A stretch of 64,000 bases of DNA from IMG/VR virus record IMGVR_UViG_3300020037_004820. One strand, given 5' to 3'. The notes below the pieces were generated by a model that made no database searches, was not told the origin of the DNA, and was given only the letters and a program-made list of their open reading frames with translations. Shown in pieces: positions 1-64,000 of the stretch. Source of the stretch: a virus. Lineage: Duplodnaviria; Caudoviricetes. The translations under genes were made by a program, and so were the position numbers. Every line of letters starts with the position of its first letter. Within the stretch, counting starts at the first letter, position 1.

Positions 1-704
1 TAACTTGTTCTAAAAAATGTGCCTATCAATATAGAAAACTTCTTTTACAAGAAAAACATGGAGTTGAAAATCCTTTTCAACTCCAGTCAGTGAAAGATAA
101 ATCCACAAACACTATCCTTAAAAAATATGGTGTCAGTAACGTATCTAAAAGTGATGAAATTAAGAAAAAGAAGATCAACACTTGTCATAAAAATTTCGGT
201 GTAGATCATCCAGGTCAAAGTTTAAAAGTTAAAGAAAAAATTAAAGAAATATGTTTATCTAAATATGGTGTTGAGAATCCCATGTTTGATGAAACTATAA
301 AAAATAGGTCCGTAACTAATGGTGGAGGTCGAGCTGTTCCTAAAAGATATATAACTAAATATGGTAATGAGATAATTGTTCAAGGATCTTATGAATTAGA
401 TTTTGTAAAAGAATGTGAACAATTAAATATACCCATTAAAAACGGACCATGTATAAATTATGTATTCAAAGGTAACAATAGAAAATATTTTATAGATTTC
501 ACGATAGAACATACTGGTACAACAAAAATAGTTGAAATAAAAAGCACCTATTATTTCGAAAAATATAAAGAGGAGATATTGTGTAAAAAATTATTTGCAG
601 AAAAATATGCGTTAGAAAACAATATGCTTTATGAACTGATAGTTTTAGATAAAACTCGAAAAGAACGAAAATATTTACTAGACGAATTAAATAAGGAGAA
701 ATAA
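1..704 (+). CDS. 5'-partial putative homing endonuclease (repeated YGVENP-type motifs plus C-terminal PD-(D/E)xK/TnsA-like nuclease)
   Basis: Frame is open from base 3 (TCSKKCAY...HGVENPF); repeats KYGVSNV/FGVDHP/YGVENP; C-terminal YFIDF...IVEIKS. Confidence 0.6.
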   Translation, partial: TCSKKCAYQYRKLLLQEKHGVENPFQLQSVKDKSTNTILKKYGVSNVSKSDEIKKKKINTCHKNFGVDHPGQSLKVKEKIKEICLSKYGVENPMFDETIKNRSVTNGGGRAVPKRYITKYGNEIIVQGSYELDFVKECEQLNIPIKNGPCINYVFKGNNRKYFIDFTIEHTGTTKIVEIKSTYYFEKYKEEILCKKLFAEKYALENNMLYELIVLDKTRKERKYLLDELNKEK

Positions 705-1820
705 ATGATAAAATTTGTGGACATTATACAGGATCTCGCATATGGCGACGCGGGAAAAGGTGCTGTGGCATATTCTCTTTCTAAAAAACCTGAGTATGAT
801 ATCTGTATGAGAGTAAATGGCGGGTCTAATGCGGGACATACAATTTACCATGAAGGTAAAAAATTCGTTACTCATCAAGTTCCAACTGGTATTTTTCACG
901 GTAAAACATGTATAATTGGTAATGGATGTGTTGTTAACGTCTCAAAACTTTTAGATGAGATCAAAGAATTAGAAGAAGCAGGCATTTCTTGCAAAGGAAG
1001 GATTTTCATAGCGCATAATGCTCATATTGTCATGGCTGATCATGTAAAAGAAGAAGAGAACGAATCTGCAATTGGAACAACCAAACAAGGGATTGGACCT
1101 TGTTATAGAGATAAATACGCTCGCAAAGGATGCAGAGCGATTGATCTTCTGTTTGAGCATATTTTTGAAGGCAAAGAAGAAGAAGGATATTCATTGATCT
1201 ATTCAGAAAAATATGGTCCGTTGAGGGATCATGTTATAGATATGATCATTGAAGTGCACCCTGTCTTGTTTGTTTCAAATAAAAACTACGGTATTCTTGT
1301 AGAAGGTGCGCAAGGCTATTATCTAGATATCGATCATGGTGATTATCCATATGTTTCTTCTTCACATGCTTCTGTTGCAGGAGCATTGCTGAATGGGCTT
1401 CCGTTTAATAAAATCAGAAAGGTATATGGAGTTATTAAGGGCTACGAAACTTATGTTGGTGCAATGAAATTCCAACCATTAGATCCTATATTTGATAAAT
1501 TAGGAGACTTGGGACAAGAATTCGGGGCAACAACTGGAAGACGTAGACAGTGCAATTGGTTAAATTTGGATAGACTTGTAAAAGCTATGCAAGTCAATTG
1601 TGTGACTCATTTGATTGTATCTAAAATGGATATTCTTAGAGAATTGAATTTTCAAGAAAATAATCAATATTGGAAAGTGATCATAGGTTCTATAGAGTTG
1701 CCTCTTGTAAATGAAGAGGATTTTTATATGGTTCTTGAAAATACCATCACAACTTATCATTCTTTTGACTTGAAGAATCTTCAATACAAGTACGGTCCCG
1801 ATCAAGAGATAACTGTATGA
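705..1820 (+). CDS. purA: adenylosuccinate synthetase
   Basis: GDAGKG, GGSNAGHT, EGAQG, GATTGRRRQ, SKMD motifs; catalytic Asp retained, so not PurZ. Confidence 0.93.
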   Translation: MIKFVDIIQDLAYGDAGKGAVAYSLSKKPEYDICMRVNGGSNAGHTIYHEGKKFVTHQVPTGIFHGKTCIIGNGCVVNVSKLLDEIKELEEAGISCKGRIFIAHNAHIVMADHVKEEENESAIGTTKQGIGPCYRDKYARKGCRAIDLLFEHIFEGKEEEGYSLIYSEKYGPLRDHVIDMIIEVHPVLFVSNKNYGILVEGAQGYYLDIDHGDYPYVSSSHASVAGALLNGLPFNKIRKVYGVIKGYETYVGAMKFQPLDPIFDKLGDLGQEFGATTGRRRQCNWLNLDRLVKAMQVNCVTHLIVSKMDILRELNFQENNQYWKVIIGSIELPLVNEEDFYMVLENTITTYHSFDLKNLQYKYGPDQEITV

Positions 1821-2280
1821 GTGATTGGATAAGTGTACATGTACACGAAGATGATCCTATTTATATTTTTTGCATAAATAATGAAAAGCTAGCTATTGTA
1901 TATTTCATTGGTGGACATGTAGAAAGACCTGATGAATGGGTTATTAAATTCAAAGAAGATATGCATTGTCAAGGAAATCGCACAACATTCTCTTTAGAAA
2001 GAGCCAAACAAATTGTTGAAGAACACTTCGGAGTAATATGAGTGACTTACGTAAAGTTGAAAAATTAGACCCAGAAGATCTTACATGGGCTACATTAAGA
2101 ATGGCAGATTTACAAATTGGAGATATTTTTAGATTAAGTGAATCCGATACGAAATGTTTCGGAGAATTTAGAGCAGATGGTGAACCTTATAAAAATGAAG
2201 AAGGTGTTTATACTATTGTAGCCATGCCATTTGATATAGAAACTTGGACAGAAATTCCAATGAAGAAAATAAATGAATAA
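1817..2280 (+). CDS. two small hypothetical proteins (1817-2041, 2038-2280)
   Basis: Overlapping ATGA start/stop junctions in operon. Confidence 0.6.
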
Positions 2281-2584
2281 AATATATCCATACGAAATAA
2301 TAGCCATATCAAAAGCTTATGATAAGAAAACTTCTATACAAAAAGTTTTAAAACTAGTAGAAGAAGTCGGTGAACTAGCTCAAGCAATTCTTATAAATGA
2401 AGAAGCTCATGGCACTCAGTATAGAGATAAATCACAATTTTCAATCGTAGAAGAACTTGCTGATGTTTATCTTTGTTTGTTCGCTATTTTTCCAGGATAT
2501 GATATATCCGAAGAAGCTTTTAATGAAGAAGTTGGTAAAAAATTAAATAAATGGACAAACAAAATAGGATTAACAAATGAGTAG
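2273..2584 (+). CDS. MazG-like NTP pyrophosphohydrolase
   Basis: KLVEEVGELA...EELADV motifs. Confidence 0.85.
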   Translation: MNKIYPYEIIAISKAYDKKTSIQKVLKLVEEVGELAQAILINEEAHGTQYRDKSQFSIVEELADVYLCLFAIFPGYDISEEAFNEEVGKKLNKWTNKIGLTNE

Positions 2585-3428
2585 AATAATAATTGGTTAT
2601 CACAATAATTGCAACGATGGATTTGGTGCAGCGTATGTTGCATATTTGCATTACAAAAAATTAGGATTGTTAGATCAAGTTGAATTTGTTCCTATTAATC
2701 CTAGAGCAACTCCTGATATAGATGTTACTGGTTGTAATGTTGTAATTTTCGATGTCTGCTTAGATAAAGAAGCATTACATAAATGGAAAGAAGTAGCAGT
2801 CTCGTTCAAGGTAATCGATCATCACGTATCAAATCAACGGGAATTTGGATATCTTGATTACTGCCATTTCGATATGACTCACTCAGGAGTTGGACTTGCT
2901 TGGCGCCACTATAATCCTGATATAGCTCCTCCGTGGTGGGTTGATTATATAGAAGATAGAGATTTATGGACAAAGAAACTTCCTATGCATGAAGATGTTT
3001 GTGCATTATTGTTATCAACTGAACCTACTTTTGAAGCTTATGATGAGATTGCTTCTATGACAGTTGAAAAAGCTGCCGAGGCAGGCAAATATATTGCTAA
3101 AGCTGATATTGCAAAAATCAATAGAGCAGTTCATAGTTCATCGGCTATTATGCGTGTATCTTTTTGCGGATTTGATAATATTCCGTGTGTTAACAATGCA
3201 AATTTCCAATCAGATATAGGCAATCTTCTTGCTAAAGATGCAGAATTTGGAATCGTCTGGTATGCAGGAGATTCAGAAAAAGATGGAAAATATGCTCAGC
3301 TTTCATTGAGAAGTATAGGGGACTTTGATGTTTCAAAACTTGCTCAACGTTTTGGAGGCGGTGGACATGCAAATGCTTCTGGTTGTAGAATTCCTCTTAA
3401 AGATTGGATGAAAATTCTATGTATATAG
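2577..3428 (+). CDS. DHH/DHHA1 family phosphoesterase
   Basis: YHNNCNDG, IDHH, SLRS, GGGGHANASG. Confidence 0.9.
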   Translation: MSRIIIGYHNNCNDGFGAAYVAYLHYKKLGLLDQVEFVPINPRATPDIDVTGCNVVIFDVCLDKEALHKWKEVAVSFKVIDHHVSNQREFGYLDYCHFDMTHSGVGLAWRHYNPDIAPPWWVDYIEDRDLWTKKLPMHEDVCALLLSTEPTFEAYDEIASMTVEKAAEAGKYIAKADIAKINRAVHSSSAIMRVSFCGFDNIPCVNNANFQSDIGNLLAKDAEFGIVWYAGDSEKDGKYAQLSLRSIGDFDVSKLAQRFGGGGHANASGCRIPLKDWMKILCI

Positions 3429-3672
3429 AATATATGATAATAGATAGAGATTTTTTGGAAAGTGAAGAATTATCAAGAGAACCTATTTGGTGTGCTTATG
3501 AATTGGAAAATTGTGGCAATAAAATTGCTATAGGTATATGTGGATCTGTTCCTATTAAATATCGTAATCAAGCTTTCTCTTTTGGAGAAGTAGATGAATT
3601 ATTACATCATCCATATATTGAAGTTTCTCTAGTTAGAAAACGAGAATTATCTAAGCAAAGAAGAGAAATATA

Positions 3673-4227
3673 ATGAGTAAACCAGGTTATCATCTTCAAA
3701 AAATAGATAAAGGTGTATTTGGAGAATTTTCCAAAATTCAAGAAGAGCTTGATGAAGCGCAAGATGCCATATATCAAAAATGTAAAATTATGGAATTAGT
3801 TGAGCTATCTGATGTGTATGGAGCTTTAAAAGAAAAGAAGAATATGAAACAAAAACTATTCACAGTCACAGCTAATGATTGTACATGGAATTATTACAGA
3901 GGTTCGGGTCCAGGCGGACAAAAAAAGAACAAAACAAGCAATTGTGCTAGAGTTGTACATGAACCATCTGGAGCAGTTGGAAAAGGCGAACAAGGTCGCT
4001 CTCAAATAGAGAATAGACAGATTGCGTGGAAACAAATGGCGAATAGTCCAGAATTTCAAAATTGGTGTCGCAATAAATCATATGAGATTTCAGGTGATGC
4101 AGAAATTATTAAAAAGAATGTAGAATTTGAACTTGTTTCAAATACATTAGTTGAAATAGAATCCGAAGATGGATGGATTCCTGGGCAACAAATAACAGAA
4201 CAAGATGTAAAAAATTCGAGGGAATAA
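3673..4227 (+). CDS. RF-1 (GGQ) peptidyl-tRNA hydrolase domain protein with N-terminal MazG-like fragment; alternative start at 3844
   Basis: RGSGPGGQKKNKTSNCARVVHEPSG...RSQIENR. Confidence 0.8.
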   Translation: MSKPGYHLQKIDKGVFGEFSKIQEELDEAQDAIYQKCKIMELVELSDVYGALKEKKNMKQKLFTVTANDCTWNYYRGSGPGGQKKNKTSNCARVVHEPSGAVGKGEQGRSQIENRQIAWKQMANSPEFQNWCRNKSYEISGDAEIIKKNVEFELVSNTLVEIESEDGWIPGQQITEQDVKNSRE

Positions 4228-4598
4228 TGAGCACAAGTAAAAACGAAGAAATAGCAAAATTATTCAATAAATTAGAAAATATAGACAAAGCCGATCTTGA
4301 CAGTTATTATCAAGGATGTAAAGATAGTTTTGATGAAGAAGATAGAGAAGAATTTAAAATTACAAAAGAGATAATGCATGATTTATTGGATGATTATGGA
4401 TGGAAACGTATTTCCCATCTAAGAACTCCATATAAACATGATATAACAGAACATGAATGTGTCTCTAAAAGAGAAAGTGATGGAAAATATTTTGGCTACG
4501 GATATACATCCACTTATAATAATGGTATAGATTGGGAATATCTGGGAGAAGCTGTAGAATTATTTCCTATGTCTAAACTTACAACGGTGTACGAATGA
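4227..4598 (+). CDS. hypothetical protein
   Basis: TAATG overlap with upstream gene suggests start MSTSK. Confidence 0.6.
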   Translation: MSTSKNEEIAKLFNKLENIDKADLDSYYQGCKDSFDEEDREEFKITKEIMHDLLDDYGWKRISHLRTPYKHDITEHECVSKRESDGKYFGYGYTSTYNNGIDWEYLGEAVELFPMSKLTTVYE

Positions 4599-4945
4599 TT
4601 GAACAACGACCTTGGGGAACATACTCTATTTTATTCGAAAATGATAGCTGTAAAGTTAAAGAAATAACTGTAAATCCAGGACATTCTATATCTTTACAGT
4701 CTCATAAATTAAGAGAAGAATTATGGAAAATTATTAAAGGAGAAGGAGAAGTCTTAATAGATGGGCAAACTCTTATAGCAAGACCTTGGCCGATTCAAGA
4801 ATCCTATTTTATTATAAGAAAAGAGGTTCAGCATCGTATAACAAATACAGAATCTGAACCTTTAGTATTTATTGAGATACAGACTGGCGACTCATTTGAC
4901 GAAAATGATATAATTCGATATGCAGATGATTATGGGCGTGTATAA
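4595..4945 (+). CDS. cupin, mannose-6-phosphate isomerase type II C-terminal-like
   Basis: RPWG, SLQSHKLREELW, HRITN, IEIQTG...DIIRYADDYGR. Confidence 0.88.
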   Translation: MIEQRPWGTYSILFENDSCKVKEITVNPGHSISLQSHKLREELWKIIKGEGEVLIDGQTLIARPWPIQESYFIIRKEVQHRITNTESEPLVFIEIQTGDSFDENDIIRYADDYGRV

Positions 4946-5204
4946 GGAGGTATACTATGACGATAAATTTGAACATTACTATTCACGAAAATAATATATA
5001 TGAATACAGTGGTGAATACACAACTACTATTCCTGTTTGGATAGAATGGCAACTTGACGATTCTGGAAAAAGATTTTTATGTATATATGAAGATGGAAAC
5101 CTTCTAGACGGATTTGACTCAGAAGAGTTTGAAAATCGTCTCAATAACGGTGAAGATTTCGAAGAAATCGCAAAAGAAATTATTGCGGAGTTGAAATTTA
5201 CAAG

Positions 5205-5771
5205 ATGAACATTTACAAAATGACATATTGGTTGGCCATGCAATCTCGCTGGTATCAAGGATGGTCCAGACTTTATAGATTTTTTAAACAGAGAAAGTAT
5301 AAAACCTATTTTCCAGTTATAGAAACTACTACTGATGTAAATGAATTACAAAGAGAATTAGATAAAATAGAATATCATAAAGATGATTGGAAAGTATTGT
5401 GGGATGTTTGTCATAGTCCTTATTACTCCAGATACGTTCTAGCAAGTGCTAGAGAAAATGAACAATCAGACGATTCTTTTGATTGTGATGATTACGCATG
5501 TTTAGCGGCTAATATGTTGGATTGGCATTTTAATGCTCATTTACTAAGTGTTCGTTTTAAGAAAAAAAATAAAAAATTCAAATTTGAAGGTCATATGGTT
5601 TGTTATTTTGAAACGCCTTATGGATTTAGACATATGGGAAATTGGGGATTGTCTCCCAATTATAGATCGCTTGAAGCAATGGCTAAAGATATTGCGTATT
5701 TATCAGAAGGTACTTTAATAGGATATACAACAATGGACAAAAACTTAAAAATCATAAAGGTGTATGTATGA
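5205..5771 (+). CDS. putative transglutaminase-like cysteine protease
   Basis: DCDDYA ... GHMVC motif pair. Confidence 0.5.
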   Translation: MNIYKMTYWLAMQSRWYQGWSRLYRFFKQRKYKTYFPVIETTTDVNELQRELDKIEYHKDDWKVLWDVCHSPYYSRYVLASARENEQSDDSFDCDDYACLAANMLDWHFNAHLLSVRFKKKNKKFKFEGHMVCYFETPYGFRHMGNWGLSPNYRSLEAMAKDIAYLSEGTLIGYTTMDKNLKIIKVYV

Positions 5772-6145
5772 GTATTAAAACTTCTGCTGATCTTCAAAAA
5801 GAAATGATGGAGCGTCTAAAAAGAATGAGTATAAATACAATGTTTGAATGCGATGGATTAGAACAAGAAGAGACTTTTGAAAATAAGTTAATTCATTTAT
5901 TAAATTCATATTCTATGGAAAATGGTTCGAATACTCCTGATTTTATTCTTGCAAAATATTTAATAAATTGTTTAGATAATCTTAATAAAACTGTGAAGTC
6001 TAGAGAAAAATGGTATGGTAGAACTGGTTCTTCATTAGAACAATTTACTGTGCAGCATGATCATCATTTTGATGAAGCAGATGGACGTTGTGATTGTGGA
6101 ATTCATTGGGATGAATGGAACCGAGGGGTTAATAATCATGACTAA
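5768..6145 (+). CDS. phage hypothetical protein
   Basis: SMENGSNTPDFILAKYL motif, as I recall common in phage hypotheticals. Confidence 0.6.
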   Translation: MSIKTSADLQKEMMERLKRMSINTMFECDGLEQEETFENKLIHLLNSYSMENGSNTPDFILAKYLINCLDNLNKTVKSREKWYGRTGSSLEQFTVQHDHHFDEADGRCDCGIHWDEWNRGVNNHD

Positions 6146-6456
6146 AGAATATACAGGTATTTTAGAGCCATATGAAAATACAGGAAGAATTACACTGTTA
6201 TGAAAACAAAAGATATTAATGAACTTAAACAAGAATTATCTAATAGATTAGGAATACTCATAAATTCCCCAGTTGTTCCAGAAACTCAAGAAACCATTAA
6301 ATATATGGTAGAAGATATTATTTTTGCAAGAGGTTTTAAACCTTATCCCGATGATATAAGAGTAGAACGGCAAGGGGACTGTTTTAACATAACAACTACA
6401 TGGTGGAATATAGATGTAACAGGCTATTACATAGAATTCAAAATTGGGAGAAGTTA

Positions 6457-7098
6457 ATGAAAGTTGAATTGAAATGGATCACTCCAAATGCTGAACAGGA
6501 AATTGTTGAAATTGCGCGTGTTTCATCTGCCAGAGAAGACAAAACATTAGAGGCATATAAGTTGATTAGATTTCTAATCAAGAATAAACATTGGTCACCC
6601 TTTGAGATGTCTAATCTTTGTTTAGATGTTGAAACGAGTATTTCTATATCAATGCAGTTATTGAGACATAGAAGTGCGAATTTTCAGCAATTATCTCAAC
6701 GTTATCAAGATGTAACTAATATGTTCGATCATATATTTGAACCAATTGAATTGAGATTACAAGGAAAAACCAATAGACAAGTTTCAGAAGATTTATTATT
6801 AGAAGAAAAAGCTGCTAAGTATCAAGCACGTATTCAAGAGCATCTCCAAAATTCTCTAAATTTATATACAGAAATGATGGATGATGGAGTTGCCCGAGAG
6901 TGCGCAAGATTCGTGTTGCCGTTATGTACTAAAACCAATATCTATATTAATGGAACACTTAGAACATGGATTCATTTGATTGAATCAAGAGATGACCCTC
7001 ATGCACAAAAAGAAGTGCAATTATTAGCTCGGGAAGCAAAACGTATATTCATAGAAAATATGCCTCAAGTAGCTAAAGCATTGGAGTGGATTGAATAA
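6457..7098 (+). CDS. thyX: FAD-dependent thymidylate synthase
   Basis: HWSPFE, RHRSANFQQLSQRY, ARECARFVLP, HAQKE; start set at ATG 6457 (TAATG overlap). Confidence 0.93.
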   Translation: MKVELKWITPNAEQEIVEIARVSSAREDKTLEAYKLIRFLIKNKHWSPFEMSNLCLDVETSISISMQLLRHRSANFQQLSQRYQDVTNMFDHIFEPIELRLQGKTNRQVSEDLLLEEKAAKYQARIQEHLQNSLNLYTEMMDDGVARECARFVLPLCTKTNIYINGTLRTWIHLIESRDDPHAQKEVQLLAREAKRIFIENMPQVAKALEWIE

Positions 7099-7101
7099 AT
7101 T

Positions 7102-7593
7102 GTGAAAGCTAAAGATTTAACAAACCAAAAATTTGGTAGACTAACAGCATTAACAGTCTTTTATAAAGATGGAATACGTTGGTGGCATTGTAAATGTGAT
7201 TGTGGAAATATTCATGATGTAAGTATTTTAAATTTAGGTCGTGGAACTAAAAGTTGTGGATGTTATAATTTAGAACGTTCTAAAAAAAGAAAACAATCAG
7301 ATTCTCAAATAAAACGAAATGCAACTATTAGATATTACAAAAGAAATGCAAAAGTAAGAAATTTAGATTGGCTGCTATCTAATGTAGAATTTGATTTACT
7401 ACAATCGCAAATTTGTTATTTTTGTGGGAAAGAACCTATTAATGGAATTGATAGACTAGACAATACAAAAGGTTATTTATTTGATAACTGTGTTTCATGT
7501 TGTACCACTTGTAACAGAGCAAAATTAGAAATGACAGAATCAGATTTTTTAAATTGGATAATAAAAGTAACTAAATACAGGAGATTAATATAA
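7102..7593 (+). CDS. HNH-type homing endonuclease
   Basis: KFGRLT, WHCKCDCG, GIDRLDNTKGY...NCVSCCTTCN; paralog of 44922-45494. Confidence 0.8.
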   Translation: MKAKDLTNQKFGRLTALTVFYKDGIRWWHCKCDCGNIHDVSILNLGRGTKSCGCYNLERSKKRKQSDSQIKRNATIRYYKRNAKVRNLDWLLSNVEFDLLQSQICYFCGKEPINGIDRLDNTKGYLFDNCVSCCTTCNRAKLEMTESDFLNWIIKVTKYRRLI

Positions 7594-8147
7594 TGGGAAT
7601 TTACTTGACATCAGATACTCATTTTGGACATAATAATATAATTGAATACTCCAAACGTCCGTTCAAAGACGTAACCGAAATGGACGAAGCTCTCGTAGAA
7701 AATTGGAACAAAGTCGTAACAAATAAAGATACAATATATCATCTAGGAGACGTGATCTTTTCAAGAGATCATTCAATTCTAAAAAGACTTAATGGGCATA
7801 TCAATTTTCTATACGGAAATCATGATAAAAATGCATCATGGAAAGCAATTGATTATGAAGAGATAAAATATAGCGGTAGATTATTTGTTCTTTGTCATTA
7901 CCCATTATTGACATGGAATAAAGCAAGACATGGTTCTATACATCTTCATGGTCACATACATTCCGAAGTCCCCATTTATTCAAATGTAGCGAGATATGAT
8001 GTTGGTGTAGATGCAAACAACTACACTCCAGTATCCATTGAACAGATCATTGAGGCTTTTCGTAACTTACGTGATAGTCCTATGAACCCTGACGAGCTTC
8101 CTCCCTTAGATAAATCAAGGGGAGCCAGAGGGAAAGTAGAGCCGTAG
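7593..8147 (+). CDS. calcineurin-like metallophosphoesterase
   Basis: SDTHFGH, HLGD, GNHD, HYP, HGHIH. Confidence 0.9.
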   Translation: MGIYLTSDTHFGHNNIIEYSKRPFKDVTEMDEALVENWNKVVTNKDTIYHLGDVIFSRDHSILKRLNGHINFLYGNHDKNASWKAIDYEEIKYSGRLFVLCHYPLLTWNKARHGSIHLHGHIHSEVPIYSNVARYDVGVDANNYTPVSIEQIIEAFRNLRDSPMNPDELPPLDKSRGARGKVEP

Positions 8148-8686
8148 ATATAGTGACAAAAAATATTTATATCTTTCCTATTAGTTATTCGAATTATAGA
8201 AGATTTAGATTTTTTATGGAGTCTTCTACATATGGTATATTTTATACCTAATTCTTTGAACAACTTTTCCATATAAGTCCAATCTTGGTCATAGGTAGAA
8301 CCAATAGAGAATTGATAAAGATACTGTTCTTTATGACTATAAAAACATCCATCCCCATCTACTATGCCTCTAAAAAAATAGGGCTTCAAATTAGTAGGAA
8401 TAATAGTTAGAAGTTGACAAGGACTTAGTTTTGATTTTTGATTATATCCGTAATTTGCTAATGTACTACAAAATTTGGTGTCGTTTAGTTCTAAACGCAT
8501 TTGAGTTTTTCTATTAGGTCTATTCCTTATATATTTTTTGAAGTTTCCGCACATCATGAAAATATTTTCAATTTCTACCAAATCTTCTTCAATACATTCT
8601 ATTCTAAGAGATTTACTTTTATTAAGAAAACCATCTGCCCAAGAAAAGCCTAACATGTACGAAAATTCTTTAGTTGATACATCCAT
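8021..8686 (-). CDS. LAGLIDADG homing endonuclease (two-motif)
   Basis: SYMLGFSWADG and FFRGIVDGDG; antisense to the operon. Confidence 0.85.
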   Translation of the reverse strand: MDVSTKEFSYMLGFSWADGFLNKSKSLRIECIEEDLVEIENIFMMCGNFKKYIRNRPNRKTQMRLELNDTKFCSTLANYGYNQKSKLSPCQLLTIIPTNLKPYFFRGIVDGDGCFYSHKEQYLYQFSIGSTYDQDWTYMEKLFKELGIKYTICRRLHKKSKSSIIRITNRKDINIFCHYIYGSTFPLAPLDLSKGGSSSGFIGLSRKLRKASMICSMDTGV

Positions 8687-8725
8687 GTACTAATTAGTAC
8701 ATGGATAATGCCATGACGGAGAAAA

Positions 8726-9004
8726 ATGACTATAATACCATATAATAATCGATTAATGATAAAAGAGATTAAAGAGAATGAAAAAAAAGCTGGAGATATA
8801 ATTGTCCCAAATTTTACTAAAGATAGAAAAGATATTCCAAAATTTATGAAAGTTCATATTTTAGAGATATCCGCAGGTTTATCGCCAAATTTGGTGGGAA
8901 AAACAGCGGTTATAGAAACAGGTTTTCTTGAAGAAGTAACAATTGATGGAGACTTATATCATTTTTGCCCAATAAATTATGTAGTTTGCATAACCTCAGA
9001 ATAA
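8726..9004 (+). CDS. groES: GroES-like co-chaperonin
   Basis: IIPYNNRLMIKE...KAGDIIVP, 92 aa; GroEL present in window. Confidence 0.65.
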   Translation: MTIIPYNNRLMIKEIKENEKKAGDIIVPNFTKDRKDIPKFMKVHILEISAGLSPNLVGKTAVIETGFLEEVTIDGDLYHFCPINYVVCITSE

Positions 9005-9015
9005 AAGGAAAATAA

Positions 9016-9570
9016 ATGCCTCTAAGATACGGAGTAAGTTTCCCAGCGTGGTTTCATCCAATTCATCCACCAACTCCGCCAATTCCACCACGCGTTCCAA
9101 AACAACAATTCTTTGAAACTAAAGAAGTATTAGTTCAGAGATTGTTTGTTGGTGGATTATCTATTCCAAAAGTTTTGGAAATGTTATCACATTATAATTC
9201 AGAAGAATATTTCATAAACAGCGTCGATACATATGATGCAAACTTTATGGAATTAATGAAAGAAGAAAAATATGAAGTTATAATAGATGAAAAAGAATTT
9301 CTAAAATTGCAAAAAGAATATGCAAGATCTATTAAAGACTATGAACGTTTTGAATCTGAGTATCAGGTTAGGGTAAAAAAATACCCTGGAATGGTTCTTA
9401 TGCATGAAGATGCAAAGTTAAGAGAAATATTAACCAAAGCAGAAGATGAATTGGAAGATGCTCAAATAAAAGAATCACAATCTCAGCAAATTTTGTGGGA
9501 ACTTAATAAGACTATAAAAGAAACAAAAGAAAAACTAACAGAGTTGCATAAACAAATTAAAGATGAATGA
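9016..9570 (+). CDS. hypothetical protein (Pro-rich N-terminus, coiled coil)
   Basis: ORF in operon with AAGGA RBS. Confidence 0.6.
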   Translation: MPLRYGVSFPAWFHPIHPPTPPIPPRVPKQQFFETKEVLVQRLFVGGLSIPKVLEMLSHYNSEEYFINSVDTYDANFMELMKEEKYEVIIDEKEFLKLQKEYARSIKDYERFESEYQVRVKKYPGMVLMHEDAKLREILTKAEDELEDAQIKESQSQQILWELNKTIKETKEKLTELHKQIKDE

Positions 9571-10553
9571 AAATAAAGATTCCTAAAATAGTCATAGGTA
9601 ATAATTTAACTGGAATGCAAGTTGCTATTCAACAAGATGCAACTTTCATTCCAGTTTCTTATTTAAACGCTTTTGGATGGGAACATACTACGTATGATCA
9701 TCATATTACTCAATTTATTCGATCTAAAAGAGTTGAAAAAGATTCCACAATAAATCATAAATATAAAATAAGCTCAAAACATGGAACAGAATTTATCCCA
9801 TGTTTCTATTGGGAGCTAGAGGCATTATACAAATATATTCTGCTAATGTCTAATAGACTATACGACTCCCACAGGGTCACTAATGTCAAGCATTATTCTG
9901 ATAATGTTCTGACATTAGTCTCGGCATTTGGCAATAGCTTCGAGATTGAGTTCGATACTTGCCATGTAATAAACCCTGATTATAACTGGTACGACTCTAT
10001 ATCAGAGCCTTTTGAATCACATGAGAGCGATTCATGTCATTTAATTTATTATTTGATTTTATCGAAAGATACAGAAGATATGAAGGGTATTCAATATCAA
10101 TATGATATTGAAGAATTAGAGGAAGAATATTTTACCAAAATATGGTATTCTTCTCTTTTTGGTTCAAAAAAATTTTTGGTTGGAAATGATCCTAGAAGAA
10201 AAAAACAAACAACAACAACGCGCAATATTTGTCTTTTTATAGAAAATGTTGATTTATCAGAGATTAATGATGAGAAATATTCTGTTGCTGAAATTAGAAA
10301 AGAAATTTACAAATTATTGGGATCTAGACATAAAAGAATTGCGGATAGAATATTAAGTTTCGATAAATCTATTCAAAAGATTGAATTATCATCTAGAGTA
10401 AATGTATATGAAGATACAGATAATGTGAAATACCTGTATTATACGGATAAAGAGGAAATCTTATGCCCAAAAAATTTAGACTCATCGGAATGGCCGCAAT
10501 CATACCCACGTATACTAATATCTCAATTCAAGGAGACTATGATTTTGCCATAA
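9567..10553 (+). CDS. hypothetical protein, possible degenerate Rossmann-like N-terminus
   Basis: KIVIGNNLTGMQVA; 328 aa. Confidence 0.4.
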   Translation: MKIKIPKIVIGNNLTGMQVAIQQDATFIPVSYLNAFGWEHTTYDHHITQFIRSKRVEKDSTINHKYKISSKHGTEFIPCFYWELEALYKYILLMSNRLYDSHRVTNVKHYSDNVLTLVSAFGNSFEIEFDTCHVINPDYNWYDSISEPFESHESDSCHLIYYLILSKDTEDMKGIQYQYDIEELEEEYFTKIWYSSLFGSKKFLVGNDPRRKKQTTTTRNICLFIENVDLSEINDEKYSVAEIRKEIYKLLGSRHKRIADRILSFDKSIQKIELSSRVNVYEDTDNVKYLYYTDKEEILCPKNLDSSEWPQSYPRILISQFKETMILP

Positions 10554-11404
10554 CTTCTCCAATATATAAAAATGCTACATTGCTTGATTTATTAATTCTA
10601 CATTGTAAGCAGTTAAATGCAAATTCTATTGTTTTAGTATGTAGACCAGAACAGATAGTTTATCTAAAATCAAGATATGGCGATGTTCTTTATTGGAACA
10701 GAAATGCAGAGATATATAAAACAATAACAATGTTTTATATATCTGTATCAACAAGATATTTCGGCAAATATGATTCTATTACGTTTAATCAGATCTATGG
10801 AGCACATATATTCAATAATGCAACCTTAGATTCTTTTGGAAGAGATTACGCTAATTCTTTTATACTAATTGATCCAAGATTGTTATTTGATCCTTTAACA
10901 AAAATGCAAATTTTTGAACATATTAGATCGTATTTTTATGGTTCAAAAGGAGACATGTTATTTTCAAAACAAGAAGAACGTGTTCCACATTATGCGTATT
11001 CCATATTAACAGTTGAAACGATAAAACAATTGTGGAACATATTGTCGACAACTGTGAAAAATAAACCATCTATTATAGAATTTGCCAAATTAGATTTAAA
11101 ACATTTTTATGATCAAATAAAACAACCAGAAAGAATATTTGAATTATTATTTCCAATCCATCATTTAGGACAGTGGCAAGAATACGTGGAACTTCTAAGT
11201 TCCATTCAGAATGCTTCTGAAGATGAAAGGGAACTTTTATACATGAGATGTATGTTTAATAAAACTGTTTTATCCTTTAGAAGATTTTCTTTAAACAATA
11301 TAGTAGATACTCCTTTTTCTCAAAAAATTGTGGAATTTAATAATTCCACAAAAGCATGGTCTAAAAGACGTTTAGAAATTAGGAAAAACAATGACAGAAA
11401 ATAA
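10463..11404 (+). CDS. hypothetical protein, possible divergent sugar-nucleotidyltransferase fold
   Basis: AAIIP...PIYKNATLLDLLI...SIVLV pattern. Confidence 0.3.
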   Translation: MPKKFRLIGMAAIIPTYTNISIQGDYDFAITSPIYKNATLLDLLILHCKQLNANSIVLVCRPEQIVYLKSRYGDVLYWNRNAEIYKTITMFYISVSTRYFGKYDSITFNQIYGAHIFNNATLDSFGRDYANSFILIDPRLLFDPLTKMQIFEHIRSYFYGSKGDMLFSKQEERVPHYAYSILTVETIKQLWNILSTTVKNKPSIIEFAKLDLKHFYDQIKQPERIFELLFPIHHLGQWQEYVELLSSIQNASEDERELLYMRCMFNKTVLSFRRFSLNNIVDTPFSQKIVEFNNSTKAWSKRRLEIRKNNDRK

Positions 11405-13775
11405 AATAAAACATAATTCTATTTTTCCATGGATTGATCCTAAGAAATACAGAATTGTAGGATTCGATACTGAAACACATCTTATAACAGAGGCTGAACC
11501 TATTCCGCCTTTAGTCTGTATAACGTTTAGCGAACCTCCATATATATACGGCGGCACACACGAATCAAAATTAGAGGGTGCACGTAAACTAATAGATTAT
11601 CTAGTTGATGACAATACTATTATAGTTGGACATAATGTATTTTATGATATTTCGGTTATTATTCGTTTTTTCTCTGAGTATGAACCTAAATATGAATTAG
11701 ATATTCATAAGTTTTTTTGGGCAAAAATCAGAGCTGGTAAAATACGTGATACAGGTGTTACATCTAAATTAGTAGCTATTCAAAAAGATTGGTTACGCTT
11801 CGATCCTAAAATGGGTGGACCTTCTGAGTTTTCTTTGGCTGCTTTAGTTCAAAGACATTTAGATAAGCATATGGAAGGTAAAGAAGGTGAGGATGTTTGG
11901 CGTAAGCGCTATTCAGAATTAGATGGCATACCTATTGATAAATGGGAAAAAGCTGCAATTGATTATCCTATTGATGACGCTAAATTGACGAGAGATTTGT
12001 ATGTTTATTTGATTCATAAGTATGACACGTCCACTGATGAAGTGTTCCAAGTCGAATCCTCTTGGGTTTTACATAAAATGGGAGTTTGGGGAATTGCTAC
12101 AGATGCAGAGCGTGCTAAAATATTAGATGAAAAAGTTACGCCTATTATTAAAGAATGTCAAAAAGAATTGATAAAAGAAGGCTTTTTACGTCCACCAGAG
12201 TATTCTGTTAGACGAGATTTGTTAAAAGCTGCAATATTAGAAGAATTCGGAGATCGAACACCTAAAACAGCAGGTGGCGATGTATCATTAAGTGCAAAAA
12301 TTTTCGCACAATGCAAAAACAATACGATACTAGAATATCTAAAAGCTAAGCCTTTCTTAGACGAAATTCGTGCTATAGGAAATACTTTAGGAGAATTACC
12401 TGTATCATTTCCTTTGGAACAAAAGAAAAAATTAATAAATGATTATATAGAGAAGCAGAAAAATCTCGAATATATTTGCAGCATAGGATTGGTAGATTTA
12501 GAAGAGCCTACTCAAAATAAAGAAGCAATTCGCGAAGTTATTATAGAACATTTTAGAATAGATAAAGGTAATGGAGAATATGATTATAAGGAAGTTCCTT
12601 TAACAGATGCTGCTGATAAACTAAAGTTAGAAGAATTAGTAGAAGTTCTACAAGATGTAGATAAATTGCGCAAGATGGTATCTACGGATAGAGAGACTAT
12701 TCTGCAAGTGCCTAGACTAGAAAAGCTTGCAGAAATGGGAGAATTCTACAAAATCAAAACAACTTATATCCCTGTGTTTAAACAGGGTAACGTTTTGCAT
12801 CCTCATTGGAATCCTCTCGTCGCATCTGGGCGTGTTTCTGTAGCCAATCCTAATTTGAACAATTTACCTAGAGAGCATGGGGTTAGAGAATGCTTTAAAG
12901 CTAGACCTGGATATGTGTATGTAACAGCCGATTATTCACAGGCTGAGTTATGTTCATTGTCACAGATTTGTACAGATCTATTCGGTTATTCTAGAATGGG
13001 AGAAGCTATTAAGGGTGGACAAGATTTGCACTTGTTATTAGCTTCACAAATTCTGAACATAACTTATAAAGAAGCAGAAGAGAGACATGTTGCGGCAAAA
13101 TCTAGAGATAAGAGAAATGCAACAAAAGAAGAACTTGCTCTTGATAAAGAGATCTTAGATGCAAGACAAATGGCGAAGGCCGCGAATTTTGGTTACCCTG
13201 GAGGATTGGGCCCGGATAAATTCGTTGCGTATGCATGGACCTCTTATAAAGTAAAACTAACTAGACAAGTTGCTATTGATCTTAAAGCTTTGTGGTTAGA
13301 AACGTATCCAGAAATCTCTGAGTTCTTCTCATATGTATCTGGAAAATTGGGTAGAAAAAACAGACAAGGTTGGGCAGATAAAGAATCCTCAAAATTCGAT
13401 GTTACTCAACACAGATCTGGACGAATTAGAGGAAAAGTAGGTTTTTGCGACGGATTGAATACCTTCTTTCAGGGATTGACTGCTGACGGAGCTAAATACG
13501 CAAAGAATCTAATTTCATATGAAATGCATTGTAATCCTAATTCTCCTTTATACGGTTCAAGAATAGTTGCATTCATATATGATGAAATTTTGATGGAATG
13601 CCCAGAAGACAAAGCACATGATGCTGCAATGGAACTGGTTAGATTAATGCTTGAAGGAATGAAAGTGTTTCTTCCAGATATTCCATCTAAAGTAGAGGTA
13701 GAAATGATGAGACGTTGGATAAAAGCCGCAAAAGCATTATATGTAAATGGCAAATTGGTTCCAGTTGACGCGTGA
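11391..13775 (+). CDS. polA: family A DNA polymerase with 3'-5' exonuclease
   Basis: FDTET, GHNVFYD, ADYSQAEL (motif A), RQMAKAANFGYPGG (B), IYDEI (C). Confidence 0.95.
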   Translation: MTENKIKHNSIFPWIDPKKYRIVGFDTETHLITEAEPIPPLVCITFSEPPYIYGGTHESKLEGARKLIDYLVDDNTIIVGHNVFYDISVIIRFFSEYEPKYELDIHKFFWAKIRAGKIRDTGVTSKLVAIQKDWLRFDPKMGGPSEFSLAALVQRHLDKHMEGKEGEDVWRKRYSELDGIPIDKWEKAAIDYPIDDAKLTRDLYVYLIHKYDTSTDEVFQVESSWVLHKMGVWGIATDAERAKILDEKVTPIIKECQKELIKEGFLRPPEYSVRRDLLKAAILEEFGDRTPKTAGGDVSLSAKIFAQCKNNTILEYLKAKPFLDEIRAIGNTLGELPVSFPLEQKKKLINDYIEKQKNLEYICSIGLVDLEEPTQNKEAIREVIIEHFRIDKGNGEYDYKEVPLTDAADKLKLEELVEVLQDVDKLRKMVSTDRETILQVPRLEKLAEMGEFYKIKTTYIPVFKQGNVLHPHWNPLVASGRVSVANPNLNNLPREHGVRECFKARPGYVYVTADYSQAELCSLSQICTDLFGYSRMGEAIKGGQDLHLLLASQILNITYKEAEERHVAAKSRDKRNATKEELALDKEILDARQMAKAANFGYPGGLGPDKFVAYAWTSYKVKLTRQVAIDLKALWLETYPEISEFFSYVSGKLGRKNRQGWADKESSKFDVTQHRSGRIRGKVGFCDGLNTFFQGLTADGAKYAKNLISYEMHCNPNSPLYGSRIVAFIYDEILMECPEDKAHDAAMELVRLMLEGMKVFLPDIPSKVEVEMMRRWIKAAKALYVNGKLVPVDA

Positions 13776-13842
13776 CAAGTCATAAAAGGTGCATATATGC
13801 TATATATAAAGGCCAATCCTACTGATATCTATGTTCTCTATA

Positions 13843-13887
13843 AAAACAAGAGCGAGCTGCTTATAAACAAGAGCAAGCTGCTTATAA
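13843..13887 (+). repeat. 21-bp imperfect tandem repeat (aaacaagagc[g/a]agctgcttat x2)
   Basis: Read directly. Confidence 0.8.
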
Positions 13888-14202
13888 AGCATGGAAAAAA
13901 TCCATTAAATACGAAAAAACATGTGAGTGTAAATAATGAAGAGATATTTAAGCCATTTAAGTCCTGGCGATTTTTTTCTACATAGTGGGAAAGTCTGGAT
14001 AAAATCCGAACTTATTACAAATGAAAGTTATCAAACACAGGAATATTATATATTAGGACAGTTTTCTCCTCATGTGGAATTCATATATGAAGCGCATTTT
14101 GCGTGCTTAGATTTATTAAGTGGAAATGTTAGATCTTTTTCACAAACCATGCTTGTTGAAACAGTAGCCGTAGATTTGACCATTCACCAATAAGGATTAC
14201 GA

Positions 14203-14700
14203 ATGAAAGTAACTATAACAAGACTTAGAGAACTTGCTAAAATTCCGTTTAAGAAGCATGTAAATGATGCAGGATATGATTTATATTGGGCACCAAGTAA
14301 TACACATGAAACATCCCCATTAATTCAATGGGAGGGAAAATCCTATTTTCATGCAATTATGATACCTGCGCATTCTTCTAGAAGGTTTGAAACTGGATTA
14401 AAAGTTAATTTTCCACATGGACATTGCTTAGAGATTAAAAATAGATCGGGCATAGCATCCAAAAAAGATTTAATAGTTGGAGCATGTATAGTAGATTCCA
14501 CTTATACGGGCGAAATATTCATAGATTTACATAATGTTTCAGCTCAACCTCAGATTGTTGAAATAGGAGAACGAATTGCTCAATTCGTTATTTATGAGGT
14601 ACAAAATTGTATATTTGAGGAAGTTACATCTGACCAATATACTGAATTGTTCCCATCAGATCGTGGCGAAAACGGTTTTGGTTCAACAGGAGTAAAATAA
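14203..14700 (+). CDS. dut: dUTPase
   Basis: DAGYDL, RSG, IVDSTYTGEI, RIAQ, RGENGFGSTG. Confidence 0.95.
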   Translation: MKVTITRLRELAKIPFKKHVNDAGYDLYWAPSNTHETSPLIQWEGKSYFHAIMIPAHSSRRFETGLKVNFPHGHCLEIKNRSGIASKKDLIVGACIVDSTYTGEIFIDLHNVSAQPQIVEIGERIAQFVIYEVQNCIFEEVTSDQYTELFPSDRGENGFGSTGVK

Positions 14701-15177
14701 TGAGTGAAAAAAAATTGTTTGTTGTTTCTAGAAAGGTTAGATCTATTGTTTTAGCAGAAAATATACAAGATGCGTGTCATGTTGCTAGTCAGAATGCTGC
14801 GGATATAATGGAAGAAGCGGATAGAGATCCACTATATTCATGGCATGCATTTCCATGTAAAAAATTACTCGATAATTGGTGTGAAAGATCTTTACCTTGG
14901 GCATCTCTAGATGAAGAATCAGAAGAACTGCCCTGTAGTCATTACTTGAATAAGGAAGCATAATGAGTTACGAATTGAACGCATTGCATAATATTTCGAA
15001 TGAAATAGAGAAGCAAACCAAAAATCAAGAAAAGATAATTGATCTTCTTCAACAGCTTATTACAATGGTTGCAGCTTCTGCAATTTCAAGTCCTCTTGAT
15101 TCTGTTGGAAACTACGAAAGAATGAATGCTGCAAACTACGCAGAACGTCATTTTACTAAGAACAAATAAGGAATACT

Positions 15178-16233
15178 ATGAGAATAATAGAAAAAGAAGC
15201 ATTAGCATTTAATGACATCATTATTCCCCCAAGCTACTCTCCTTTAATATCTAGATCAGAAATAAGTTTAAATTCTAAACTTTATACACGTTCTGACGTG
15301 TGTTATGAATTTAAACTTCCACTTATTTCTGCTCCAATGGATTCTGTTACTGGAGCAGAAATGTGTTATTGGATGTGGAAAAACGGAGGATTAGGCATAT
15401 TGCACCGTTTTTGCTCAATTGACGAGCAAGTAGAAATGGTCAAGGCCATCAAAGCGCTCGATCAAAACGCTATAATAGGCGCAGCTATTGGTGCAAATGG
15501 AGATTATCTAGAACGTGCCAAGGCACTAGAAGAGGCAGGTATTCACATCATTTGCGTAGATATAGCACATGGGCACAGTATAACGATGAAAAAAGCATTA
15601 AAAGCGCTTTTGCCCATCTTATCTAAAGATATACATATAATGGCGGGAAATATTGCAACGAGAGAAGCAATGACTGATTCTATGGAATGGGGAGCAAATT
15701 CTGTCCGTGTAGGTATAGGTTCAGGTGCAGCTTGTTCTACATCTATTCAAACTGGACATGGTTTACCTTTATTACAGTGTCTGCTAGATGTTTGCGAAGG
15801 AGGAGTTCCTCATAATTTTACAGTTATAGCAGATGGTGGAATAAAGAAAGGAGCAGATGCTGTTAAATCATTTGCGGCTGGCGCAGATTTCTGTATGATG
15901 GGGTCTTTGCTTGCAGGAACAAAAGCATCTCCTGGTGAAATTGTAGAATTAGAAGATGGTAGAATGATGAAATCTTATAGAGGATCAGCTTCCATGGCGG
16001 TACAAAAGGCAACAGGGAAAAAGAAGATATATGAAGAAGGTGTTTCTGCCCTAGTTAGGTATACTGGAAAGATAGAAAACATTCTAGAAAAACTTGAAAA
16101 TGGGATACGCTCAGGATTGTCTTATTCTGGAGCAAAAGATCTTAAAACTTTTAGAGAAAAAGTAGTTGCGCGTAGAATCACAAACGAAGCATATACACAA
16201 GCAACTCCTCATGTATTAGGAAAATCTGTATGA
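15178..16233 (+). CDS. guaB: IMP dehydrogenase / GMP reductase (no CBS domains)
   Basis: SAPMDSV, DIAHGHS, GIGSGAACST, IADGGI, YRGSAS, EGV. Confidence 0.85.
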   Translation: MRIIEKEALAFNDIIIPPSYSPLISRSEISLNSKLYTRSDVCYEFKLPLISAPMDSVTGAEMCYWMWKNGGLGILHRFCSIDEQVEMVKAIKALDQNAIIGAAIGANGDYLERAKALEEAGIHIICVDIAHGHSITMKKALKALLPILSKDIHIMAGNIATREAMTDSMEWGANSVRVGIGSGAACSTSIQTGHGLPLLQCLLDVCEGGVPHNFTVIADGGIKKGADAVKSFAAGADFCMMGSLLAGTKASPGEIVELEDGRMMKSYRGSASMAVQKATGKKKIYEEGVSALVRYTGKIENILEKLENGIRSGLSYSGAKDLKTFREKVVARRITNEAYTQATPHVLGKSV

Positions 16234-16439
16234 ACATAGAGCAATTACAAGAAATAATAGATGGTTTGTATATCATCTGTGAGGACTGCGAAGGCTCAGG
16301 GAAAGATTCTTATTACAAAAGTGATAAATATCCACCGCCTTGTTATAGATGCTCAGGTGAAGGTAAAACAGTCTCTGAGTTTGGACAACAATTAATGAAA
16401 TTTATTCAGGATAATATAAAGATACGTATATCTACATAA
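16230..16439 (+). CDS. small DnaJ-type zinc-finger protein
   Basis: CEDCEGSG and CYRCSGEG. Confidence 0.6.
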   Translation: MNIEQLQEIIDGLYIICEDCEGSGKDSYYKSDKYPPPCYRCSGEGKTVSEFGQQLMKFIQDNIKIRIST

Positions 16440-16440
16440 T

Positions 16441-16887
16441 ATGAAAAAGAAAACTTATTTAGACAGACATTATGAAAACTCTAAAAAAATTCTTCAAGAA
16501 AATGGAGAAAATTTAGATAAATTACTTGCATCCTATAAGAGACGATTAGAATACAGAAGACTTGTTAAAGAAAGAAAACAGAACTTAACTTTTAAAGTTA
16601 AAGTTAATTTAGAGACATATTTTAGATATAAAATGGTTGCAATTTCGGAAGATATGGCTTCTAAAGCTCTTTTAGAAGCTTTTATGAATTATTTTGTAGA
16701 GGGTGATGAGGAATTAGAAAGTTTGATAGATAAATTGTCTAATTACCATACAAAGTCTATATATATATCTACTCTTCAGAAAAAGAAAAAATTAGCTTTG
16801 ATAAATAACCTAAATAAAATACACAAAATATCTACAGATTGGTGGAGAAAATATACGGATCTTAATAATGAAGAATTCGACTTTTAA
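16441..16887 (+). CDS. hypothetical protein, possible ribbon-helix-helix
   Basis: LTFKVKVNLETYFRYK...KALLEAFMNYF. Confidence 0.4.
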   Translation: MKKKTYLDRHYENSKKILQENGENLDKLLASYKRRLEYRRLVKERKQNLTFKVKVNLETYFRYKMVAISEDMASKALLEAFMNYFVEGDEELESLIDKLSNYHTKSIYISTLQKKKKLALINNLNKIHKISTDWWRKYTDLNNEEFDF

Positions 16888-16929
16888 AAGAAGACTCACT
16901 ATTTATTTGTATGTTATGGAGAAATAAAA

Positions 16930-17613
16930 ATGTCTAAACAACCCTTACTAACCGAAGCTACACAAAAGAGATTACTTTTGTTAGCCGGTATGTCTCATTA
17001 TTCCGATGAAGTTCTAACAGAAAGCAAAAACGGTATACCTGCTGAACCCGATTATACTGGTGGTGAAAAGGCATTAAAGCCGGCCCCAGGTGCTAAGAAA
17101 ACAGAAGGCGCAAAAGAACCAAAAGACGACAAGAAAAAGCTTAACGAGGAAATTCCTCAAGATGATTCTATGGCGCCTGCTCCAGTTTCTCCATCACCAG
17201 AAGTTCCACCGCCAGCACCATCCCCATTAGAAGGAGCACCCGCAGCTCCAGGTAATTCTGCAAATGTTGATTTAAAGAAATTTGCTCAAGAATTTGCAAG
17301 TTTTCTAAAATCTCAAGGTCATGAAATTACATTCACCGTAGATGGCGAAGATGTTTCACAAGATATCGGAGCAACCGAAGATGAATTTGGTGAAGTTGAA
17401 CCAGAGCCAGGATTTGGTGAAGAACCTTCTCCAGAAGCTGCACCAGAACCTTCTCCAGAAGCTGCACCAGAACCTCCCGAGGCAGAACCTAAATTAGAAT
17501 CAAAAGAAAGAAAAGTTGCAAGACTTGTATACGAAGAAGTTCTACGCTCACTTACCTCAAATGTTGGAAAAAAGGCAAGTAAAGTGCAAGTAAAAATCGC
17601 TCCAAAGAAATAA
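16930..17613 (+). CDS. acidic Pro/Glu-rich low-complexity protein (possibly structural/scaffold)
   Basis: EPSPEAAP repeats; ACTATTTAT motif upstream and terminator downstream. Confidence 0.55.
   Translation: MSKQPLLTEATQKRLLLLAGMSHYSDEVLTESKNGIPAEPDYTGGEKALKPAPGAKKTEGAKEPKDDKKKLNEEIPQDDSMAPAPVSPSPEVPPPAPSPLEGAPAAPGNSANVDLKKFAQEFASFLKSQGHEITFTVDGEDVSQDIGATEDEFGEVEPEPGFGEEPSPEAAPEPSPEAAPEPPEAEPKLESKERKVARLVYEEVLRSLTSNVGKKASKVQVKIAPKK
17420..17476 (+). repeat. 24-bp coding tandem repeat (agaaccttctccagaagctgcacc)
   Basis: Read directly. Confidence 0.85.
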
Positions 17614-17641
17614 GCTGTAATGACAAAACTCTAAGAGAATG

Positions 17642-17676
17642 AAAAAAATCCCCTGTGTTTAAGGGGATTTTTTTTT
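17642..17676 (+). terminator. intrinsic terminator
   Basis: aaaaaaatcccc-loop-ggggattttttttt. Confidence 0.8.
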
Positions 17677-17688
17677 GAGGGCAGAACT

Positions 17689-18294
17689 ATGAAAAAACCC
17701 GAAGTTACTAAAGAAGCTGAGCATCTTGAAAAAGAGCTATTAGATCGCCTTACAAAAGGAAAATCAATTGATACAAACTTATACTTATTTGGAGAGGTTA
17801 ATGGAAAATCTTCCCTCGATTTAATTGCAACCATTTTTGATGTTGCAAACGAACTTGTAGAAAATGCTGTACCTCATCCGTGTATTACAATATATGTAAA
17901 TACAGAAGGCGGTGAGATTTACGAAATGTATGCAATTCAAGATGTTATAGAATTTGTTCAAAAACAAGGAATTGTGGTACAAACTGTAGGAATGGGGCAA
18001 GTAATGTCTGCTGGACTAATCTTGTTAGCTTGTGGAACTAAAGGTCAAAGATTCTTAGGTAAAAGAACCAGATTAATGTTCCATGAAGTCTCAAACGGAG
18101 TTTCAGGAACATTTGATCATATAAAAACAGAGTTTTCAGAAACTCAATATCTTCAAGATCAATACATTGATACAATTGTTAAATTAAGTAAAAAAAGTAA
18201 AACTTTCTATAAAAAACTTTTGGATAAAAAAAATAACCAATATTTTACAGCAGAGGAAGCTATATCCTGGGGATTAGCAGATAAATTACTCTAA
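17689..18294 (+). CDS. clpP: ClpP-like protease subunit
   Basis: YVNTEGG, MSAG (Ser), MFHE (His), TAEEAISWGLAD. Confidence 0.85.
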   Translation: MKKPEVTKEAEHLEKELLDRLTKGKSIDTNLYLFGEVNGKSSLDLIATIFDVANELVENAVPHPCITIYVNTEGGEIYEMYAIQDVIEFVQKQGIVVQTVGMGQVMSAGLILLACGTKGQRFLGKRTRLMFHEVSNGVSGTFDHIKTEFSETQYLQDQYIDTIVKLSKKSKTFYKKLLDKKNNQYFTAEEAISWGLADKLL

Positions 18295-18398
18295 TAAGTA
18301 TTTAAATGACAGATAGTATTTAGGGTCTATTACATATGATAGAGACGTATAGCTTTAGAGCTAAATGATATTTTCGAATATCATAGGGAATTAAAATA

Positions 18399-19763
18399 AT
18401 GACTAAAAACAAATCAAGCGAAAAAAGACATAATGAAATATGGTCAAAGCAACGAATAGCTAAAGCCGTACAGATTTTATCTCAAGTTTCCTCTGTAGAA
18501 GAAGCTGCGACAATCTTAGGAATCACGTCCAGATCATTACGTCGCGGATTTTCAAATGCAGGTATGTTACAACCGGCATCTTATCTGCCCTATAATGCAG
18601 AGTTGTCTAAAGCAAAAAAAGAAAAAATTGTCGAACATTACTCAGATGTTGGCGGTGGATTAACCGCACCAGAAATTGCGATTAAAGAAAAGATACCGCT
18701 GGACGATGTTCAGAAATTTATAAAAGAAAAGAAGTTGACACATAAATCGTTACCTACAATAGATTCTTCACTATTAGATTCTGAAAAAATGAAGAAATCT
18801 ATAGAAATAAGAGAATATAAGCTTAAAGATAAGCTTACAGTTATGGAAGAAGAACGTATTCGATCAGATGCTGCTAAATGGCAAAATTGGAAGCAAAATA
18901 TTGGAAATGCTTTATTTAAATTATTGGAAAAAAGTATTCCAAAATATTCTGTTGAAAAAATAGAAGTTGAACCTTCTAAACCCTTTATAGCAGTTTTATC
19001 TATTCAAGATTTCCACTTAGGAAGATTTGCTTCTAAATTAGAAGTTGGAAAAGATACTAATATTGAAACTCAAAAGAGACACATTATTGAATGTGTAAAA
19101 GATCTTATAAATCAATTAGCTAAATTCGGTAGACCAGAAAAAATCCTCCTAAGTATCGGAGGAGACTTTGCCAACTCTGATAATGCTAAATTGACTACAA
19201 CAAATGGAACTGCACAAGATTCTATACCTTCTCATACATTGATTCAAGTTGAATCTTCAATGCTTTCTGTTCAATTAGTTGATTTATTGAGACAAGCTGC
19301 CGATGTAGTAGAATTGGTCCCAACAGGTGGAAATCATGATAAAGATACATCAGTATCTCAATTTCTATTTACATCAGCATGGTTCAAAGATTGTCCAGAC
19401 GTGATCACCTTCTTCGACACCGAAGGTCAAACATTAGCAGGGCGCCAATACCGTCAATATGGGGCTAATCTCATAGCCTTTGCCCATGGTGACGGCGCTA
19501 AGATCAAGAATATGCCTACAATCATCGCAAATGAGGCTAGAGAGCTTTGGGGCGTGACCAAGCATACAACTGTATTAACTGGGCATCATCATTATAGAAT
19601 TTCACAAGATTTATTCGGAATGCAACATGTGCAAGTTCCTTCTCTAGCTTTGGATGACAGATGGAGCTATAGTAAAGGTTTCCAAAATGAAAAAGGTCTA
19701 ACCATAGTGCTTCTTGATAAAGAAAAAGGATATATGGCTGAGATTATGGCGCACTCTGTATAA
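18399..19763 (+). CDS. N-terminal HTH plus metallophosphoesterase (nuclease-like)
   Basis: QDFHLG, GGD, GGNHD, AHGD, TGHHH. Confidence 0.75.
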   Translation: MTKNKSSEKRHNEIWSKQRIAKAVQILSQVSSVEEAATILGITSRSLRRGFSNAGMLQPASYLPYNAELSKAKKEKIVEHYSDVGGGLTAPEIAIKEKIPLDDVQKFIKEKKLTHKSLPTIDSSLLDSEKMKKSIEIREYKLKDKLTVMEEERIRSDAAKWQNWKQNIGNALFKLLEKSIPKYSVEKIEVEPSKPFIAVLSIQDFHLGRFASKLEVGKDTNIETQKRHIIECVKDLINQLAKFGRPEKILLSIGGDFANSDNAKLTTTNGTAQDSIPSHTLIQVESSMLSVQLVDLLRQAADVVELVPTGGNHDKDTSVSQFLFTSAWFKDCPDVITFFDTEGQTLAGRQYRQYGANLIAFAHGDGAKIKNMPTIIANEARELWGVTKHTTVLTGHHHYRISQDLFGMQHVQVPSLALDDRWSYSKGFQNEKGLTIVLLDKEKGYMAEIMAHSV

Positions 19764-19786
19764 TTACTACAGTTGGAGATTCACCT

Positions 19787-20149
19787 ATGGCCGATAATAT
19801 ACAAGCTATTTTTAGTAACGAAGTTAATCCTTCTTCCAAACAAGATTATCTTAATACATTATTTTCTAAATATTTAATACCTAAATTGGGAATGTTTAGA
19901 GAAGTAAAAGAAGATATTTATGATAGATTTAGAAAAACAGGGACAACAACTAAAGCTAGATGGCATGATAGACATAATAATGCATTTTCATTAAAATGTT
20001 TTAATCATGGTCCATGGTTTTTAGTTGTTTATCGACCAAACTCTGTAGAATACGGAAAAGAAGATGATACAATAAAATATTATGAAATTCCTCAGTTCGA
20101 ACAAATGGTTGATCAAATGGTCTTAACAGAAAGAGAATTATTTGGATGA
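19787..20149 (+). CDS. hypothetical protein
   Basis: GGAG RBS, operon position. Confidence 0.6.
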   Translation: MADNIQAIFSNEVNPSSKQDYLNTLFSKYLIPKLGMFREVKEDIYDRFRKTGTTTKARWHDRHNNAFSLKCFNHGPWFLVVYRPNSVEYGKEDDTIKYYEIPQFEQMVDQMVLTERELFG

Positions 20150-20889
20150 TAACAAAAGAAATAAAAGAGAAATATTTAAAAGAATTACTTGCTGGTACAA
20201 TAAAACATCTTCTTGAAAAAGAAGAGTTATCAGAAGCAGAAGAATTGTTTCTAAATGAATTAGATGCTCGTGGTATTGATCGTCAGATCTCTACTCAACG
20301 AGCATCTAACTTTAAAAATTACAACAAACACGTAACTGATTTGGTCACAAAAGGCATATCTCCTGAATTTGTTGATTTTAATAACGGTATAGCTACATTT
20401 ACTATACCGTCTTCTAAAGAGTTCAGTTCTGATCCTGATGCTCCAAAAGAATATGAATTGGCTATTCGTTTTTACGAATGGAACAAATTCTTTGATGATC
20501 CAATGCTTCCTATGTTTAGAAGAGTTGATCGTTTGTTAAAAGGTAACTTAGGTATTGCTTGCGGTTGTCCATCTTTTAGATACCATTTTGGTTATCAAAC
20601 TTATCTAAAAGGATCGGATGTTTATGATTCTGAAAATTCTCATCTATCAATTAAAGATCCTGCGCTCTTGACAAATCCTAAAAACGTGGGTATAGGATGT
20701 AAACATCTCATCAGATTGATGAATCCTTATAACTACAGACTATATATTGGACCAATGGTTATGAAAGCTATAGCAGAAAAGTTACCAAATAATGGTAAAT
20801 CTAAACAAGAAACTTTGCCATCTGCTCCAGCTTCTAAACAGAACGTATATCCTAGTTATAAATTGCCTAGAGAATTGAAACCACAATAA
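20146..20889 (+). CDS. SWIM zinc-finger protein
   Basis: CGCPSF ... GCKHL. Confidence 0.7.
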   Translation: MITKEIKEKYLKELLAGTIKHLLEKEELSEAEELFLNELDARGIDRQISTQRASNFKNYNKHVTDLVTKGISPEFVDFNNGIATFTIPSSKEFSSDPDAPKEYELAIRFYEWNKFFDDPMLPMFRRVDRLLKGNLGIACGCPSFRYHFGYQTYLKGSDVYDSENSHLSIKDPALLTNPKNVGIGCKHLIRLMNPYNYRLYIGPMVMKAIAEKLPNNGKSKQETLPSAPASKQNVYPSYKLPRELKPQ

Positions 20890-20897
20890 GGAGAAAT

Positions 20898-22442
20898 ATG
20901 AAAGTTTACAGTGCTGATTCCGATTTTGACGTTAAAGTAGCAAAATCGTTGAATTTATTAACTTCATATGTTTTAGCAACATATGGACCTTTTGGAAAGA
21001 ATATATTATTGACAAAAGATGGAACAACTTTACTAACAAAAGACGGAGTAACTGTTGCAAAATCTATAACATCTAAAGATAAAACAGAAAATGCTATATT
21101 AGATATAATGAAGCAAGTTGCGGATAAAACTGTTAAAGATGCAGGAGATGGAACAACTACATCAATCTTATTTTTAAAACATTTTGTTGAGAAAATAAAA
21201 GCAACAATAACTGCTTTTCCTTTTATTCCATCTACTAAAATTAGAGAAGTTTTTGAAGAAGAATTAAAAATCTTCTTAAGAGAATTAGAGAACTTTTCAA
21301 CAGATGTGAATTCTAAGGAATTGCTAACTCATGTGGCTTTCATGGCTTCTAACGGTGACAAACTTATTGCAGATTTAGTCGCAACGTTGATTGACCAAGT
21401 TGGCGCAACCGGCTCGGTATCTATAAAAAATTCTAAAACAGGAAAGACCTATATAGATATTGTAGAAGGTTTGAAATTTAAATCCGCAGTAGCTTCTGCA
21501 TCATTTTTAGACGATTTACAAGAGAAAAAAATTCTAACAGATTGTGTTATAGTTGTATCTAATACAACTATTAACCTATCAGATGATCTAATAAATCTTC
21601 TAAGAGATTGTGTTGAAAATAAAAAATCATTACTGTTCGTATGCCCCAATATGGACGAAAAAGCATTATTGACAATTATCACGAATGTCCAGATGAAAAG
21701 AGGACTACAATGTTGTGTAGTCTCTCCCTCTTATTTAGGAATAGAGAAATTAGAGGTTTTTGAGGATGTTGCTTTAATAGCAAATACCTCTGTCAACACT
21801 GTTCAAACATTGACTAGAACGAAAGTGAGTGAATGGGGTTACGCAAAGACCGTCGAGGTGACACGCGGCTCGACCATCCTAATCGACGCAGCCGCTAAGC
21901 CTGAGATTCTGGACAAAGCAATCGAGGGCCTACGTGGTAGGCTACAGGCCGAAGAGGACGACGCTACCAGCAAGCGTCTCGCGTCACGCATTGACCGCTT
22001 GACCTCTACACTCGGCATATTGAATATAGGTGGAGCAACCGATGCAGAAATTATAGAAAAGCACCATCGTGTTGAGGACGCAATAGAATCGTGCCATTCG
22101 GCCATGCGCAAAGGAGTTGTGCCGGGGGGCGGAAGTTCACTCTCTCATTTGGCTGTTATATTCTCATCCAATACCGGGGACGCATTAGTTGATTATGTAC
22201 GTAATGTAATACGCTTCGTTTGTAAACAACCTGCGGCACTGCTCTACAATGGAAACAATGAATTTGTTCAAACAGAAAATCTAAAGATAAAAAAAGTCTT
22301 AGATTTAAGATCAAATTCTTTTGTTGATCCCATTGAAAATGGTTTAGTGGAAGCAGTTTGGACGATTCAATCAGCTATGTATAATGCATTCAGTAGTGCT
22401 TGGTTACTATGTCAATCATATGGTTCTGTAATAGAAGAATAA
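20898..22442 (+). CDS. groEL: GroEL-like chaperonin
   Basis: TYGPFG, TKDGVTVAK, AGDGTTT, RVEDA, GVVPGGG. Confidence 0.93.
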   Translation: MKVYSADSDFDVKVAKSLNLLTSYVLATYGPFGKNILLTKDGTTLLTKDGVTVAKSITSKDKTENAILDIMKQVADKTVKDAGDGTTTSILFLKHFVEKIKATITAFPFIPSTKIREVFEEELKIFLRELENFSTDVNSKELLTHVAFMASNGDKLIADLVATLIDQVGATGSVSIKNSKTGKTYIDIVEGLKFKSAVASASFLDDLQEKKILTDCVIVVSNTTINLSDDLINLLRDCVENKKSLLFVCPNMDEKALLTIITNVQMKRGLQCCVVSPSYLGIEKLEVFEDVALIANTSVNTVQTLTRTKVSEWGYAKTVEVTRGSTILIDAAAKPEILDKAIEGLRGRLQAEEDDATSKRLASRIDRLTSTLGILNIGGATDAEIIEKHHRVEDAIESCHSAMRKGVVPGGGSSLSHLAVIFSSNTGDALVDYVRNVIRFVCKQPAALLYNGNNEFVQTENLKIKKVLDLRSNSFVDPIENGLVEAVWTIQSAMYNAFSSAWLLCQSYGSVIEE

Positions 22443-22738
22443 GGAGTTTAGTATGAGTGAAGAAAAGAAAGAAGTTGAAGTTAAAGTTTATTTATCTAGT
22501 TTAGATAATGTTTTGAAATTTATAGAATGTTTTAATCTAAGTGATTTGTTTTTCAAATTACAAGATTGTAAAGATGTTTTATTAGCCAGACCTTCAAAGG
22601 AAGCATTAGATGACTATATAAAAGCATCAAGTGTATTTTTTGAAGTAAATTCCAACCTAATCACATTAGCAGATGCGTACCTTGAAGCTAGATTAGAAGA
22701 AATTGTCTCTTAATATAATATAGAAAATCTTAAAAGGA

Positions 22739-22763
22739 AAGGCCAGCAATTGCTGGCCTTTTT
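22739..22763. terminator. bidirectional terminator at the convergent strand switch
   Basis: aaggccagc-aatt-gctggcctttt with A/T runs on both sides. Confidence 0.8.
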
Positions 22764-22787
22764 ATTATCTTTTTTAGAGGAGAAAAA

Positions 22788-25691
22788 TTAGTCCCTTAAC
22801 AAACCTTTCTTTCTTGCATAAAAATAGTTCATGTCTTTGCGTGCTTTCAAACGTAACTCTAACTCTTCATGTTCATCGGTTGATTTATTTGGACAAATAT
22901 AAGACTCGCCATCCCATGCAAGCTCGGATCTATGATATACATTTCTCATACCCCCATTTACTAAAACTCTGGTTCCTACTCCTCTAACTGTGGAGTATTT
23001 CCTTTCATCTCTTCCTCGTTTTTGATAAGGAGTAGGGGAATGCGTAATTGCTGTTGGATTGTGAGGATCTTTCCAATTATACAGTTTATAATTTATTGTA
23101 ATTCTTCGAGCATTTTTTATCTTTATTTTGCCTCGACCTTTTTTCGGTGGAAGCTCTTTATACTCTGGAACAAGTTCCGCTTTACAGATGTCACACTTCA
23201 TTTTACACCTTATATGCTATCGAGATCTGCCTCTTCATAGCCTCTAGTTAGATCTTCTGTGTCATATAAATCTTCGCTATTAGCTGCTTTATCTGTAAAT
23301 TCCACAAGATCAACAGAGACTTCATCCTCAAACGCTTCGCCTTTCATATCGAAAGTAGCTAGTGATTCGGCATGTCCTGATGACATTGATATAAAATATT
23401 CATTAGATCGTTCATCGTATACGAAATAATCTAATTCATATAATTTAGTGGTTTTTCCTGCATTCTTAAATGCGTCTTTCAATTCTTTATAAATAAAAGG
23501 AAAATCCTTTTTTAGTTTAGATAATGATGTTACTTTCTTAGTTGTCATAATGAGCCCTCAGAGTTAAATAGGGCAACTTATTTTCAAGTACCCTTAGACT
23601 CATTAATCACTGTTTTAATTTTGTCAACAACATCTGGTCTATCTGCCCGAATTAAAATAACAGTATATTCTCCATTAGAAGGAGCCATTTGCTGAATGGT
23701 CATCCCTGTCTCTATAACTTTAACTATATCTATATCTGATAGTTTCAGATTGACAAGAAGATTTATTTCTTCTTTAGAAAGAATTATTTTTGTAACTTTT
23801 TCTTCCGACTTATTTGAGGTATAAAGTAAATGCAAACTAACAACTATTTCAAATAAGAAAAAAGCTAAAATTATCCAAGCTAGTACATAGCTGGTCAAAG
23901 GTATTGCAATGAATAATGCGAGATAAAAACCCGATGCAGCTAAAGTAATATGGGCTATTGTTTTCATTCATTACCTACACATATATTAACAGTGGGAGTA
24001 GGGCATTCGCAAACAGGGTCTTCACAAACTATATCCGTTGCATGACCTTTCTCATCTTCTTGAAAAAAATAACAGCAATAGCCATGAACCTTTTTGCAGT
24101 GTTCTCCTTCATCCAATTCAGGATTTGGAATGACACAATCTATCTGTTGCAAACAACCTGTAAAGAGTAGAGCAGCTAATGTAAATATTTTCATTGTACG
24201 TCTTTATCCCAAGTTAAGTCAATGCTTGTAGAACAATATATTGCATATGTTTTACCACCATCGGAGGAATATCTTCCATTAGTATCGTTAATGGTGCAAG
24301 TTATTCCAAGATCGTTAAAAGCAAATATAATAAAGATTCGAGGAATCTCGCGCAAAGCTAATGAAACTTCAGCATAATCGCTATAAAGCGTCTCATGCCA
24401 ACGTCCCTCTTTTGCTATAGCTCGTAATCTTGGTAAATATCTTGTGGCAAAACATTTAGCTAATTCTTGAAGATAAGTTAAAGACGGACCATTTTTCCAA
24501 GCATAAAATTTTTTATATTCTTCTGCTTCTCTTAGTCTTCGACTTTCCTGAGCTTTAGCCTTTCTGGCTTCATTTGTAAGAAGCCTAAGCTGCTCACCAA
24601 TGTTTTCAATCATTGATAACTCCTTTTATCAGTCGTTTAGAGCCATCATCTTTATTCCTCATGTTTTTCCCTATATGAAATCCATCACAGTACATACATT
24701 TATATATCGAAAACCATACTTCATATTTCTTCATCATAGATTGAGAGGCTTTAATAGCTTTCTCTTTTGTAGGATAACTTATTTTTTCTTTACCATCACT
24801 TCTAAAGTGACTTCGTTTACTAAAAACTCCAAAAATATTTCTATTTAGAACATTCTTTATAAATCTTTTTAGAGGCATCTGGTCTTTCATACAAAGACAA
24901 AAATTTCTAATATATTTATATATCTGATCTTTCTTTCCCATGCAGACCACATTCCCAACTTGCTTTTATTTCTTTTTGAAGAGACTCAGATTGTAGCTCG
25001 TTTACTTTTAACAAAAATTCTTTATCTGCAAGAAGTCTACGAATAGTTTTACCCATCATTAAAACTAATACAGACATTAGAATTAACATTAAGGATAATG
25101 CTGTAATCATGCCATGGCCTTTTTATTAGTCATAAAGGAATCCTTGAAAATATTTTCAAGAGATTCTCCTGCACTTGGCAACGGCATACCCGTTGCTTTA
25201 GCCATTTGCAAATTGTAGGAAACGACCCCTGTCAGCCAATTTGTTACATTTGAACAGACCTTTTGCACTTCTGCTTGAGGCGCTGCACAGATTAGAACCC
25301 CTAATATTTCTGTAAATGACCTGCATATATACTCAATTTTAGTAGCTTGGGAGTCGGATGGCCCGCAAACTTCTTCGGTCAATTCGAGTGATTTATATGC
25401 AAGTTTTTCAATAAGCGCATCGAGTTTATCATTATCTAGTTTTGCAGACATTGTATCTCCTTATTTCGGGTCAACCCATATCGTAACATTATCAGGAGTT
25501 TCAACATACGGTTTAGTCATATCGACTGCCATCATATCTACTCCAATCAATCCACGAGCACGAGCTTCTTCAAACCAAATAGAAGCGTCCTGCTCACCTT
25601 GACCTTCATACCACTTTATAAATTCCATAACCTGGGATTTTGAGCGAAAACCTTTAATGATAAGGTCAAAGTTTTTTGTTTGTGCAGCCAT
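22788..25691 (-). CDS. cluster of small hypothetical proteins (22788-23201, 23210-23548, 23584-23967, 23964-24194 Cys-rich lipoprotein-like, 24191-24613, 24606-24950, 24916-25110, 25107-25451, 25461-25691)
   Basis: Contiguous co-oriented ORFs with overlapping start/stop codons. Confidence 0.6.
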
Positions 25692-25848
25692 ATTTTATCC
25701 TTGGAACATCCACCATCGGTCAAGTTGTTCATTAGTGTCAAAAATAGCACTTTCATATTTAATCTCTAAAATAGAGACATATTCTGGCAAGTTAGCTACC
25801 AAATCATCTACAATCTCATCCAATTTTGCTTTTTTCATGAGTTATCCG

Positions 25849-26394
25849 TTACACAGCATCAAATGAGATGTCATCAATAGGATATAGAACTAGTGTAGAG
25901 TTCTTTTTGGAATTATATGTACCTTCGCTAGAGGGGTCCAAAAAGACCTCCTCGATAAGTTCAGCATTTTCATATATGAGCAGATGTCTTTCGGTTGCCC
26001 ATTCTAAACGTTTACAAAATGCATTAGCAACTGAAATGCCTACTCCAAAGCTCTGATAAGCATGGAACAATTTGGATTCACATTGACATGCGTGCAATTC
26101 TTCTAAAAGAAGACGTATTACTCGTTTACCTGCATCGGGATGCATCATACTATAATCAGGAATGTCATAAAAATTCATATAAATTGACCGATGTTCTTTA
26201 TCTATATGAATATCTGTATTAAAATGTCCGCGATTAATTGATAAGAAATTATCAATTGAAATCATTATCATTTGACGAACGCCATCACGTTTATAATTTG
26301 GGAGATACATTTCTGGACGCATTTTAACAGCGTCTAGCCCTTTAAGGACTTTAATCTCATGTTGAGGATATTGTTCGTAATCCATATCAGGCAT
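25849..26394 (-). CDS. stand-alone degenerate GyrB/ParE N-terminal (GHKL)-like protein
   Basis: IKVLKGLDAVKMRPEMY, SIDN, LHA, GVGISVANAF; start set to MPDMD because the longer ORF crosses a terminator. Confidence 0.7.
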   Translation of the reverse strand: MPDMDYEQYPQHEIKVLKGLDAVKMRPEMYLPNYKRDGVRQMIMISIDNFLSINRGHFNTDIHIDKEHRSIYMNFYDIPDYSMMHPDAGKRVIRLLLEELHACQCESKLFHAYQSFGVGISVANAFCKRLEWATERHLLIYENAELIEEVFLDPSSEGTYNSKKNSTLVLYPIDDISFDAV

Positions 26395-26429
26395 TTTATT
26401 TTTTCCTTTAGCAGATTGAATCTTAAACG

Positions 26430-26453
26430 AAAAGGCGGCCAATTGGCCGCCTT
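26430..26453 (-). terminator. intrinsic terminator
   Basis: aaggcggcc-aatt-ggccgcctt; nearly identical to the one at 59874. Confidence 0.8.
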
Positions 26454-26469
26454 ATGTCATTCAATTATA

Positions 26470-26991
26470 TTACAGATCAATCGTGCCTTCCCACGGCGTC
26501 TGCAATTCGATTCCTTCTTTGGTAAGAACCAGCTTAACTCCATCACGGGCAAGCTCGTGATTTCCGTTTCGCAGATGACGATAAGTTGCCTTATCTCGCC
26601 AAGAAGGTGCAGCGTCGTAACAGAAATTCTCGATTTCTTCCAGAATGGCAAGAACTGCATTCTGATTTTCTTGAACAAAGACTGCAAGCTCACAGGGAGC
26701 ATTGGTCAACATATCGATGGCGCGCGAACGTCCACCCTTTTGCTCGGTATACGAGACAATGCGCTTCACGCTCTTATTGTACTTCGGCTCGAAAACCTGT
26801 CCATAAACAGGAACCTTATAATCTCCCTTGGAGAAGAAGTCCTTCGGACTGCAAAAAGCATATCCAAAGCGGACACTTCGGGTAGGGGAATTGCGATCAT
26901 TGTCCATTTGATACGCAACAGTAACTCGGCCAGAGCCCATACCAAAATAATGGAACTTGACACGATCCTCGAAAGTAACTTGATCACTCAT
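26470..26991 (-). CDS. hypothetical protein, GC-richer, with own promoter and terminator
   Basis: Start MSDQV after GGAAAG; promoter at 27035-27062. Confidence 0.7.
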   Translation of the reverse strand: MSDQVTFEDRVKFHYFGMGSGRVTVAYQMDNDRNSPTRSVRFGYAFCSPKDFFSKGDYKVPVYGQVFEPKYNKSVKRIVSYTEQKGGRSRAIDMLTNAPCELAVFVQENQNAVLAILEEIENFCYDAAPSWRDKATYRHLRNGNHELARDGVKLVLTKEGIELQTPWEGTIDL

Positions 26992-27449
26992 GATTATTTC
27001 CTTTCCGGTGAAAAACCGGCTCACTCTCACTTACGTAATAGGTCCGGCCGAGCCTCTGTCAAGGGCTTTGTTGCCGATTTGCGTGTAGCCTTCAAAACTT
27101 CTCTAAGCTCTTTAATCTCTGTTTCACTTAATTCATGTTTAGTATGATTGCGTTTATGGAAAAATAAGTGAATAAATACACAAAGCGCAGAACATAAAAG
27201 AACATGAAAAACTATTTCAATTAGCATTGTTATTCCTTGTATTAATCTAGCAGCAAACCGTATTGAGTAACTACTTCATCTGTAGCAGATTCTTTAATAA
27301 TAAAGGTCTGTCTTACACCTTTCTTTTCAGAAAGCTTTGATGCTATCGTTTGCAACTCTGTAAGAGAGTTCGATGTTCTCAAAATTTCTTCAGTCAGTTC
27401 GTTTATTAAAATATATTTAGCCTTGTCCATATATTGTCTCCTGTTATAA

Positions 27450-27965
27450 TTAGATAATTCCTTTTTGTTTCAAGATATTAAACGTAGACTCCAGTAGCTT
27501 CTGATCATTTTTGCAAAAATATGCAGTTTTTGTAGAAATAGCTGGAGCAATACCTGGACTCCATGTAATAGTAGGAGTGGTATCTATAACTGGTAAATTC
27601 GCAGGAATTGGCGGATTTGCGGGAGCTGGATTGATAGACGATATTATTTGTCCCCAAGTTTGAGCAGCAGGAACAATAATTGGATCTATAGGAGTATACG
27701 AAATATACTTTCCATTATCAGTTTTAGATATACGAGTAGGATCGTAATTCTTCATATATAAATGAACAAGAGATTTAATTCTAGAATGTTCAACTTGAAC
27801 AAATTCCTCTCCATATTTATTGACATAAACATCCGAATCATTAACATCTTCTGGTCGAAGATTTAGTTCACGGACTGCAACCGTAACATCCCATGCACTA
27901 AACGTAACTTTCTGTTCTATAAAAGTGTCGATTAGACCAATAACAGCTTCGTGTAAGTAATTCAT
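27450..27965 (-). CDS. hypothetical protein
   Basis: FSAWDVT motif; directly downstream of PARP. Confidence 0.6.
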   Translation of the reverse strand: MNYLHEAVIGLIDTFIEQKVTFSAWDVTVAVRELNLRPEDVNDSDVYVNKYGEEFVQVEHSRIKSLVHLYMKNYDPTRISKTDNGKYISYTPIDPIIVPAAQTWGQIISSINPAPANPPIPANLPVIDTTPTITWSPGIAPAISTKTAYFCKNDQKLLESTFNILKQKGII

Positions 27966-27975
27966 TTATTTCCCT

Positions 27976-29241
27976 TTATTTGCACTCTAACAGGTGCGTT
28001 ATGTGTATTTGCTCATTTTTATAGACAATAAGCTCATCATGGTATAATCCACAATCACCAGCTCTTGCCCAAGTTGAATCATATCCAGAAGGTGGGGAAC
28101 CTGTTCTAGAAGGATTATACATTTTACCCATTGCAAAATTGCATATAAATAACCATCCACTTGGAGCAGTTGCTCCACCCCATCTACCAAATGTATATCC
28201 TAATGCTTTAGTTGATTGTACAGCGCCATAGACACCGTTACCAAACATTTTACCCGCAATATATGCGGTTGAAGGAGGAGAAACCTTCATACCTGATTTA
28301 AGAATACTTAGCAAGTTTGCTTCCGATGTACCATGGAATACTCTAGTCAAATTACCCAGAGTTTTACCTGATTTATCAAATGCGTCACTGTTATCTTTTA
28401 TATCAACGATATAAGCGTTCTTAATGCGAACATTATCATAACCATGAGATTTTCTCTTAGAATTTTCAAACCATTTATCAATTTCTTTGAAATCTGGATG
28501 AGAATTTTCTAGAGTGTCCAGCTTTACGTTGAATATTTGTTCTTCTACAGAAGAATCTACTTTACTTTCTTTAACAGAAGAAGTAAAAGATGTGTAGGAT
28601 GCTTCAAGCGAATCGAGCGTGTTAAGCTCTTGCATAAAATCCATAGAATCTACAAAGTGCTGAACTTTGGTCATACCAAAATCATGTGGTATAAGCATAA
28701 GATATCGATTTATCGCTGGTCCAAAATGCTCATCTTTTCCATTTTCTTTTTGAGCTTTTATAAGTGCCAAGAGATTTCTTGCTTCATCAATAGACGCTGG
28801 CGTAACAATGCCCAAAGGTGTACTGAATAGACCTGTATTTACGTCATACGTAATTTTCGTAGAAGACGTAATGTTATGAATATTAGACATTGCAAGTCGT
28901 TCAATTAGTTTTTCCAACTGAGGAGAACTAAATTGAATTTGCTTTTTAGCAACTTCTTTTACATCTGATACGACAGATACAGTTGTCTTATTTGATTCGA
29001 CAGCTATACCGTCAAATTCAATATAACCTTTCTTTTTCTTTTCTTTGATTTTTTTATCTAGAAAAGATTGACCGCCAGGAAAAGGACCTTCTGCTTGTCC
29101 AGCGTATCCAACTCGTCCATATAGAACAAAAACATTCCCATCATCGTGAAGGTCGGCATTCCAGAATTTATTATTGTTCCCATCTATATTGGAACAAATC
29201 ATTCTAACTGTTTTTGTTACTGCCATATTAAGGACGCACAC
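27976..29241 (-). CDS. PARP-like ADP-ribosyltransferase (WGR + helical regulatory + catalytic domains)
   Basis: NNNKFW...YGRVG (WGR); YLMLIPHDFG; FHGT, GKMFGNGVY, KALGY, DELIVY (H-Y-E). Confidence 0.9.
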   Translation of the reverse strand: MCVLNMAVTKTVRMICSNIDGNNNKFWNADLHDDGNVFVLYGRVGYAGQAEGPFPGGQSFLDKKIKEKKKKGYIEFDGIAVESNKTTVSVVSDVKEVAKKQIQFSSPQLEKLIERLAMSNIHNITSSTKITYDVNTGLFSTPLGIVTPASIDEARNLLALIKAQKENGKDEHFGPAINRYLMLIPHDFGMTKVQHFVDSMDFMQELNTLDSLEASYTSFTSSVKESKVDSSVEEQIFNVKLDTLENSHPDFKEIDKWFENSKRKSHGYDNVRIKNAYIVDIKDNSDAFDKSGKTLGNLTRVFHGTSEANLLSILKSGMKVSPPSTAYIAGKMFGNGVYGAVQSTKALGYTFGRWGGATAPSGWLFICNFAMGKMYNPSRTGSPPSGYDSTWARAGDCGLYHDELIVYKNEQIHITHLLECK

Positions 29242-29698
29242 CTTTTATAGAAAGGACCATATATTCAGAAGGATTATGTTGATCAACCATATGAATCCAA
29301 TTCAATTCTCTAGGATCAACTAAGCGAATCTGCTCTTCGTCGGAAGATATTTCTATAAAGTAATATCTTCCAAAGGAATCTTTGTCACCATTTGTATAAC
29401 CTGTTAGGACCCTTTCAGACCCATCTTTTTTATTAAAAGAAACAGTTATAATTTCGTTTACATTTTCTTCTAATACATTAGCAAGAGTAGTTTTGCTAAC
29501 ATTTTCCATAAGAGCATATCTAGGAAGAGACGTTCTATTTAGATCGACATATCCATAATCTTGATTAGCTTTTAAAGCTTCAATAAGAGATTTAGCTACA
29601 ATGTCTTTTGCAAGACCCATAGGATCTAACGCGACTTCGCATTTAGAAATAATTTCAATTTTATTGTCTTTATTCTTTTTCCAAATTTTTATCGTCAT
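29228..29698 (-). CDS. hypothetical protein, possible SH3/WYL-like C-terminus
   Basis: VSFNKKDGSERVLTG. Confidence 0.4.
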   Translation of the reverse strand: MTIKIWKKNKDNKIEIISKCEVALDPMGLAKDIVAKSLIEALKANQDYGYVDLNRTSLPRYALMENVSKTTLANVLEENVNEIITVSFNKKDGSERVLTGYTNGDKDSFGRYYFIEISSDEEQIRLVDPRELNWIHMVDQHNPSEYMVLSIKGVRP

Positions 29699-29765
29699 TG
29701 TCTTTTCCTTTTCTTGTTCGTGACGAAACAATGATTTTTCATTGTTTCCCAAGAAGAACTCATGA

Positions 29766-30185
29766 TTATTTCTCCGCAGGACCTTTAACTAAAGCCAATG
29801 TTCCAACAATTAGATCTCTAGTTCTTTTAATAGGAAAACCAAAAGTCAAAACTCCTACTAAAGATTCTAGTATTGTTCCAGAATATTCTTCTAAACGAGA
29901 ACCGGATTTCATGTTATTATAAACTTTACGTAATTGATCTTTTTCAAATTTAGAAAGTTCGATCACTCCTCTAGAATTTGAATTCAATATATAATCATTG
30001 ATATACCATAATGCTTTTTCAAGATCAACGTAAGTTGATCCTTTATAGGGAGCTCTACAAATATATTTTATAGCGTTACCTAAATCGAACGCAGCACGAT
30101 CTGTCAACAAATCGATAAGTTCTATTGTCTCTATTTTAATAGATTCTTGATTATAGTGAGATGGATGATTTACTTGTTCTGTCAT
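29766..30185 (-). CDS. DUF3310-like protein
   Basis: VNHPSHYN...GNAIKYICRAPYK...DLEKALWY. Confidence 0.85.
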   Translation of the reverse strand: MTEQVNHPSHYNQESIKIETIELIDLLTDRAAFDLGNAIKYICRAPYKGSTYVDLEKALWYINDYILNSNSRGVIELSKFEKDQLRKVYNNMKSGSRLEEYSGTILESLVGVLTFGFPIKRTRDLIVGTLALVKGPAEK

Positions 30186-30192
30186 TTTTACC

Positions 30193-30654
30193 TCAAGGCC
30201 AATCACAAACTGTCCAACTTATATCAGGATAATTTTGAGAAATTTCTAGCAAAACTTCTTCTGTCTTGTACCAAGGTACACCAAAAAGACCTGAGTTGAA
30301 TTTGTTCGAATATACATCCGACACCCCTAGCATACGCGCCATTTCGAATATGTCAAGCACGGCTGTTTTTGTAGAGGATATAATCTCATTTACAGAGTCA
30401 ACGTCTGATCCAAACGCATAGGACGTAAATAAACATCCAATGCGTCTATCAGAATCGTGTACCACAAGTCCTGTACCTAGTAAGGTTTTACCATCTCGTT
30501 CACAAATTGCTCTATATTGGGAGGCAGCTTCTGGGTATCTATCCCTGAACACTCTAGCTATTCCTGATCCCCAAACTCCTAAACAATTACAAGCATGTAC
30601 AAGCATTGCTTCTTTTGGAGCATCAAAGAGATCCATTTTCTTTATTTCAATCAC
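30193..30654 (-). CDS. macrodomain ADP-ribose hydrolase (Poa1p/TARG1-like)
   Basis: DLF, HACNCLGVWGSGIA, NSGLFGVPW. Confidence 0.88.
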   Translation of the reverse strand: MIEIKKMDLFDAPKEAMLVHACNCLGVWGSGIARVFRDRYPEAASQYRAICERDGKTLLGTGLVVHDSDRRIGCLFTSYAFGSDVDSVNEIISSTKTAVLDIFEMARMLGVSDVYSNKFNSGLFGVPWYKTEEVLLEISQNYPDISWTVCDWP

Positions 30655-30986
30655 CAGTTTGTCCTTTTTATAGCTTCTAACAGTCTAGTGTGCACATCTT
30701 CTGTTCTATGTTCATCCCATTCTGGTCCACCTTCTTTTATAATTTTTTGAAATAAAGGTAGATATTTTTGTTCTACATGAAAACTTATTTGACCAGTATC
30801 TAAAACTAGACCAAGTATAGGCCATCCTGGTAAATGATGTCTCCAATACGCTCGATCTTTATAAGTTAAACATAATAATATAAATAACAGAGTTCTACTC
30901 TCGTAGAGTTCTCCAAATGTATGAAAACCATCACTTATAAGTGATGTATCAGTCTCTTCATTGATTAGATCATCTATTGTTATCAT
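30651..30986 (-). CDS. phage hypothetical protein
   Basis: SDGFHTFGELY...GQISFH...WDEH. Confidence 0.6.
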   Translation of the reverse strand: MITIDDLINEETDTSLISDGFHTFGELYESRTLLFILLCLTYKDRAYWRHHLPGWPILGLVLDTGQISFHVEQKYLPLFQKIIKEGGPEWDEHRTEDVHTRLLEAIKRTNW

Positions 30987-31260
30987 GGATAAATTACCAG
31001 TCCATCATATTGATTAAATGCTTTTAAAGCGAGAACTGCTTTGTTTTTGGCAACTTCAAAGGCAGCTTCTTCATATTGATTATACCCATCTGAATCAACA
31101 TAAAAATATTGGATAGATTTCCATTCTTGAGAGGTTTTCGTTTTTCTTAAAAACTTCTTTTTAGAAGTTACGGTCGTTAATTTTTGAAGAGAGAACATTG
31201 GATGAGGTCTATATTCTGATATTTCAAATACGACGCGATATACTGGTGATTTTTCTGTAC

Positions 31261-31503
31261 TCATAGTTTCACTATTGTTCCTTTTGTATTTATTGCTTGT
31301 TCAGTATCGGTTTCTTCATTGAAAGAAATTATAATAACTGGTATATTTAATTCTTTTGCTTTTTGAATAGAATCCCGTGTTCCATTTGATACGCCATTCC
31401 TTAACGAAGATGTACGCCCTGTTTGATGTTTGTATATACATTTTCTATCCATTCTATGAACTCCTTGTAGGACATATCTACTGCCTATCACACCAACTTT
31501 CAT
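31261..31503 (-). pseudogene. disrupted SLOG/DUF2493-like gene containing an out-of-frame HNH endonuclease tail
   Basis: MKVGVIGSR and SNGTRDSIQKAKELNIPVII flank an alternative-frame MSYKEFIEWIENVY* (31401-31475). Confidence 0.55.
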
Positions 31504-32935
31504 TAGTCTTTCTCAACAATCCACATATTAGGATCATTTCGTAAAAGAGCTATTACACTCTTCCATTTGTCATCAGGATTCATATCATTAGTTTCAGCTA
31601 ATGTATCAAATTGATGACGATTACAACCTGCCCAAATTCTAACATTTTCTGGAGGAAGTTCAGATTCTTTATCATAAGAAAATTCCTCAATTTCCGCAGA
31701 GTCGGGTTCGTAATACTCTGTCACTTCATTATAAATCGTCTGTCCAGTAATAGTTAATTGTTTTTTCTTACTTTGTTTTTGAACACGATTATATTCTTCA
31801 CAAAGAACTCCTAAACAACAGAACTTATATTCTCCATTTGCAATATACGCAAGTCTGCTGGTGCCTTTTGTCATAACACCTGATTCTAAAATATCTGCTA
31901 ATCTAAATGCTATTTCTTTTTTCATTAGGTTGCCTTTGTTATTATGTTGTTAACAATTTCAAGATGAACTGTTTTATTTTTATTAGTCTTTGAGGGATCA
32001 GATCGTTTCCCATCATATACATCTATATGAAACTTGAAATCATATTGTTTAACGATTCTTTGCATTTCTGCAACAGTTTTTCCTTGAATAAGGGAACAAA
32101 TTTCTTGTTTAGAGTATTTCATGGTATTTTACTTTCTCTAATTTCATAGTATTTACAATTATCCATTCCTGGCAAAACCTAAAACATATGATATCATATT
32201 TGATCCTTCATTTGTTGTTTTTTTCTTTGAATAGCATTTGCTAAAATCTGTTTTTTATGATTTATTAAATCATTACTTATATTCGTATAGTGATAGAAAT
32301 TATGCTGTTCAAAAAAATCTGAATCATCTGGCAAAATGTATCCGCCATAACTGGCTATTCTTTTGATTTTGCCATATTGAATTTTTTCATAAATATATTG
32401 TTTCATTATATAGCATAATGAGCATTTACAAATTTTCCAATTATGAGAAGAATGATCTTTTTTTATCCGAAAGAATAAGCCAGCTATAATTGTCTGATGT
32501 TTATCAGCAACAAGCTGGCTTATTCTTTCATTAAGCTTATCTAAATTATCCATTTAGGAGTAAACTAAAATCACCGGAAAGAGCTTTTTCAATAACTTTT
32601 TCTTTCTTTTTAATAGACTCGATAGCTTTTTTACGTTCTTCTACTTTTGCTTTTGACCAATTTTCGGATACAAGTTTACCATCAGCATCATAAGATTGAA
32701 CATCTGGCTTGATCTTTTTGAATTCATTTCTCGCTTTGTTACAATCTTCAACTGCTTTGAATAGAAGATCAGTACGTCTGGTAACTTCTAAGTTTACAAA
32801 CTGATCAACAACAGCATTAGATATTTGCTTGGTAGCATTAGAAATTTTCAGTGCAACTGTTTTATTCAATTCACTAAGAACATCTGCATTTGCATCTTGT
32901 GTAGTATCAAGTTCTGGATTTTCTGTACTCATCAT
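31503..32935 (-). CDS. four hypothetical proteins (31503-31925, 31925-32122, 32194-32553, 32546-32935)
   Basis: Co-oriented operon ORFs. Confidence 0.6.
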
Positions 32936-32942
32936 TTATCCT

Positions 32943-34076
32943 TTAGGTATCTCTTTTGGTTTTGTAAACTGCGACAGTTACAGGAAAACGCGGAACTCCA
33001 TCAGGAGTATATTGGAAGAATTTCACTGTACCTTGTCCGCCGATATAGCTCTCTGCGTCTATAAGCAGCTTCGTATAGTAGTCAACCCCACCCTTGATTC
33101 CTGATCGAAATAGACGCCCATCTGGCAATTTGTACGTTATTGCGCCGGCCATGCCTGAGCGATTGCCGCTGCCTTCTTCGATTTGTACAATATCGAACTC
33201 CGCGTCTTGGAACTCCTTGCGCTTTAAGAGCTTATTTGTTCTCTTGTTTGCATAAGGAGAATTATGACGAACAATTTGTCCTTCATAACCTTGTCCAATA
33301 TATTGTTCATAAAGCGCATCTAAAGTTCTTTGATGAGGTATGTGAGAAGTTTCTACTAAATGTAGTATTCCTTCTTCAACTATTTTATCGAAGAATAATC
33401 CTGCTAAAAATTCCATTCTACCAAAAAAAGGAGTCTTATCAGGTTCAAGCAGTAAGCAATCGTATATATGATACTGAATCAGTAATTCTGATTGTTTTAA
33501 ATCTTCGGGCGTTGGTTTTGATTGTTTCGCTAAAGACATTATCTTATTAAAATCATCCTTTAATTGATGATTATATATTTCTCCATCTAAAATTAATCCT
33601 GGGTACAAATCAAAAATAGGAGAAAGAGCTTCCAATATATGTGGACAAGATATGATTGGTTTGCCTTGACGGCTCCAAAGACCATCTTTTTTAGCTATAC
33701 ATCTCATGCCATCCAATTTCGGCTGACAATAAACTCCTTCTGCATATTCTTTAGGAGTAATTGGATGATCATTATAATCTTTTGCTAACATAGGTTTGAA
33801 GAAATTATCTTCATCTATATCGTCAATTGATTGATTATAATTACCTTGAGCCAATTTCTTTTTATATTGAGATTGAACTTCTGCATGAGCTTGATCGTCA
33901 GGAGAAGTTTCATTCTTTTTTCCAATATTTTTTCCTAAACAAGATGTCCATTCGGTGACAGTAATTTTACCGTCCAGTTGTCCAGAAAAAGTTCTATATT
34001 TAGAACCTTCCTGTTCCATATACCAAGTCTGAGTTGCACCAGTTGCAGTCTTTTTGTAGAGAGTTGGGAATATCAT
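32943..34076 (-). CDS. lig: ATP-dependent DNA ligase
   Basis: QPKLDGMR, LDGEIY, YEGQIVR, LLKRK, PRFP. Confidence 0.93.
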   Translation of the reverse strand: MIFPTLYKKTATGATQTWYMEQEGSKYRTFSGQLDGKITVTEWTSCLGKNIGKKNETSPDDQAHAEVQSQYKKKLAQGNYNQSIDDIDEDNFFKPMLAKDYNDHPITPKEYAEGVYCQPKLDGMRCIAKKDGLWSRQGKPIISCPHILEALSPIFDLYPGLILDGEIYNHQLKDDFNKIMSLAKQSKPTPEDLKQSELLIQYHIYDCLLLEPDKTPFFGRMEFLAGLFFDKIVEEGILHLVETSHIPHQRTLDALYEQYIGQGYEGQIVRHNSPYANKRTNKLLKRKEFQDAEFDIVQIEEGSGNRSGMAGAITYKLPDGRLFRSGIKGGVDYYTKLLIDAESYIGGQGTVKFFQYTPDGVPRFPVTVAVYKTKRDT

Positions 34077-34600
34077 GATTTAGATATGTTCCTTTGTTCC
34101 ATTTCCGAAAGTTCTCTTTCTATTTGAAGTTTCTGTAATCTTAGTTTTGCAAGAGCTTCTTCATGTTTAGACTTTTGGTCCGATAACCGTTGGTGCTCTC
34201 TATACTCATTCCATGCAGCCATCTCCTTCAAATAATTATTTTTCAACTCTGCATTTTTCAACTTAATTGAAGGATCAATAACATACAAACAAACATTGTC
34301 TGATACATCATAAGAATCCACCAAAGGATGACTAGATGTCAAATGAATATGAGATCTTTCATAGAATCTTCCAGATTCTTTTAATTGGGTTAAAAAATTA
34401 TTTATTTCTTTATCAAAGCTATCAAGAGAATAACAATCTACGTTAACTAACGTAATGGCTTCTGGATCATCCATGTCATCTAGTATTCTCAATACAGGAG
34501 GATCGCAATGCCAAATTTTATCTTCAGAGTAATTCGGAGAATTTGGTTGTTTAATCGGCCGGTCTATAATCAAATTTCTATCGTTTTTTCCTGTCTTCAT
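34073..34600 (-). CDS. hypothetical protein
   Basis: Operon ORF. Confidence 0.6.
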   Translation of the reverse strand: MKTGKNDRNLIIDRPIKQPNSPNYSEDKIWHCDPPVLRILDDMDDPEAITLVNVDCYSLDSFDKEINNFLTQLKESGRFYERSHIHLTSSHPLVDSYDVSDNVCLYVIDPSIKLKNAELKNNYLKEMAAWNEYREHQRLSDQKSKHEEALAKLRLQKLQIERELSEMEQRNISKS

Positions 34601-35091
34601 ATTTTCTCACCAAGTCTGATTAAAGCGCTAATATAATTTTGCATTCTTATCATATCTTTTTCTGTAAGATTCTTATTCTTAAGACGCCATACTTGAAGGT
34701 TATCTTTGATATCTTCGATTTTTATCTTTCGTGCAACAACTGAATTGGCAACACGTTCTACTCGTTCTGCATATGTTTCGCCTTCACGCTTTGTTAAAGC
34801 GTCAATAGCCTTGCATTGAGCAGCAGTAAATCCTAGTTTAAGAAGATCATCAATAGTAAATTGAGTGTCTTCAATAAGATCATGACATATTGCCACAATC
34901 ATTTCATCTTCTGAATCCATCTTCTCCATAACTCGGAGCGGATGCCTTATATAACTGTTTTGTCCTTTATCTTCCTGTCCAGCATGTCCAATAACTGCTA
35001 TAAGAAGCGCTTTATCCAGCGTAAGCGGACCTTCCAATATGGTTTCTATTTTATCAAATATTTGTTTGAGTAACTTTGCTTTGTCGTACAT
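34597..35091 (-). CDS. HD-domain small alarmone hydrolase-like (Mesh1/SpoT-HD)
   Basis: HAGQEDK...YIRHPLRV...CHDLIEDT...KIEDIKDN. Confidence 0.8.
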   Translation of the reverse strand: MYDKAKLLKQIFDKIETILEGPLTLDKALLIAVIGHAGQEDKGQNSYIRHPLRVMEKMDSEDEMIVAICHDLIEDTQFTIDDLLKLGFTAAQCKAIDALTKREGETYAERVERVANSVVARKIKIEDIKDNLQVWRLKNKNLTEKDMIRMQNYISALIRLGEKI

Positions 35092-35448
35092 TTGATCTCC
35101 TTAGACCATGTATCGATTACAAGTATCAATAACTGATTTATTCCAGTCACATGCTTTAGCTTGGATTAGCTTATTAGTTTCTATTCCGCCTATTTCTAGG
35201 GCTTCTATTTTATTGATATCCCAGCAAATATCGAATATATATGCCTTCAATTCTGAGGCAAGTTCTGAGTAAGTGTGTGCGGCACACGTCTCTATATTAT
35301 GAGTAATATCTACGAATTTAGCTTGGTCACCTTCTGCCAAAGCCGTTTCAGCGTCATTTACGAGAACCATGATGTCATGGATAATATCTGAAGTCTGAGC
35401 AGAAGTAGTAATTTTAGTAGCGATCATTTTTTCTCTTTTAGTAACTAA

Positions 35449-36585
35449 TCAACGATTTCTAAGCAGAACTTCTGCTATCGAAATTTGTTCTCTATTCATT
35501 CCAAACCAACTTTCTAAGTAAATGTCTCGAATAATAGAATCTAATTTTTCCGAATCAACTTTATCAGGTAACTTTGAATTAGTAAATGCAACTTTCAGTA
35601 TATCTTCCATCTCATCTTTAGTCTTCATTATAATATCATATGTATCTAATTCGTAATAACCTTTCTTAATATCTAAGAGATAACTACGTCGGTCTTCGGG
35701 TTGTTTTAAAATTAAACCTTTACCATTTAATGCATCTTGGCATTGGAAATAAAGTCGTATCAAGTGTGATGCATGTTTAGTATCACAACCACATTTTACT
35801 TCTGTTGCGTATCGTTTAGGATTTCTAGTTTCTTGCCAAGTTAAGAATTGTTTATATTCTCTAACAATATTTTCATATTTTCGCTCTTGATTAAGAGCTA
35901 ACATAATATCTGAATCTAAGCCAAGAACTTTTCCGGCCGCCCACCATTTTTCATCACTTCCAATACGCATTTCTTCTAGCATTTCTGCAAGAGCGTTTAT
36001 AATATCTATGCGTTCTGCAAAGTTTTGATCTGTAAGATCTTTTAAATTCCAAGCATCTAATTTTTTGGTTATAGAGGCATTAATGGCCTTAATGCTATTC
36101 GAATCTAATACAGGTTTAGAAGGTAAACCAAATTCTTCTCTAGAGAGAGGAGGAACAGGAGGATTTGTCATCCAACGTCTATGTCCTTCTAATCTAGCTA
36201 ATTGACTTTTTGCATATCCGCTAAAAGTAAAATAAATCTTTTTAGTAAGAAACATATCTCTTACAGAGATCAATTTCTGACCATGAGGAGTACAATGCAA
36301 AACTTCGGTAGGTTCTACGAATAAAATTTCCAAAACGTTAGGATTAGCATCCGCAGCCAATTTAGCAAATTTCTTTAATCCGAATAATGTAAGATCAACT
36401 TCATAACCATCATGTTGATGTTGTTGTATTTGATCAAAACTTTGATAATACGAAATAAATTCTTCTACAGGTTCTACGATTATGCCACGAATATCTCGAT
36501 CACTTTCAGGAGTATTAAGTCCATAAGCATGCGATCCGTGTAATACACTTAGAATAGAGTCTTTAACTGTTTTTGAGGTTTTCAT
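35449..36585 (-). CDS. Pol-beta superfamily nucleotidyltransferase (RlaP/YcgL-like)
   Basis: GSHAYGLNTPESDRDIRG, NPNVLEIL, KHASHLIRL. Confidence 0.85.
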   Translation of the reverse strand: MKTSKTVKDSILSVLHGSHAYGLNTPESDRDIRGIIVEPVEEFISYYQSFDQIQQHQHDGYEVDLTLFGLKKFAKLAADANPNVLEILFVEPTEVLHCTPHGQKLISVRDMFLTKKIYFTFSGYAKSQLARLEGHRRWMTNPPVPPLSREEFGLPSKPVLDSNSIKAINASITKKLDAWNLKDLTDQNFAERIDIINALAEMLEEMRIGSDEKWWAAGKVLGLDSDIMLALNQERKYENIVREYKQFLTWQETRNPKRYATEVKCGCDTKHASHLIRLYFQCQDALNGKGLILKQPEDRRSYLLDIKKGYYELDTYDIIMKTKDEMEDILKVAFTNSKLPDKVDSEKLDSIIRDIYLESWFGMNREQISIAEVLLRNR

Positions 36586-37094
36586 TTATTATCTGCTTTT
36601 TGATTAAAGGAGATAAGCGATCTATATAATCTATTAGAATTAGATCGAAGTTAGATATTTGAGAAATCTCTCCATTTCTATTTGCTATTCCAGTTGAGAT
36701 AGAATGTGCTAATATAATTGAAGGACCTATAGATTTTGCAAGTTGCGTGAATTCTTTGAATAGATCAAAAGGATTAGTCACAACATGCACCTAATGTTTT
36801 TACCATTGTTTTTACTTTTTCGAACTTACGCAATTCGAAAGTAAGCATTGCTTGAAAATCAACTACTTTGCAATAAGTAGCATCTACTGTATATTCGCGA
36901 TCTCTAGCCTTGGCTAGCACCTTTTCATATTTGTTATTATATAACAACTCTGTCAATAGAGTTGGAGGTTTACCATTACCTTCTTTGTATACTCTTAATA
37001 TTTTATGAATACCGGGAATTCTCGTACAATATACAAAATCACCTTCTTCAAAATCAATAATTTCTTTCATTTTCTAATTGGTTCTCCTTAAAGG

Positions 37095-37119
37095 ATAAAA
37101 GCCCTTAATGAGGGCTTTT
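37095..37119 (-). terminator. intrinsic terminator
   Basis: aaaagccct-taatg-agggctttt. Confidence 0.7.
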
Positions 37120-37121
37120 AT

Positions 37122-37376
37122 TTACGGTTGTCTGGGTGTGACTCTTTCCCATATATAGGGTTTACTGTATTCTGGTGAGGATTGGAAAACTTTATACGCT
37201 TCATCATTCTGATTAATCGTATCACGTTTTCGGGCTAAAGCATTGACAAATTTTTCGAATAAAGAAGGATTAGAAAGAGATGCTTTATAGAGCAAATTCT
37301 TAATCTTCTCTTGCTTAGCTTCTGGCAAATGATCTATCTTTTTGCGCAGTGCTTTTTTGACTTTAGATTGATTCAT
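37122..37376 (-). CDS. hypothetical protein
   Basis: Start MNQSK after AAGGA RBS; the longer ORF runs through tRNA-Cys. Confidence 0.6.
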   Translation of the reverse strand: MNQSKVKKALRKKIDHLPEAKQEKIKNLLYKASLSNPSLFEKFVNALARKRDTINQNDEAYKVFQSSPEYSKPYIWERVTPRQP

Positions 37377-37399
37377 CTTGTATTCCTTAAATGGTAATA

Positions 37400-37475
37400 T
37401 GGAGCACGCATGTAGAATTGAACTACTGTTTACAGGTTTTGCAGACCGGCTCCGGGCCACCCGGATTATGCGTGC
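37400..37475 (-). tRNA. tRNA-Cys(GCA)
   Basis: GCACGCA/TGCGTGC acceptor, U73, CCA, anticodon loop CT-GCA-AA. Confidence 0.85.
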
Positions 37476-38015
37476 ATGTTTCACTCATCATTAATTAGAT
37501 ATGACTCTTTTGCTTAAGAGCCTTCTTTTTGCGAAGAATATCTAAACATTGATTATAAGGTATCTCTTGTCCTAATATTTGCACCTTTCCAGTCTTTTTA
37601 GACTGTTGCATTACATTATATTTTGGAGGAGAACCAGAAGGAACAATGTTTATCATAAAAATATGTCCAGACGTTAAAAATGTCTCTAGAGTCTTATTAT
37701 CCGGCATTGGAGCAGACATTAACGCCTCTTGTTTTTATACTTATCTGGTCTAGGTCTATGGCGTTTTTTATTTTCACCACCATGAATAGGACATAAAGTA
37801 CATTTACCTGTTTTGTTACAGATTTGCCATTTACGGCGCTTTTTATATATCGAAGAATTTGTATCTAGATCAGTCATTGACTTAATACTTTATACAACCA
37901 ATGAGCTGCTTTGAATGCTTGAATTTCTTTGACACATTCGTTATACAAAACAAGTGCCATTCCTGTTCCAAGAACAGCAGTTGCTAAACATGCACCAAGC
38001 AATTGATCAGTAAAT

Positions 38016-38390
38016 TTACTCATCATCAGGTCCTTTTGCGACTGGCCTATGAGGGTCATATATGCGCACACCCTTATATGTCAAGTGTTCGTCTAGGCGA
38101 TGCTCCATGCTTCCTAAAAGCAGTTTATGAATTGTTCTTAAAACTTCGCTCTCAGTGGCATTTTTAGGAATGTACCATTCCCGAGTTTTTTGAATGCAAA
38201 GTTCACCAGTGTCTACATCTGGTTCTTCATATTGAAGGTGAATAAGATTTCCAAAGATAAAAGAACTTATGTTAACTTCTTGAAGAACAAATTGTGCTTT
38301 AGGCCATAAGCCTCCAACAGATACTTTGTTTATAATTTGCTGAAGTTCCATATGTCTAGATGGAATAAACAATTCCGAATTCGTTTTCAT
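38016..38390 (-). CDS. phage hypothetical protein
   Basis: REWYIP...SMEHRLDEHLTYKGVRIYDPH. Confidence 0.65.
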   Translation of the reverse strand: MKTNSELFIPSRHMELQQIINKVSVGGLWPKAQFVLQEVNISSFIFGNLIHLQYEEPDVDTGELCIQKTREWYIPKNATESEVLRTIHKLLLGSMEHRLDEHLTYKGVRIYDPHRPVAKGPDDE

Positions 38391-38485
38391 TCTTAGACCT
38401 CTTTTGCGTTCGCGCAAATCGCTGCATACGCAATTTCCATCTTCTTGACAATTATCGCAGTTTAGTGTAATCATTACTGAGTGGT

Positions 38486-38562
38486 TGGTGGAGATTATGG
38501 GTATCGAACCCATCACATCCGCATTGCAAGTGCAGATCGCCAGCCTTGGATCATGAATCCCC
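38486..38562 (-). tRNA. tRNA-Ala(UGC)
   Basis: GGGGATT/AATCTCC with G3:U70, loop CT-TGC-AA, CCA. Confidence 0.9.
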
Positions 38563-38845
38563 GTGTACTTTAATTAGTTATCTAAAAACTGGACCTGTTG
38601 GTTTAGGCTCTTTTATTTCCAGTTTGAATTCTGCTGGACCTCTGTAAGAACAATTATAAATTTCATATGAAATTTCGTCTTTTTTCTCTGAGATCATTTT
38701 CTTATAAAACTCGGTAAGAAGAGGATTTAATTGTTCTAAATATTGAACTTGAAAATATTTAGTATCAGAATTGTAACCATCTGATGCATATGCAATACAT
38801 AAAAAGTTGTATTTTTTGTCTTTAGACAGGATCATATTTAGTCCT

Positions 38846-38937
38846 TGGAGGAAGTAACAGGATTCGAACCTGTGGAGCCTTTTTAGGGGCTCGCTTGTTT
38901 AGCAAACAAGAGCAATAATCCTCTCTGCCATACTTCC
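38846..38937 (-). tRNA. tRNA-Ser(GCU)
   Basis: Long variable arm, loop TT-GCT-AA, CCA. Confidence 0.9.
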
Positions 38938-38955
38938 CTATATTTATTATTAGAT

Positions 38956-39045
38956 TGGCGGAAGCTAAGAGAATCGAACTCTTGAGAGGCTATTAACCCC
39001 TAGCCGCTTTCAAGGCGGTGTCCTCGTCCATGCCGGGCAACTTCC
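38956..39045 (-). tRNA. tRNA-Ser(UGA)
   Basis: Long variable arm, loop CT-TGA-AA, G73, CCA. Confidence 0.9.
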
Positions 39046-39119
39046 ATATTTATTTTCTAGGTCTTCCGTGACCTTTATTTAGGGATCTATAAGTCGATGT
39101 CAACGAATATTCGGGATTT

Positions 39120-39195
39120 TGGTAGCACTGGTCAGAGTTGAACTGACAACAATCGGTTTCTAAGACCGACGCCTCTGCCATTGGGCTACAGTGCC
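39120..39195 (-). tRNA. tRNA-Leu(UAG), short variable loop
   Basis: TCGGT-CT-TAG-AA-ACCGA, A73, CCA. Confidence 0.85.
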
Positions 39196-39208
39196 ATTTA
39201 AGAAAATT

Positions 39209-39285
39209 TGGTAGGCGTTACAGGATTCTAACCTGTGATCACGGTATGTAACACCGATGCTTTAGTACAGCTAAGCTAAACGCCC
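39209..39285 (-). tRNA. tRNA-Val(UAC), atypical D/T loops
   Basis: Loop GT-TAC-AT; T-loop TTAGAAT; CCA. Confidence 0.75.
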
Positions 39286-39331
39286 TTATCACTATAATTA
39301 GATTTGTCCATTTGAACGAATCTTTAATTTT

Positions 39332-39408
39332 TGGTCGGGATGACAGGATTTGAACCTGCAACTTTCTGCACCCAAAGCAGACACTCTACCAGATTGAGCT
39401 ACATCCCG
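39332..39408 (-). tRNA. tRNA-Pro(UGG)
   Basis: CGGGATG acceptor, loop TT-TGG-GT, CCA. Confidence 0.92.
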
Positions 39409-39409
39409 T

Positions 39410-39613
39410 TAAGAGAACAATATCATTGCAGATCAACTATGATATTACTTTGCGGCCGTTTCTCGCCGCTAAAGACCTTCTCATGGCCTTTTCTTACACC
39501 AGTGTTCCAAACCATCTACTACGCAGCCTACGCATACACAAAGGTCCCTTTGTACTAATCGTTACTGTATTGATGGATTTATATGGCTTCCCAAGATCAA
39601 CTGGCTGACTTCT
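39410..39613 (-). ncRNA. putative structured ncRNA A (unknown family)
   Basis: Multiple nested hairpins; shares motifs and architecture with 39705-39836. Confidence 0.55.
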
Positions 39614-39620
39614 ATTTTTA

Positions 39621-39699
39621 TGGTCGAGAGAGCTGAACTCGAATCAGCATAATCCTGGCTCCAAACCAGACGCATTATTCCTGCTTATGCTACCTCTCG
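39621..39699 (-). tRNA. tRNA-Pro(UGG), second divergent copy
   Basis: CGAGAGG acceptor, loop TT-TGG-AG, CCA. Confidence 0.8.
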
Positions 39700-39704
39700 A
39701 TATG

Positions 39705-39836
39705 GATCGGAAAACAATCCTTCTGACTAACTCGGATTGAATTTTGCACTACTATCAATAGTGCTAAGGGCTTCCTTCTATACCCTTTTCGACTCCAGTG
39801 TGCCCTTATTCGCAGTAAGGTAAATAGTCCCTGGAT
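39705..39836 (-). ncRNA. putative structured ncRNA B (paralog of A)
   Basis: tccag..ctgga domain plus three-hairpin junction closed by gaaaa/ttttc. Confidence 0.55.
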
Positions 39837-39843
39837 GATATGA

Positions 39844-39984
39844 AATTGCGGAGAATTGGCGAAAAGGAATTTTTTAGGCGCTCTACCAACTGAGCTAATC
39901 TGCATTGGAATTGCAGATGTTGGGTTCGAACCAACGACATCCCGCTTATAAGGCGATGAAACCCTTTCTATCACTACCGCAATT
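39844..39984 (-). ncRNA. yrlA: YrlA-type Y RNA (circularly permuted tRNA-like domain)
   Basis: Terminal stem aattgcgg/ccgcaatt; order T-arm (gttgg-TTCGAAC-ccaac), closed acceptor-like stem (atctgca/tgcagat), D-arm (TAGCTCAGTTGGTAGAGC); begins about 6 nt after the Ro60 stop. Confidence 0.8.
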
Positions 39985-39989
39985 ATTTC

Positions 39990-41567
39990 TTATTGCTTGT
40001 TATTCGACTTATCAATAATCTCTCTAGCAAAATGCAGAACTTGATCAGACCATCCGCCAAGAATATAAGTTCTGTTATAAAATTCAGGAATGATTGTATC
40101 TTGGTATCCAGCTACTTGAACCAAAAAGACATTAACATTCGGATTAACCGTTTGTCTGTATTTTTGAACAAGTTTCGGAACATCAATATTATTGCCATTC
40201 TGCCAACGGTAATCCTTATATTCAGCGTTGTTCACACCGTATAAGCCCCCATGACCGGCTTGCATATCAGAATATATGAACACGGTGTCCCAATGCTCTT
40301 TTTCCTTGATAGCTTTATCCCAAAACAGCCATATGCCATTTTCAGTGCTTTGTCCAATCTTGTTTCGATCTGCTTCAAATTGCTTGAGCTTATCTAAGAT
40401 AGATTGCTTCTTTCTCACAACTTCTGTGACTAACTTATCCCCAAATCGGCCAATGTGACCTTCCTCAGAAGATAAAGCAGTCAACCATGCTGTTAGATTT
40501 GCAATCTGCGCAACTTCCATTGTTCCCATTGAAGAAGTTGTAGCACCCCAAGCAGAACCACTATTATCGCAAAGCGACATAGTTTTTCCTTCAAACTTAG
40601 GAATGTTTTCGATCGCTTGAAGCAAGCAATCTTCCAGACCATCTAGAACGATAGCTGGAGCATTAGGAACAGCTTTCATAGCACTAAAGTATCTAAAAGG
40701 AAGTTGCTTACCTGTAGCTACTCCTTCCTTTAGCTTATCCATGAACAACTTAGGATCAACTTTATTGTCCAACAGATTTCGAATATTGCGCAAAAGCGCC
40801 ATATGTCCCATTACATTTAGTGCCTCAGTCCAAGACTCTTTATTGGAGCCTTTTGCTGAAATGATAGCTTCCCAGGTTTCTCCTGTTTGAGACAATTCCC
40901 CGCGAACTAGCTTGTTTACAGCATCGCTTTTTGGGTGAACCAAATTTACAACGTCAACCGTCTTTATGGTACGGTTTCGCATTGTATATTTAGCAAGTGA
41001 ATATTCAGATGCCTTTTCAAGAGCATCTTTCCATGCACGCTTTAGAGAATTAGGAATAGCTTTCCTACCAAATCTAGAGATTTGATAAGCCAAACCAACC
41101 GAAGGTTCATCCATTCTTTTTACAATGGACGGAGCATACTGTCTGATTAAAGACGTACCTTTCACTTTAGGATGTTGAGCTGCTCGCACAAGAATAACTT
41201 GAGGAGTTGTACGAATGTTCCACGCATTGCGCAATTCTGCGGCAAGCTTAAGAGTTGCTTCTGGATCATAATCCAAAGCTTTATCAATAGCAGACTCCAT
41301 CAATTCTGATGCGTTGAGTTTATTCCACTCAATAGGCATTAAAGAATCTAAGGTATCATTTAGATGAGTTACAAGAGAGGGAATAACATACTTCGGTGTA
41401 GAAGTTTTCTTCGCCGCTTCACCATCGATATAATATGGTGGCTCTCCAAAAAAGCTAGAAGCAGCCGCCATTTGCAGTGTTGCAATTGGATTCTTTAGAA
41501 ACCAAGAAGAACCATTCATAAAATTCTTATGAGAAGTATCTATAACTTTACGTGTTGTGTTGATCAT
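39990..41567 (-). CDS. rsr: Ro60/TROVE-domain RNA-binding protein with vWA domain
   Basis: NIRTTPQ, MALLRNIRN, QLPFRYFSA, CDNSGS (MIDAS), YSDMQ, GGWSD. Confidence 0.9.
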   Translation of the reverse strand: MINTTRKVIDTSHKNFMNGSSWFLKNPIATLQMAAASSFFGEPPYYIDGEAAKKTSTPKYVIPSLVTHLNDTLDSLMPIEWNKLNASELMESAIDKALDYDPEATLKLAAELRNAWNIRTTPQVILVRAAQHPKVKGTSLIRQYAPSIVKRMDEPSVGLAYQISRFGRKAIPNSLKRAWKDALEKASEYSLAKYTMRNRTIKTVDVVNLVHPKSDAVNKLVRGELSQTGETWEAIISAKGSNKESWTEALNVMGHMALLRNIRNLLDNKVDPKLFMDKLKEGVATGKQLPFRYFSAMKAVPNAPAIVLDGLEDCLLQAIENIPKFEGKTMSLCDNSGSAWGATTSSMGTMEVAQIANLTAWLTALSSEEGHIGRFGDKLVTEVVRKKQSILDKLKQFEADRNKIGQSTENGIWLFWDKAIKEKEHWDTVFIYSDMQAGHGGLYGVNNAEYKDYRWQNGNNIDVPKLVQKYRQTVNPNVNVFLVQVAGYQDTIIPEFYNRTYILGGWSDQVLHFAREIIDKSNNKQ

Positions 41568-41596
41568 TGTAACCTCTTACTTTCCGTTTTAGGAAG

Positions 41597-41661
41597 ACTG
41601 TAGAGAATAGGCGGTAGAGTGTAATTTTTAACCGAAGTAACTCTAACTTTACTACTACAGT
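41597..41661 (-). ncRNA. short Y-RNA-like element 1
   Basis: actgtag/ctacagt stem, tagagt/actcta inner stem, TTACTTC and ATTCTC motifs. Confidence 0.6.
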
Positions 41662-41668
41662 AATTGTA

Positions 41669-41746
41669 TCCAGAGAATCTTCGATAGGGTGATTTTTTGG
41701 TCAGACGTTAATTTCTGAGGATGAATCCCTACCAATCGCTTCTGGA
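41669..41746 (-). ncRNA. short Y-RNA-like element 2
   Basis: tccaga/tctgga stem, taggg/cccta inner stem, TTCATC and ATTCTC motifs. Confidence 0.6.
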
Positions 41747-41766
41747 ATTTTTTTCATATGTCCACC

Positions 41767-41835
41767 AAGACAGAGAATTGGTTGTAGAGTGTTGTTTCTG
41801 CAAATTGAAGTAACTCTACTATTTACTGCTGTCTT
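41767..41835 (-). ncRNA. short Y-RNA-like element 3
   Basis: aagacag/ctgtctt stem, gtagagt/actctac inner stem, TTACTTC and ATTCTC motifs. Confidence 0.6.
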
Positions 41836-41890
41836 TGTATTTGGTGCAAGTGACAGAATTCTGTCACAGGATTCTGTCAAGTGCAATTTT

Positions 41891-41964
41891 TGGAGCAGGA
41901 TAGGAGAATCGAACTCCTTTAGCTAGCTTGGAAGGCTAGGTCACAACCAATATGTCAATCCTGC
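41891..41964 (-). tRNA. tRNA-Gly(UCC)
   Basis: CTAGC-CT-TCC-AA-GCTAG, U73, CCA; overlaps the 3' end of the HNH gene. Confidence 0.88.
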
Positions 41965-42355
41965 GTTTATGTGTTCTTTCTCTGTGACAATTTGCACAAA
42001 CTAAATCACATTTTTCAATTTCTTCTAAAAGTTCTTTCTCAGAGCAATGAAAACTTCTACTTCCTATATTAAATTCTTTTTTGGATCTATGATCAAAATC
42101 CATAACATAATATGGGTATTTTCTATTACAGTCTAAACAAGGACTAGCCTCTTTCAATAAAATCAATAACTCTCTAATTTTTGCTCTATAGTCTTTAACT
42201 TGAGTGGAAATTTTATCCACATTTTTTCTATAATGTTCTTTTCTTAGAATTTTTTGACAACTTCTACATTGAGACTGTAGACCATCTGGTCTTCTTTTAT
42301 TTCGAGCAAAGGATTCTTCTGCTTTATCTAGCTTACAGCTATAACAATTTTTCAT
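41936..42355 (-). CDS. HNH endonuclease
   Basis: CYSC, CRSC, CLDC, DFDHR, CDLVCANCHRERTH. Confidence 0.85.
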   Translation of the reverse strand: MKNCYSCKLDKAEESFARNKRRPDGLQSQCRSCQKILRKEHYRKNVDKISTQVKDYRAKIRELLILLKEASPCLDCNRKYPYYVMDFDHRSKKEFNIGSRSFHCSEKELLEEIEKCDLVCANCHRERTHKRRIDILVVT

Positions 42356-42384
42356 ACTATAAGTAGTATCTTCCAGATTTTTTA

Positions 42385-42426
42385 TGATTGGAAGTCAGGC
42401 TCCTTAAACCGCTCAATCACACTTGC
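42385..42426 (-). pseudogene. 5' half of an interrupted tRNA (TCC anticodon); matching 3' end at 41842-41851
   Basis: GCAAGTG...CCTGA-CT-TCC-AA-TCA; CACTTGC-A-CCA about 540 nt downstream. Confidence 0.55.
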
Positions 42427-42434
42427 ATTTTGTT

Positions 42435-42638
42435 TTACTTATCAGTAGGTCCTTGACGGACCAAAATTATACAATCTTTCTTCCAGATATATGCACCATT
42501 ATCAACAGTAGTTTTACAAATAATTACAAATTGTGGGTCAGTTATATCATCAACTACAGTTGATTGATTGCCAACTGCGCAACTTGAGATAAATAGTACA
42601 GTAGAGGCAATTATTCCACTAATCAATTTTTTAAGCAT
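42435..42638 (-). CDS. small putative lipoprotein
   Basis: MLKK + hydrophobic stretch + ISSC. Confidence 0.55.
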   Translation of the reverse strand: MLKKLISGIIASTVLFISSCAVGNQSTVVDDITDPQFVIICKTTVDNGAYIWKKDCIILVRQGPTDK

Positions 42639-42648
42639 ATTTTCCTTT

Positions 42649-42726
<78 letters not shown>

Positions 42727-42744
42727 ATATTTATGTTTCTGGTC

Positions 42745-42817
42745 TAGCAATAAAAGGACTCGAACCTTTAACGACCCAATTATGATTCGGGTGCTCTACC
42801 TATTGAGCTATATTGCC
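42745..42817 (-). tRNA. tRNA-Met/Ile2(CAU)
   Basis: GGCAATA/TATTGCT, loop AT-CAT-AA; CCA offset by 2 nt. Confidence 0.8.
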
Positions 42818-42857
42818 ATTTTATATATGTAAGACTAATTAGTCTAGGGAACAATCA

Positions 42858-43115
42858 ATGAACTATTTAAAAGGCGGCAAAGGGGATAATCATTCTTTTA
42901 CAGAATTTGATCATAAAGAAGTACAAATTGGTATAAGAGTTGAATCAGAACATGTAACAGATTTGGATAAAATCTTAGAAATTGTTGTAGATCATCTATC
43001 GGATAATCCAACATATTATAGTGAATTATGTCAATCCGGTTTAGTAGATGAACCTTCTGCTATGAAGGTGTATAATAAACTTTTTAAGGAAAATAGAATA
43101 ATTTTTCAATGGTGA
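42858..43115 (+). CDS. DUF5661-like protein
   Basis: GGKGD...GIRVESEH...DHLSDNPTYY. Confidence 0.65.
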   Translation: MNYLKGGKGDNHSFTEFDHKEVQIGIRVESEHVTDLDKILEIVVDHLSDNPTYYSELCQSGLVDEPSAMKVYNKLFKENRIIFQW

Positions 43116-43116
43116 A

Positions 43117-43192
43117 TGGTGGCTTCTGTCAGTTTCGAGCTGACCTATCAAGTTCTTCAAACTTGCGCTTTCACCAGATTAGCTTAGAAGCC
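43117..43192 (-). tRNA. tRNA-Phe(GAA)
   Basis: CAAGT-TT-GAA-GA-ACTTG, CCA. Confidence 0.88.
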
Positions 43193-43215
43193 ATACATAA
43201 GTAGTATAAGATTTT

Positions 43216-43256
43216 TGAAAAGACGCTATTGCATCTCCTACAATAGCGTCTTTTCA
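43216..43256 (-). terminator. long hairpin terminator
   Basis: tgaaaagacgctattg / caatagcgtcttttca. Confidence 0.75.
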
Positions 43257-43264
43257 ACTATTGA

Positions 43265-43558
43265 TTAGAGAGTCGCCAACTTATCTGCGGCAAGAGCATC
43301 AATCTGACTTTGATCGACCAGAATACCTGTAAAGTTGTTACGCGGTTTACCCGTGGTCAACTTAATTACAGTGTCGGCATTCGCAATGGGTACAACAATG
43401 CGCTTAAGCGCACGAGAAGCATCCACGTCTTTGCTGGTTTTAGTCAGCAAAGTAACGGAATCCGAACTAACGTCGAAAATCCATGCCTTATCGCCGGCGA
43501 GCGCGCCACCAAAATCAGTAGCGAGTTGGCAGTTTCTGCCTTTGTTCCAAGTTTTCAT
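43265..43558 (-). CDS. hypothetical protein, GC-richer, monocistronic
   Basis: Start MKTWNK after GAGG; promoter 43606-43633, terminator 43216. Confidence 0.7.
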   Translation of the reverse strand: MKTWNKGRNCQLATDFGGALAGDKAWIFDVSSDSVTLLTKTSKDVDASRALKRIVVPIANADTVIKLTTGKPRNNFTGILVDQSQIDALAADKLATL

Positions 43559-43720
43559 GTTTTCCTCTGTTCTTTGTATTTTTTCGAACCGTTGCTCGAT
43601 ACCCACCTATAAGCTCGGCCGGTCGGTTGTCAAGGGCCTATGCGTCAATTGGCTAGCCGGTCGACCCCAACCAATACAAAACCAAGGTATAGACTACTTA
43701 CACAATCTATACCTTGGTTT

Positions 43721-44941
43721 TTAGGCATCATCTGTCCCGTCATTTTCCGTATTAAGCGAGATATCTACTTCTCCTTCAATTTCTTGATGATCAGTAGTTT
43801 CATCATTTGCTTCTTTCATGGAATATTCAGGATTAATAATCTTGATTTTCTTTCTATTTAGAGTCAACAAATCGTCATTCTTAACAACTATACCTTCTCT
43901 AACTTTTTGAGTTGGAGCAAATATAGAGTCTCCTGCAACGAAACTTTCTGCTATTTCTTTATTCCATTTTCCTTGATACAGGATAGGAACAAATTGTAAA
44001 CCTAAATTATCACAAAAGGTCTGTGCTTCTTCCAAAGAAAGCCATTTCTGATCATTTTCTGTTTGGAATAGAACGTCAAATATTACTAATCCTTTTTGTC
44101 CTTCTTCTAAACCATAATGGTAACCTTTCTGAATATCTGGCCCATAAATTTCTCCGTAAAGAACATACCCAGGAAATTCCTTAAGTTTGCGCTTTAGATC
44201 GAATCTATGACACATTTGTGCATAAATATCCGAACCATACCATGTAGGTGATTTAGATCTCTTTTGTCTTTGTACAGTATTGCTACCGTAACAGAATTCA
44301 TAGGCAGACGTTATATGCAGGAACTTTTTGATTTTTTCCCAAAGAGTTACTGGCTCATTTGGCAAATAACCTGCGCGCCAGTTCGATCCATGAATTTTTT
44401 CCGAAATCCATACAATGTTTTCTTCGGAAAACGCATGTGGTTCCCATTTAATATTGGTGCAACCATTGTATTCTTTGAAATACTGATTGGTCTTCGGTTT
44501 ATTGCGAACCTTTGGAGCATTTTGATCCTTTGGTTGATTTGCAACAAAAGAAGGAGGATAGTATTTTACTACATCCAGTTCATCTGCAATATCAACGTCT
44601 TGAAGAATATATCCAAGATTGCAAAGTTTAGCAATCTCATCAAAAGGAGCAATCATACCTTGCGATACGAATTTTTGAATTCTACAAGCACGAATACGAG
44701 CTTTAGTAAGCTTAATTTTAGCATCAATCGGGAAAAGATAATTTTCAATCTTCGCAGGAAGGATAGAATTAATAGGTAGATAAATAACTATATCTCCTAC
44801 TTTATATTGTCCTTTACCAACAACAACTTGAAAGCCATATACAGTTGCAATTTCTAATCTAAGAACAGTAGGGTTGGGATGAGGAGTTATTTCTAATATA
44901 GAAGTTTTGCATACTTTAAAATTAGGGTCTTTTATCTTCAT
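43721..44941 (-). CDS. RNA ligase, DRB0094-like family
   Basis: N-terminal OB-like HPNP..LEIA..G..VV; EKIHG, YGEIYG, FDV, REGIVV, KIIN. Confidence 0.88.
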   Translation of the reverse strand: MKIKDPNFKVCKTSILEITPHPNPTVLRLEIATVYGFQVVVGKGQYKVGDIVIYLPINSILPAKIENYLFPIDAKIKLTKARIRACRIQKFVSQGMIAPFDEIAKLCNLGYILQDVDIADELDVVKYYPPSFVANQPKDQNAPKVRNKPKTNQYFKEYNGCTNIKWEPHAFSEENIVWISEKIHGSNWRAGYLPNEPVTLWEKIKKFLHITSAYEFCYGSNTVQRQKRSKSPTWYGSDIYAQMCHRFDLKRKLKEFPGYVLYGEIYGPDIQKGYHYGLEEGQKGLVIFDVLFQTENDQKWLSLEEAQTFCDNLGLQFVPILYQGKWNKEIAESFVAGDSIFAPTQKVREGIVVKNDDLLTLNRKKIKIINPEYSMKEANDETTDHQEIEGEVDISLNTENDGTDDA

Positions 44942-45494
44942 TTTCTTTCCTTATTATTTCAATATATACTTGTTTGATCCAAGTATAAAATTCTTCTTTA
45001 GACATTTCTAGTTTGCCACGATTACATCGTTCGCAACAAGTGACACAATTTTCAATTGTATAGCCTTTGGTATTATCTACTCGATCTATTCCATTATATG
45101 TAAAAGTTCCATTATGTTTAATGATTTTAACAATATTTTCTGGAATAGCTAAACAATAGATACAATTGGAAATAACTAATTTTCTAAATTGATCTTTAGT
45201 TAAAGAGAATTCTAAGTTTTTTAAAATTGCTCTTGATCTATATCTTGAATATAATGAATTAAAAGATGCTTCACCTTTAGGGAGGCATCTTTTAGATCCA
45301 ACTGCATGTAATTTATGATAACATCCACAAGAAATCGTCTGATTTCGATCAACAGATCGTTTTAATATAACTTTTTCTTTTGAACATTTACATAAATAAA
45401 GCCAATATTCGTGATCTCTATCTTTTTTGTTATCTCTATATTCAAAAAATCTAAGTGGAGTTAACCATGATTCAATCTTATTTTTGGGCAGCAT
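44922..45494 (-). CDS. HNH-type homing endonuclease
   Basis: GIDRVDNTKGYTIENCVTCCERCN; paralog of 7102-7593. Confidence 0.8.
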   Translation of the reverse strand: MLPKNKIESWLTPLRFFEYRDNKKDRDHEYWLYLCKCSKEKVILKRSVDRNQTISCGCYHKLHAVGSKRCLPKGEASFNSLYSRYRSRAILKNLEFSLTKDQFRKLVISNCIYCLAIPENIVKIIKHNGTFTYNGIDRVDNTKGYTIENCVTCCERCNRGKLEMSKEEFYTWIKQVYIEIIRKENEDKRP

Positions 45495-45563
45495 GTTATA
45501 AATAGTACTAAAATTCTATTCTGCCTGTTTATTTTTCGTCTTCTTTAGGAAGTATCGTTGTTA

Positions 45564-46094
45564 TCATTTGGCCTCAAAGTAATCTGCCAGTAATCTTTTA
45601 AAGATGGATAGATGAAGAGTCAATTCATCATCTGTCATTTTATCTAAATCTTTACCAGCCGTTGTTCGGACTTCTAAATGAGCAATATCAGGAGCAAAAG
45701 GCTCCTCATTTATCATTATTGTGTATGTTTCTTCATTTGGTATAACCGCGTGCCAAGTAAGAGGATTAACAATCGCATAACTAGAATATTTCTCTAAATT
45801 AAATTCTGCAACAGATTGTTGATCTGAAACTCTATTGAAAGAATAGCCCACGCGCATTCTATATGAACCGTGTAATATAATAAATGCTCCAGGCCAAGGA
45901 TGAGGATGATCAAATGCTTCGTGTGTGGAGCATTCATCAAATTTATGAAGACAAACTCTTAATCCATTTGGAAGAATGGTCCAAACTCTATATGTAAAAG
46001 GTTTTCGTTTATTAATTTCTAAACTTTGCCATATAGATGGATCATATAATAATTTAGGAAGCTCAGATAATACAGAACGTAATTTGTCTAACAT
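45564..46094 (-). CDS. cupin-fold protein
   Basis: LHKF...HPHPW...WHAV. Confidence 0.6.
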   Translation of the reverse strand: MLDKLRSVLSELPKLLYDPSIWQSLEINKRKPFTYRVWTILPNGLRVCLHKFDECSTHEAFDHPHPWPGAFIILHGSYRMRVGYSFNRVSDQQSVAEFNLEKYSSYAIVNPLTWHAVIPNEETYTIMINEEPFAPDIAHLEVRTTAGKDLDKMTDDELTLHLSIFKRLLADYFEAK

Positions 46095-46636
46095 ATTTAT
46101 CCTCTAGCGAGATACATATTCATTATACTGTTCATCTACTTCATATTTGTCATACTCTGGACCAAAATCTTCATTTGCTTCTTGAAGCACAGCTTCTTTG
46201 CAATCATTGCAAGAACATGGACAATTTTCATCTTCTGAGCAAAACTCTTGATTATCTTCATCTAGAGTTTCATCATGTTCGCAATTTTTACCATAGCAAT
46301 GGTGAACAATTTCATCACGAGGATTAGGTCCAAAACGTGGATTGTCATGGGGAGAAGTATAGGGATATCCCATATTAACCTTCTTGTTCTTTAATGAGTT
46401 GTTCCAACAACATGAACAATTCGCTTTCTTTTTCTCCAGCTTCCGTAAAAGCTGTTTCAACTTCTATTTTCAGTTTACCCATTAGAACATTAAATGGCAT
46501 CCATTCGATAAGATCTGTTATACCTGCTCCTCTAACTGCTATTGCTCTTTCTTCAAGAGTAGCAACTAGATACTTATTATAACTATTTTTAAATGCTTTA
46601 TAAGCTTCGATTATTTCGGATAGTGTATTCATTAGT

Positions 46637-47284
46637 TTATCCCAGTTTATTTGGAACTATAGTTTCGGTTGTCCAATGTTCAGAAGTTTGAACATGTCCT
46701 TCTCGGACATATTTCGCTATATTAGCTTCTGAATCTTCGTATTTGAATCCTGCGAAGTTGCGCACAACAAACCCTTCCACTTCATCACTTCTTTTAGCTT
46801 TATATGAAGCATATAAAGAATTCAATGAATCAGGAATAGGCATTGGTCCCCTATAAATAACAGGAACCGTTCGTAAATTTACGAGAGAGCACCAAAGTTC
46901 AGTAGTTTCCCAATCCAAACAAGTATTGGTATCATCCCAGATGCTAAATACAAGCAAATAAGATTTGAGCGATTTATAATGGATGGAATGTTTCGCATAC
47001 ATATTTTCTGCGCAAACTCTCCATCCATTAGGAAACTCATGTGCTACTTTCTTCCAGATAGCTTTTGCGTAATTTCTGGACGCATGATTGTTAGAATCTA
47101 GTGATCTAGCATGAGCATGACCATCGGAATATCCTGTAAAATTTTCACCATCCATTTTTTCGGTGATAACTACAGATTCCATCTTATATAGATGGCTTTC
47201 TGATTCGAGCTTTTTATCGTCATTAGTACACCCCGGAGAAGTTAGCAAATGAGGTGTTCTAAAATACTTGATTCTTTCAGACAT
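46637..47284 (-). CDS. RNA ligase (Rnl2-like adenylation domain)
   Basis: KYFRTPHL, TEKMDGEN, EGFVVR, AKYVR. Confidence 0.85.
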   Translation of the reverse strand: MSERIKYFRTPHLLTSPGCTNDDKKLESESHLYKMESVVITEKMDGENFTGYSDGHAHARSLDSNNHASRNYAKAIWKKVAHEFPNGWRVCAENMYAKHSIHYKSLKSYLLVFSIWDDTNTCLDWETTELWCSLVNLRTVPVIYRGPMPIPDSLNSLYASYKAKRSDEVEGFVVRNFAGFKYEDSEANIAKYVREGHVQTSEHWTTETIVPNKLG

Positions 47285-47342
47285 ATCCGTCCTTAATGGA
47301 ATAGTGATGGTTCACTAGAACATAGGCACGGCCTTGGATATG

Positions 47343-47801
47343 TCAAGCCTCGGCAGGCGGCCCAGCGCTTAATATAACTTCTGTACCTGTTTCTTTTAAC
47401 GTTTTGCCATATAAATGATCTATTTCATGTTGAGCAATAATAGCCCATCTATCTCTAAATATTTTCTTTTTCTTCTTAAATTGTTCATCACGATATATTA
47501 CAGTTATTTTCTTAGAACGATTGACTGTAAAAGCAAGTCCAGCAATTGATAGACAAGATTCGTAAGAAGCTATCTTCTCTTCGGAGGAAGAAACTATAAC
47601 TGGATTAATCATTATACCGAAATCACGTATCCATATTAGAGAATATGATAATCCAGTTTGTGGAGCTGCTAAACCAACTGCTTTTTCTTGATATCGTTTG
47701 ATTAACTCTTTAAAATGAGGAAGAAATTTTTTCGCAGTTTCTTTATCTGGAATAGAAACTGCAATTTCGTTTAATATTTTATTTGGCCATTGTAAAATCA
47801 T
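47343..47801 (-). CDS. def: peptide deformylase
   Basis: GLAAPQ, ESCLS, QHEIDHL. Confidence 0.93.
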   Translation of the reverse strand: MILQWPNKILNEIAVSIPDKETAKKFLPHFKELIKRYQEKAVGLAAPQTGLSYSLIWIRDFGIMINPVIVSSSEEKIASYESCLSIAGLAFTVNRSKKITVIYRDEQFKKKKKIFRDRWAIIAQHEIDHLYGKTLKETGTEVILSAGPPAEA

Positions 47802-48299
47802 TTTCTATATCCTTTTTGAATTTTTCGGCGCCCTTTTAAAGAAGCTTCTTTTGCAACAGCTACCAGTGCAACTATAGCTATAATTGCTAAAAACAGAGCT
47901 ATACCTATCCATAAAGGACATAAAACCCAAACCCAACTCCAATCTATTATACCTGCTAATTTAAACGCAATAAATAAAATTGCGAGCAAACCTGTGAAAC
48001 CTATACCTTTCATCTTAACTCCTTTTCCCACGAAATGTGGAAATAATCTGGACCATTTTCTGTATCCCAAATGGATACAACATAATTTTTCTCTGTTAAA
48101 ATTTCTATAATCATATTTGTAACACTTTTTTCCGAAGGACAATTATAATTGTTATAATGGAATTTACCTTGCTTATGTTGTTGATGTATTCCTCCGGTAA
48201 TATTTTCTATATGCTTTAAAGCATCCGTCAAGTCTATACATTTTTTAATAGACTTGGTTTTCTTATTTAACTCTATTGCATCTGGTAATATAGTTTCTA

Positions 48300-48944
48300 T
48301 CATAGAGATACTCTCTGTTTACTTGTAAAGGTTAGAATAACAGTTGGTTCAACTATTTTATCTTGTTTTTGTTTTGGAATATAATGTTTCCAAAACTGTT
48401 GAGTTTCATTCATCATATATATAACCGTATTCATTCCTATGACAAATGGTACAGTTTCTCCAGTTTTAATATGTTCAAAAATTATTTTTCGAGGTTGTCC
48501 AAAGAATATCATTGCTATAGTAGATTCTTTTACTATTTCAGGTTCCTTAAATGAACGAGAAGGTATACTTTGAAGTCCATTAGCTAATTTTTCCACTAAA
48601 ACGTTTGTGTAAGACGTAAAATTATCACCACGAGAGCGATCGAATGATTCTATCACTGATTTAATTCTAGAAAACTGCGTATCATGTCCCCAAGACATTG
48701 GAACATAGCGTATACCATTGTGATCAGTATATTCGCCTTCATCAAGTCCATAATAACAAGATGTATTAGGGATTACTAGTCTTTCCCCATTTTTTACTGT
48801 AAAAGAGCGTTCTGCAAAAGGAAGAGTTCTTAATAAGATATTTAGATAAGACCGAGCACTTACCATTACATTGCTAATTTTACAAGCATCACCATCTTTA
48901 GGAAGAATATTAATTGAATTGAAATTTCTACTCGAAGTCGCCAT
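48300..48944 (-). CDS. AlkB-like 2OG-Fe(II) oxygenase fold, apparently inactive
   Basis: IAMIFFGQPRKIIF, TQQFWKHYIPK, VILTF; HxD absent. Confidence 0.55.
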   Translation of the reverse strand: MATSSRNFNSINILPKDGDACKISNVMVSARSYLNILLRTLPFAERSFTVKNGERLVIPNTSCYYGLDEGEYTDHNGIRYVPMSWGHDTQFSRIKSVIESFDRSRGDNFTSYTNVLVEKLANGLQSIPSRSFKEPEIVKESTIAMIFFGQPRKIIFEHIKTGETVPFVIGMNTVIYMMNETQQFWKHYIPKQKQDKIVEPTVILTFTSKQRVSL

Positions 48945-49761
48945 TTGTATTAAATTCCTTAAAGGACATATTTTCTATTGATTCAATCAAAGCATTGACA
49001 TCACACGCATAAAAGCCTGATGAATTTATACAATTTACTTCTATGATTTTGTAGCCATTTGGAGTATCTGCAACATCCAAGACAAAGGCTCTATCAGGGC
49101 AATATTCCCAAATACGTTTATGCACGAAATATCGGAGATCATCATCTATAAAATCATTTCTAGCAACAACTTTATTACCTAATTTATATAGGGAAGATGC
49201 TGCAATTTTTTGATTAACAATAAAGAAACGATATTCTTTATAAATTTCTTTAACAGAAGATACAAGTATCTCAGTATTTTCATCTAATGAAGTATAAGTA
49301 TCTCTTAGTTTAATAACCTTTTTTTGCCAAATCTTGAACTGCTCCCATGAGCTTATATGCCCCGCGAACGACTTGTCATCGTGAATCGGTCGTATAAAAA
49401 AAGGTTCATATGACGGTTTGCTTAAATCTCCAAATTTGGCGAATATGTTATCATAATTAAGCATATGTTCCCCCCAATTTATTTGGTGGATATACATATC
49501 AAAATTGTTATTAATAAAAACGCCAGGAGTCCATCCTTTCTTTTTTGCTATTTTAACAAGTGTGGTTCCTCCACAAACATATATAGGAACATCTTTAGGA
49601 GGTGACCAGTTTTCATCAACCTCATTGTTTTCATCTGCAATTTCATCTGCAAAAGGAATGACTTTTACAATTGAATAAGGAATAGATGCATGATCTAAAC
49701 ATTCTACAAAATATGTAAATTGTTGCTCATTCCAAAGATTATTCTGAATCACCCAGAACAT
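48928..49761 (-). CDS. ATP-grasp protein (DUF4343/R2K-like)
   Basis: FFIRPIHDDKSF, EYRFFIV, FVLDVA, IIEVNCINSSGFY. Confidence 0.8.
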   Translation of the reverse strand: MFWVIQNNLWNEQQFTYFVECLDHASIPYSIVKVIPFADEIADENNEVDENWSPPKDVPIYVCGGTTLVKIAKKKGWTPGVFINNNFDMYIHQINWGEHMLNYDNIFAKFGDLSKPSYEPFFIRPIHDDKSFAGHISSWEQFKIWQKKVIKLRDTYTSLDENTEILVSSVKEIYKEYRFFIVNQKIAASSLYKLGNKVVARNDFIDDDLRYFVHKRIWEYCPDRAFVLDVADTPNGYKIIEVNCINSSGFYACDVNALIESIENMSFKEFNTNGDFE

Positions 49762-52112
49762 TAGGGTTACTCCTATTTACTACTTCTTTAATGGTATCTG
49801 CTAAAGCTTTAAGCCCACGTTGCGTATCAACATGATATGATCCGCAAGCTAATCCTTTATACCATTCGCGCGGAGAAGGACAACCACAATGTCCAGCAAC
49901 TCTAACTTCTTGACCAAATTCCGCATGAAGTTTTTCAGCAACTTCAACTTCTATACCAGGACCTTTACATATCCAATAATACCATGCTCTATCAAAAGAC
50001 CATCCATGTAAAGAACCTACAATAATTGTATGAACTTCTGATTCTTTCCTATTTCTCATAAATTCAGGTAATTTACAAATTGGAATACCTGCATCTTCTA
50101 ATTCTTTAGAAATCTCTGCATCTTTATCAAAGAATCCTGCGTAGTTATTCATATTTTTGCTTAAGCCTTTCGAATTCTTTACGTTCTAACTCTTCTTTTT
50201 CTAGAAGTTTTTTCTGCTGCTGCTCTAATTTTTCAGCTAATAATATTTCTTTTTTCTCTAATTCTATTTGAAGCCATAAAGGGTCCCAAGCGTATGATAA
50301 AGGGATATATACAGACCAAACGTCTCCATATCTATTAAGACATTTGCATTGAAATTCTTCAGTGTCTCTATCTAATAAAACATCTGTTATAAATTCTCCA
50401 TGTTTCTCTTCCCATTGGATATTAGGATGGGAATATGCAATTGTCTTTATATAGGATAAGATATGTCCGTAATCTGTTATAATTGAAAGAACTCTAGATT
50501 TTTCCATTTTTTCTTTCCTCTTTATGAAAATCACATAAAGTTTTTACCCAAAATCCGTCTGACGTAGAAGATGCAGGTTTGCCACACTCTTCACATGTTA
50601 TATACGAATTTGACTCAGCATTCATAACCTTTATATTAAGGTTTTGCAGAAATTCTGTTCGTTTATTAAACGAGTTCAAATCTTCTTCAATCATCATATA
50701 AGGATGATTGTCATCCCCCAACCGTTGATCCATTTTCCAATAATAGCGGAGTCCTCCAAATTTTTCTTTAATTTGAACGATTTCGAAATGATCTGGAGGA
50801 TTTAATTCTAAAATAGCTTGTGATAAATCACGAATTATATAGAACCATCCATCTCCACAAGAAATATAACGCAAATTACTTAAAAAAGGAAATTTTTCCT
50901 TAAGGAATTCGAATAGATCTTTGTTCATAAATTAAACCATCCTTTTATAGACTGCATGCCATTTTATGTCATCCAAAAAAACTGTTAGTGAGTATATCGA
51001 AGGATTATTTTTAAATATGTCTAGAATAGTTTCTGGAACCATATCGATTTGAATTGGACAGAAGGAAGGTTTAAAATTGATATCAGAATAGCAAGAAGTT
51101 GGATAAAATGCTGCCCAGATTTTCATTCTTCTTCTCCATCAATTTCTTCCAATAATTCAGATTCATCTTCCCCATAATAATCTTTATACCATTGTATTTT
51201 TTCTTTTAACAACTTAGTTGTCAACTCTGACAATTCTAACAGTTCATGGAAATTATGTTGTTGTGTACCATAAAAAGTTGGCATAAGGAGTTTATGTAGA
51301 CTATTAAGATTATAAGTAAAGTTATAAAGTTCTACATATTTAGGTGTCCATGTTTCATCAAATTCCATTACACTAAGAAAATTATGTTCTCTAGGAGAGC
51401 ATCTTCCTAATATGTTTTTATACTCAAAATCAAAGTCGAATTCAAACACTCGTGTGTAAAAATCAACTGATTTTTGGTCATCATTAGCTTTAGCTGTTTC
51501 TAACTCTTTTTTATGCTTAATTTTCTTTCGAAGCATTTCAGAAAAGAAATTTATACCTTCAAGATAATATTTTGCCTGATACTCATAAGTTGTATCCATT
51601 TTAGGAGTCTTTATTAAATGTTGATATATTTCTAACTGAATGTCTGTATGTGTAATGATTTTACACATTTCATAATTCAGGGGTTTATCGCCTTTCCACC
51701 ATGATGAAGTTTGCAAATCATATTCATCATATGGTTCGCCAGCTTCTTTAGCTTTTAGCGCTTTTTCTGGTTTTTCAAAACCATATATATACCAACGATC
51801 GTCATTGGATATAGTATTAGCTAAAACATCAATTGATACGCCGAAGAACTTTTCGAGCATTTCAACGTTTTTGTCACGTTTAATATTTTCAATATGCCCA
51901 TAATCTCCGTATTCTCCAATAATTGCAAATCCAAAAGGAACATACATTGCATAGCAAGCATCATTGCTTACAAGTGGAGCTTTCTCTTTAAAAAAGTTAC
52001 GAGAATCCCAATCAGAATATAACCGTTTTGGCAAAATAAAAAACCTGGCAATTGGATCGCCAGGTGTAATATTCATTCCAGTTATTGAGCAAAGAACATC
52101 GAAACTTCCCAT
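49739..52112 (-). CDS. five hypothetical proteins (49739-50152, 50145-50534, 50494-50928, 50932-51126, 51123-52112)
   Basis: Co-oriented operon; 50494-50928 carries QIKEKFGGLRYY...CEECG. Confidence 0.6.
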
Positions 52113-52251
52113 TTTTATCGTCCTTACTAAATCACATGACTAGAGCAGCTCTTGCTGTTATACATTTAATTAATGATCTTTTTCTCGATTGTATGTCAAG
52201 AAAAAGATCATGGGGAGATATATCTACTATAAAAGTTAGAGGTTACAAAAA

Positions 52252-53160
52252 TTAAAAATCTGATTCTGGATCATTAACTCTAAATAAAGGCAGCCCTTTA
52301 TCGTGAACCCATCTACAAACTTGTAAACGGTCATCCACCCACGCAGAAATAAAATATTTTCCATCAATTTGTTGAGTATATATTTCTTCTTTTATTATAA
52401 CGTCTTTTCGTTGATCACCTGTTTTTCTCATATATAAAATATAATCTGTTATATCTGGTAAATATGTTTCATAAAATTTAATGGTAGGTTCTCTATATTT
52501 ATCCTCTCTGCCGCTAAGAAAAATAATTTGATATCCAGCGGAGTGATATAGTTTAATCATTTCTATAACATGTTCGTGAGGTAGATCTTTATCACAAGTA
52601 GATGCATCGTAAGGATTTCTACCATTTAGAAGGGACAATGTACCGTCGTTATCACATATAACTGCTTTAGGCAGAGAAGGATCTTGAATCAGATTACTGG
52701 ATTCAGGTTTAGCGATAAATTCTTTTCGAGGCTTGTATTTGCCCCAAAGAATTTCACGGCCTTCTTTAGCAAATTTAACAATAACGTCTTCGGGAACTTT
52801 TCGAGCACGTTCCTTATTACGTTTTATGCATTCTTGTAAAGATGTATCGAAAATCTTCTCTTCATAAAGAACATCCCCTACAAGGGATGCTATATTAAAT
52901 AAATCTTGTCTATAGCTTGCGCGAATGTTGCAATTATCAACTATAACATTCATATCCGCTTTTAATGCTTTGAGCATAAGCGTGGTTTGAAGTTTAGTAA
53001 CTAAACCTTCAATTAAGGGATTGTGTTCGGTTCCAAACATGGTCATACGAATATCATCTCGTGATATTCTGAACCAGTTTTCTTCCTTCTTAAGGAAGTC
53101 CATTGCATATGTGGACTTGCCCGAACAGGGCAGACCGATTAAAACTTGTAACTTTTTCAT
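52252..53160 (-). CDS. pseT: polynucleotide 5'-kinase / 3'-phosphatase (T4 PseT-like)
   Basis: GLPCSGKST, SRDDIR; HAD CDNDGT, SGR, DDR. Confidence 0.92.
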   Translation of the reverse strand: MKKLQVLIGLPCSGKSTYAMDFLKKEENWFRISRDDIRMTMFGTEHNPLIEGLVTKLQTTLMLKALKADMNVIVDNCNIRASYRQDLFNIASLVGDVLYEEKIFDTSLQECIKRNKERARKVPEDVIVKFAKEGREILWGKYKPRKEFIAKPESSNLIQDPSLPKAVICDNDGTLSLLNGRNPYDASTCDKDLPHEHVIEMIKLYHSAGYQIIFLSGREDKYREPTIKFYETYLPDITDYILYMRKTGDQRKDVIIKEEIYTQQIDGKYFISAWVDDRLQVCRWVHDKGLPLFRVNDPESDF

Positions 53161-54578
53161 ATTTTACTCCACTAGTGAAAGATTTCCTATATTTTCATCA
53201 ACTAAAGATAGTCTTCCTCTAAAACTCTCTTTATAAGATTCTCTAGAGTGATGAATAGTAAAAGATCTATTATTTTCATCGTTAGCGATGAGTTGGTAGA
53301 CATATTCATTTGCGGCAATATATGAAAGAAATTCTCCATGATAATTGCCATCAGAATCTGAGATTACGTAATAATCTCCTGCCCACATTTACTTACCCAA
53401 AGATTTTTTTAAAAGCTTCTACTTCTTGAATAAGTCTTTTCAATTTTTGCTCAGAAGTTATTGCTTTCCAGGCTTCTAATTCTATTATATATTTTTCATG
53501 AGCAACATTATATATTTCTTTAGCCTGAATATAGGCTTCTAATTCTTTTTCGTATTTAACTATATTGGCTTTATGTCGAACTGTTAATTCGGCAAAGCGT
53601 GGATTGGGAATCTTTGAATAACAAACTCCTCGAACATAAAAACTAGGCTGTTCATCATAATAGCCATGTCCAGTAGAATGCATGTATAATTTGCATTGTT
53701 CTAATGGAACATTGGGAGGAAACCTATCCAACAAATCTTCTATAGATATTTCTTCGTCACAAGAATAGCTTGTTAAAGGAGAAATATAAAAAATTTGCTT
53801 ATCTTCTATAAATTCAGAAGGAGGAACAGGTTCAACTGGTTTTTTAACACCAATTTTTGGAGCAGTTGGTCGTTTCATTTATCCTCCTATTAATAGGTAT
53901 CCAAACCCTACACAGCATAGGATGATTCCTATGAGAATAAGAATGAACATTGTTCTTTCACGCATTTAATATTCTTTTAAATTAAAGTAAAAACTACAAC
54001 ATAATAAATCACCAAAAGTATAAGAGCTATACTTCCTAAAACTTTATCTAAAAGAGTCTTATCATCTTTTGCAAAAAGATATCCAAGATATCCTCCGAGA
54101 AACATTGCAAGTAAGACAATGCCAAAAGGCATATTATTCCTCTTCTTTTTCTTTATGTTTAGGCTTTTTAAATCTTTTGGACTTAAAAATCTTAGACGGA
54201 GGTAACCATTGTTTAGAGGTTCCACCGTCTTCGAAAAACTTTCTACGAATTATATCCTTTGTTATTTTCAAAGGATCATATTTCTTCTTTTTGCTCATAA
54301 TCCTTAACACCATAAATTAATAAATCTACATTATAGTCGTGCCCTTTATGACATAGACTACAATTATAACAATTTGTTATTGCGTAAGCACTGTTAATCT
54401 TTTGAATTATTAGATAAACAAAATCATACATAGAATGTAAATATTCTGTTATTTCTTCCATTGAAGAAAAAATAGTTAAATATTTCAATTTACGATTGCC
54501 ATCACAGATAATGTATTTCATGATACTTCCTTTTATCTTATGCGCAATGAAGGAATTGAACCTTCTCAGAAAAGGATC

Positions 54579-54654
54579 TGGTAGCACTAATCAGATTCGA
54601 ACTGATACTTAATCCCTTTTGAGGGGAGCGCCTCTGCCGTTGGGCTACAGTGCC
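54579..54654 (-). tRNA. tRNA-Leu(CAA), short variable loop
   Basis: Loop CT-CAA-AA; 5' end nearly identical to tRNA-Leu(UAG). Confidence 0.85.
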
Positions 54655-54885
54655 ATATTAAATATTTTTCCATCCTTTTGTATAAATTGCATGTCCGAGT
54701 ACAGAACTTATAAATATAGTTGCAATTACGAATCCAATTGAGGCGGGAATTGCATTTTCAAGCACAAAATAGCAAAAGGCTGCTCCAAAGCAACCAAATG
54801 AAAAAATGCTAAAAAGTAAAAACAAAAGTTCTCCAAGGAATATTAATATCTTTACGAAACTCATAGCGAGTCCTTTAAAGGAATT

Positions 54886-54962
54886 TGGTGGGCTACTGAG
54901 AAGTCGAATCTCAAACCTTTCCCTTCGTAGGGGAATGCTCTATCCAATTGAGCTAGTAGCCC
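54886..54962 (-). tRNA. tRNA-Arg(ACG)
   Basis: TTCCC-CT-ACG-AA-GGGAA, A20 in D loop, CCA. Confidence 0.9.
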
Positions 54963-55710
54963 GGAAACTTAATTAGTAAAGATATATTTTTGAATATTTA
55001 ACAAATTCTCATTTGTCGGCTGATTACATAGCCAATTAATAGATCTAATCGCATGAGTCTTTGTTCCAAATACTTTAGAATAAGAAGCATCATCATTTCC
55101 CATTAAATAAACTTTATAAGGTTTTTCTTTAGAAGCCTGATACAAAGAATATTTGGGCTCAACCCATCCATATTTTAAATAATCCTGAGTTTGAGCTTCA
55201 TCTAGCTGTTTAATGCTAGGCAGTAAAGGTGATTTATTTTTAAATAAATGCATAAGACAATAGTTACCAGGAAAGGGTCCTCCCCAAATACTGGCATCTT
55301 CATCATTCCATTTTATGAAACCATGAAGAATTGTCTTATATTTATCATTATCTTTTCTTCTGGAAGTATACTCAAAATAATGAGGTCTTTCTTCTGGGAA
55401 TATTTCAAAATATTTCTCATGGGAAAGAATATTTGGAGGAAAAGTCATTTACTATCCTTTAGGGATTAGGATCGACAATTACACATTTAGAAATGGTAAT
55501 ATTGACACCTGCCATTATGTTTCTGCGTCCATTAACATAAAGATTGGAATTTTTTGCATCACAAGTTCTTTTAAAGGTTCTTGCCTCCGCAAAATTAGAT
55601 GTCCATTCTAGGCGCTTATTTGTTCCATAGAACTTTGCACCATTTTCTGTCTTGGTAACTACATAGCAAAATTGAACTTTATCTGTCATGGTGATTCTCC
55701 GCTTTGACTC

Positions 55711-55842
55711 ACAATATACACTACGCATTACCAGTCAAGGGCTTTGTAGACCGAGCGACAAAGCGAGCGCTCGGTCAAGGGGCCTATCATTAGATAGGCA
55801 CTGTCGCAGGTAGCTTGACGTTTCCTTTTCGGTGATTATAAT
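55711..55842. promoter_or_regulatory. divergent promoter pair at the strand switch
   Basis: (-) TTGACT-N16-TATTGT at 55738-55711; (+) TTGACG-N16-TATAAT at 55815-55842; GC hairpins between them. Confidence 0.75.
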
Positions 55843-56066
55843 TATAGAAGAATATACAAATATATTCAGAGGCATCATGAAGAAAGAAATAGTGGGTATA
55901 AATCACTTAAAAGAAGTATCTAGATTATTAGCAAGAACATATAATCTTTTAAATGAAGGAAAAGACATTTTACCTTATGCTAAATGGCAAGATTTGATAT
56001 CATCTATTAAAGATGAAGTCAATGAACATATTATAGATAATACCAAAATAATTGGAGAAGAATAAT

Positions 56067-56780
56067 ATGAATTTAGAAGAAATGGTCCTGAGTTATCAAA
56101 AAGATTCTAATAAAGAATTGCTTGAAGAAATATTAACAAAATGTAACTCTTTTGTTAAAAGTTTATCTACATATTATTTCCTTAAAAACAGAAAGAATAT
56201 CTTATTAGAAGATTTAAGATCATCTGCTATAGAAGGATTGATAATATCTATTAACAAGTTTAATCAAGATAAAAGTAAAAGTTTTGAACCATATGCTCGA
56301 TTATGGATTTCTGCAAAAATAAGACAATTCTTGCTTAAAAACATAACACCTTTTTCTATAAATGATAAACAAGGCAGACTTAATTTTACGAAATTTTATA
56401 ATTCATCTTCTGACAAAGAATCTAAAGGATATGTATCATTTTTAGATGCATTTAATTTAGCATATCAAGAGCCTGATGAAGAGAGTTATATGTCCAGTTC
56501 TATAACTCCTGAACAGGACCTTTTAAAGAAAGAAGAATTTGCTTTATTCAATAGCGAAGTTGATTCGTTTAAAGAAAAGATAACAGATGTTGAAAACTTT
56601 ATCTTTAGTAAAAGAATTTTATCAGATTCTCCTTTAACTTTAGAAGAAATTTCTAGTAAATTTGATTGTACTAATCAGAATATAGCATATAAAGAAAAGA
56701 AAGTTTTAGATAAATTTAAGAAGCATATTTTGAATTCAAAGTATCGCGAAGTGTTCCAGGCTGGCACGCTCGTTGCATGA
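56067..56780 (+). CDS. sigma70-family RNA polymerase sigma factor
   Basis: EDLRSSAIEGLIISINKFN..K..SFEPYARLWISAKI (region 2); TLEEISSKFDCTNQNI (region 4 HTH). Confidence 0.85.
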   Translation: MNLEEMVLSYQKDSNKELLEEILTKCNSFVKSLSTYYFLKNRKNILLEDLRSSAIEGLIISINKFNQDKSKSFEPYARLWISAKIRQFLLKNITPFSINDKQGRLNFTKFYNSSSDKESKGYVSFLDAFNLAYQEPDEESYMSSSITPEQDLLKKEEFALFNSEVDSFKEKITDVENFIFSKRILSDSPLTLEEISSKFDCTNQNIAYKEKKVLDKFKKHILNSKYREVFQAGTLVA

Positions 56781-56792
56781 CGAAAAAGACGC

Positions 56793-56820
56793 TTGACGGG
56801 GCGGGTCAAGGGGTTATAGG
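56793..56820 (+). promoter_or_regulatory. promoter of the Ubl cassette
   Basis: TTGACG-N16-TATAGG; CTTGAC/GTCAAG inverted repeat. Confidence 0.7.
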
Positions 56821-56872
56821 TCGGTGTAGCCGAGTAAGGCGAAAACAGAAAGACAAAGGAAGAGAGGAAAAT

Positions 56873-57067
56873 ATGGCTAATGTTGCAGTGAAGGTTCTCG
56901 GTCGTGATCGTCAGTTCGCCACGGCGAATACCGTTGGTGATTTGAAGACTCAGGTGGGTGTGAATAGCAATTACACCGCTTCGGTCAATGGTTCTCCTGT
57001 CGAGAACGATTTTGCTTTGAGTGACGACGTGTTCGTTACTCTGGCGCCGCCTGTCAAGGGTGGTTGA
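56873..57067 (+). CDS. ubiquitin-like (beta-grasp) protein ending in GG
   Basis: 64 aa; TVGDL, SVNG, LSDD..VTL, C-terminal VKGG; GAGG RBS. Confidence 0.85.
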   Translation: MANVAVKVLGRDRQFATANTVGDLKTQVGVNSNYTASVNGSPVENDFALSDDVFVTLAPPVKGG

Positions 57068-57086
57068 TTAGTTACTATATGAAAAT

Positions 57087-57115
57087 AGGGCGACTTCGAG
57101 AGGGGTCGCCTTTTT
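57087..57115 (+). terminator. terminator between Ubl and E2 genes
   Basis: ggcgact-loop-ggtcgcc followed by ttttt. Confidence 0.7.
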
Positions 57116-57145
57116 CATTTAACCAGTCCATCCTAAAAGGAAAAT

Positions 57146-58240
57146 ATGTCTAAACAAGAATTGCCCACTTCCCTTAAGATCTATCTTCGTGCCATTCGTA
57201 CTCCCGATAAGCGGAAAGAGTTTCTAGAACTATATCACTATATCCAGCACTTGGCAGGAGATTTTGACGTAACGGTTTCGGAAGCAGACATTCTTGAAAT
57301 GTTCGGAATGGACAATGCTACTTTTCCATCTAAAATTGATATTAACAAGCGGCTATTTAAGCTGGCCCAAACAGACACTGTTAAAAAGGCCGCAGCAGAT
57401 TTTGATATTGCTATTATCAATAGCATGTGTACGAACTATTTCAGTAATGCAGGTAACAAAGAGCAACTACAGCGGTCTATTAGAAATAGCCAAACATCTA
57501 TCAATCGTTGTAACGATGATATTCGCTCTTATGTAACCGCTATCATCGATGCAAAGCGCCAGCTTGTTTCAATGGAAACTAGCGATCATACTGACACTTT
57601 CCTTCGAGAAATCAACAAGATTATTTCTTCTAACAAGTTTGAACAAATTTATTATTACTTGCCGACTCATACTCTTTGTGCAGTTACCAAACCTGTTAAT
57701 ATTCGATATGGCGAAGTCGATTATTCTCTTGGTCAGTATGTAATCGCATTCACTAGCTATGACAAGCGCTTTCATGTTTACCCGCATAAGAATAATATCA
57801 TTGCGGAAGGTGTTGGTCAACGTATTCATCCTCACGTTTTCGAAAGCCGTGAAATTTGCTGGGGAAATGCGAGCGCAACTTATGCGGAATTGATGTCTTC
57901 CCAAAAGATCGGGGAACTATTTCTCATTGCAAATATGATTTTGCATGCATATAATAGGGATTCCCCTGTCAATCCTATCGAAACCTTTAAGAATGACAAA
58001 ACCTGTCCGGTTACGCGAAATACCATACTGTATGTAACGGATTATCCCGTTCATACGCAATTTCTTATTGATCTTTACCCTGAGCTTAAAACGGATAAAT
58101 TGCTTCTGTCAACGTATGTTGCTCGAATCAAGAATGTTCATAACTTCAGTTATAAACTGACGGATGATCCAGTTCAAGAAATCACGCCAGAAGAAAATAT
58201 TGAAAATAATGTGTCCGAAATAATCTCTGAGGTGGCATAA
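57146..58240 (+). CDS. E2/UBC-like conjugating enzyme with N-terminal helical/coiled-coil region
   Basis: RIHPHVFESREICWGN matches the E2 HPN/H-x(7)-C signature. Confidence 0.72.
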   Translation: MSKQELPTSLKIYLRAIRTPDKRKEFLELYHYIQHLAGDFDVTVSEADILEMFGMDNATFPSKIDINKRLFKLAQTDTVKKAAADFDIAIINSMCTNYFSNAGNKEQLQRSIRNSQTSINRCNDDIRSYVTAIIDAKRQLVSMETSDHTDTFLREINKIISSNKFEQIYYYLPTHTLCAVTKPVNIRYGEVDYSLGQYVIAFTSYDKRFHVYPHKNNIIAEGVGQRIHPHVFESREICWGNASATYAELMSSQKIGELFLIANMILHAYNRDSPVNPIETFKNDKTCPVTRNTILYVTDYPVHTQFLIDLYPELKTDKLLLSTYVARIKNVHNFSYKLTDDPVQEITPEENIENNVSEIISEVA

Positions 58241-59169
58241 TGAGTTCCGTTAAAACTGGTCCTTCGACTCCTGTAAAAAATAAGTTTCGTACACCACGTC
58301 TGATTATTCCTCAAGATATTCATCGAAAAATTATGTTTTGGGTAGACGAAGCTAACTTCGAATGCTCATGGTTGGGAACTATTGACCATGATAAAGAAAG
58401 TAACACTTTCTATGTTGTGGATGTATTCCTATTGAAGCAAGAAAATAGTTCAGCTTCTACTGATCTTGACCAAAATGAAATTGCTCGATTGCTCTATGAG
58501 CAGAGAGAAAATCCTTTTGATATCAAGTGGTGGGGACATTCCCACGTTAAGATGGATGTATTTTGGTCAAATACTGACATCGCTACGATGGAAATTCTTA
58601 GCGATGGTGGGTGGTTTATCTCTACGGTGTTCAATCAACACCGTAAAATGAAAACGGCTTTTACACAACTCGATCCTCTTCCTGTTATGATCGATAACAT
58701 CGAAACAACAGTATACGACTTTCTGTCCGAAGCGGAACGTCGCGAATGGAAAGAGGAATTCAATAGTAAAGTTACCAATAAATCTTATTCATATAAATCG
58801 AGTTCGACTACAGCACCTTCCTATTATTCTCAAAATCAAACTCCTGTTGTTGTTCAAACTCCAAAGAATAATATCCCTCCTCCGGCTAATATGCCTGATT
58901 GGAAGCAATATGCAACTGATAAGTGGAAGGAAGGATTACATGCTGCGGAAGCAATTGAAGTAATCAAAGAAGCTAAAAACGTTTATAAATCAGCAGAAGA
59001 AATTATGATGGAAGATGACGCTGGTCCTTTAGATGATATTGGTTTATATATAGCTATGCAGGAGCATGGTAATAGAGAAGAATCAGGAGAGAGAACTCTT
59101 TCTCCACAAGAAGAAGAATTTTTGGCAGAACTTTACGAACAATACGAATTAGCAAGGCAATCAGTATGA
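58240..59169 (+). CDS. JAB/MPN metalloprotease (deubiquitinase-like)
   Basis: FECSWLG (Glu); WGHSHVKMDVFWSNTD (HxH-x7-S-x2-D). Confidence 0.88.
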   Translation: MSSVKTGPSTPVKNKFRTPRLIIPQDIHRKIMFWVDEANFECSWLGTIDHDKESNTFYVVDVFLLKQENSSASTDLDQNEIARLLYEQRENPFDIKWWGHSHVKMDVFWSNTDIATMEILSDGGWFISTVFNQHRKMKTAFTQLDPLPVMIDNIETTVYDFLSEAERREWKEEFNSKVTNKSYSYKSSSTTAPSYYSQNQTPVVVQTPKNNIPPPANMPDWKQYATDKWKEGLHAAEAIEVIKEAKNVYKSAEEIMMEDDAGPLDDIGLYIAMQEHGNREESGERTLSPQEEEFLAELYEQYELARQSV

Positions 59170-59843
59170 TTTCAATCAAAAAAGAACATCTAGTTCGGCA
59201 AGCAGATCTAATTCCTCTTGATGCTTTGAATACTCGTGTTACGATTATCGGAGCAGGAGCAATTGGATCATTTAGTGCTTTTGCTCTGGCAAAAATGGGA
59301 TACAATGATATTCATGTTTTTGATTTTGACGAAGTTAGCGTCGAAAACATGAATGCTCAAATGTATCGTTTTTCAGATATCGGTGGTCAAAAAGTCGAAT
59401 GTTTGAAAGAAATTATCAAAGACTTTGCGAATGTCGATATCGTTGCACATGATTGTAAATATGAAGGTGAAGTTTTTCAAGATATCGTTGTTGCGGCAGT
59501 TGATAACATGGCAACTCGTAAAATGATATACGAGGCGCATCGAGATATGCCATATATCACCAGTTTGTATATTGATCCAAGAATGGCTATTGAATATGCC
59601 TATATTCAGGCTTTTAATCCGAATGATAAAGAGCAGTGCGGTCTATATGAAAAGACCTTGTTTAGCGACGATAACGCTATTCAAGACCGCTGCACCAACA
59701 AATCTACAATATACACGTCTCAACTGATAGGGGCGACCATCGCCAAGATTATCAAAGACATTACTACAAATAAGAGACATATCAATAGAATGATGTGGGA
59801 CATTGCTGGCAACGACGTTATGGAAGTAACGCAGCTCGGCTAA
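59166..59843 (+). CDS. ThiF/E1-like activating enzyme
   Basis: RQ, IIGAGAIGS, DFDEV..EN..Q, K, AVDN, candidate catalytic Cys in QDRCTNK. Confidence 0.9.
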   Translation: MISIKKEHLVRQADLIPLDALNTRVTIIGAGAIGSFSAFALAKMGYNDIHVFDFDEVSVENMNAQMYRFSDIGGQKVECLKEIIKDFANVDIVAHDCKYEGEVFQDIVVAAVDNMATRKMIYEAHRDMPYITSLYIDPRMAIEYAYIQAFNPNDKEQCGLYEKTLFSDDNAIQDRCTNKSTIYTSQLIGATIAKIIKDITTNKRHINRMMWDIAGNDVMEVTQLG

Positions 59844-59873
59844 AACACAAAATATATATTGAAGTTAAAATCA

Positions 59874-59901
59874 AGGCGGCCATTGGCCGCCTTTTTTTTT
59901 T
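59874..59901 (+). terminator. terminator closing the Ubl cassette
   Basis: aaggcggcc-att-ggccgcc followed by a long T run. Confidence 0.85.
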
Positions 59902-59925
59902 AAAGCTATTTATAACGAGTTTAAT

Positions 59926-60768
59926 ATGACAATAACATCCTTTTCATTGACAGAAGCACCTATTCCTATTTCTCCTCCTAAAATCGGATTAAATCCTAAA
60001 GGACAAGATTTAAGTGGAAAATTAAGAAGATATAGATCAAGAGGATCATCTAAAGATCAAAATATAGAACCTCCTGTTAAAGACCAATTATCTTTTAATA
60101 TTGTTAAACAAATATTTACTATTCTGAATCCTTCTATTCAATCCTTGGAACAGGCTGCTAGGGAAAGTTCTAAATACAAAGAAACTCTTGCATATCTTAA
60201 TTCACTTGATAAAAATCTGATTGTGAACGTTGATATTGGATTGAGTTATAGAAATTTAGATAGATCATTAAAAACTATTGCTGACCAATCATCTAAAGAT
60301 ATTATTTCTGTTTTCTTTAAAGATCTTACATCTAAGATCAGATTTATCTTTTCTAAGGATAAGAATGATGCAATGTTTGCAACTATATCTTTAAATTTTC
60401 CTATTTCCCATATTCCAGACATCATGTCTATTTTACCTATATTCTATAAAATAGAATTATCTATAGAGAACGTCAAACATACAGTTTACGGAATTTCCAA
60501 ATTAGAAAAATCATATGAGATAGTTCAGAATATGTATAGGACTAAAAAGTCAAATGATGATTTGGAATCAGAGAAAGATGCATCTTTCTCTGATGGAAAA
60601 GATGATGCTTTAAACGCAGCTCAATCCCACGTAAACGTAATAGATCAATCAATCAAATCAGAAAATGATCGAGTTGATCAGATGCCCTTTGATCAACAAT
60701 ATGAATTTATTCATTTAGATAACAAATCTCCAGATTTTACAGGTCCTTTTTTATTAAAATGGACCTGA
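59926..60768 (+). CDS. hypothetical protein
   Basis: 280-aa ORF preceded by GCTATTTAT. Confidence 0.6.
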   Translation: MTITSFSLTEAPIPISPPKIGLNPKGQDLSGKLRRYRSRGSSKDQNIEPPVKDQLSFNIVKQIFTILNPSIQSLEQAARESSKYKETLAYLNSLDKNLIVNVDIGLSYRNLDRSLKTIADQSSKDIISVFFKDLTSKIRFIFSKDKNDAMFATISLNFPISHIPDIMSILPIFYKIELSIENVKHTVYGISKLEKSYEIVQNMYRTKKSNDDLESEKDASFSDGKDDALNAAQSHVNVIDQSIKSENDRVDQMPFDQQYEFIHLDNKSPDFTGPFLLKWT

Positions 60769-60804
60769 TCAGCTATTGATCAATGATTGATCAGCTACTG
60801 ATCA
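60766..60804. repeat. four TGATCA palindromes at exact 11-bp spacing
   Basis: TGATCA at 60766, 60777, 60788 and 60799. Confidence 0.85.
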
Positions 60805-60944
60805 TTTTTTATTTCTATATTCGAGCTGGATTGTTAATTAAGTAACTTCGTGGGAATACGTGTCAAGTTAAAAGATATATAGGGTATATCTATAGATAGC
60901 TTATAGTAAATTACCACTATTTATAGCAGGTTTGGAGAGTAATC

Positions 60945-63900
60945 ATGTATAATAATTTGATAATCAATAATATTCAAGAAGCATTTTGGCCAGAAGATAA
61001 AACAAAGTTAAACGGCGCCGCTCCTAAAAAAACAGGAAATCCGCAAAAAGAACCAGAATTATTCGGAAGTGGAGATACGTCAAAAGTAGAAAATGCTTAC
61101 AAAACATATTTTAGAAAATATATTGATGGAGAAGTTACAATTGGAGGAAAACCTTCAAGAAAAACAAATATTACTTTAATAGGTCCTGCTCCTGGTACTC
61201 CAATTGATGAGCAAGAAAAAGCAGAGTTAATTTATAAAGAAGCTGAAGCAATATTAGGCGCATATATTAAAGAAATTTTCGGAGAAGAACAAACACATTT
61301 TAAAGAAGTTTCTAAAAGAGTATCAGATGTAAAAGATTTAGTTAAATCTAAAAATCTTTTACAAAAAGTATATGATAATATATCTAAAAAATTAAGTAAA
61401 TCACAACAAACTAAAGTTGATAAACAAGCTTCATCTATTGTTCATACTGAACCTTCTCATAGAGGAGAATATACTCATTCAACTGAAACTGAAAAAGTTC
61501 CAGCGCCAGGAGATCTTTATGATCAAGAAGGCGCTATTGACCAAGATGTGACAAAAGTTTCAAAACTTGGAAAAGCTGTAAAAAATATTAATGCCCCTTT
61601 AGCAGATGCTGAAAATGCAAATCGTGCAAAAGTTGCAGAAGATAATCGTCCAACAAATCCTTATGTTATATATAATAACAAATCTTCTACAGGTTTTTCT
61701 AGAGTTGTAGTTAGAGCAGATGGTACAGCAATTACTCAAGATGTACCTCAAGCGGAATATTATGCAACAAGTCATATAGGAGTTCCTACCTTAGATGATA
61801 ATAGACTTAATGAAGAACAAGAAAGAATTTCTGTTCAAATAGAAAATTTGACAGCAGAAATAGCGGCTAAATCTCGTGAGAATGATGCTATATCTAAAAT
61901 AGTTGATCCTAAAATTGATCAATATGTTTTACGTGTACTAAATGTTTCTAATGATGGGACATCTTCTTGGCCTAATGCACAAAGAAGACCTCCACAAGCT
62001 AATCCTGCTTCTTCCCCTTTATCATTATATAATCAAGCTATTAAATCGAAAAATCTTGGAGAAGTAAAATCTAATTTTATGGCATTGGAACAAAACGTTG
62101 CTCCAATATTTGCTGATTATTTTGGTTTATCAGAGCTTCATTTGGAAGGTATAGTTGATCAAACTACATCAGAGCCAAAGTTTCCTCAAATTCAATTAAT
62201 GAATTTGATTATATCTAGAGTTATTCAAAAAATTCATTCGGAAGCTAAGAAAAGTGATTTAATCAAAAGAGAGTTATCTTTAATTTCTGCTGGTGAATCT
62301 ACAAAGATAAATGATCCCGCAGCTTTCTATACAACTCCTGGTGGAGAATATAAAGAAAGACTTAATAGAACATTAAAATCTATATCAGAAAATGAAGTAA
62401 TAGCTTTTCAAAAATTGTTTGCAGAAAACAAATATGCTGCAATTGGGCAAGCCTTTTCCAATGCAGAAAGACTTATGTATTCAACTATTCAGAAAAATGT
62501 GAATGCTATAAATGTCTTTTTAAACCAAAACAAAGGATCTGTTTTAGCATATGCTAAATCTTTGCAAGAAAAGATAATAAGATATTCACAAGCTGCTCCT
62601 GTTAATCAATATGAAACAGAATATGAAGATATAGGACTTACAGATGCTTTTGAAAGTCAATCTTCTTTGATTGGTAAAAAATGGAGAGAACGTTTCTCTA
62701 AGATACCCGCAGAAGCAAAACCTTTCTCAGAAATTTCTGCCTTTATAAAGTTAGTGGATTCTAAATTTTCTAATCAAGAAGCTATAGATCAAGAGAATTT
62801 TAAAGTTACAGCTCAAGAAATGTCTTCTACATTTTTTAATCCTGTTTTATTCTTTTTGAGTTTATTAGATAATCCAAATGTATTAAAAAATGATCAAATT
62901 GATGCAACTGAATTAGTACGATCAGATTGGGGCAAAAACCTTAGAGATTATATGGGAGCTCAAAAAATCTCCTATTCAACTCCTAGAGAAGATTTAGCAG
63001 TATTATTAGATATTAACAAATTTATGCGTGATGGTCTAAGTAAAGTAACTGTTGATAATCCTTCTAGTGAGTTAGGTCAAAGATTACAACAAGCTGGGGA
63101 ATCTCAACCATCTCCCGTAAAAAATACTGCTGGTTTACAACTCATGTCTGGAGACAGAGATGTTCTTGTTAATACAAGAGATTTCATTAATAAACTTAAA
63201 ACAGAATTACCAACGAGTTATTCTGCTTTGATATTCTCTGAATTAGGAAGGTTGCGTAAAGAAATATTAGCTAAGAAAGCATCTAAAGAATTTGAAGCAG
63301 CAGCTCAAATATTCAATGGTCCATATTCTAAAGCTAAAGAAGATGTAATTGCCATACTTTCTCCTATATTAAGAGAATTCTTATTTGAAAGATATGCACA
63401 AGATACTAGACTTATTGAAACTGAACATTTGTTTTATGCAATGCTTCGTGAATTCAATAAATTAGTGGAAAATTATGATCCCGACTCTGGACAAGATATT
63501 GAAACTTATCTTTTGTCTGGATTGAAAGATTTTAATCGTTCTAAAGTAGTAAGGGCTATGCATGGTGGATCAGATCGTTTGTGGTATATCCCCCAAGATA
63601 ATGAATCTATTATGGATATTATTCATGCTATATTGGATGCTGCTGAAATCAAAGAAATGCATAAGAAAGAATCTTTTCATAGTGTAAGAGAAATTGCATT
63701 AAAACCTCCAGAGCCAGAATTTAACTCTAATAGTGCTTCTTTAGTTAAGAAACGTTATTTAGAAAAACAAGCTTATGAGGCAGAAAAAGCTCGTTCTATA
63801 AAAAGAGTAGATAAAAGAACAGGTAGAGAAATTTATGAAGTTTTAGATGTTGCAGACAAAGATGTAACATATTATACAATTGAACCTAAAGAATCTATAG

Positions 63901-64000
63901 TTAGAGATCCTGAACAAGCTGCGCAACTTATAGCTAAGTTATGGAGCAGTTTGGAAAAAGTATTTTGGAAAAAATTAGAACGTATTGGATTTTCTCCTAA
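60945..64000 (+). CDS. 3'-partial large protein (>1000 aa), probably structural/late
   Basis: ATG 60945 after GGAG and ACTATTTAT; same frame still open at window end (...VFWKKLERIGFSP); missing from the ORF track because it has no stop. Confidence 0.7.
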   Translation, partial: MYNNLIINNIQEAFWPEDKTKLNGAAPKKTGNPQKEPELFGSGDTSKVENAYKTYFRKYIDGEVTIGGKPSRKTNITLIGPAPGTPIDEQEKAELIYKEAEAILGAYIKEIFGEEQTHFKEVSKRVSDVKDLVKSKNLLQKVYDNISKKLSKSQQTKVDKQASSIVHTEPSHRGEYTHSTETEKVPAPGDLYDQEGAIDQDVTKVSKLGKAVKNINAPLADAENANRAKVAEDNRPTNPYVIYNNKSSTGFSRVVVRADGTAITQDVPQAEYYATSHIGVPTLDDNRLNEEQERISVQIENLTAEIAAKSRENDAISKIVDPKIDQYVLRVLNVSNDGTSSWPNAQRRPPQANPASSPLSLYNQAIKSKNLGEVKSNFMALEQNVAPIFADYFGLSELHLEGIVDQTTSEPKFPQIQLMNLIISRVIQKIHSEAKKSDLIKRELSLISAGESTKINDPAAFYTTPGGEYKERLNRTLKSISENEVIAFQKLFAENKYAAIGQAFSNAERLMYSTIQKNVNAINVFLNQNKGSVLAYAKSLQEKIIRYSQAAPVNQYETEYEDIGLTDAFESQSSLIGKKWRERFSKIPAEAKPFSEISAFIKLVDSKFSNQEAIDQENFKVTAQEMSSTFFNPVLFFLSLLDNPNVLKNDQIDATELVRSDWGKNLRDYMGAQKISYSTPREDLAVLLDINKFMRDGLSKVTVDNPSSELGQRLQQAGESQPSPVKNTAGLQLMSGDRDVLVNTRDFINKLKTELPTSYSALIFSELGRLRKEILAKKASKEFEAAAQIFNGPYSKAKEDVIAILSPILREFLFERYAQDTRLIETEHLFYAMLREFNKLVENYDPDSGQDIETYLLSGLKDFNRSKVVRAMHGGSDRLWYIPQDNESIMDIIHAILDAAEIKEMHKKESFHSVREIALKPPEPEFNSNSASLVKKRYLEKQAYEAEKARSIKRVDKRTGREIYEVLDVADKDVTYYTIEPKESIVRDPEQAAQLIAKLWSSLEKVFWKKLERIGFSP

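What the first reader, a model, noticed from the sequence alone, without database searches (positions are those of the whole stretch)
56793..59901. Complete phage-encoded ubiquitin-like conjugation cassette: Ubl(GG)-E2-JAB-E1
Seen: four consecutive genes encode a 64-aa beta-grasp protein ending VKGG, an E2-like protein (HPHV-x6-C), a JAB/MPN protease with an intact E/HxH/S/D motif, and a ThiF/E1 with a candidate catalytic Cys (QDRC). The cassette has its own promoter and closing terminator. Known: E1+E2+JAB+Ubl operons in bacteria (Bil, Bub types) conjugate Ubl to proteins, and Bil is an anti-phage defence. The presence of an E2, and no ThiG/MoaE/rhodanese in the window, argues against sulfur transfer. 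Inference: here the system sits on the phage, so it may tag host proteins, counter or mimic a Bil/CBASS-Cap2 system, or attack co-infecting phages. The long helical N-terminal region of the E2 could give target specificity in place of an E3.
Basis: partly seen in the sequence, partly recalled or inferred. Interest (0 to 1): 0.93.

Follow-up and report, generated by a model that had tools for sequence, protein, structure and literature searches.

The report
Phage-encoded ubiquitin-like conjugation cassette
A giant bacteriophage carries its own four-gene kit for ubiquitin-style protein tagging (tag, activating enzyme, carrier enzyme, trimming protease); such kits have been characterised in bacteria only as host anti-phage defences, and what the phage version tags is unknown.

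Summary
Window 56873-59843 (+) encodes four genes in a row:
- a 64-aa ThiS/SAMP2-like Ubl ending VKGG-stop;
- a 364-aa protein whose C-terminal half is a UBC-type E2 (HPH-x7-Cys238, invariant Cys);
- a JAB/MPN+ metalloprotease with an intact JAMM motif;
- a minimal 225-aa ThiF-type E1 with an invariant crossover-loop Cys176.

E2, JAB and E1 overlap by 1-4 nt. A strong hairpin terminator follows the Ubl gene and another closes the operon. The claimed promoter is not verified.

The context is a jumbo phage, and the cassette is a compositional island. The same cassette, mostly in the same order, recurs in IMG/VR phage contigs that share no other genes with this window: 28 of 40 E1-seeded loci have all four genes. 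The E2 family has 936 representative clusters, and its nearest ESM Atlas clusters are unnamed and mostly viral. Divergent versions probably sit in Bacteroides phage crAss001 (gp79-gp76) and Flavobacterium phage FpV4.

The gene order equals BilABCD, but the E1 is single-domain, no Bil, PRTRC or ThiF model is met, and the E2 carries the Ube2w-like HPH signature. I found no paper describing a complete phage-borne cascade. This scan has noted similar phage cassettes many times on other DNA.

Most likely it is a working E1-E2 thioester relay that tags proteins in the infected cell. The targets are unknown.

The parts
56781..56872 (+).
   Evidence: GC 0.50 against 0.27 for the upstream gene. No sigma-70 site listed here. 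Fold z -2.95. No Rfam family.
56873..57067 (+). Ubl: 64-aa beta-grasp modifier ending VKGG-stop
   Evidence: Pfam ThiS above cut-off. SAMP2 5lda_B is the best PDB hit, E 0.011, aligned to the C-terminal GG. Homologous small proteins with a ...KG[GA] motif sit first in the related cassettes. GC 0.51, GC3 0.51.
57087..57112 (+). Internal terminator/attenuator hairpin followed by a U-run, between Ubl and E2
   Evidence: dG -20.1, z -4.76. Terminator-like hairpins occur in 12 of 24 Ubl-E2 gaps of relatives, against 0-1 in shuffles.
57146..58240 (+). E2: conserved helical N-terminal domain (about residues 1-146) plus a UBC-fold core (about 147-307) with HPH228-230 and catalytic Cys238
   Evidence: AF2 pLDDT 88. 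VIA-align E2 hits, Z 6.1-7.8. Profile against PDB: Rad6 E 2.7e-5. 15 of 90 relatives hit Pfam UQ_con. Column counts.
58240..59169 (+). JAB/MPN+ (JAMM) zinc isopeptidase core (residues 15-180) plus a low-confidence C-terminal tail with conserved motifs
   Evidence: JAMM motif invariant. Profile hits JAMM1 and an Rpn11-like protein. AF2 core pLDDT 80-90. Foldseek: Rpn11, CSN5, JAMM1 (TMt 0.83) and the bacterial Ubl-DUB 8tyx_B. Start overlaps the E2 stop by 1 nt.
59166..59843 (+). Minimal single-domain ThiF/MoeB-type E1 (225 aa) with invariant Cys176; no CxxC zinc motifs, no UFD or rhodanese domain
   Evidence: Pfam ThiF 5.8e-22 over residues 21-199. PDB: UBA3 9.5e-9, also MoeB, ThiF and UBA5. 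Invariants R11, GxGxxG, D53, D55, K76, D113, R118 and C176. Start overlaps the JAB stop by 4 nt.
59873..59893 (+). Closing intrinsic terminator (9-bp GC stem plus T10)
   Evidence: dG -17.7, z -4.3.

Best explanation
This is a self-contained, phage-owned ubiquitin-like protein-conjugation cascade.

Proposed steps:
1. The small Ubl is made in excess, because a terminator after its gene attenuates read-through into E2-JAB-E1.
2. The minimal ThiF-type E1, presumably a homodimer like MoeB/ThiF/UbaA, adenylates the Ubl's C-terminal Gly.
3. The E1 takes the Ubl as a thioester on its invariant crossover-loop Cys176.
4. The Ubl passes to the invariant Cys238 of the UBC-fold E2.
5. With no E3 in the operon, the E2 transfers it directly to amino groups of target proteins.
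6. The JAB metalloprotease removes the tag. In most relatives, whose Ubls carry 1-22 extra residues after the Gly motif, it would also mature the precursor.

Shown here: the identities, folds, motifs, invariant residues and operon architecture of the four genes; the recurrence of the cassette in unrelated phages; and the phage context.

Inferred: every chemical step and the role. The most likely role is an accessory 'conflict' function, tagging host or rival-phage proteins in the infected cell, and not a core virion-assembly step. The reasons are that the cassette moves as a unit between otherwise unrelated phages, is a compositional island here, and has E2s with variable appended domains.
For: Gene identities.

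Invariant catalytic residues: E2 H228, C238 and G240 in 90 of 90 sequences and HPH in 78 of 90; E1 C176 and the adenylation residues; the JAMM motif.

Operon architecture: E2, JAB and E1 overlap by 1-4 nt, and there are two strong terminators. In 24 related cassettes the Ubl-E2 gap is always at least 45 nt. E2-JAB is 15 nt or less, or overlapping, in 21 of 24, and JAB-E1 in 20 of 24. Hairpin terminators occur in 12 of 24 gaps against 0-1 in shuffles.

Recurrence: motif-seeded IMG/VR loci carry the same four genes in the same order. Of 40 E1-seeded IMG/VR loci, 28 have all four genes and 26 have them in the order Ubl-E2-JAB-E1. Their flanks encode terminase, portal, head-tail adaptor, primase and helicase. 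Apart from one weak DNA-polymerase match (26% identity), nothing outside the cassette is shared with the window in the 11 motif-seeded loci compared.

Ubl precursors: 17 of 28 relatives have KGG plus 1-22 extra residues, so a peptidase is needed, as for BilA/BilC (abstract).

Island: cassette GC 0.38 (Ubl 0.51) against flanks 0.27-0.31.

Phage context.

Gene order is identical to BilABCD, a proven conjugation system.
Against: There is no biochemistry and no known target.
- The window's E2 has no Pfam, PADLOC, PHROG or NCBIfam hit of its own.
- Foldseek against the PDB found nothing for the E2.
- The VIA-align Z-scores (7.8 or less) lie in the range the tool warns can be a common arrangement. 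The E2 call therefore rests on convergence of fold, motif alignment and transitive Pfam hits.
- The Ubl and E1 are closest by sequence to sulfur-carrier families (ThiS, ThiF).
- The E1 has no UFD or separate Cys domain, so how it recruits an E2 is unexplained.
- Seven relatives' Ubls end in Gly-Ala, so the exact mature C-terminus is uncertain.
- HPH instead of HPN may mean atypical chemistry.
Confidence: 0.72

Rival explanations
1. Sulfur-carrier pathway. The Ubl is a ThiS/MoaD/TtuB-type carrier that the E1 adenylates and that becomes thiocarboxylated, feeding cofactor synthesis or tRNA thiolation (the phage carries many tRNAs). The JAB only trims or recycles it, as in CysO/Mec+ or QbsE/QbsD.
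For: The Ubl's only family hit above cut-off is ThiS. The E1's best NCBIfam hits are ThiF and MoeB models. Operons of JAB, ThiS-like protein and E1 for sulfur transfer are described (Iyer et al. 2006).
Against: A UBC-fold E2 with an invariant Cys is translationally coupled in the operon and co-conserved in 32 of 40 related loci; sulfur transfer has no use for it. All ThiF, MoeB and UbaA equivalog scores are far below cut-off, for example 78 against 159 bits. The E1 has no rhodanese domain. No ThiG, MoaE, TtuA or rhodanese was found in the scanned ORFs, and none travels with the cassette. Only 64 kb of a genome of at least 221 kb was seen.
Confidence: 0.06
2. Same cascade, but the role is Bil-like superinfection exclusion. 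The phage carries a defence-type system that tags structural proteins of competing phages in a co-infected cell and spoils their assembly.
For: Composition and gene order equal BilABCD, which tags a phage central tail fibre. The cassette is mobile and a compositional island. E2s carry variable appended domains.
Against: No Bil HMM in PADLOC is met by the Ubl, E2 or JAB. The E1 architecture differs. The nearest ESM Atlas clusters of the E2 are mostly viral, and the cassette sits in many virulent-looking phages, which fits a function in the phage's own cycle. There are no data on targets.
Confidence: 0.2
3. Same cascade, but aimed at the phage's own proteins: timed maturation, assembly control or turnover of phage proteins.
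For: Lambdoid and T1-like phages use a Ubl (TAPI) with a JAB (TAPK) in tail assembly. Some related cassettes lie within 10 kb of terminase, portal and adaptor genes.
Against: In the motif-seeded loci compared, only the four genes (plus one weak DNA-polymerase match) are shared between otherwise unrelated phages. No structural gene co-varies with them. In this window, in L006 and in crAss001 the cassette sits among replication or early-type genes.
Confidence: 0.12

Closest known systems
Bil systems (BilABCD, Type I and II; operon classes 6c/6d of Iyer et al. 2006)
   Same: The same four components and the same gene order, Ubl-E2-JAB-E1. No E3. The Ubl has a C-terminal Gly, and many relatives need DUB pre-processing. 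Thioester-type Cys in both E1 and E2.
   Different: [quoted passage not shown] PADLOC finds no match for the Ubl, E2 or JAB. The E2 is nearer to eukaryotic UBC profiles and has a roughly 146-aa conserved helical N-domain. The Ubl is a single 64-aa SAMP2/ThiS-like domain. It is carried by phages, not by host defence islands.
Archaeal sampylation (SAMP2, UbaA, JAMM1)
   Same: The Ubl's best solved relative is SAMP2. The JAB's best-fitting solved fold is JAMM1 (TMt 0.83), from the same crystal complex, 5lda. The E1 is a small non-canonical MoeB/ThiF-type.
   Different: Sampylation has no E2; here a UBC-type E2 is integral. The UbaA equivalog model scores 35 against a cut-off of 450 bits. The E1 lacks CxxC zinc motifs.
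Eukaryotic UBC E2s, especially the Ube2w family
   Same: UBC fold, HPx-x7-Cys spacing and a downstream N-P-x-S-P motif. HPH in place of HPN, described as a Ube2w-specific signature.
   Different: Roughly 12-15% identity. An extra conserved N-terminal helical domain. C-W-G-N after the Cys. No E3 partner. The window protein does not reach Pfam UQ_con.
Bub pathways (6E/DUF6527) and CBASS Cap2/Cap3
   Same: Bacterial E1/E2/JAB-type conjugation machinery linked to phage conflict. The E1 shares its nucleotide-binding part with Cap2 models.
   Different: Bub uses fused proteins, oxyester (Ser) intermediates and a DUF6527 serine protease. Cap2 is an E2-E1 fusion that conjugates a CD-NTase. Here the proteins are separate, the Cys residues are invariant, there is a free Ubl, and there is no DUF6527 or CD-NTase.
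Viral precedents: lambdoid TAPI/TAPK (Ubl plus JAB) and E1-like genes of Asgard viruses
   Same: Viruses of prokaryotes carrying Ubl, JAB or E1-like genes.
   Different: Neither has an E2 or a full cascade. TAPI/TAPK is a tail-assembly pair. The Asgard-virus E1s are proposed to hijack host systems.

Membership tests
Bil (BilABCD) | Four genes Ubl-E2-JAB-E1 in that order, no E3 | tested here: met
   order as given for Bil.
Bil (BilABCD) | [quoted passage not shown] | tested here: not met
   The E1 is 225 aa. One ThiF domain covers residues 21-199, and Cys176 lies in the crossover loop.
Bil (BilABCD) | Sequence membership in defence-system HMMs for Ubl, E2 and DUB | tested here: not met
   PADLOC v2: no hit for the Ubl, E2 or JAB. 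The 25 E1 hits shown, of 33, are all CBASS 'E1-E2' models, matched over only part of the ThiF domain.
Bil (BilABCD) | Host-encoded, in defence islands, protects against phage | tested here: not met
   The location is a jumbo phage and other phage contigs. The protection phenotype cannot be tested with these tools.
UBC/E2 superfamily (Pfam UQ_con clan) | UBC fold: N-terminal helix, four-strand meander, active-site loop, helices | tested here: met
   AF2 model pLDDT 88. About 20 of the top 21 VIA-align hits are E2s, Z 6.1-7.8, 122-141 residues aligned. Caveat: Z is below 8, and Foldseek found nothing.
UBC/E2 superfamily (Pfam UQ_con clan) | HPN-type motif followed 8 residues later by the catalytic Cys | tested here: met
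   H228-P-H230 ... C238. Aligned to HPNV...C of Rad6 and UbcH5. Cys in 90 of 90, HPH in 78 of 90, HPN in 1 of 90.
UBC/E2 superfamily (Pfam UQ_con clan) | Pfam UQ_con gathering threshold | tested here: not met
   No Pfam hit for the window protein. 15 of 90 relatives match UQ_con at E up to 0.01, best 7.8e-7.
JAB/MPN+ (JAMM) metalloproteases | E ... HxH-x7-S-x2-D zinc site on an MPN fold | tested here: met
   E41, H100, H102, S110 and D113 are invariant. Foldseek gives probability 1.00 to Rpn11, CSN5, JAMM1 and BilC-type 8tyx_B.
E1/ThiF/MoeB superfamily | Rossmann-type adenylation domain above the Pfam threshold, with conserved Arg, Asp and Lys residues | tested here: met
   PF00899, 78.5 bits against a cut-off of 28.1. 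Invariants.
ThiF / MoeB / UbaA / PRTRC-ThiF equivalogs (NCBIfam) | Score above the curated equivalog cut-off | tested here: not met
   ThiF 78 against 159 bits; MoeB 36 against 377; UbaA 35 against 450; PRTRC_ThiF 42.9 against 144.75.
ThiS/MoaD beta-grasp family | Pfam ThiS threshold and a C-terminal Gly-Gly | tested here: met
   25.4 bits against 22.5, aligned to the end; VKGG-stop. This shows the fold family, not a sulfur-carrier function.
Bub (6E/DUF6527) | Ubl-E2 or E2-E1 or JAB-E1 fusions, Ser (oxyester) catalysis, DUF6527 protease | tested here: not met
   Four separate ORFs with invariant Cys in the E1 and E2. The neighbours scanned (the sigma-like gene upstream and the 280-aa ORF downstream) have no DUF6527 hit. 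Features as listed.

The most novel reading that the evidence does not exclude
A virus-owned ubiquitin-type 'tag-and-destroy' or takeover pathway. The phage's Ube2w-like HPH E2 would tag host proteins, possibly at N-termini or other non-lysine sites as Ube2w does. The tag would feed them to proteolysis by the phage's own ClpP (17689-18294), or otherwise disable host defences. That would be the first ubiquitin-proteasome-like logic run by a bacteriophage.
Probability: 0.08. Interest if true: 0.95.

Novelty: new variant of a known kind. Interest (0 to 1): 0.8.

Why it matters
Ubiquitin-like conjugation in bacteria has so far been characterised as host immunity (Bil, Bub, CBASS Cap2). A complete cascade owned by phages would be the other side of that conflict, or a new host-takeover tool. 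This one is widespread: the E2 family has 936 clusters at 50% identity, and the cassette recurs in dozens of phage contigs.

Its E2 is closer to canonical eukaryotic UBC enzymes than the known prokaryotic E2 families appear to be. It is paired with the simplest possible E1. That combination bears on how E1-E2 relays evolved and on how an E2 can be charged without a UFD.

The system is small (four genes, 3 kb) and lacks an E3. The conserved Lys-Gly-Gly end means trypsin would leave the standard di-Gly remnant, so existing K-epsilon-GG proteomics could find its targets directly. Probable divergent versions in culturable phages (crAss001, FpV4) would make it testable in the laboratory.

Tried and rejected
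- No whole genome is held for this window.
- blastn of the cassette against 50,697 phage records found no match. tblastn of the E2 and the JAB against the same records also found none.
- Only the E1 matches, in FpV4-type and crAss001-type phages.
- An IMG/VR scan seeded with the JAB alignment found nothing.
- Alignments A3 and A4 were too divergent to seed scans. I used a degenerate DNA pattern for HPH-x7-CWGNA instead, and then an E1 alignment.
- Foldseek of the E2 model against the PDB was uninformative.
- Searches compared the wrong FpV4 ORF pairs and are uninformative. I redid them.
- crAss001 gp78 and its FpV4 counterpart against the E2 profile gave hhalign probability of about 1%. Their E2 status is inconclusive, although the pair shares invariant YMHSH...C-x-G...G-x-P positions.
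- The last homologue search, on gp78, returned only near-identical sequences.
- No Rfam family lies in or around the cassette.
- Literature searches found no description of a complete phage-borne cascade. The library lacks most subscription journals, so this is not proof of absence.


Full report
OBSERVATION

Window 56873-59843 (+) holds four consecutive ORFs.

(i) Ubl, 56873-57067. It is 64 aa, follows a strong GGAAGAGAGG ribosome-binding site, and ends VKGG directly before TGA. It passes the Pfam ThiS threshold (25.4 against 22.5 bits, aligned to its last residue). Its best solved relative is the archaeal modifier SAMP2 (5lda_B, E 0.011).

(ii) E2, 57146-58240, 364 aa. The protein itself has no Pfam, PADLOC, PHROG or NCBIfam hit.
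- A profile of its six close homologues finds 936 representative clusters at E up to 1e-3 in a 1.8-billion-protein library.
- In an alignment of 90 of them, H228, C238 and G240 are invariant and P229 is nearly so. The third motif position is His in 78 of 90 and Asn in only 1.
- 15 of the 90 hit Pfam UQ_con on their own, best 7.8e-7.
- The 90-sequence profile hits Rad6 (E 2.7e-5) and UbcH5 in the PDB. HPHV aligns on HPNV, C238 on the catalytic Cys, and Y-N-P-x-S-P on the E2 N-P-x-S-P motif.
- An AlphaFold2 model (pLDDT 88) has a helical N-terminal part. From residue 147 it has a helix, a beta-meander, a loop carrying HPH and Cys, and further helices.
- Exhaustive VIA-align ranks eukaryotic E2s in about 20 of its top 21 places (UbcH10 Z 7.8, E2S, UBE2F, UbcH5b, Ubc13 and others) over residues 147-294/307.
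- Foldseek against the PDB found nothing, and Z below 8 is not decisive alone. Fold, motif register and transitive Pfam hits nevertheless agree.

(iii) JAB, 58240-59169, 309 aa. E41 and H100-x-H102-x7-S110-x2-D113 are invariant in 15 homologues. The profile hits JAMM1 and an Rpn11-like protein. The modelled core (residues 15-180, pLDDT 80-90) matches several solved proteins at E about 1e-9 to 1e-7:
- Rpn11;
- CSN5;
- Pyrococcus JAMM1 (TMt 0.83);
- a bacterial Ubl-deubiquitinase (8tyx_B).

(iv) E1, 59166-59843, 225 aa. Pfam ThiF 5.8e-22. Best PDB relatives are UBA3, MoeB, ThiF and UBA5. The adenylation residues and Cys176 (the 'QDRC' Cys) are invariant in the cassette E1s. There is no CxxC pair and no extra domain.

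Operon layout. E2/JAB and JAB/E1 overlap by 1 and 4 nt. A 9-bp GC hairpin plus T10 closes the operon (59873-59893, z -4.3). A second strong hairpin plus U-run lies between Ubl and E2 (57087-57112, z -4.8). The 'own promoter' is not verified.

CONTEXT

The window encodes typical large-phage functions:
- a family-A DNA polymerase, DNA ligase, exonuclease and thymidylate synthase;
- two RNA ligases, T4-type polynucleotide kinase and a Ro60-like protein;
- GroEL and ClpP;
- a PurZ-like enzyme.

Proteins identical to the E2 and JAB lie on a 221,336-bp contig. No whole genome is held. Among the ORFs of at least 150 aa that I scanned, which is most of them, none is a ThiG, MoaE, rhodanese or TtuA-type partner.

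The cassette is a compositional island. Its GC is 0.38, and the Ubl and its leader reach 0.50-0.51 (GC3 0.51). The flanking genes are 0.27-0.31 (GC3 0.12-0.20).

RELATIVES

A degenerate DNA pattern for HPH-x7-CWGNA found 7 IMG/VR viral contigs and 4 MAG contigs. Most carry Ubl, E2, JAB and E1 in the same order.

An E1-seeded IMG/VR scan gave 40 loci:
- 28 have all four genes;
- 26 of those are in the order Ubl-E2-JAB-E1, and two are Ubl-E2-E1-JAB;
- 32 have at least E2, JAB and E1.

Flanks of the related loci examined encode terminase, portal, head-tail adaptor, primase, helicase and DNA polymerase. In the 11 motif-seeded loci compared, nothing outside the cassette is shared with this window except one weak DNA-polymerase match (26% identity). 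The four genes therefore travel as an autonomous module.

The architecture is conserved. The Ubl-E2 gap is at least 45 nt in all 24 cassettes examined. E2-JAB and JAB-E1 mostly overlap or lie within 15 nt. Terminator-like hairpins occur in 12 of 24 Ubl-E2 gaps against 0-1 in shuffles.

Ubl C-termini share ...[VT]-K-G-[GA]. Seventeen of 28 have KGG plus 1-22 extra residues, seven end in KGA, and none ends exactly at GG as the window's does. Most relatives therefore need a maturing peptidase.

E2 proteins range from 289 to 812 aa. They consist of a conserved module of about 290 aa (helical domain plus UBC core) with variable N- or C-terminal extensions.

The nearest ESM Atlas clusters are unnamed and mostly Uroviricota. 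BFVD hits are uncharacterised proteins of uncultured Caudovirales and crAss-like viruses.

CULTURED PHAGES

Among 50,697 deposited phage genomes only the E1 is detectable by tblastn, in Flavobacterium FpV4-type and Bacteroides crAss001-type phages.

In crAss001 the ThiF gene gp76 is preceded by two genes:
- gp77 is a JAB homologue (hhalign 93.6%, E 2.2e-7; Pfam Prok-JAB 4.9e-4).
- gp79 has an N-terminal part that looks like a Ubl and ends ...IKSG, followed by a long tail.

FpV4 has the same layout (...VKSGG plus tail; JAB hhalign 80%).

The protein in the E2 position (gp78) does not match the E2 profile significantly (probability about 1%). gp78 and its FpV4 counterpart do share invariant YMHSH...C-x-G...G-x-P positions. 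This is a lead, not a result.

MECHANISM

The best-supported reading is a thioester relay. The E1 adenylates the Ubl and takes it on Cys176. The Ubl then passes to E2 Cys238 and on to target amino groups without an E3. The JAB reverses the tag and, in relatives, matures the precursor. The internal terminator would give an excess of Ubl over the enzymes. All chemical steps are inferred.

The E1 has no UFD, so E2 recruitment is unexplained. The conserved helical N-domain of the E2 (Y32 and N67 nearly invariant) is a candidate docking element. This is inference only.

HPH instead of HPN is described as a Ube2w-specific signature, and Ube2w modifies N-terminal alpha-amines. Non-lysine targets are therefore possible.

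Role. Mobility, island composition and variable E2 appendages point to an accessory conflict function, either host takeover or counter-defence, or exclusion of rival phages, more than to core assembly. I put about 0.72 on the conjugation mechanism. No single role gets more than about 0.4.

The sulfur-carrier rival gets about 0.06. Its main weakness is that a co-conserved, translationally coupled E2 with an invariant Cys has no place in sulfur transfer. In addition, every equivalog score is far below cut-off.

COMPARISON WITH KNOWN SYSTEMS

Gene content and order equal BilABCD. Several things differ:
- BilD is a multidomain E1.
- No PADLOC model fits the Ubl, E2 or JAB.
- The carrier is a phage.

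The Ubl and JAB resemble archaeal SAMP2 and JAMM1 most closely, but sampylation has no E2. Bub uses fusions, oxyester chemistry and a DUF6527 protease. Cap2 is an E2-E1 fusion acting on a CD-NTase. The PRTRC ThiF model scores 42.9 against 144.75 bits.

Known viral precedents are partial: lambdoid TAPI/TAPK (Ubl plus JAB) and the E1-like genes of Asgard viruses. A 2026 review lists ubiquitin signalling among the accessory genes of giant eukaryotic viruses but not of jumbo phages. A 2021 jumbo-phage survey mentions ubiquitin only in passing. None of my literature searches found a paper on a complete phage-borne cascade. The library is incomplete.

This scan's own notes show that similar phage cassettes were flagged many times on other DNA.

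VERDICT

This is a new variant of a known kind: a phage-owned Ubl-E2-JAB-E1 cascade with a minimal E1 and an HPH-type UBC E2. Interest 0.8.

Noticed in passing
L009:3979-5584: In a MAG contig's copy of the cassette, the JAB gene is split exactly inside the catalytic motif: the first part ends ...WWWH-stop and the second begins SHVNMNVFWS. The split is a roughly 800-bp insert. The insert carries a 191-aa ORF (4300-4875) with two LAGLIDADG-like motifs, so it is probably a homing-endonuclease element. No group I intron model matched.
   Followed up: partly
L013:690-5100 (crAss001 gp79-gp76) and L001:559-4570 (FpV4): Culturable Bacteroidota phages carry a probable divergent cassette. It has a Ubl-like N-terminal domain ending KSG(G) with a long tail, an unclassified roughly 420-444-aa protein with invariant YMHSH...C-x-G, a JAB homologue, and ThiF. 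The record annotates gp76 as 'thiamine biosynthesis protein', gp77 as a metalloprotease-domain protein, and gp78 and gp79 as hypothetical.
   Followed up: partly
window 17689-18294, 20898-22442, 3673-4227, 30193-30654: The phage encodes its own ClpP protease, a GroEL chaperonin, an RF-1-domain (ArfB/peptidyl-tRNA-hydrolase-like) protein and a Macro-domain protein. Together these form a proteostasis and translation-rescue toolkit that could interact with the Ubl system.
   Followed up: no
window 705-1820, 2577-3428, 14203-14700: There is a PurZ-like adenylosuccinate-synthetase homologue (phrog_1211, 1.5e-69), with a DHH phosphoesterase and a dUTPase-like gene nearby. This may hint at a 2-aminoadenine (Z) genome.
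   Followed up: no
window 56781-57067: The Ubl gene and its leader have GC 0.50-0.51 (GC3 0.51) in a genome of GC 0.34 whose neighbouring genes have GC3 0.12-0.20. E2, JAB and E1 are intermediate at 0.38. This suggests recent acquisition or strong codon selection on the modifier.
   Followed up: partly
window 58228-58240 and alignment A4: Many E2 family members end in a short conserved C-terminal -E-V-A, -A-A or -V-A, which resembles C-terminal degradation tags. The meaning is unknown.
   Followed up: no
window 58780-59166: The JAB's low-confidence C-terminal tail holds conserved motifs (I-P-x-P-A-N-M-P-D-W-K-x-Y-A and a terminal acidic helix Q-E-x-E-F-L). These may be docking sites for the E1, the E2 or substrates.
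   Followed up: no
L014:5726-6478; L040/L041: One related phage has a second, shorter E2 paralogue just after the E1. Two others have the order Ubl-E2-E1-JAB, with an E2 of about 705 aa.
   Followed up: no
window 56052-56780: The gene immediately upstream of the cassette is sigma-factor-like (phrog_351 6.7e-15; Pfam Sigma70_r2 just below cut-off). It is not conserved next to the cassette in relatives.
   Followed up: partly
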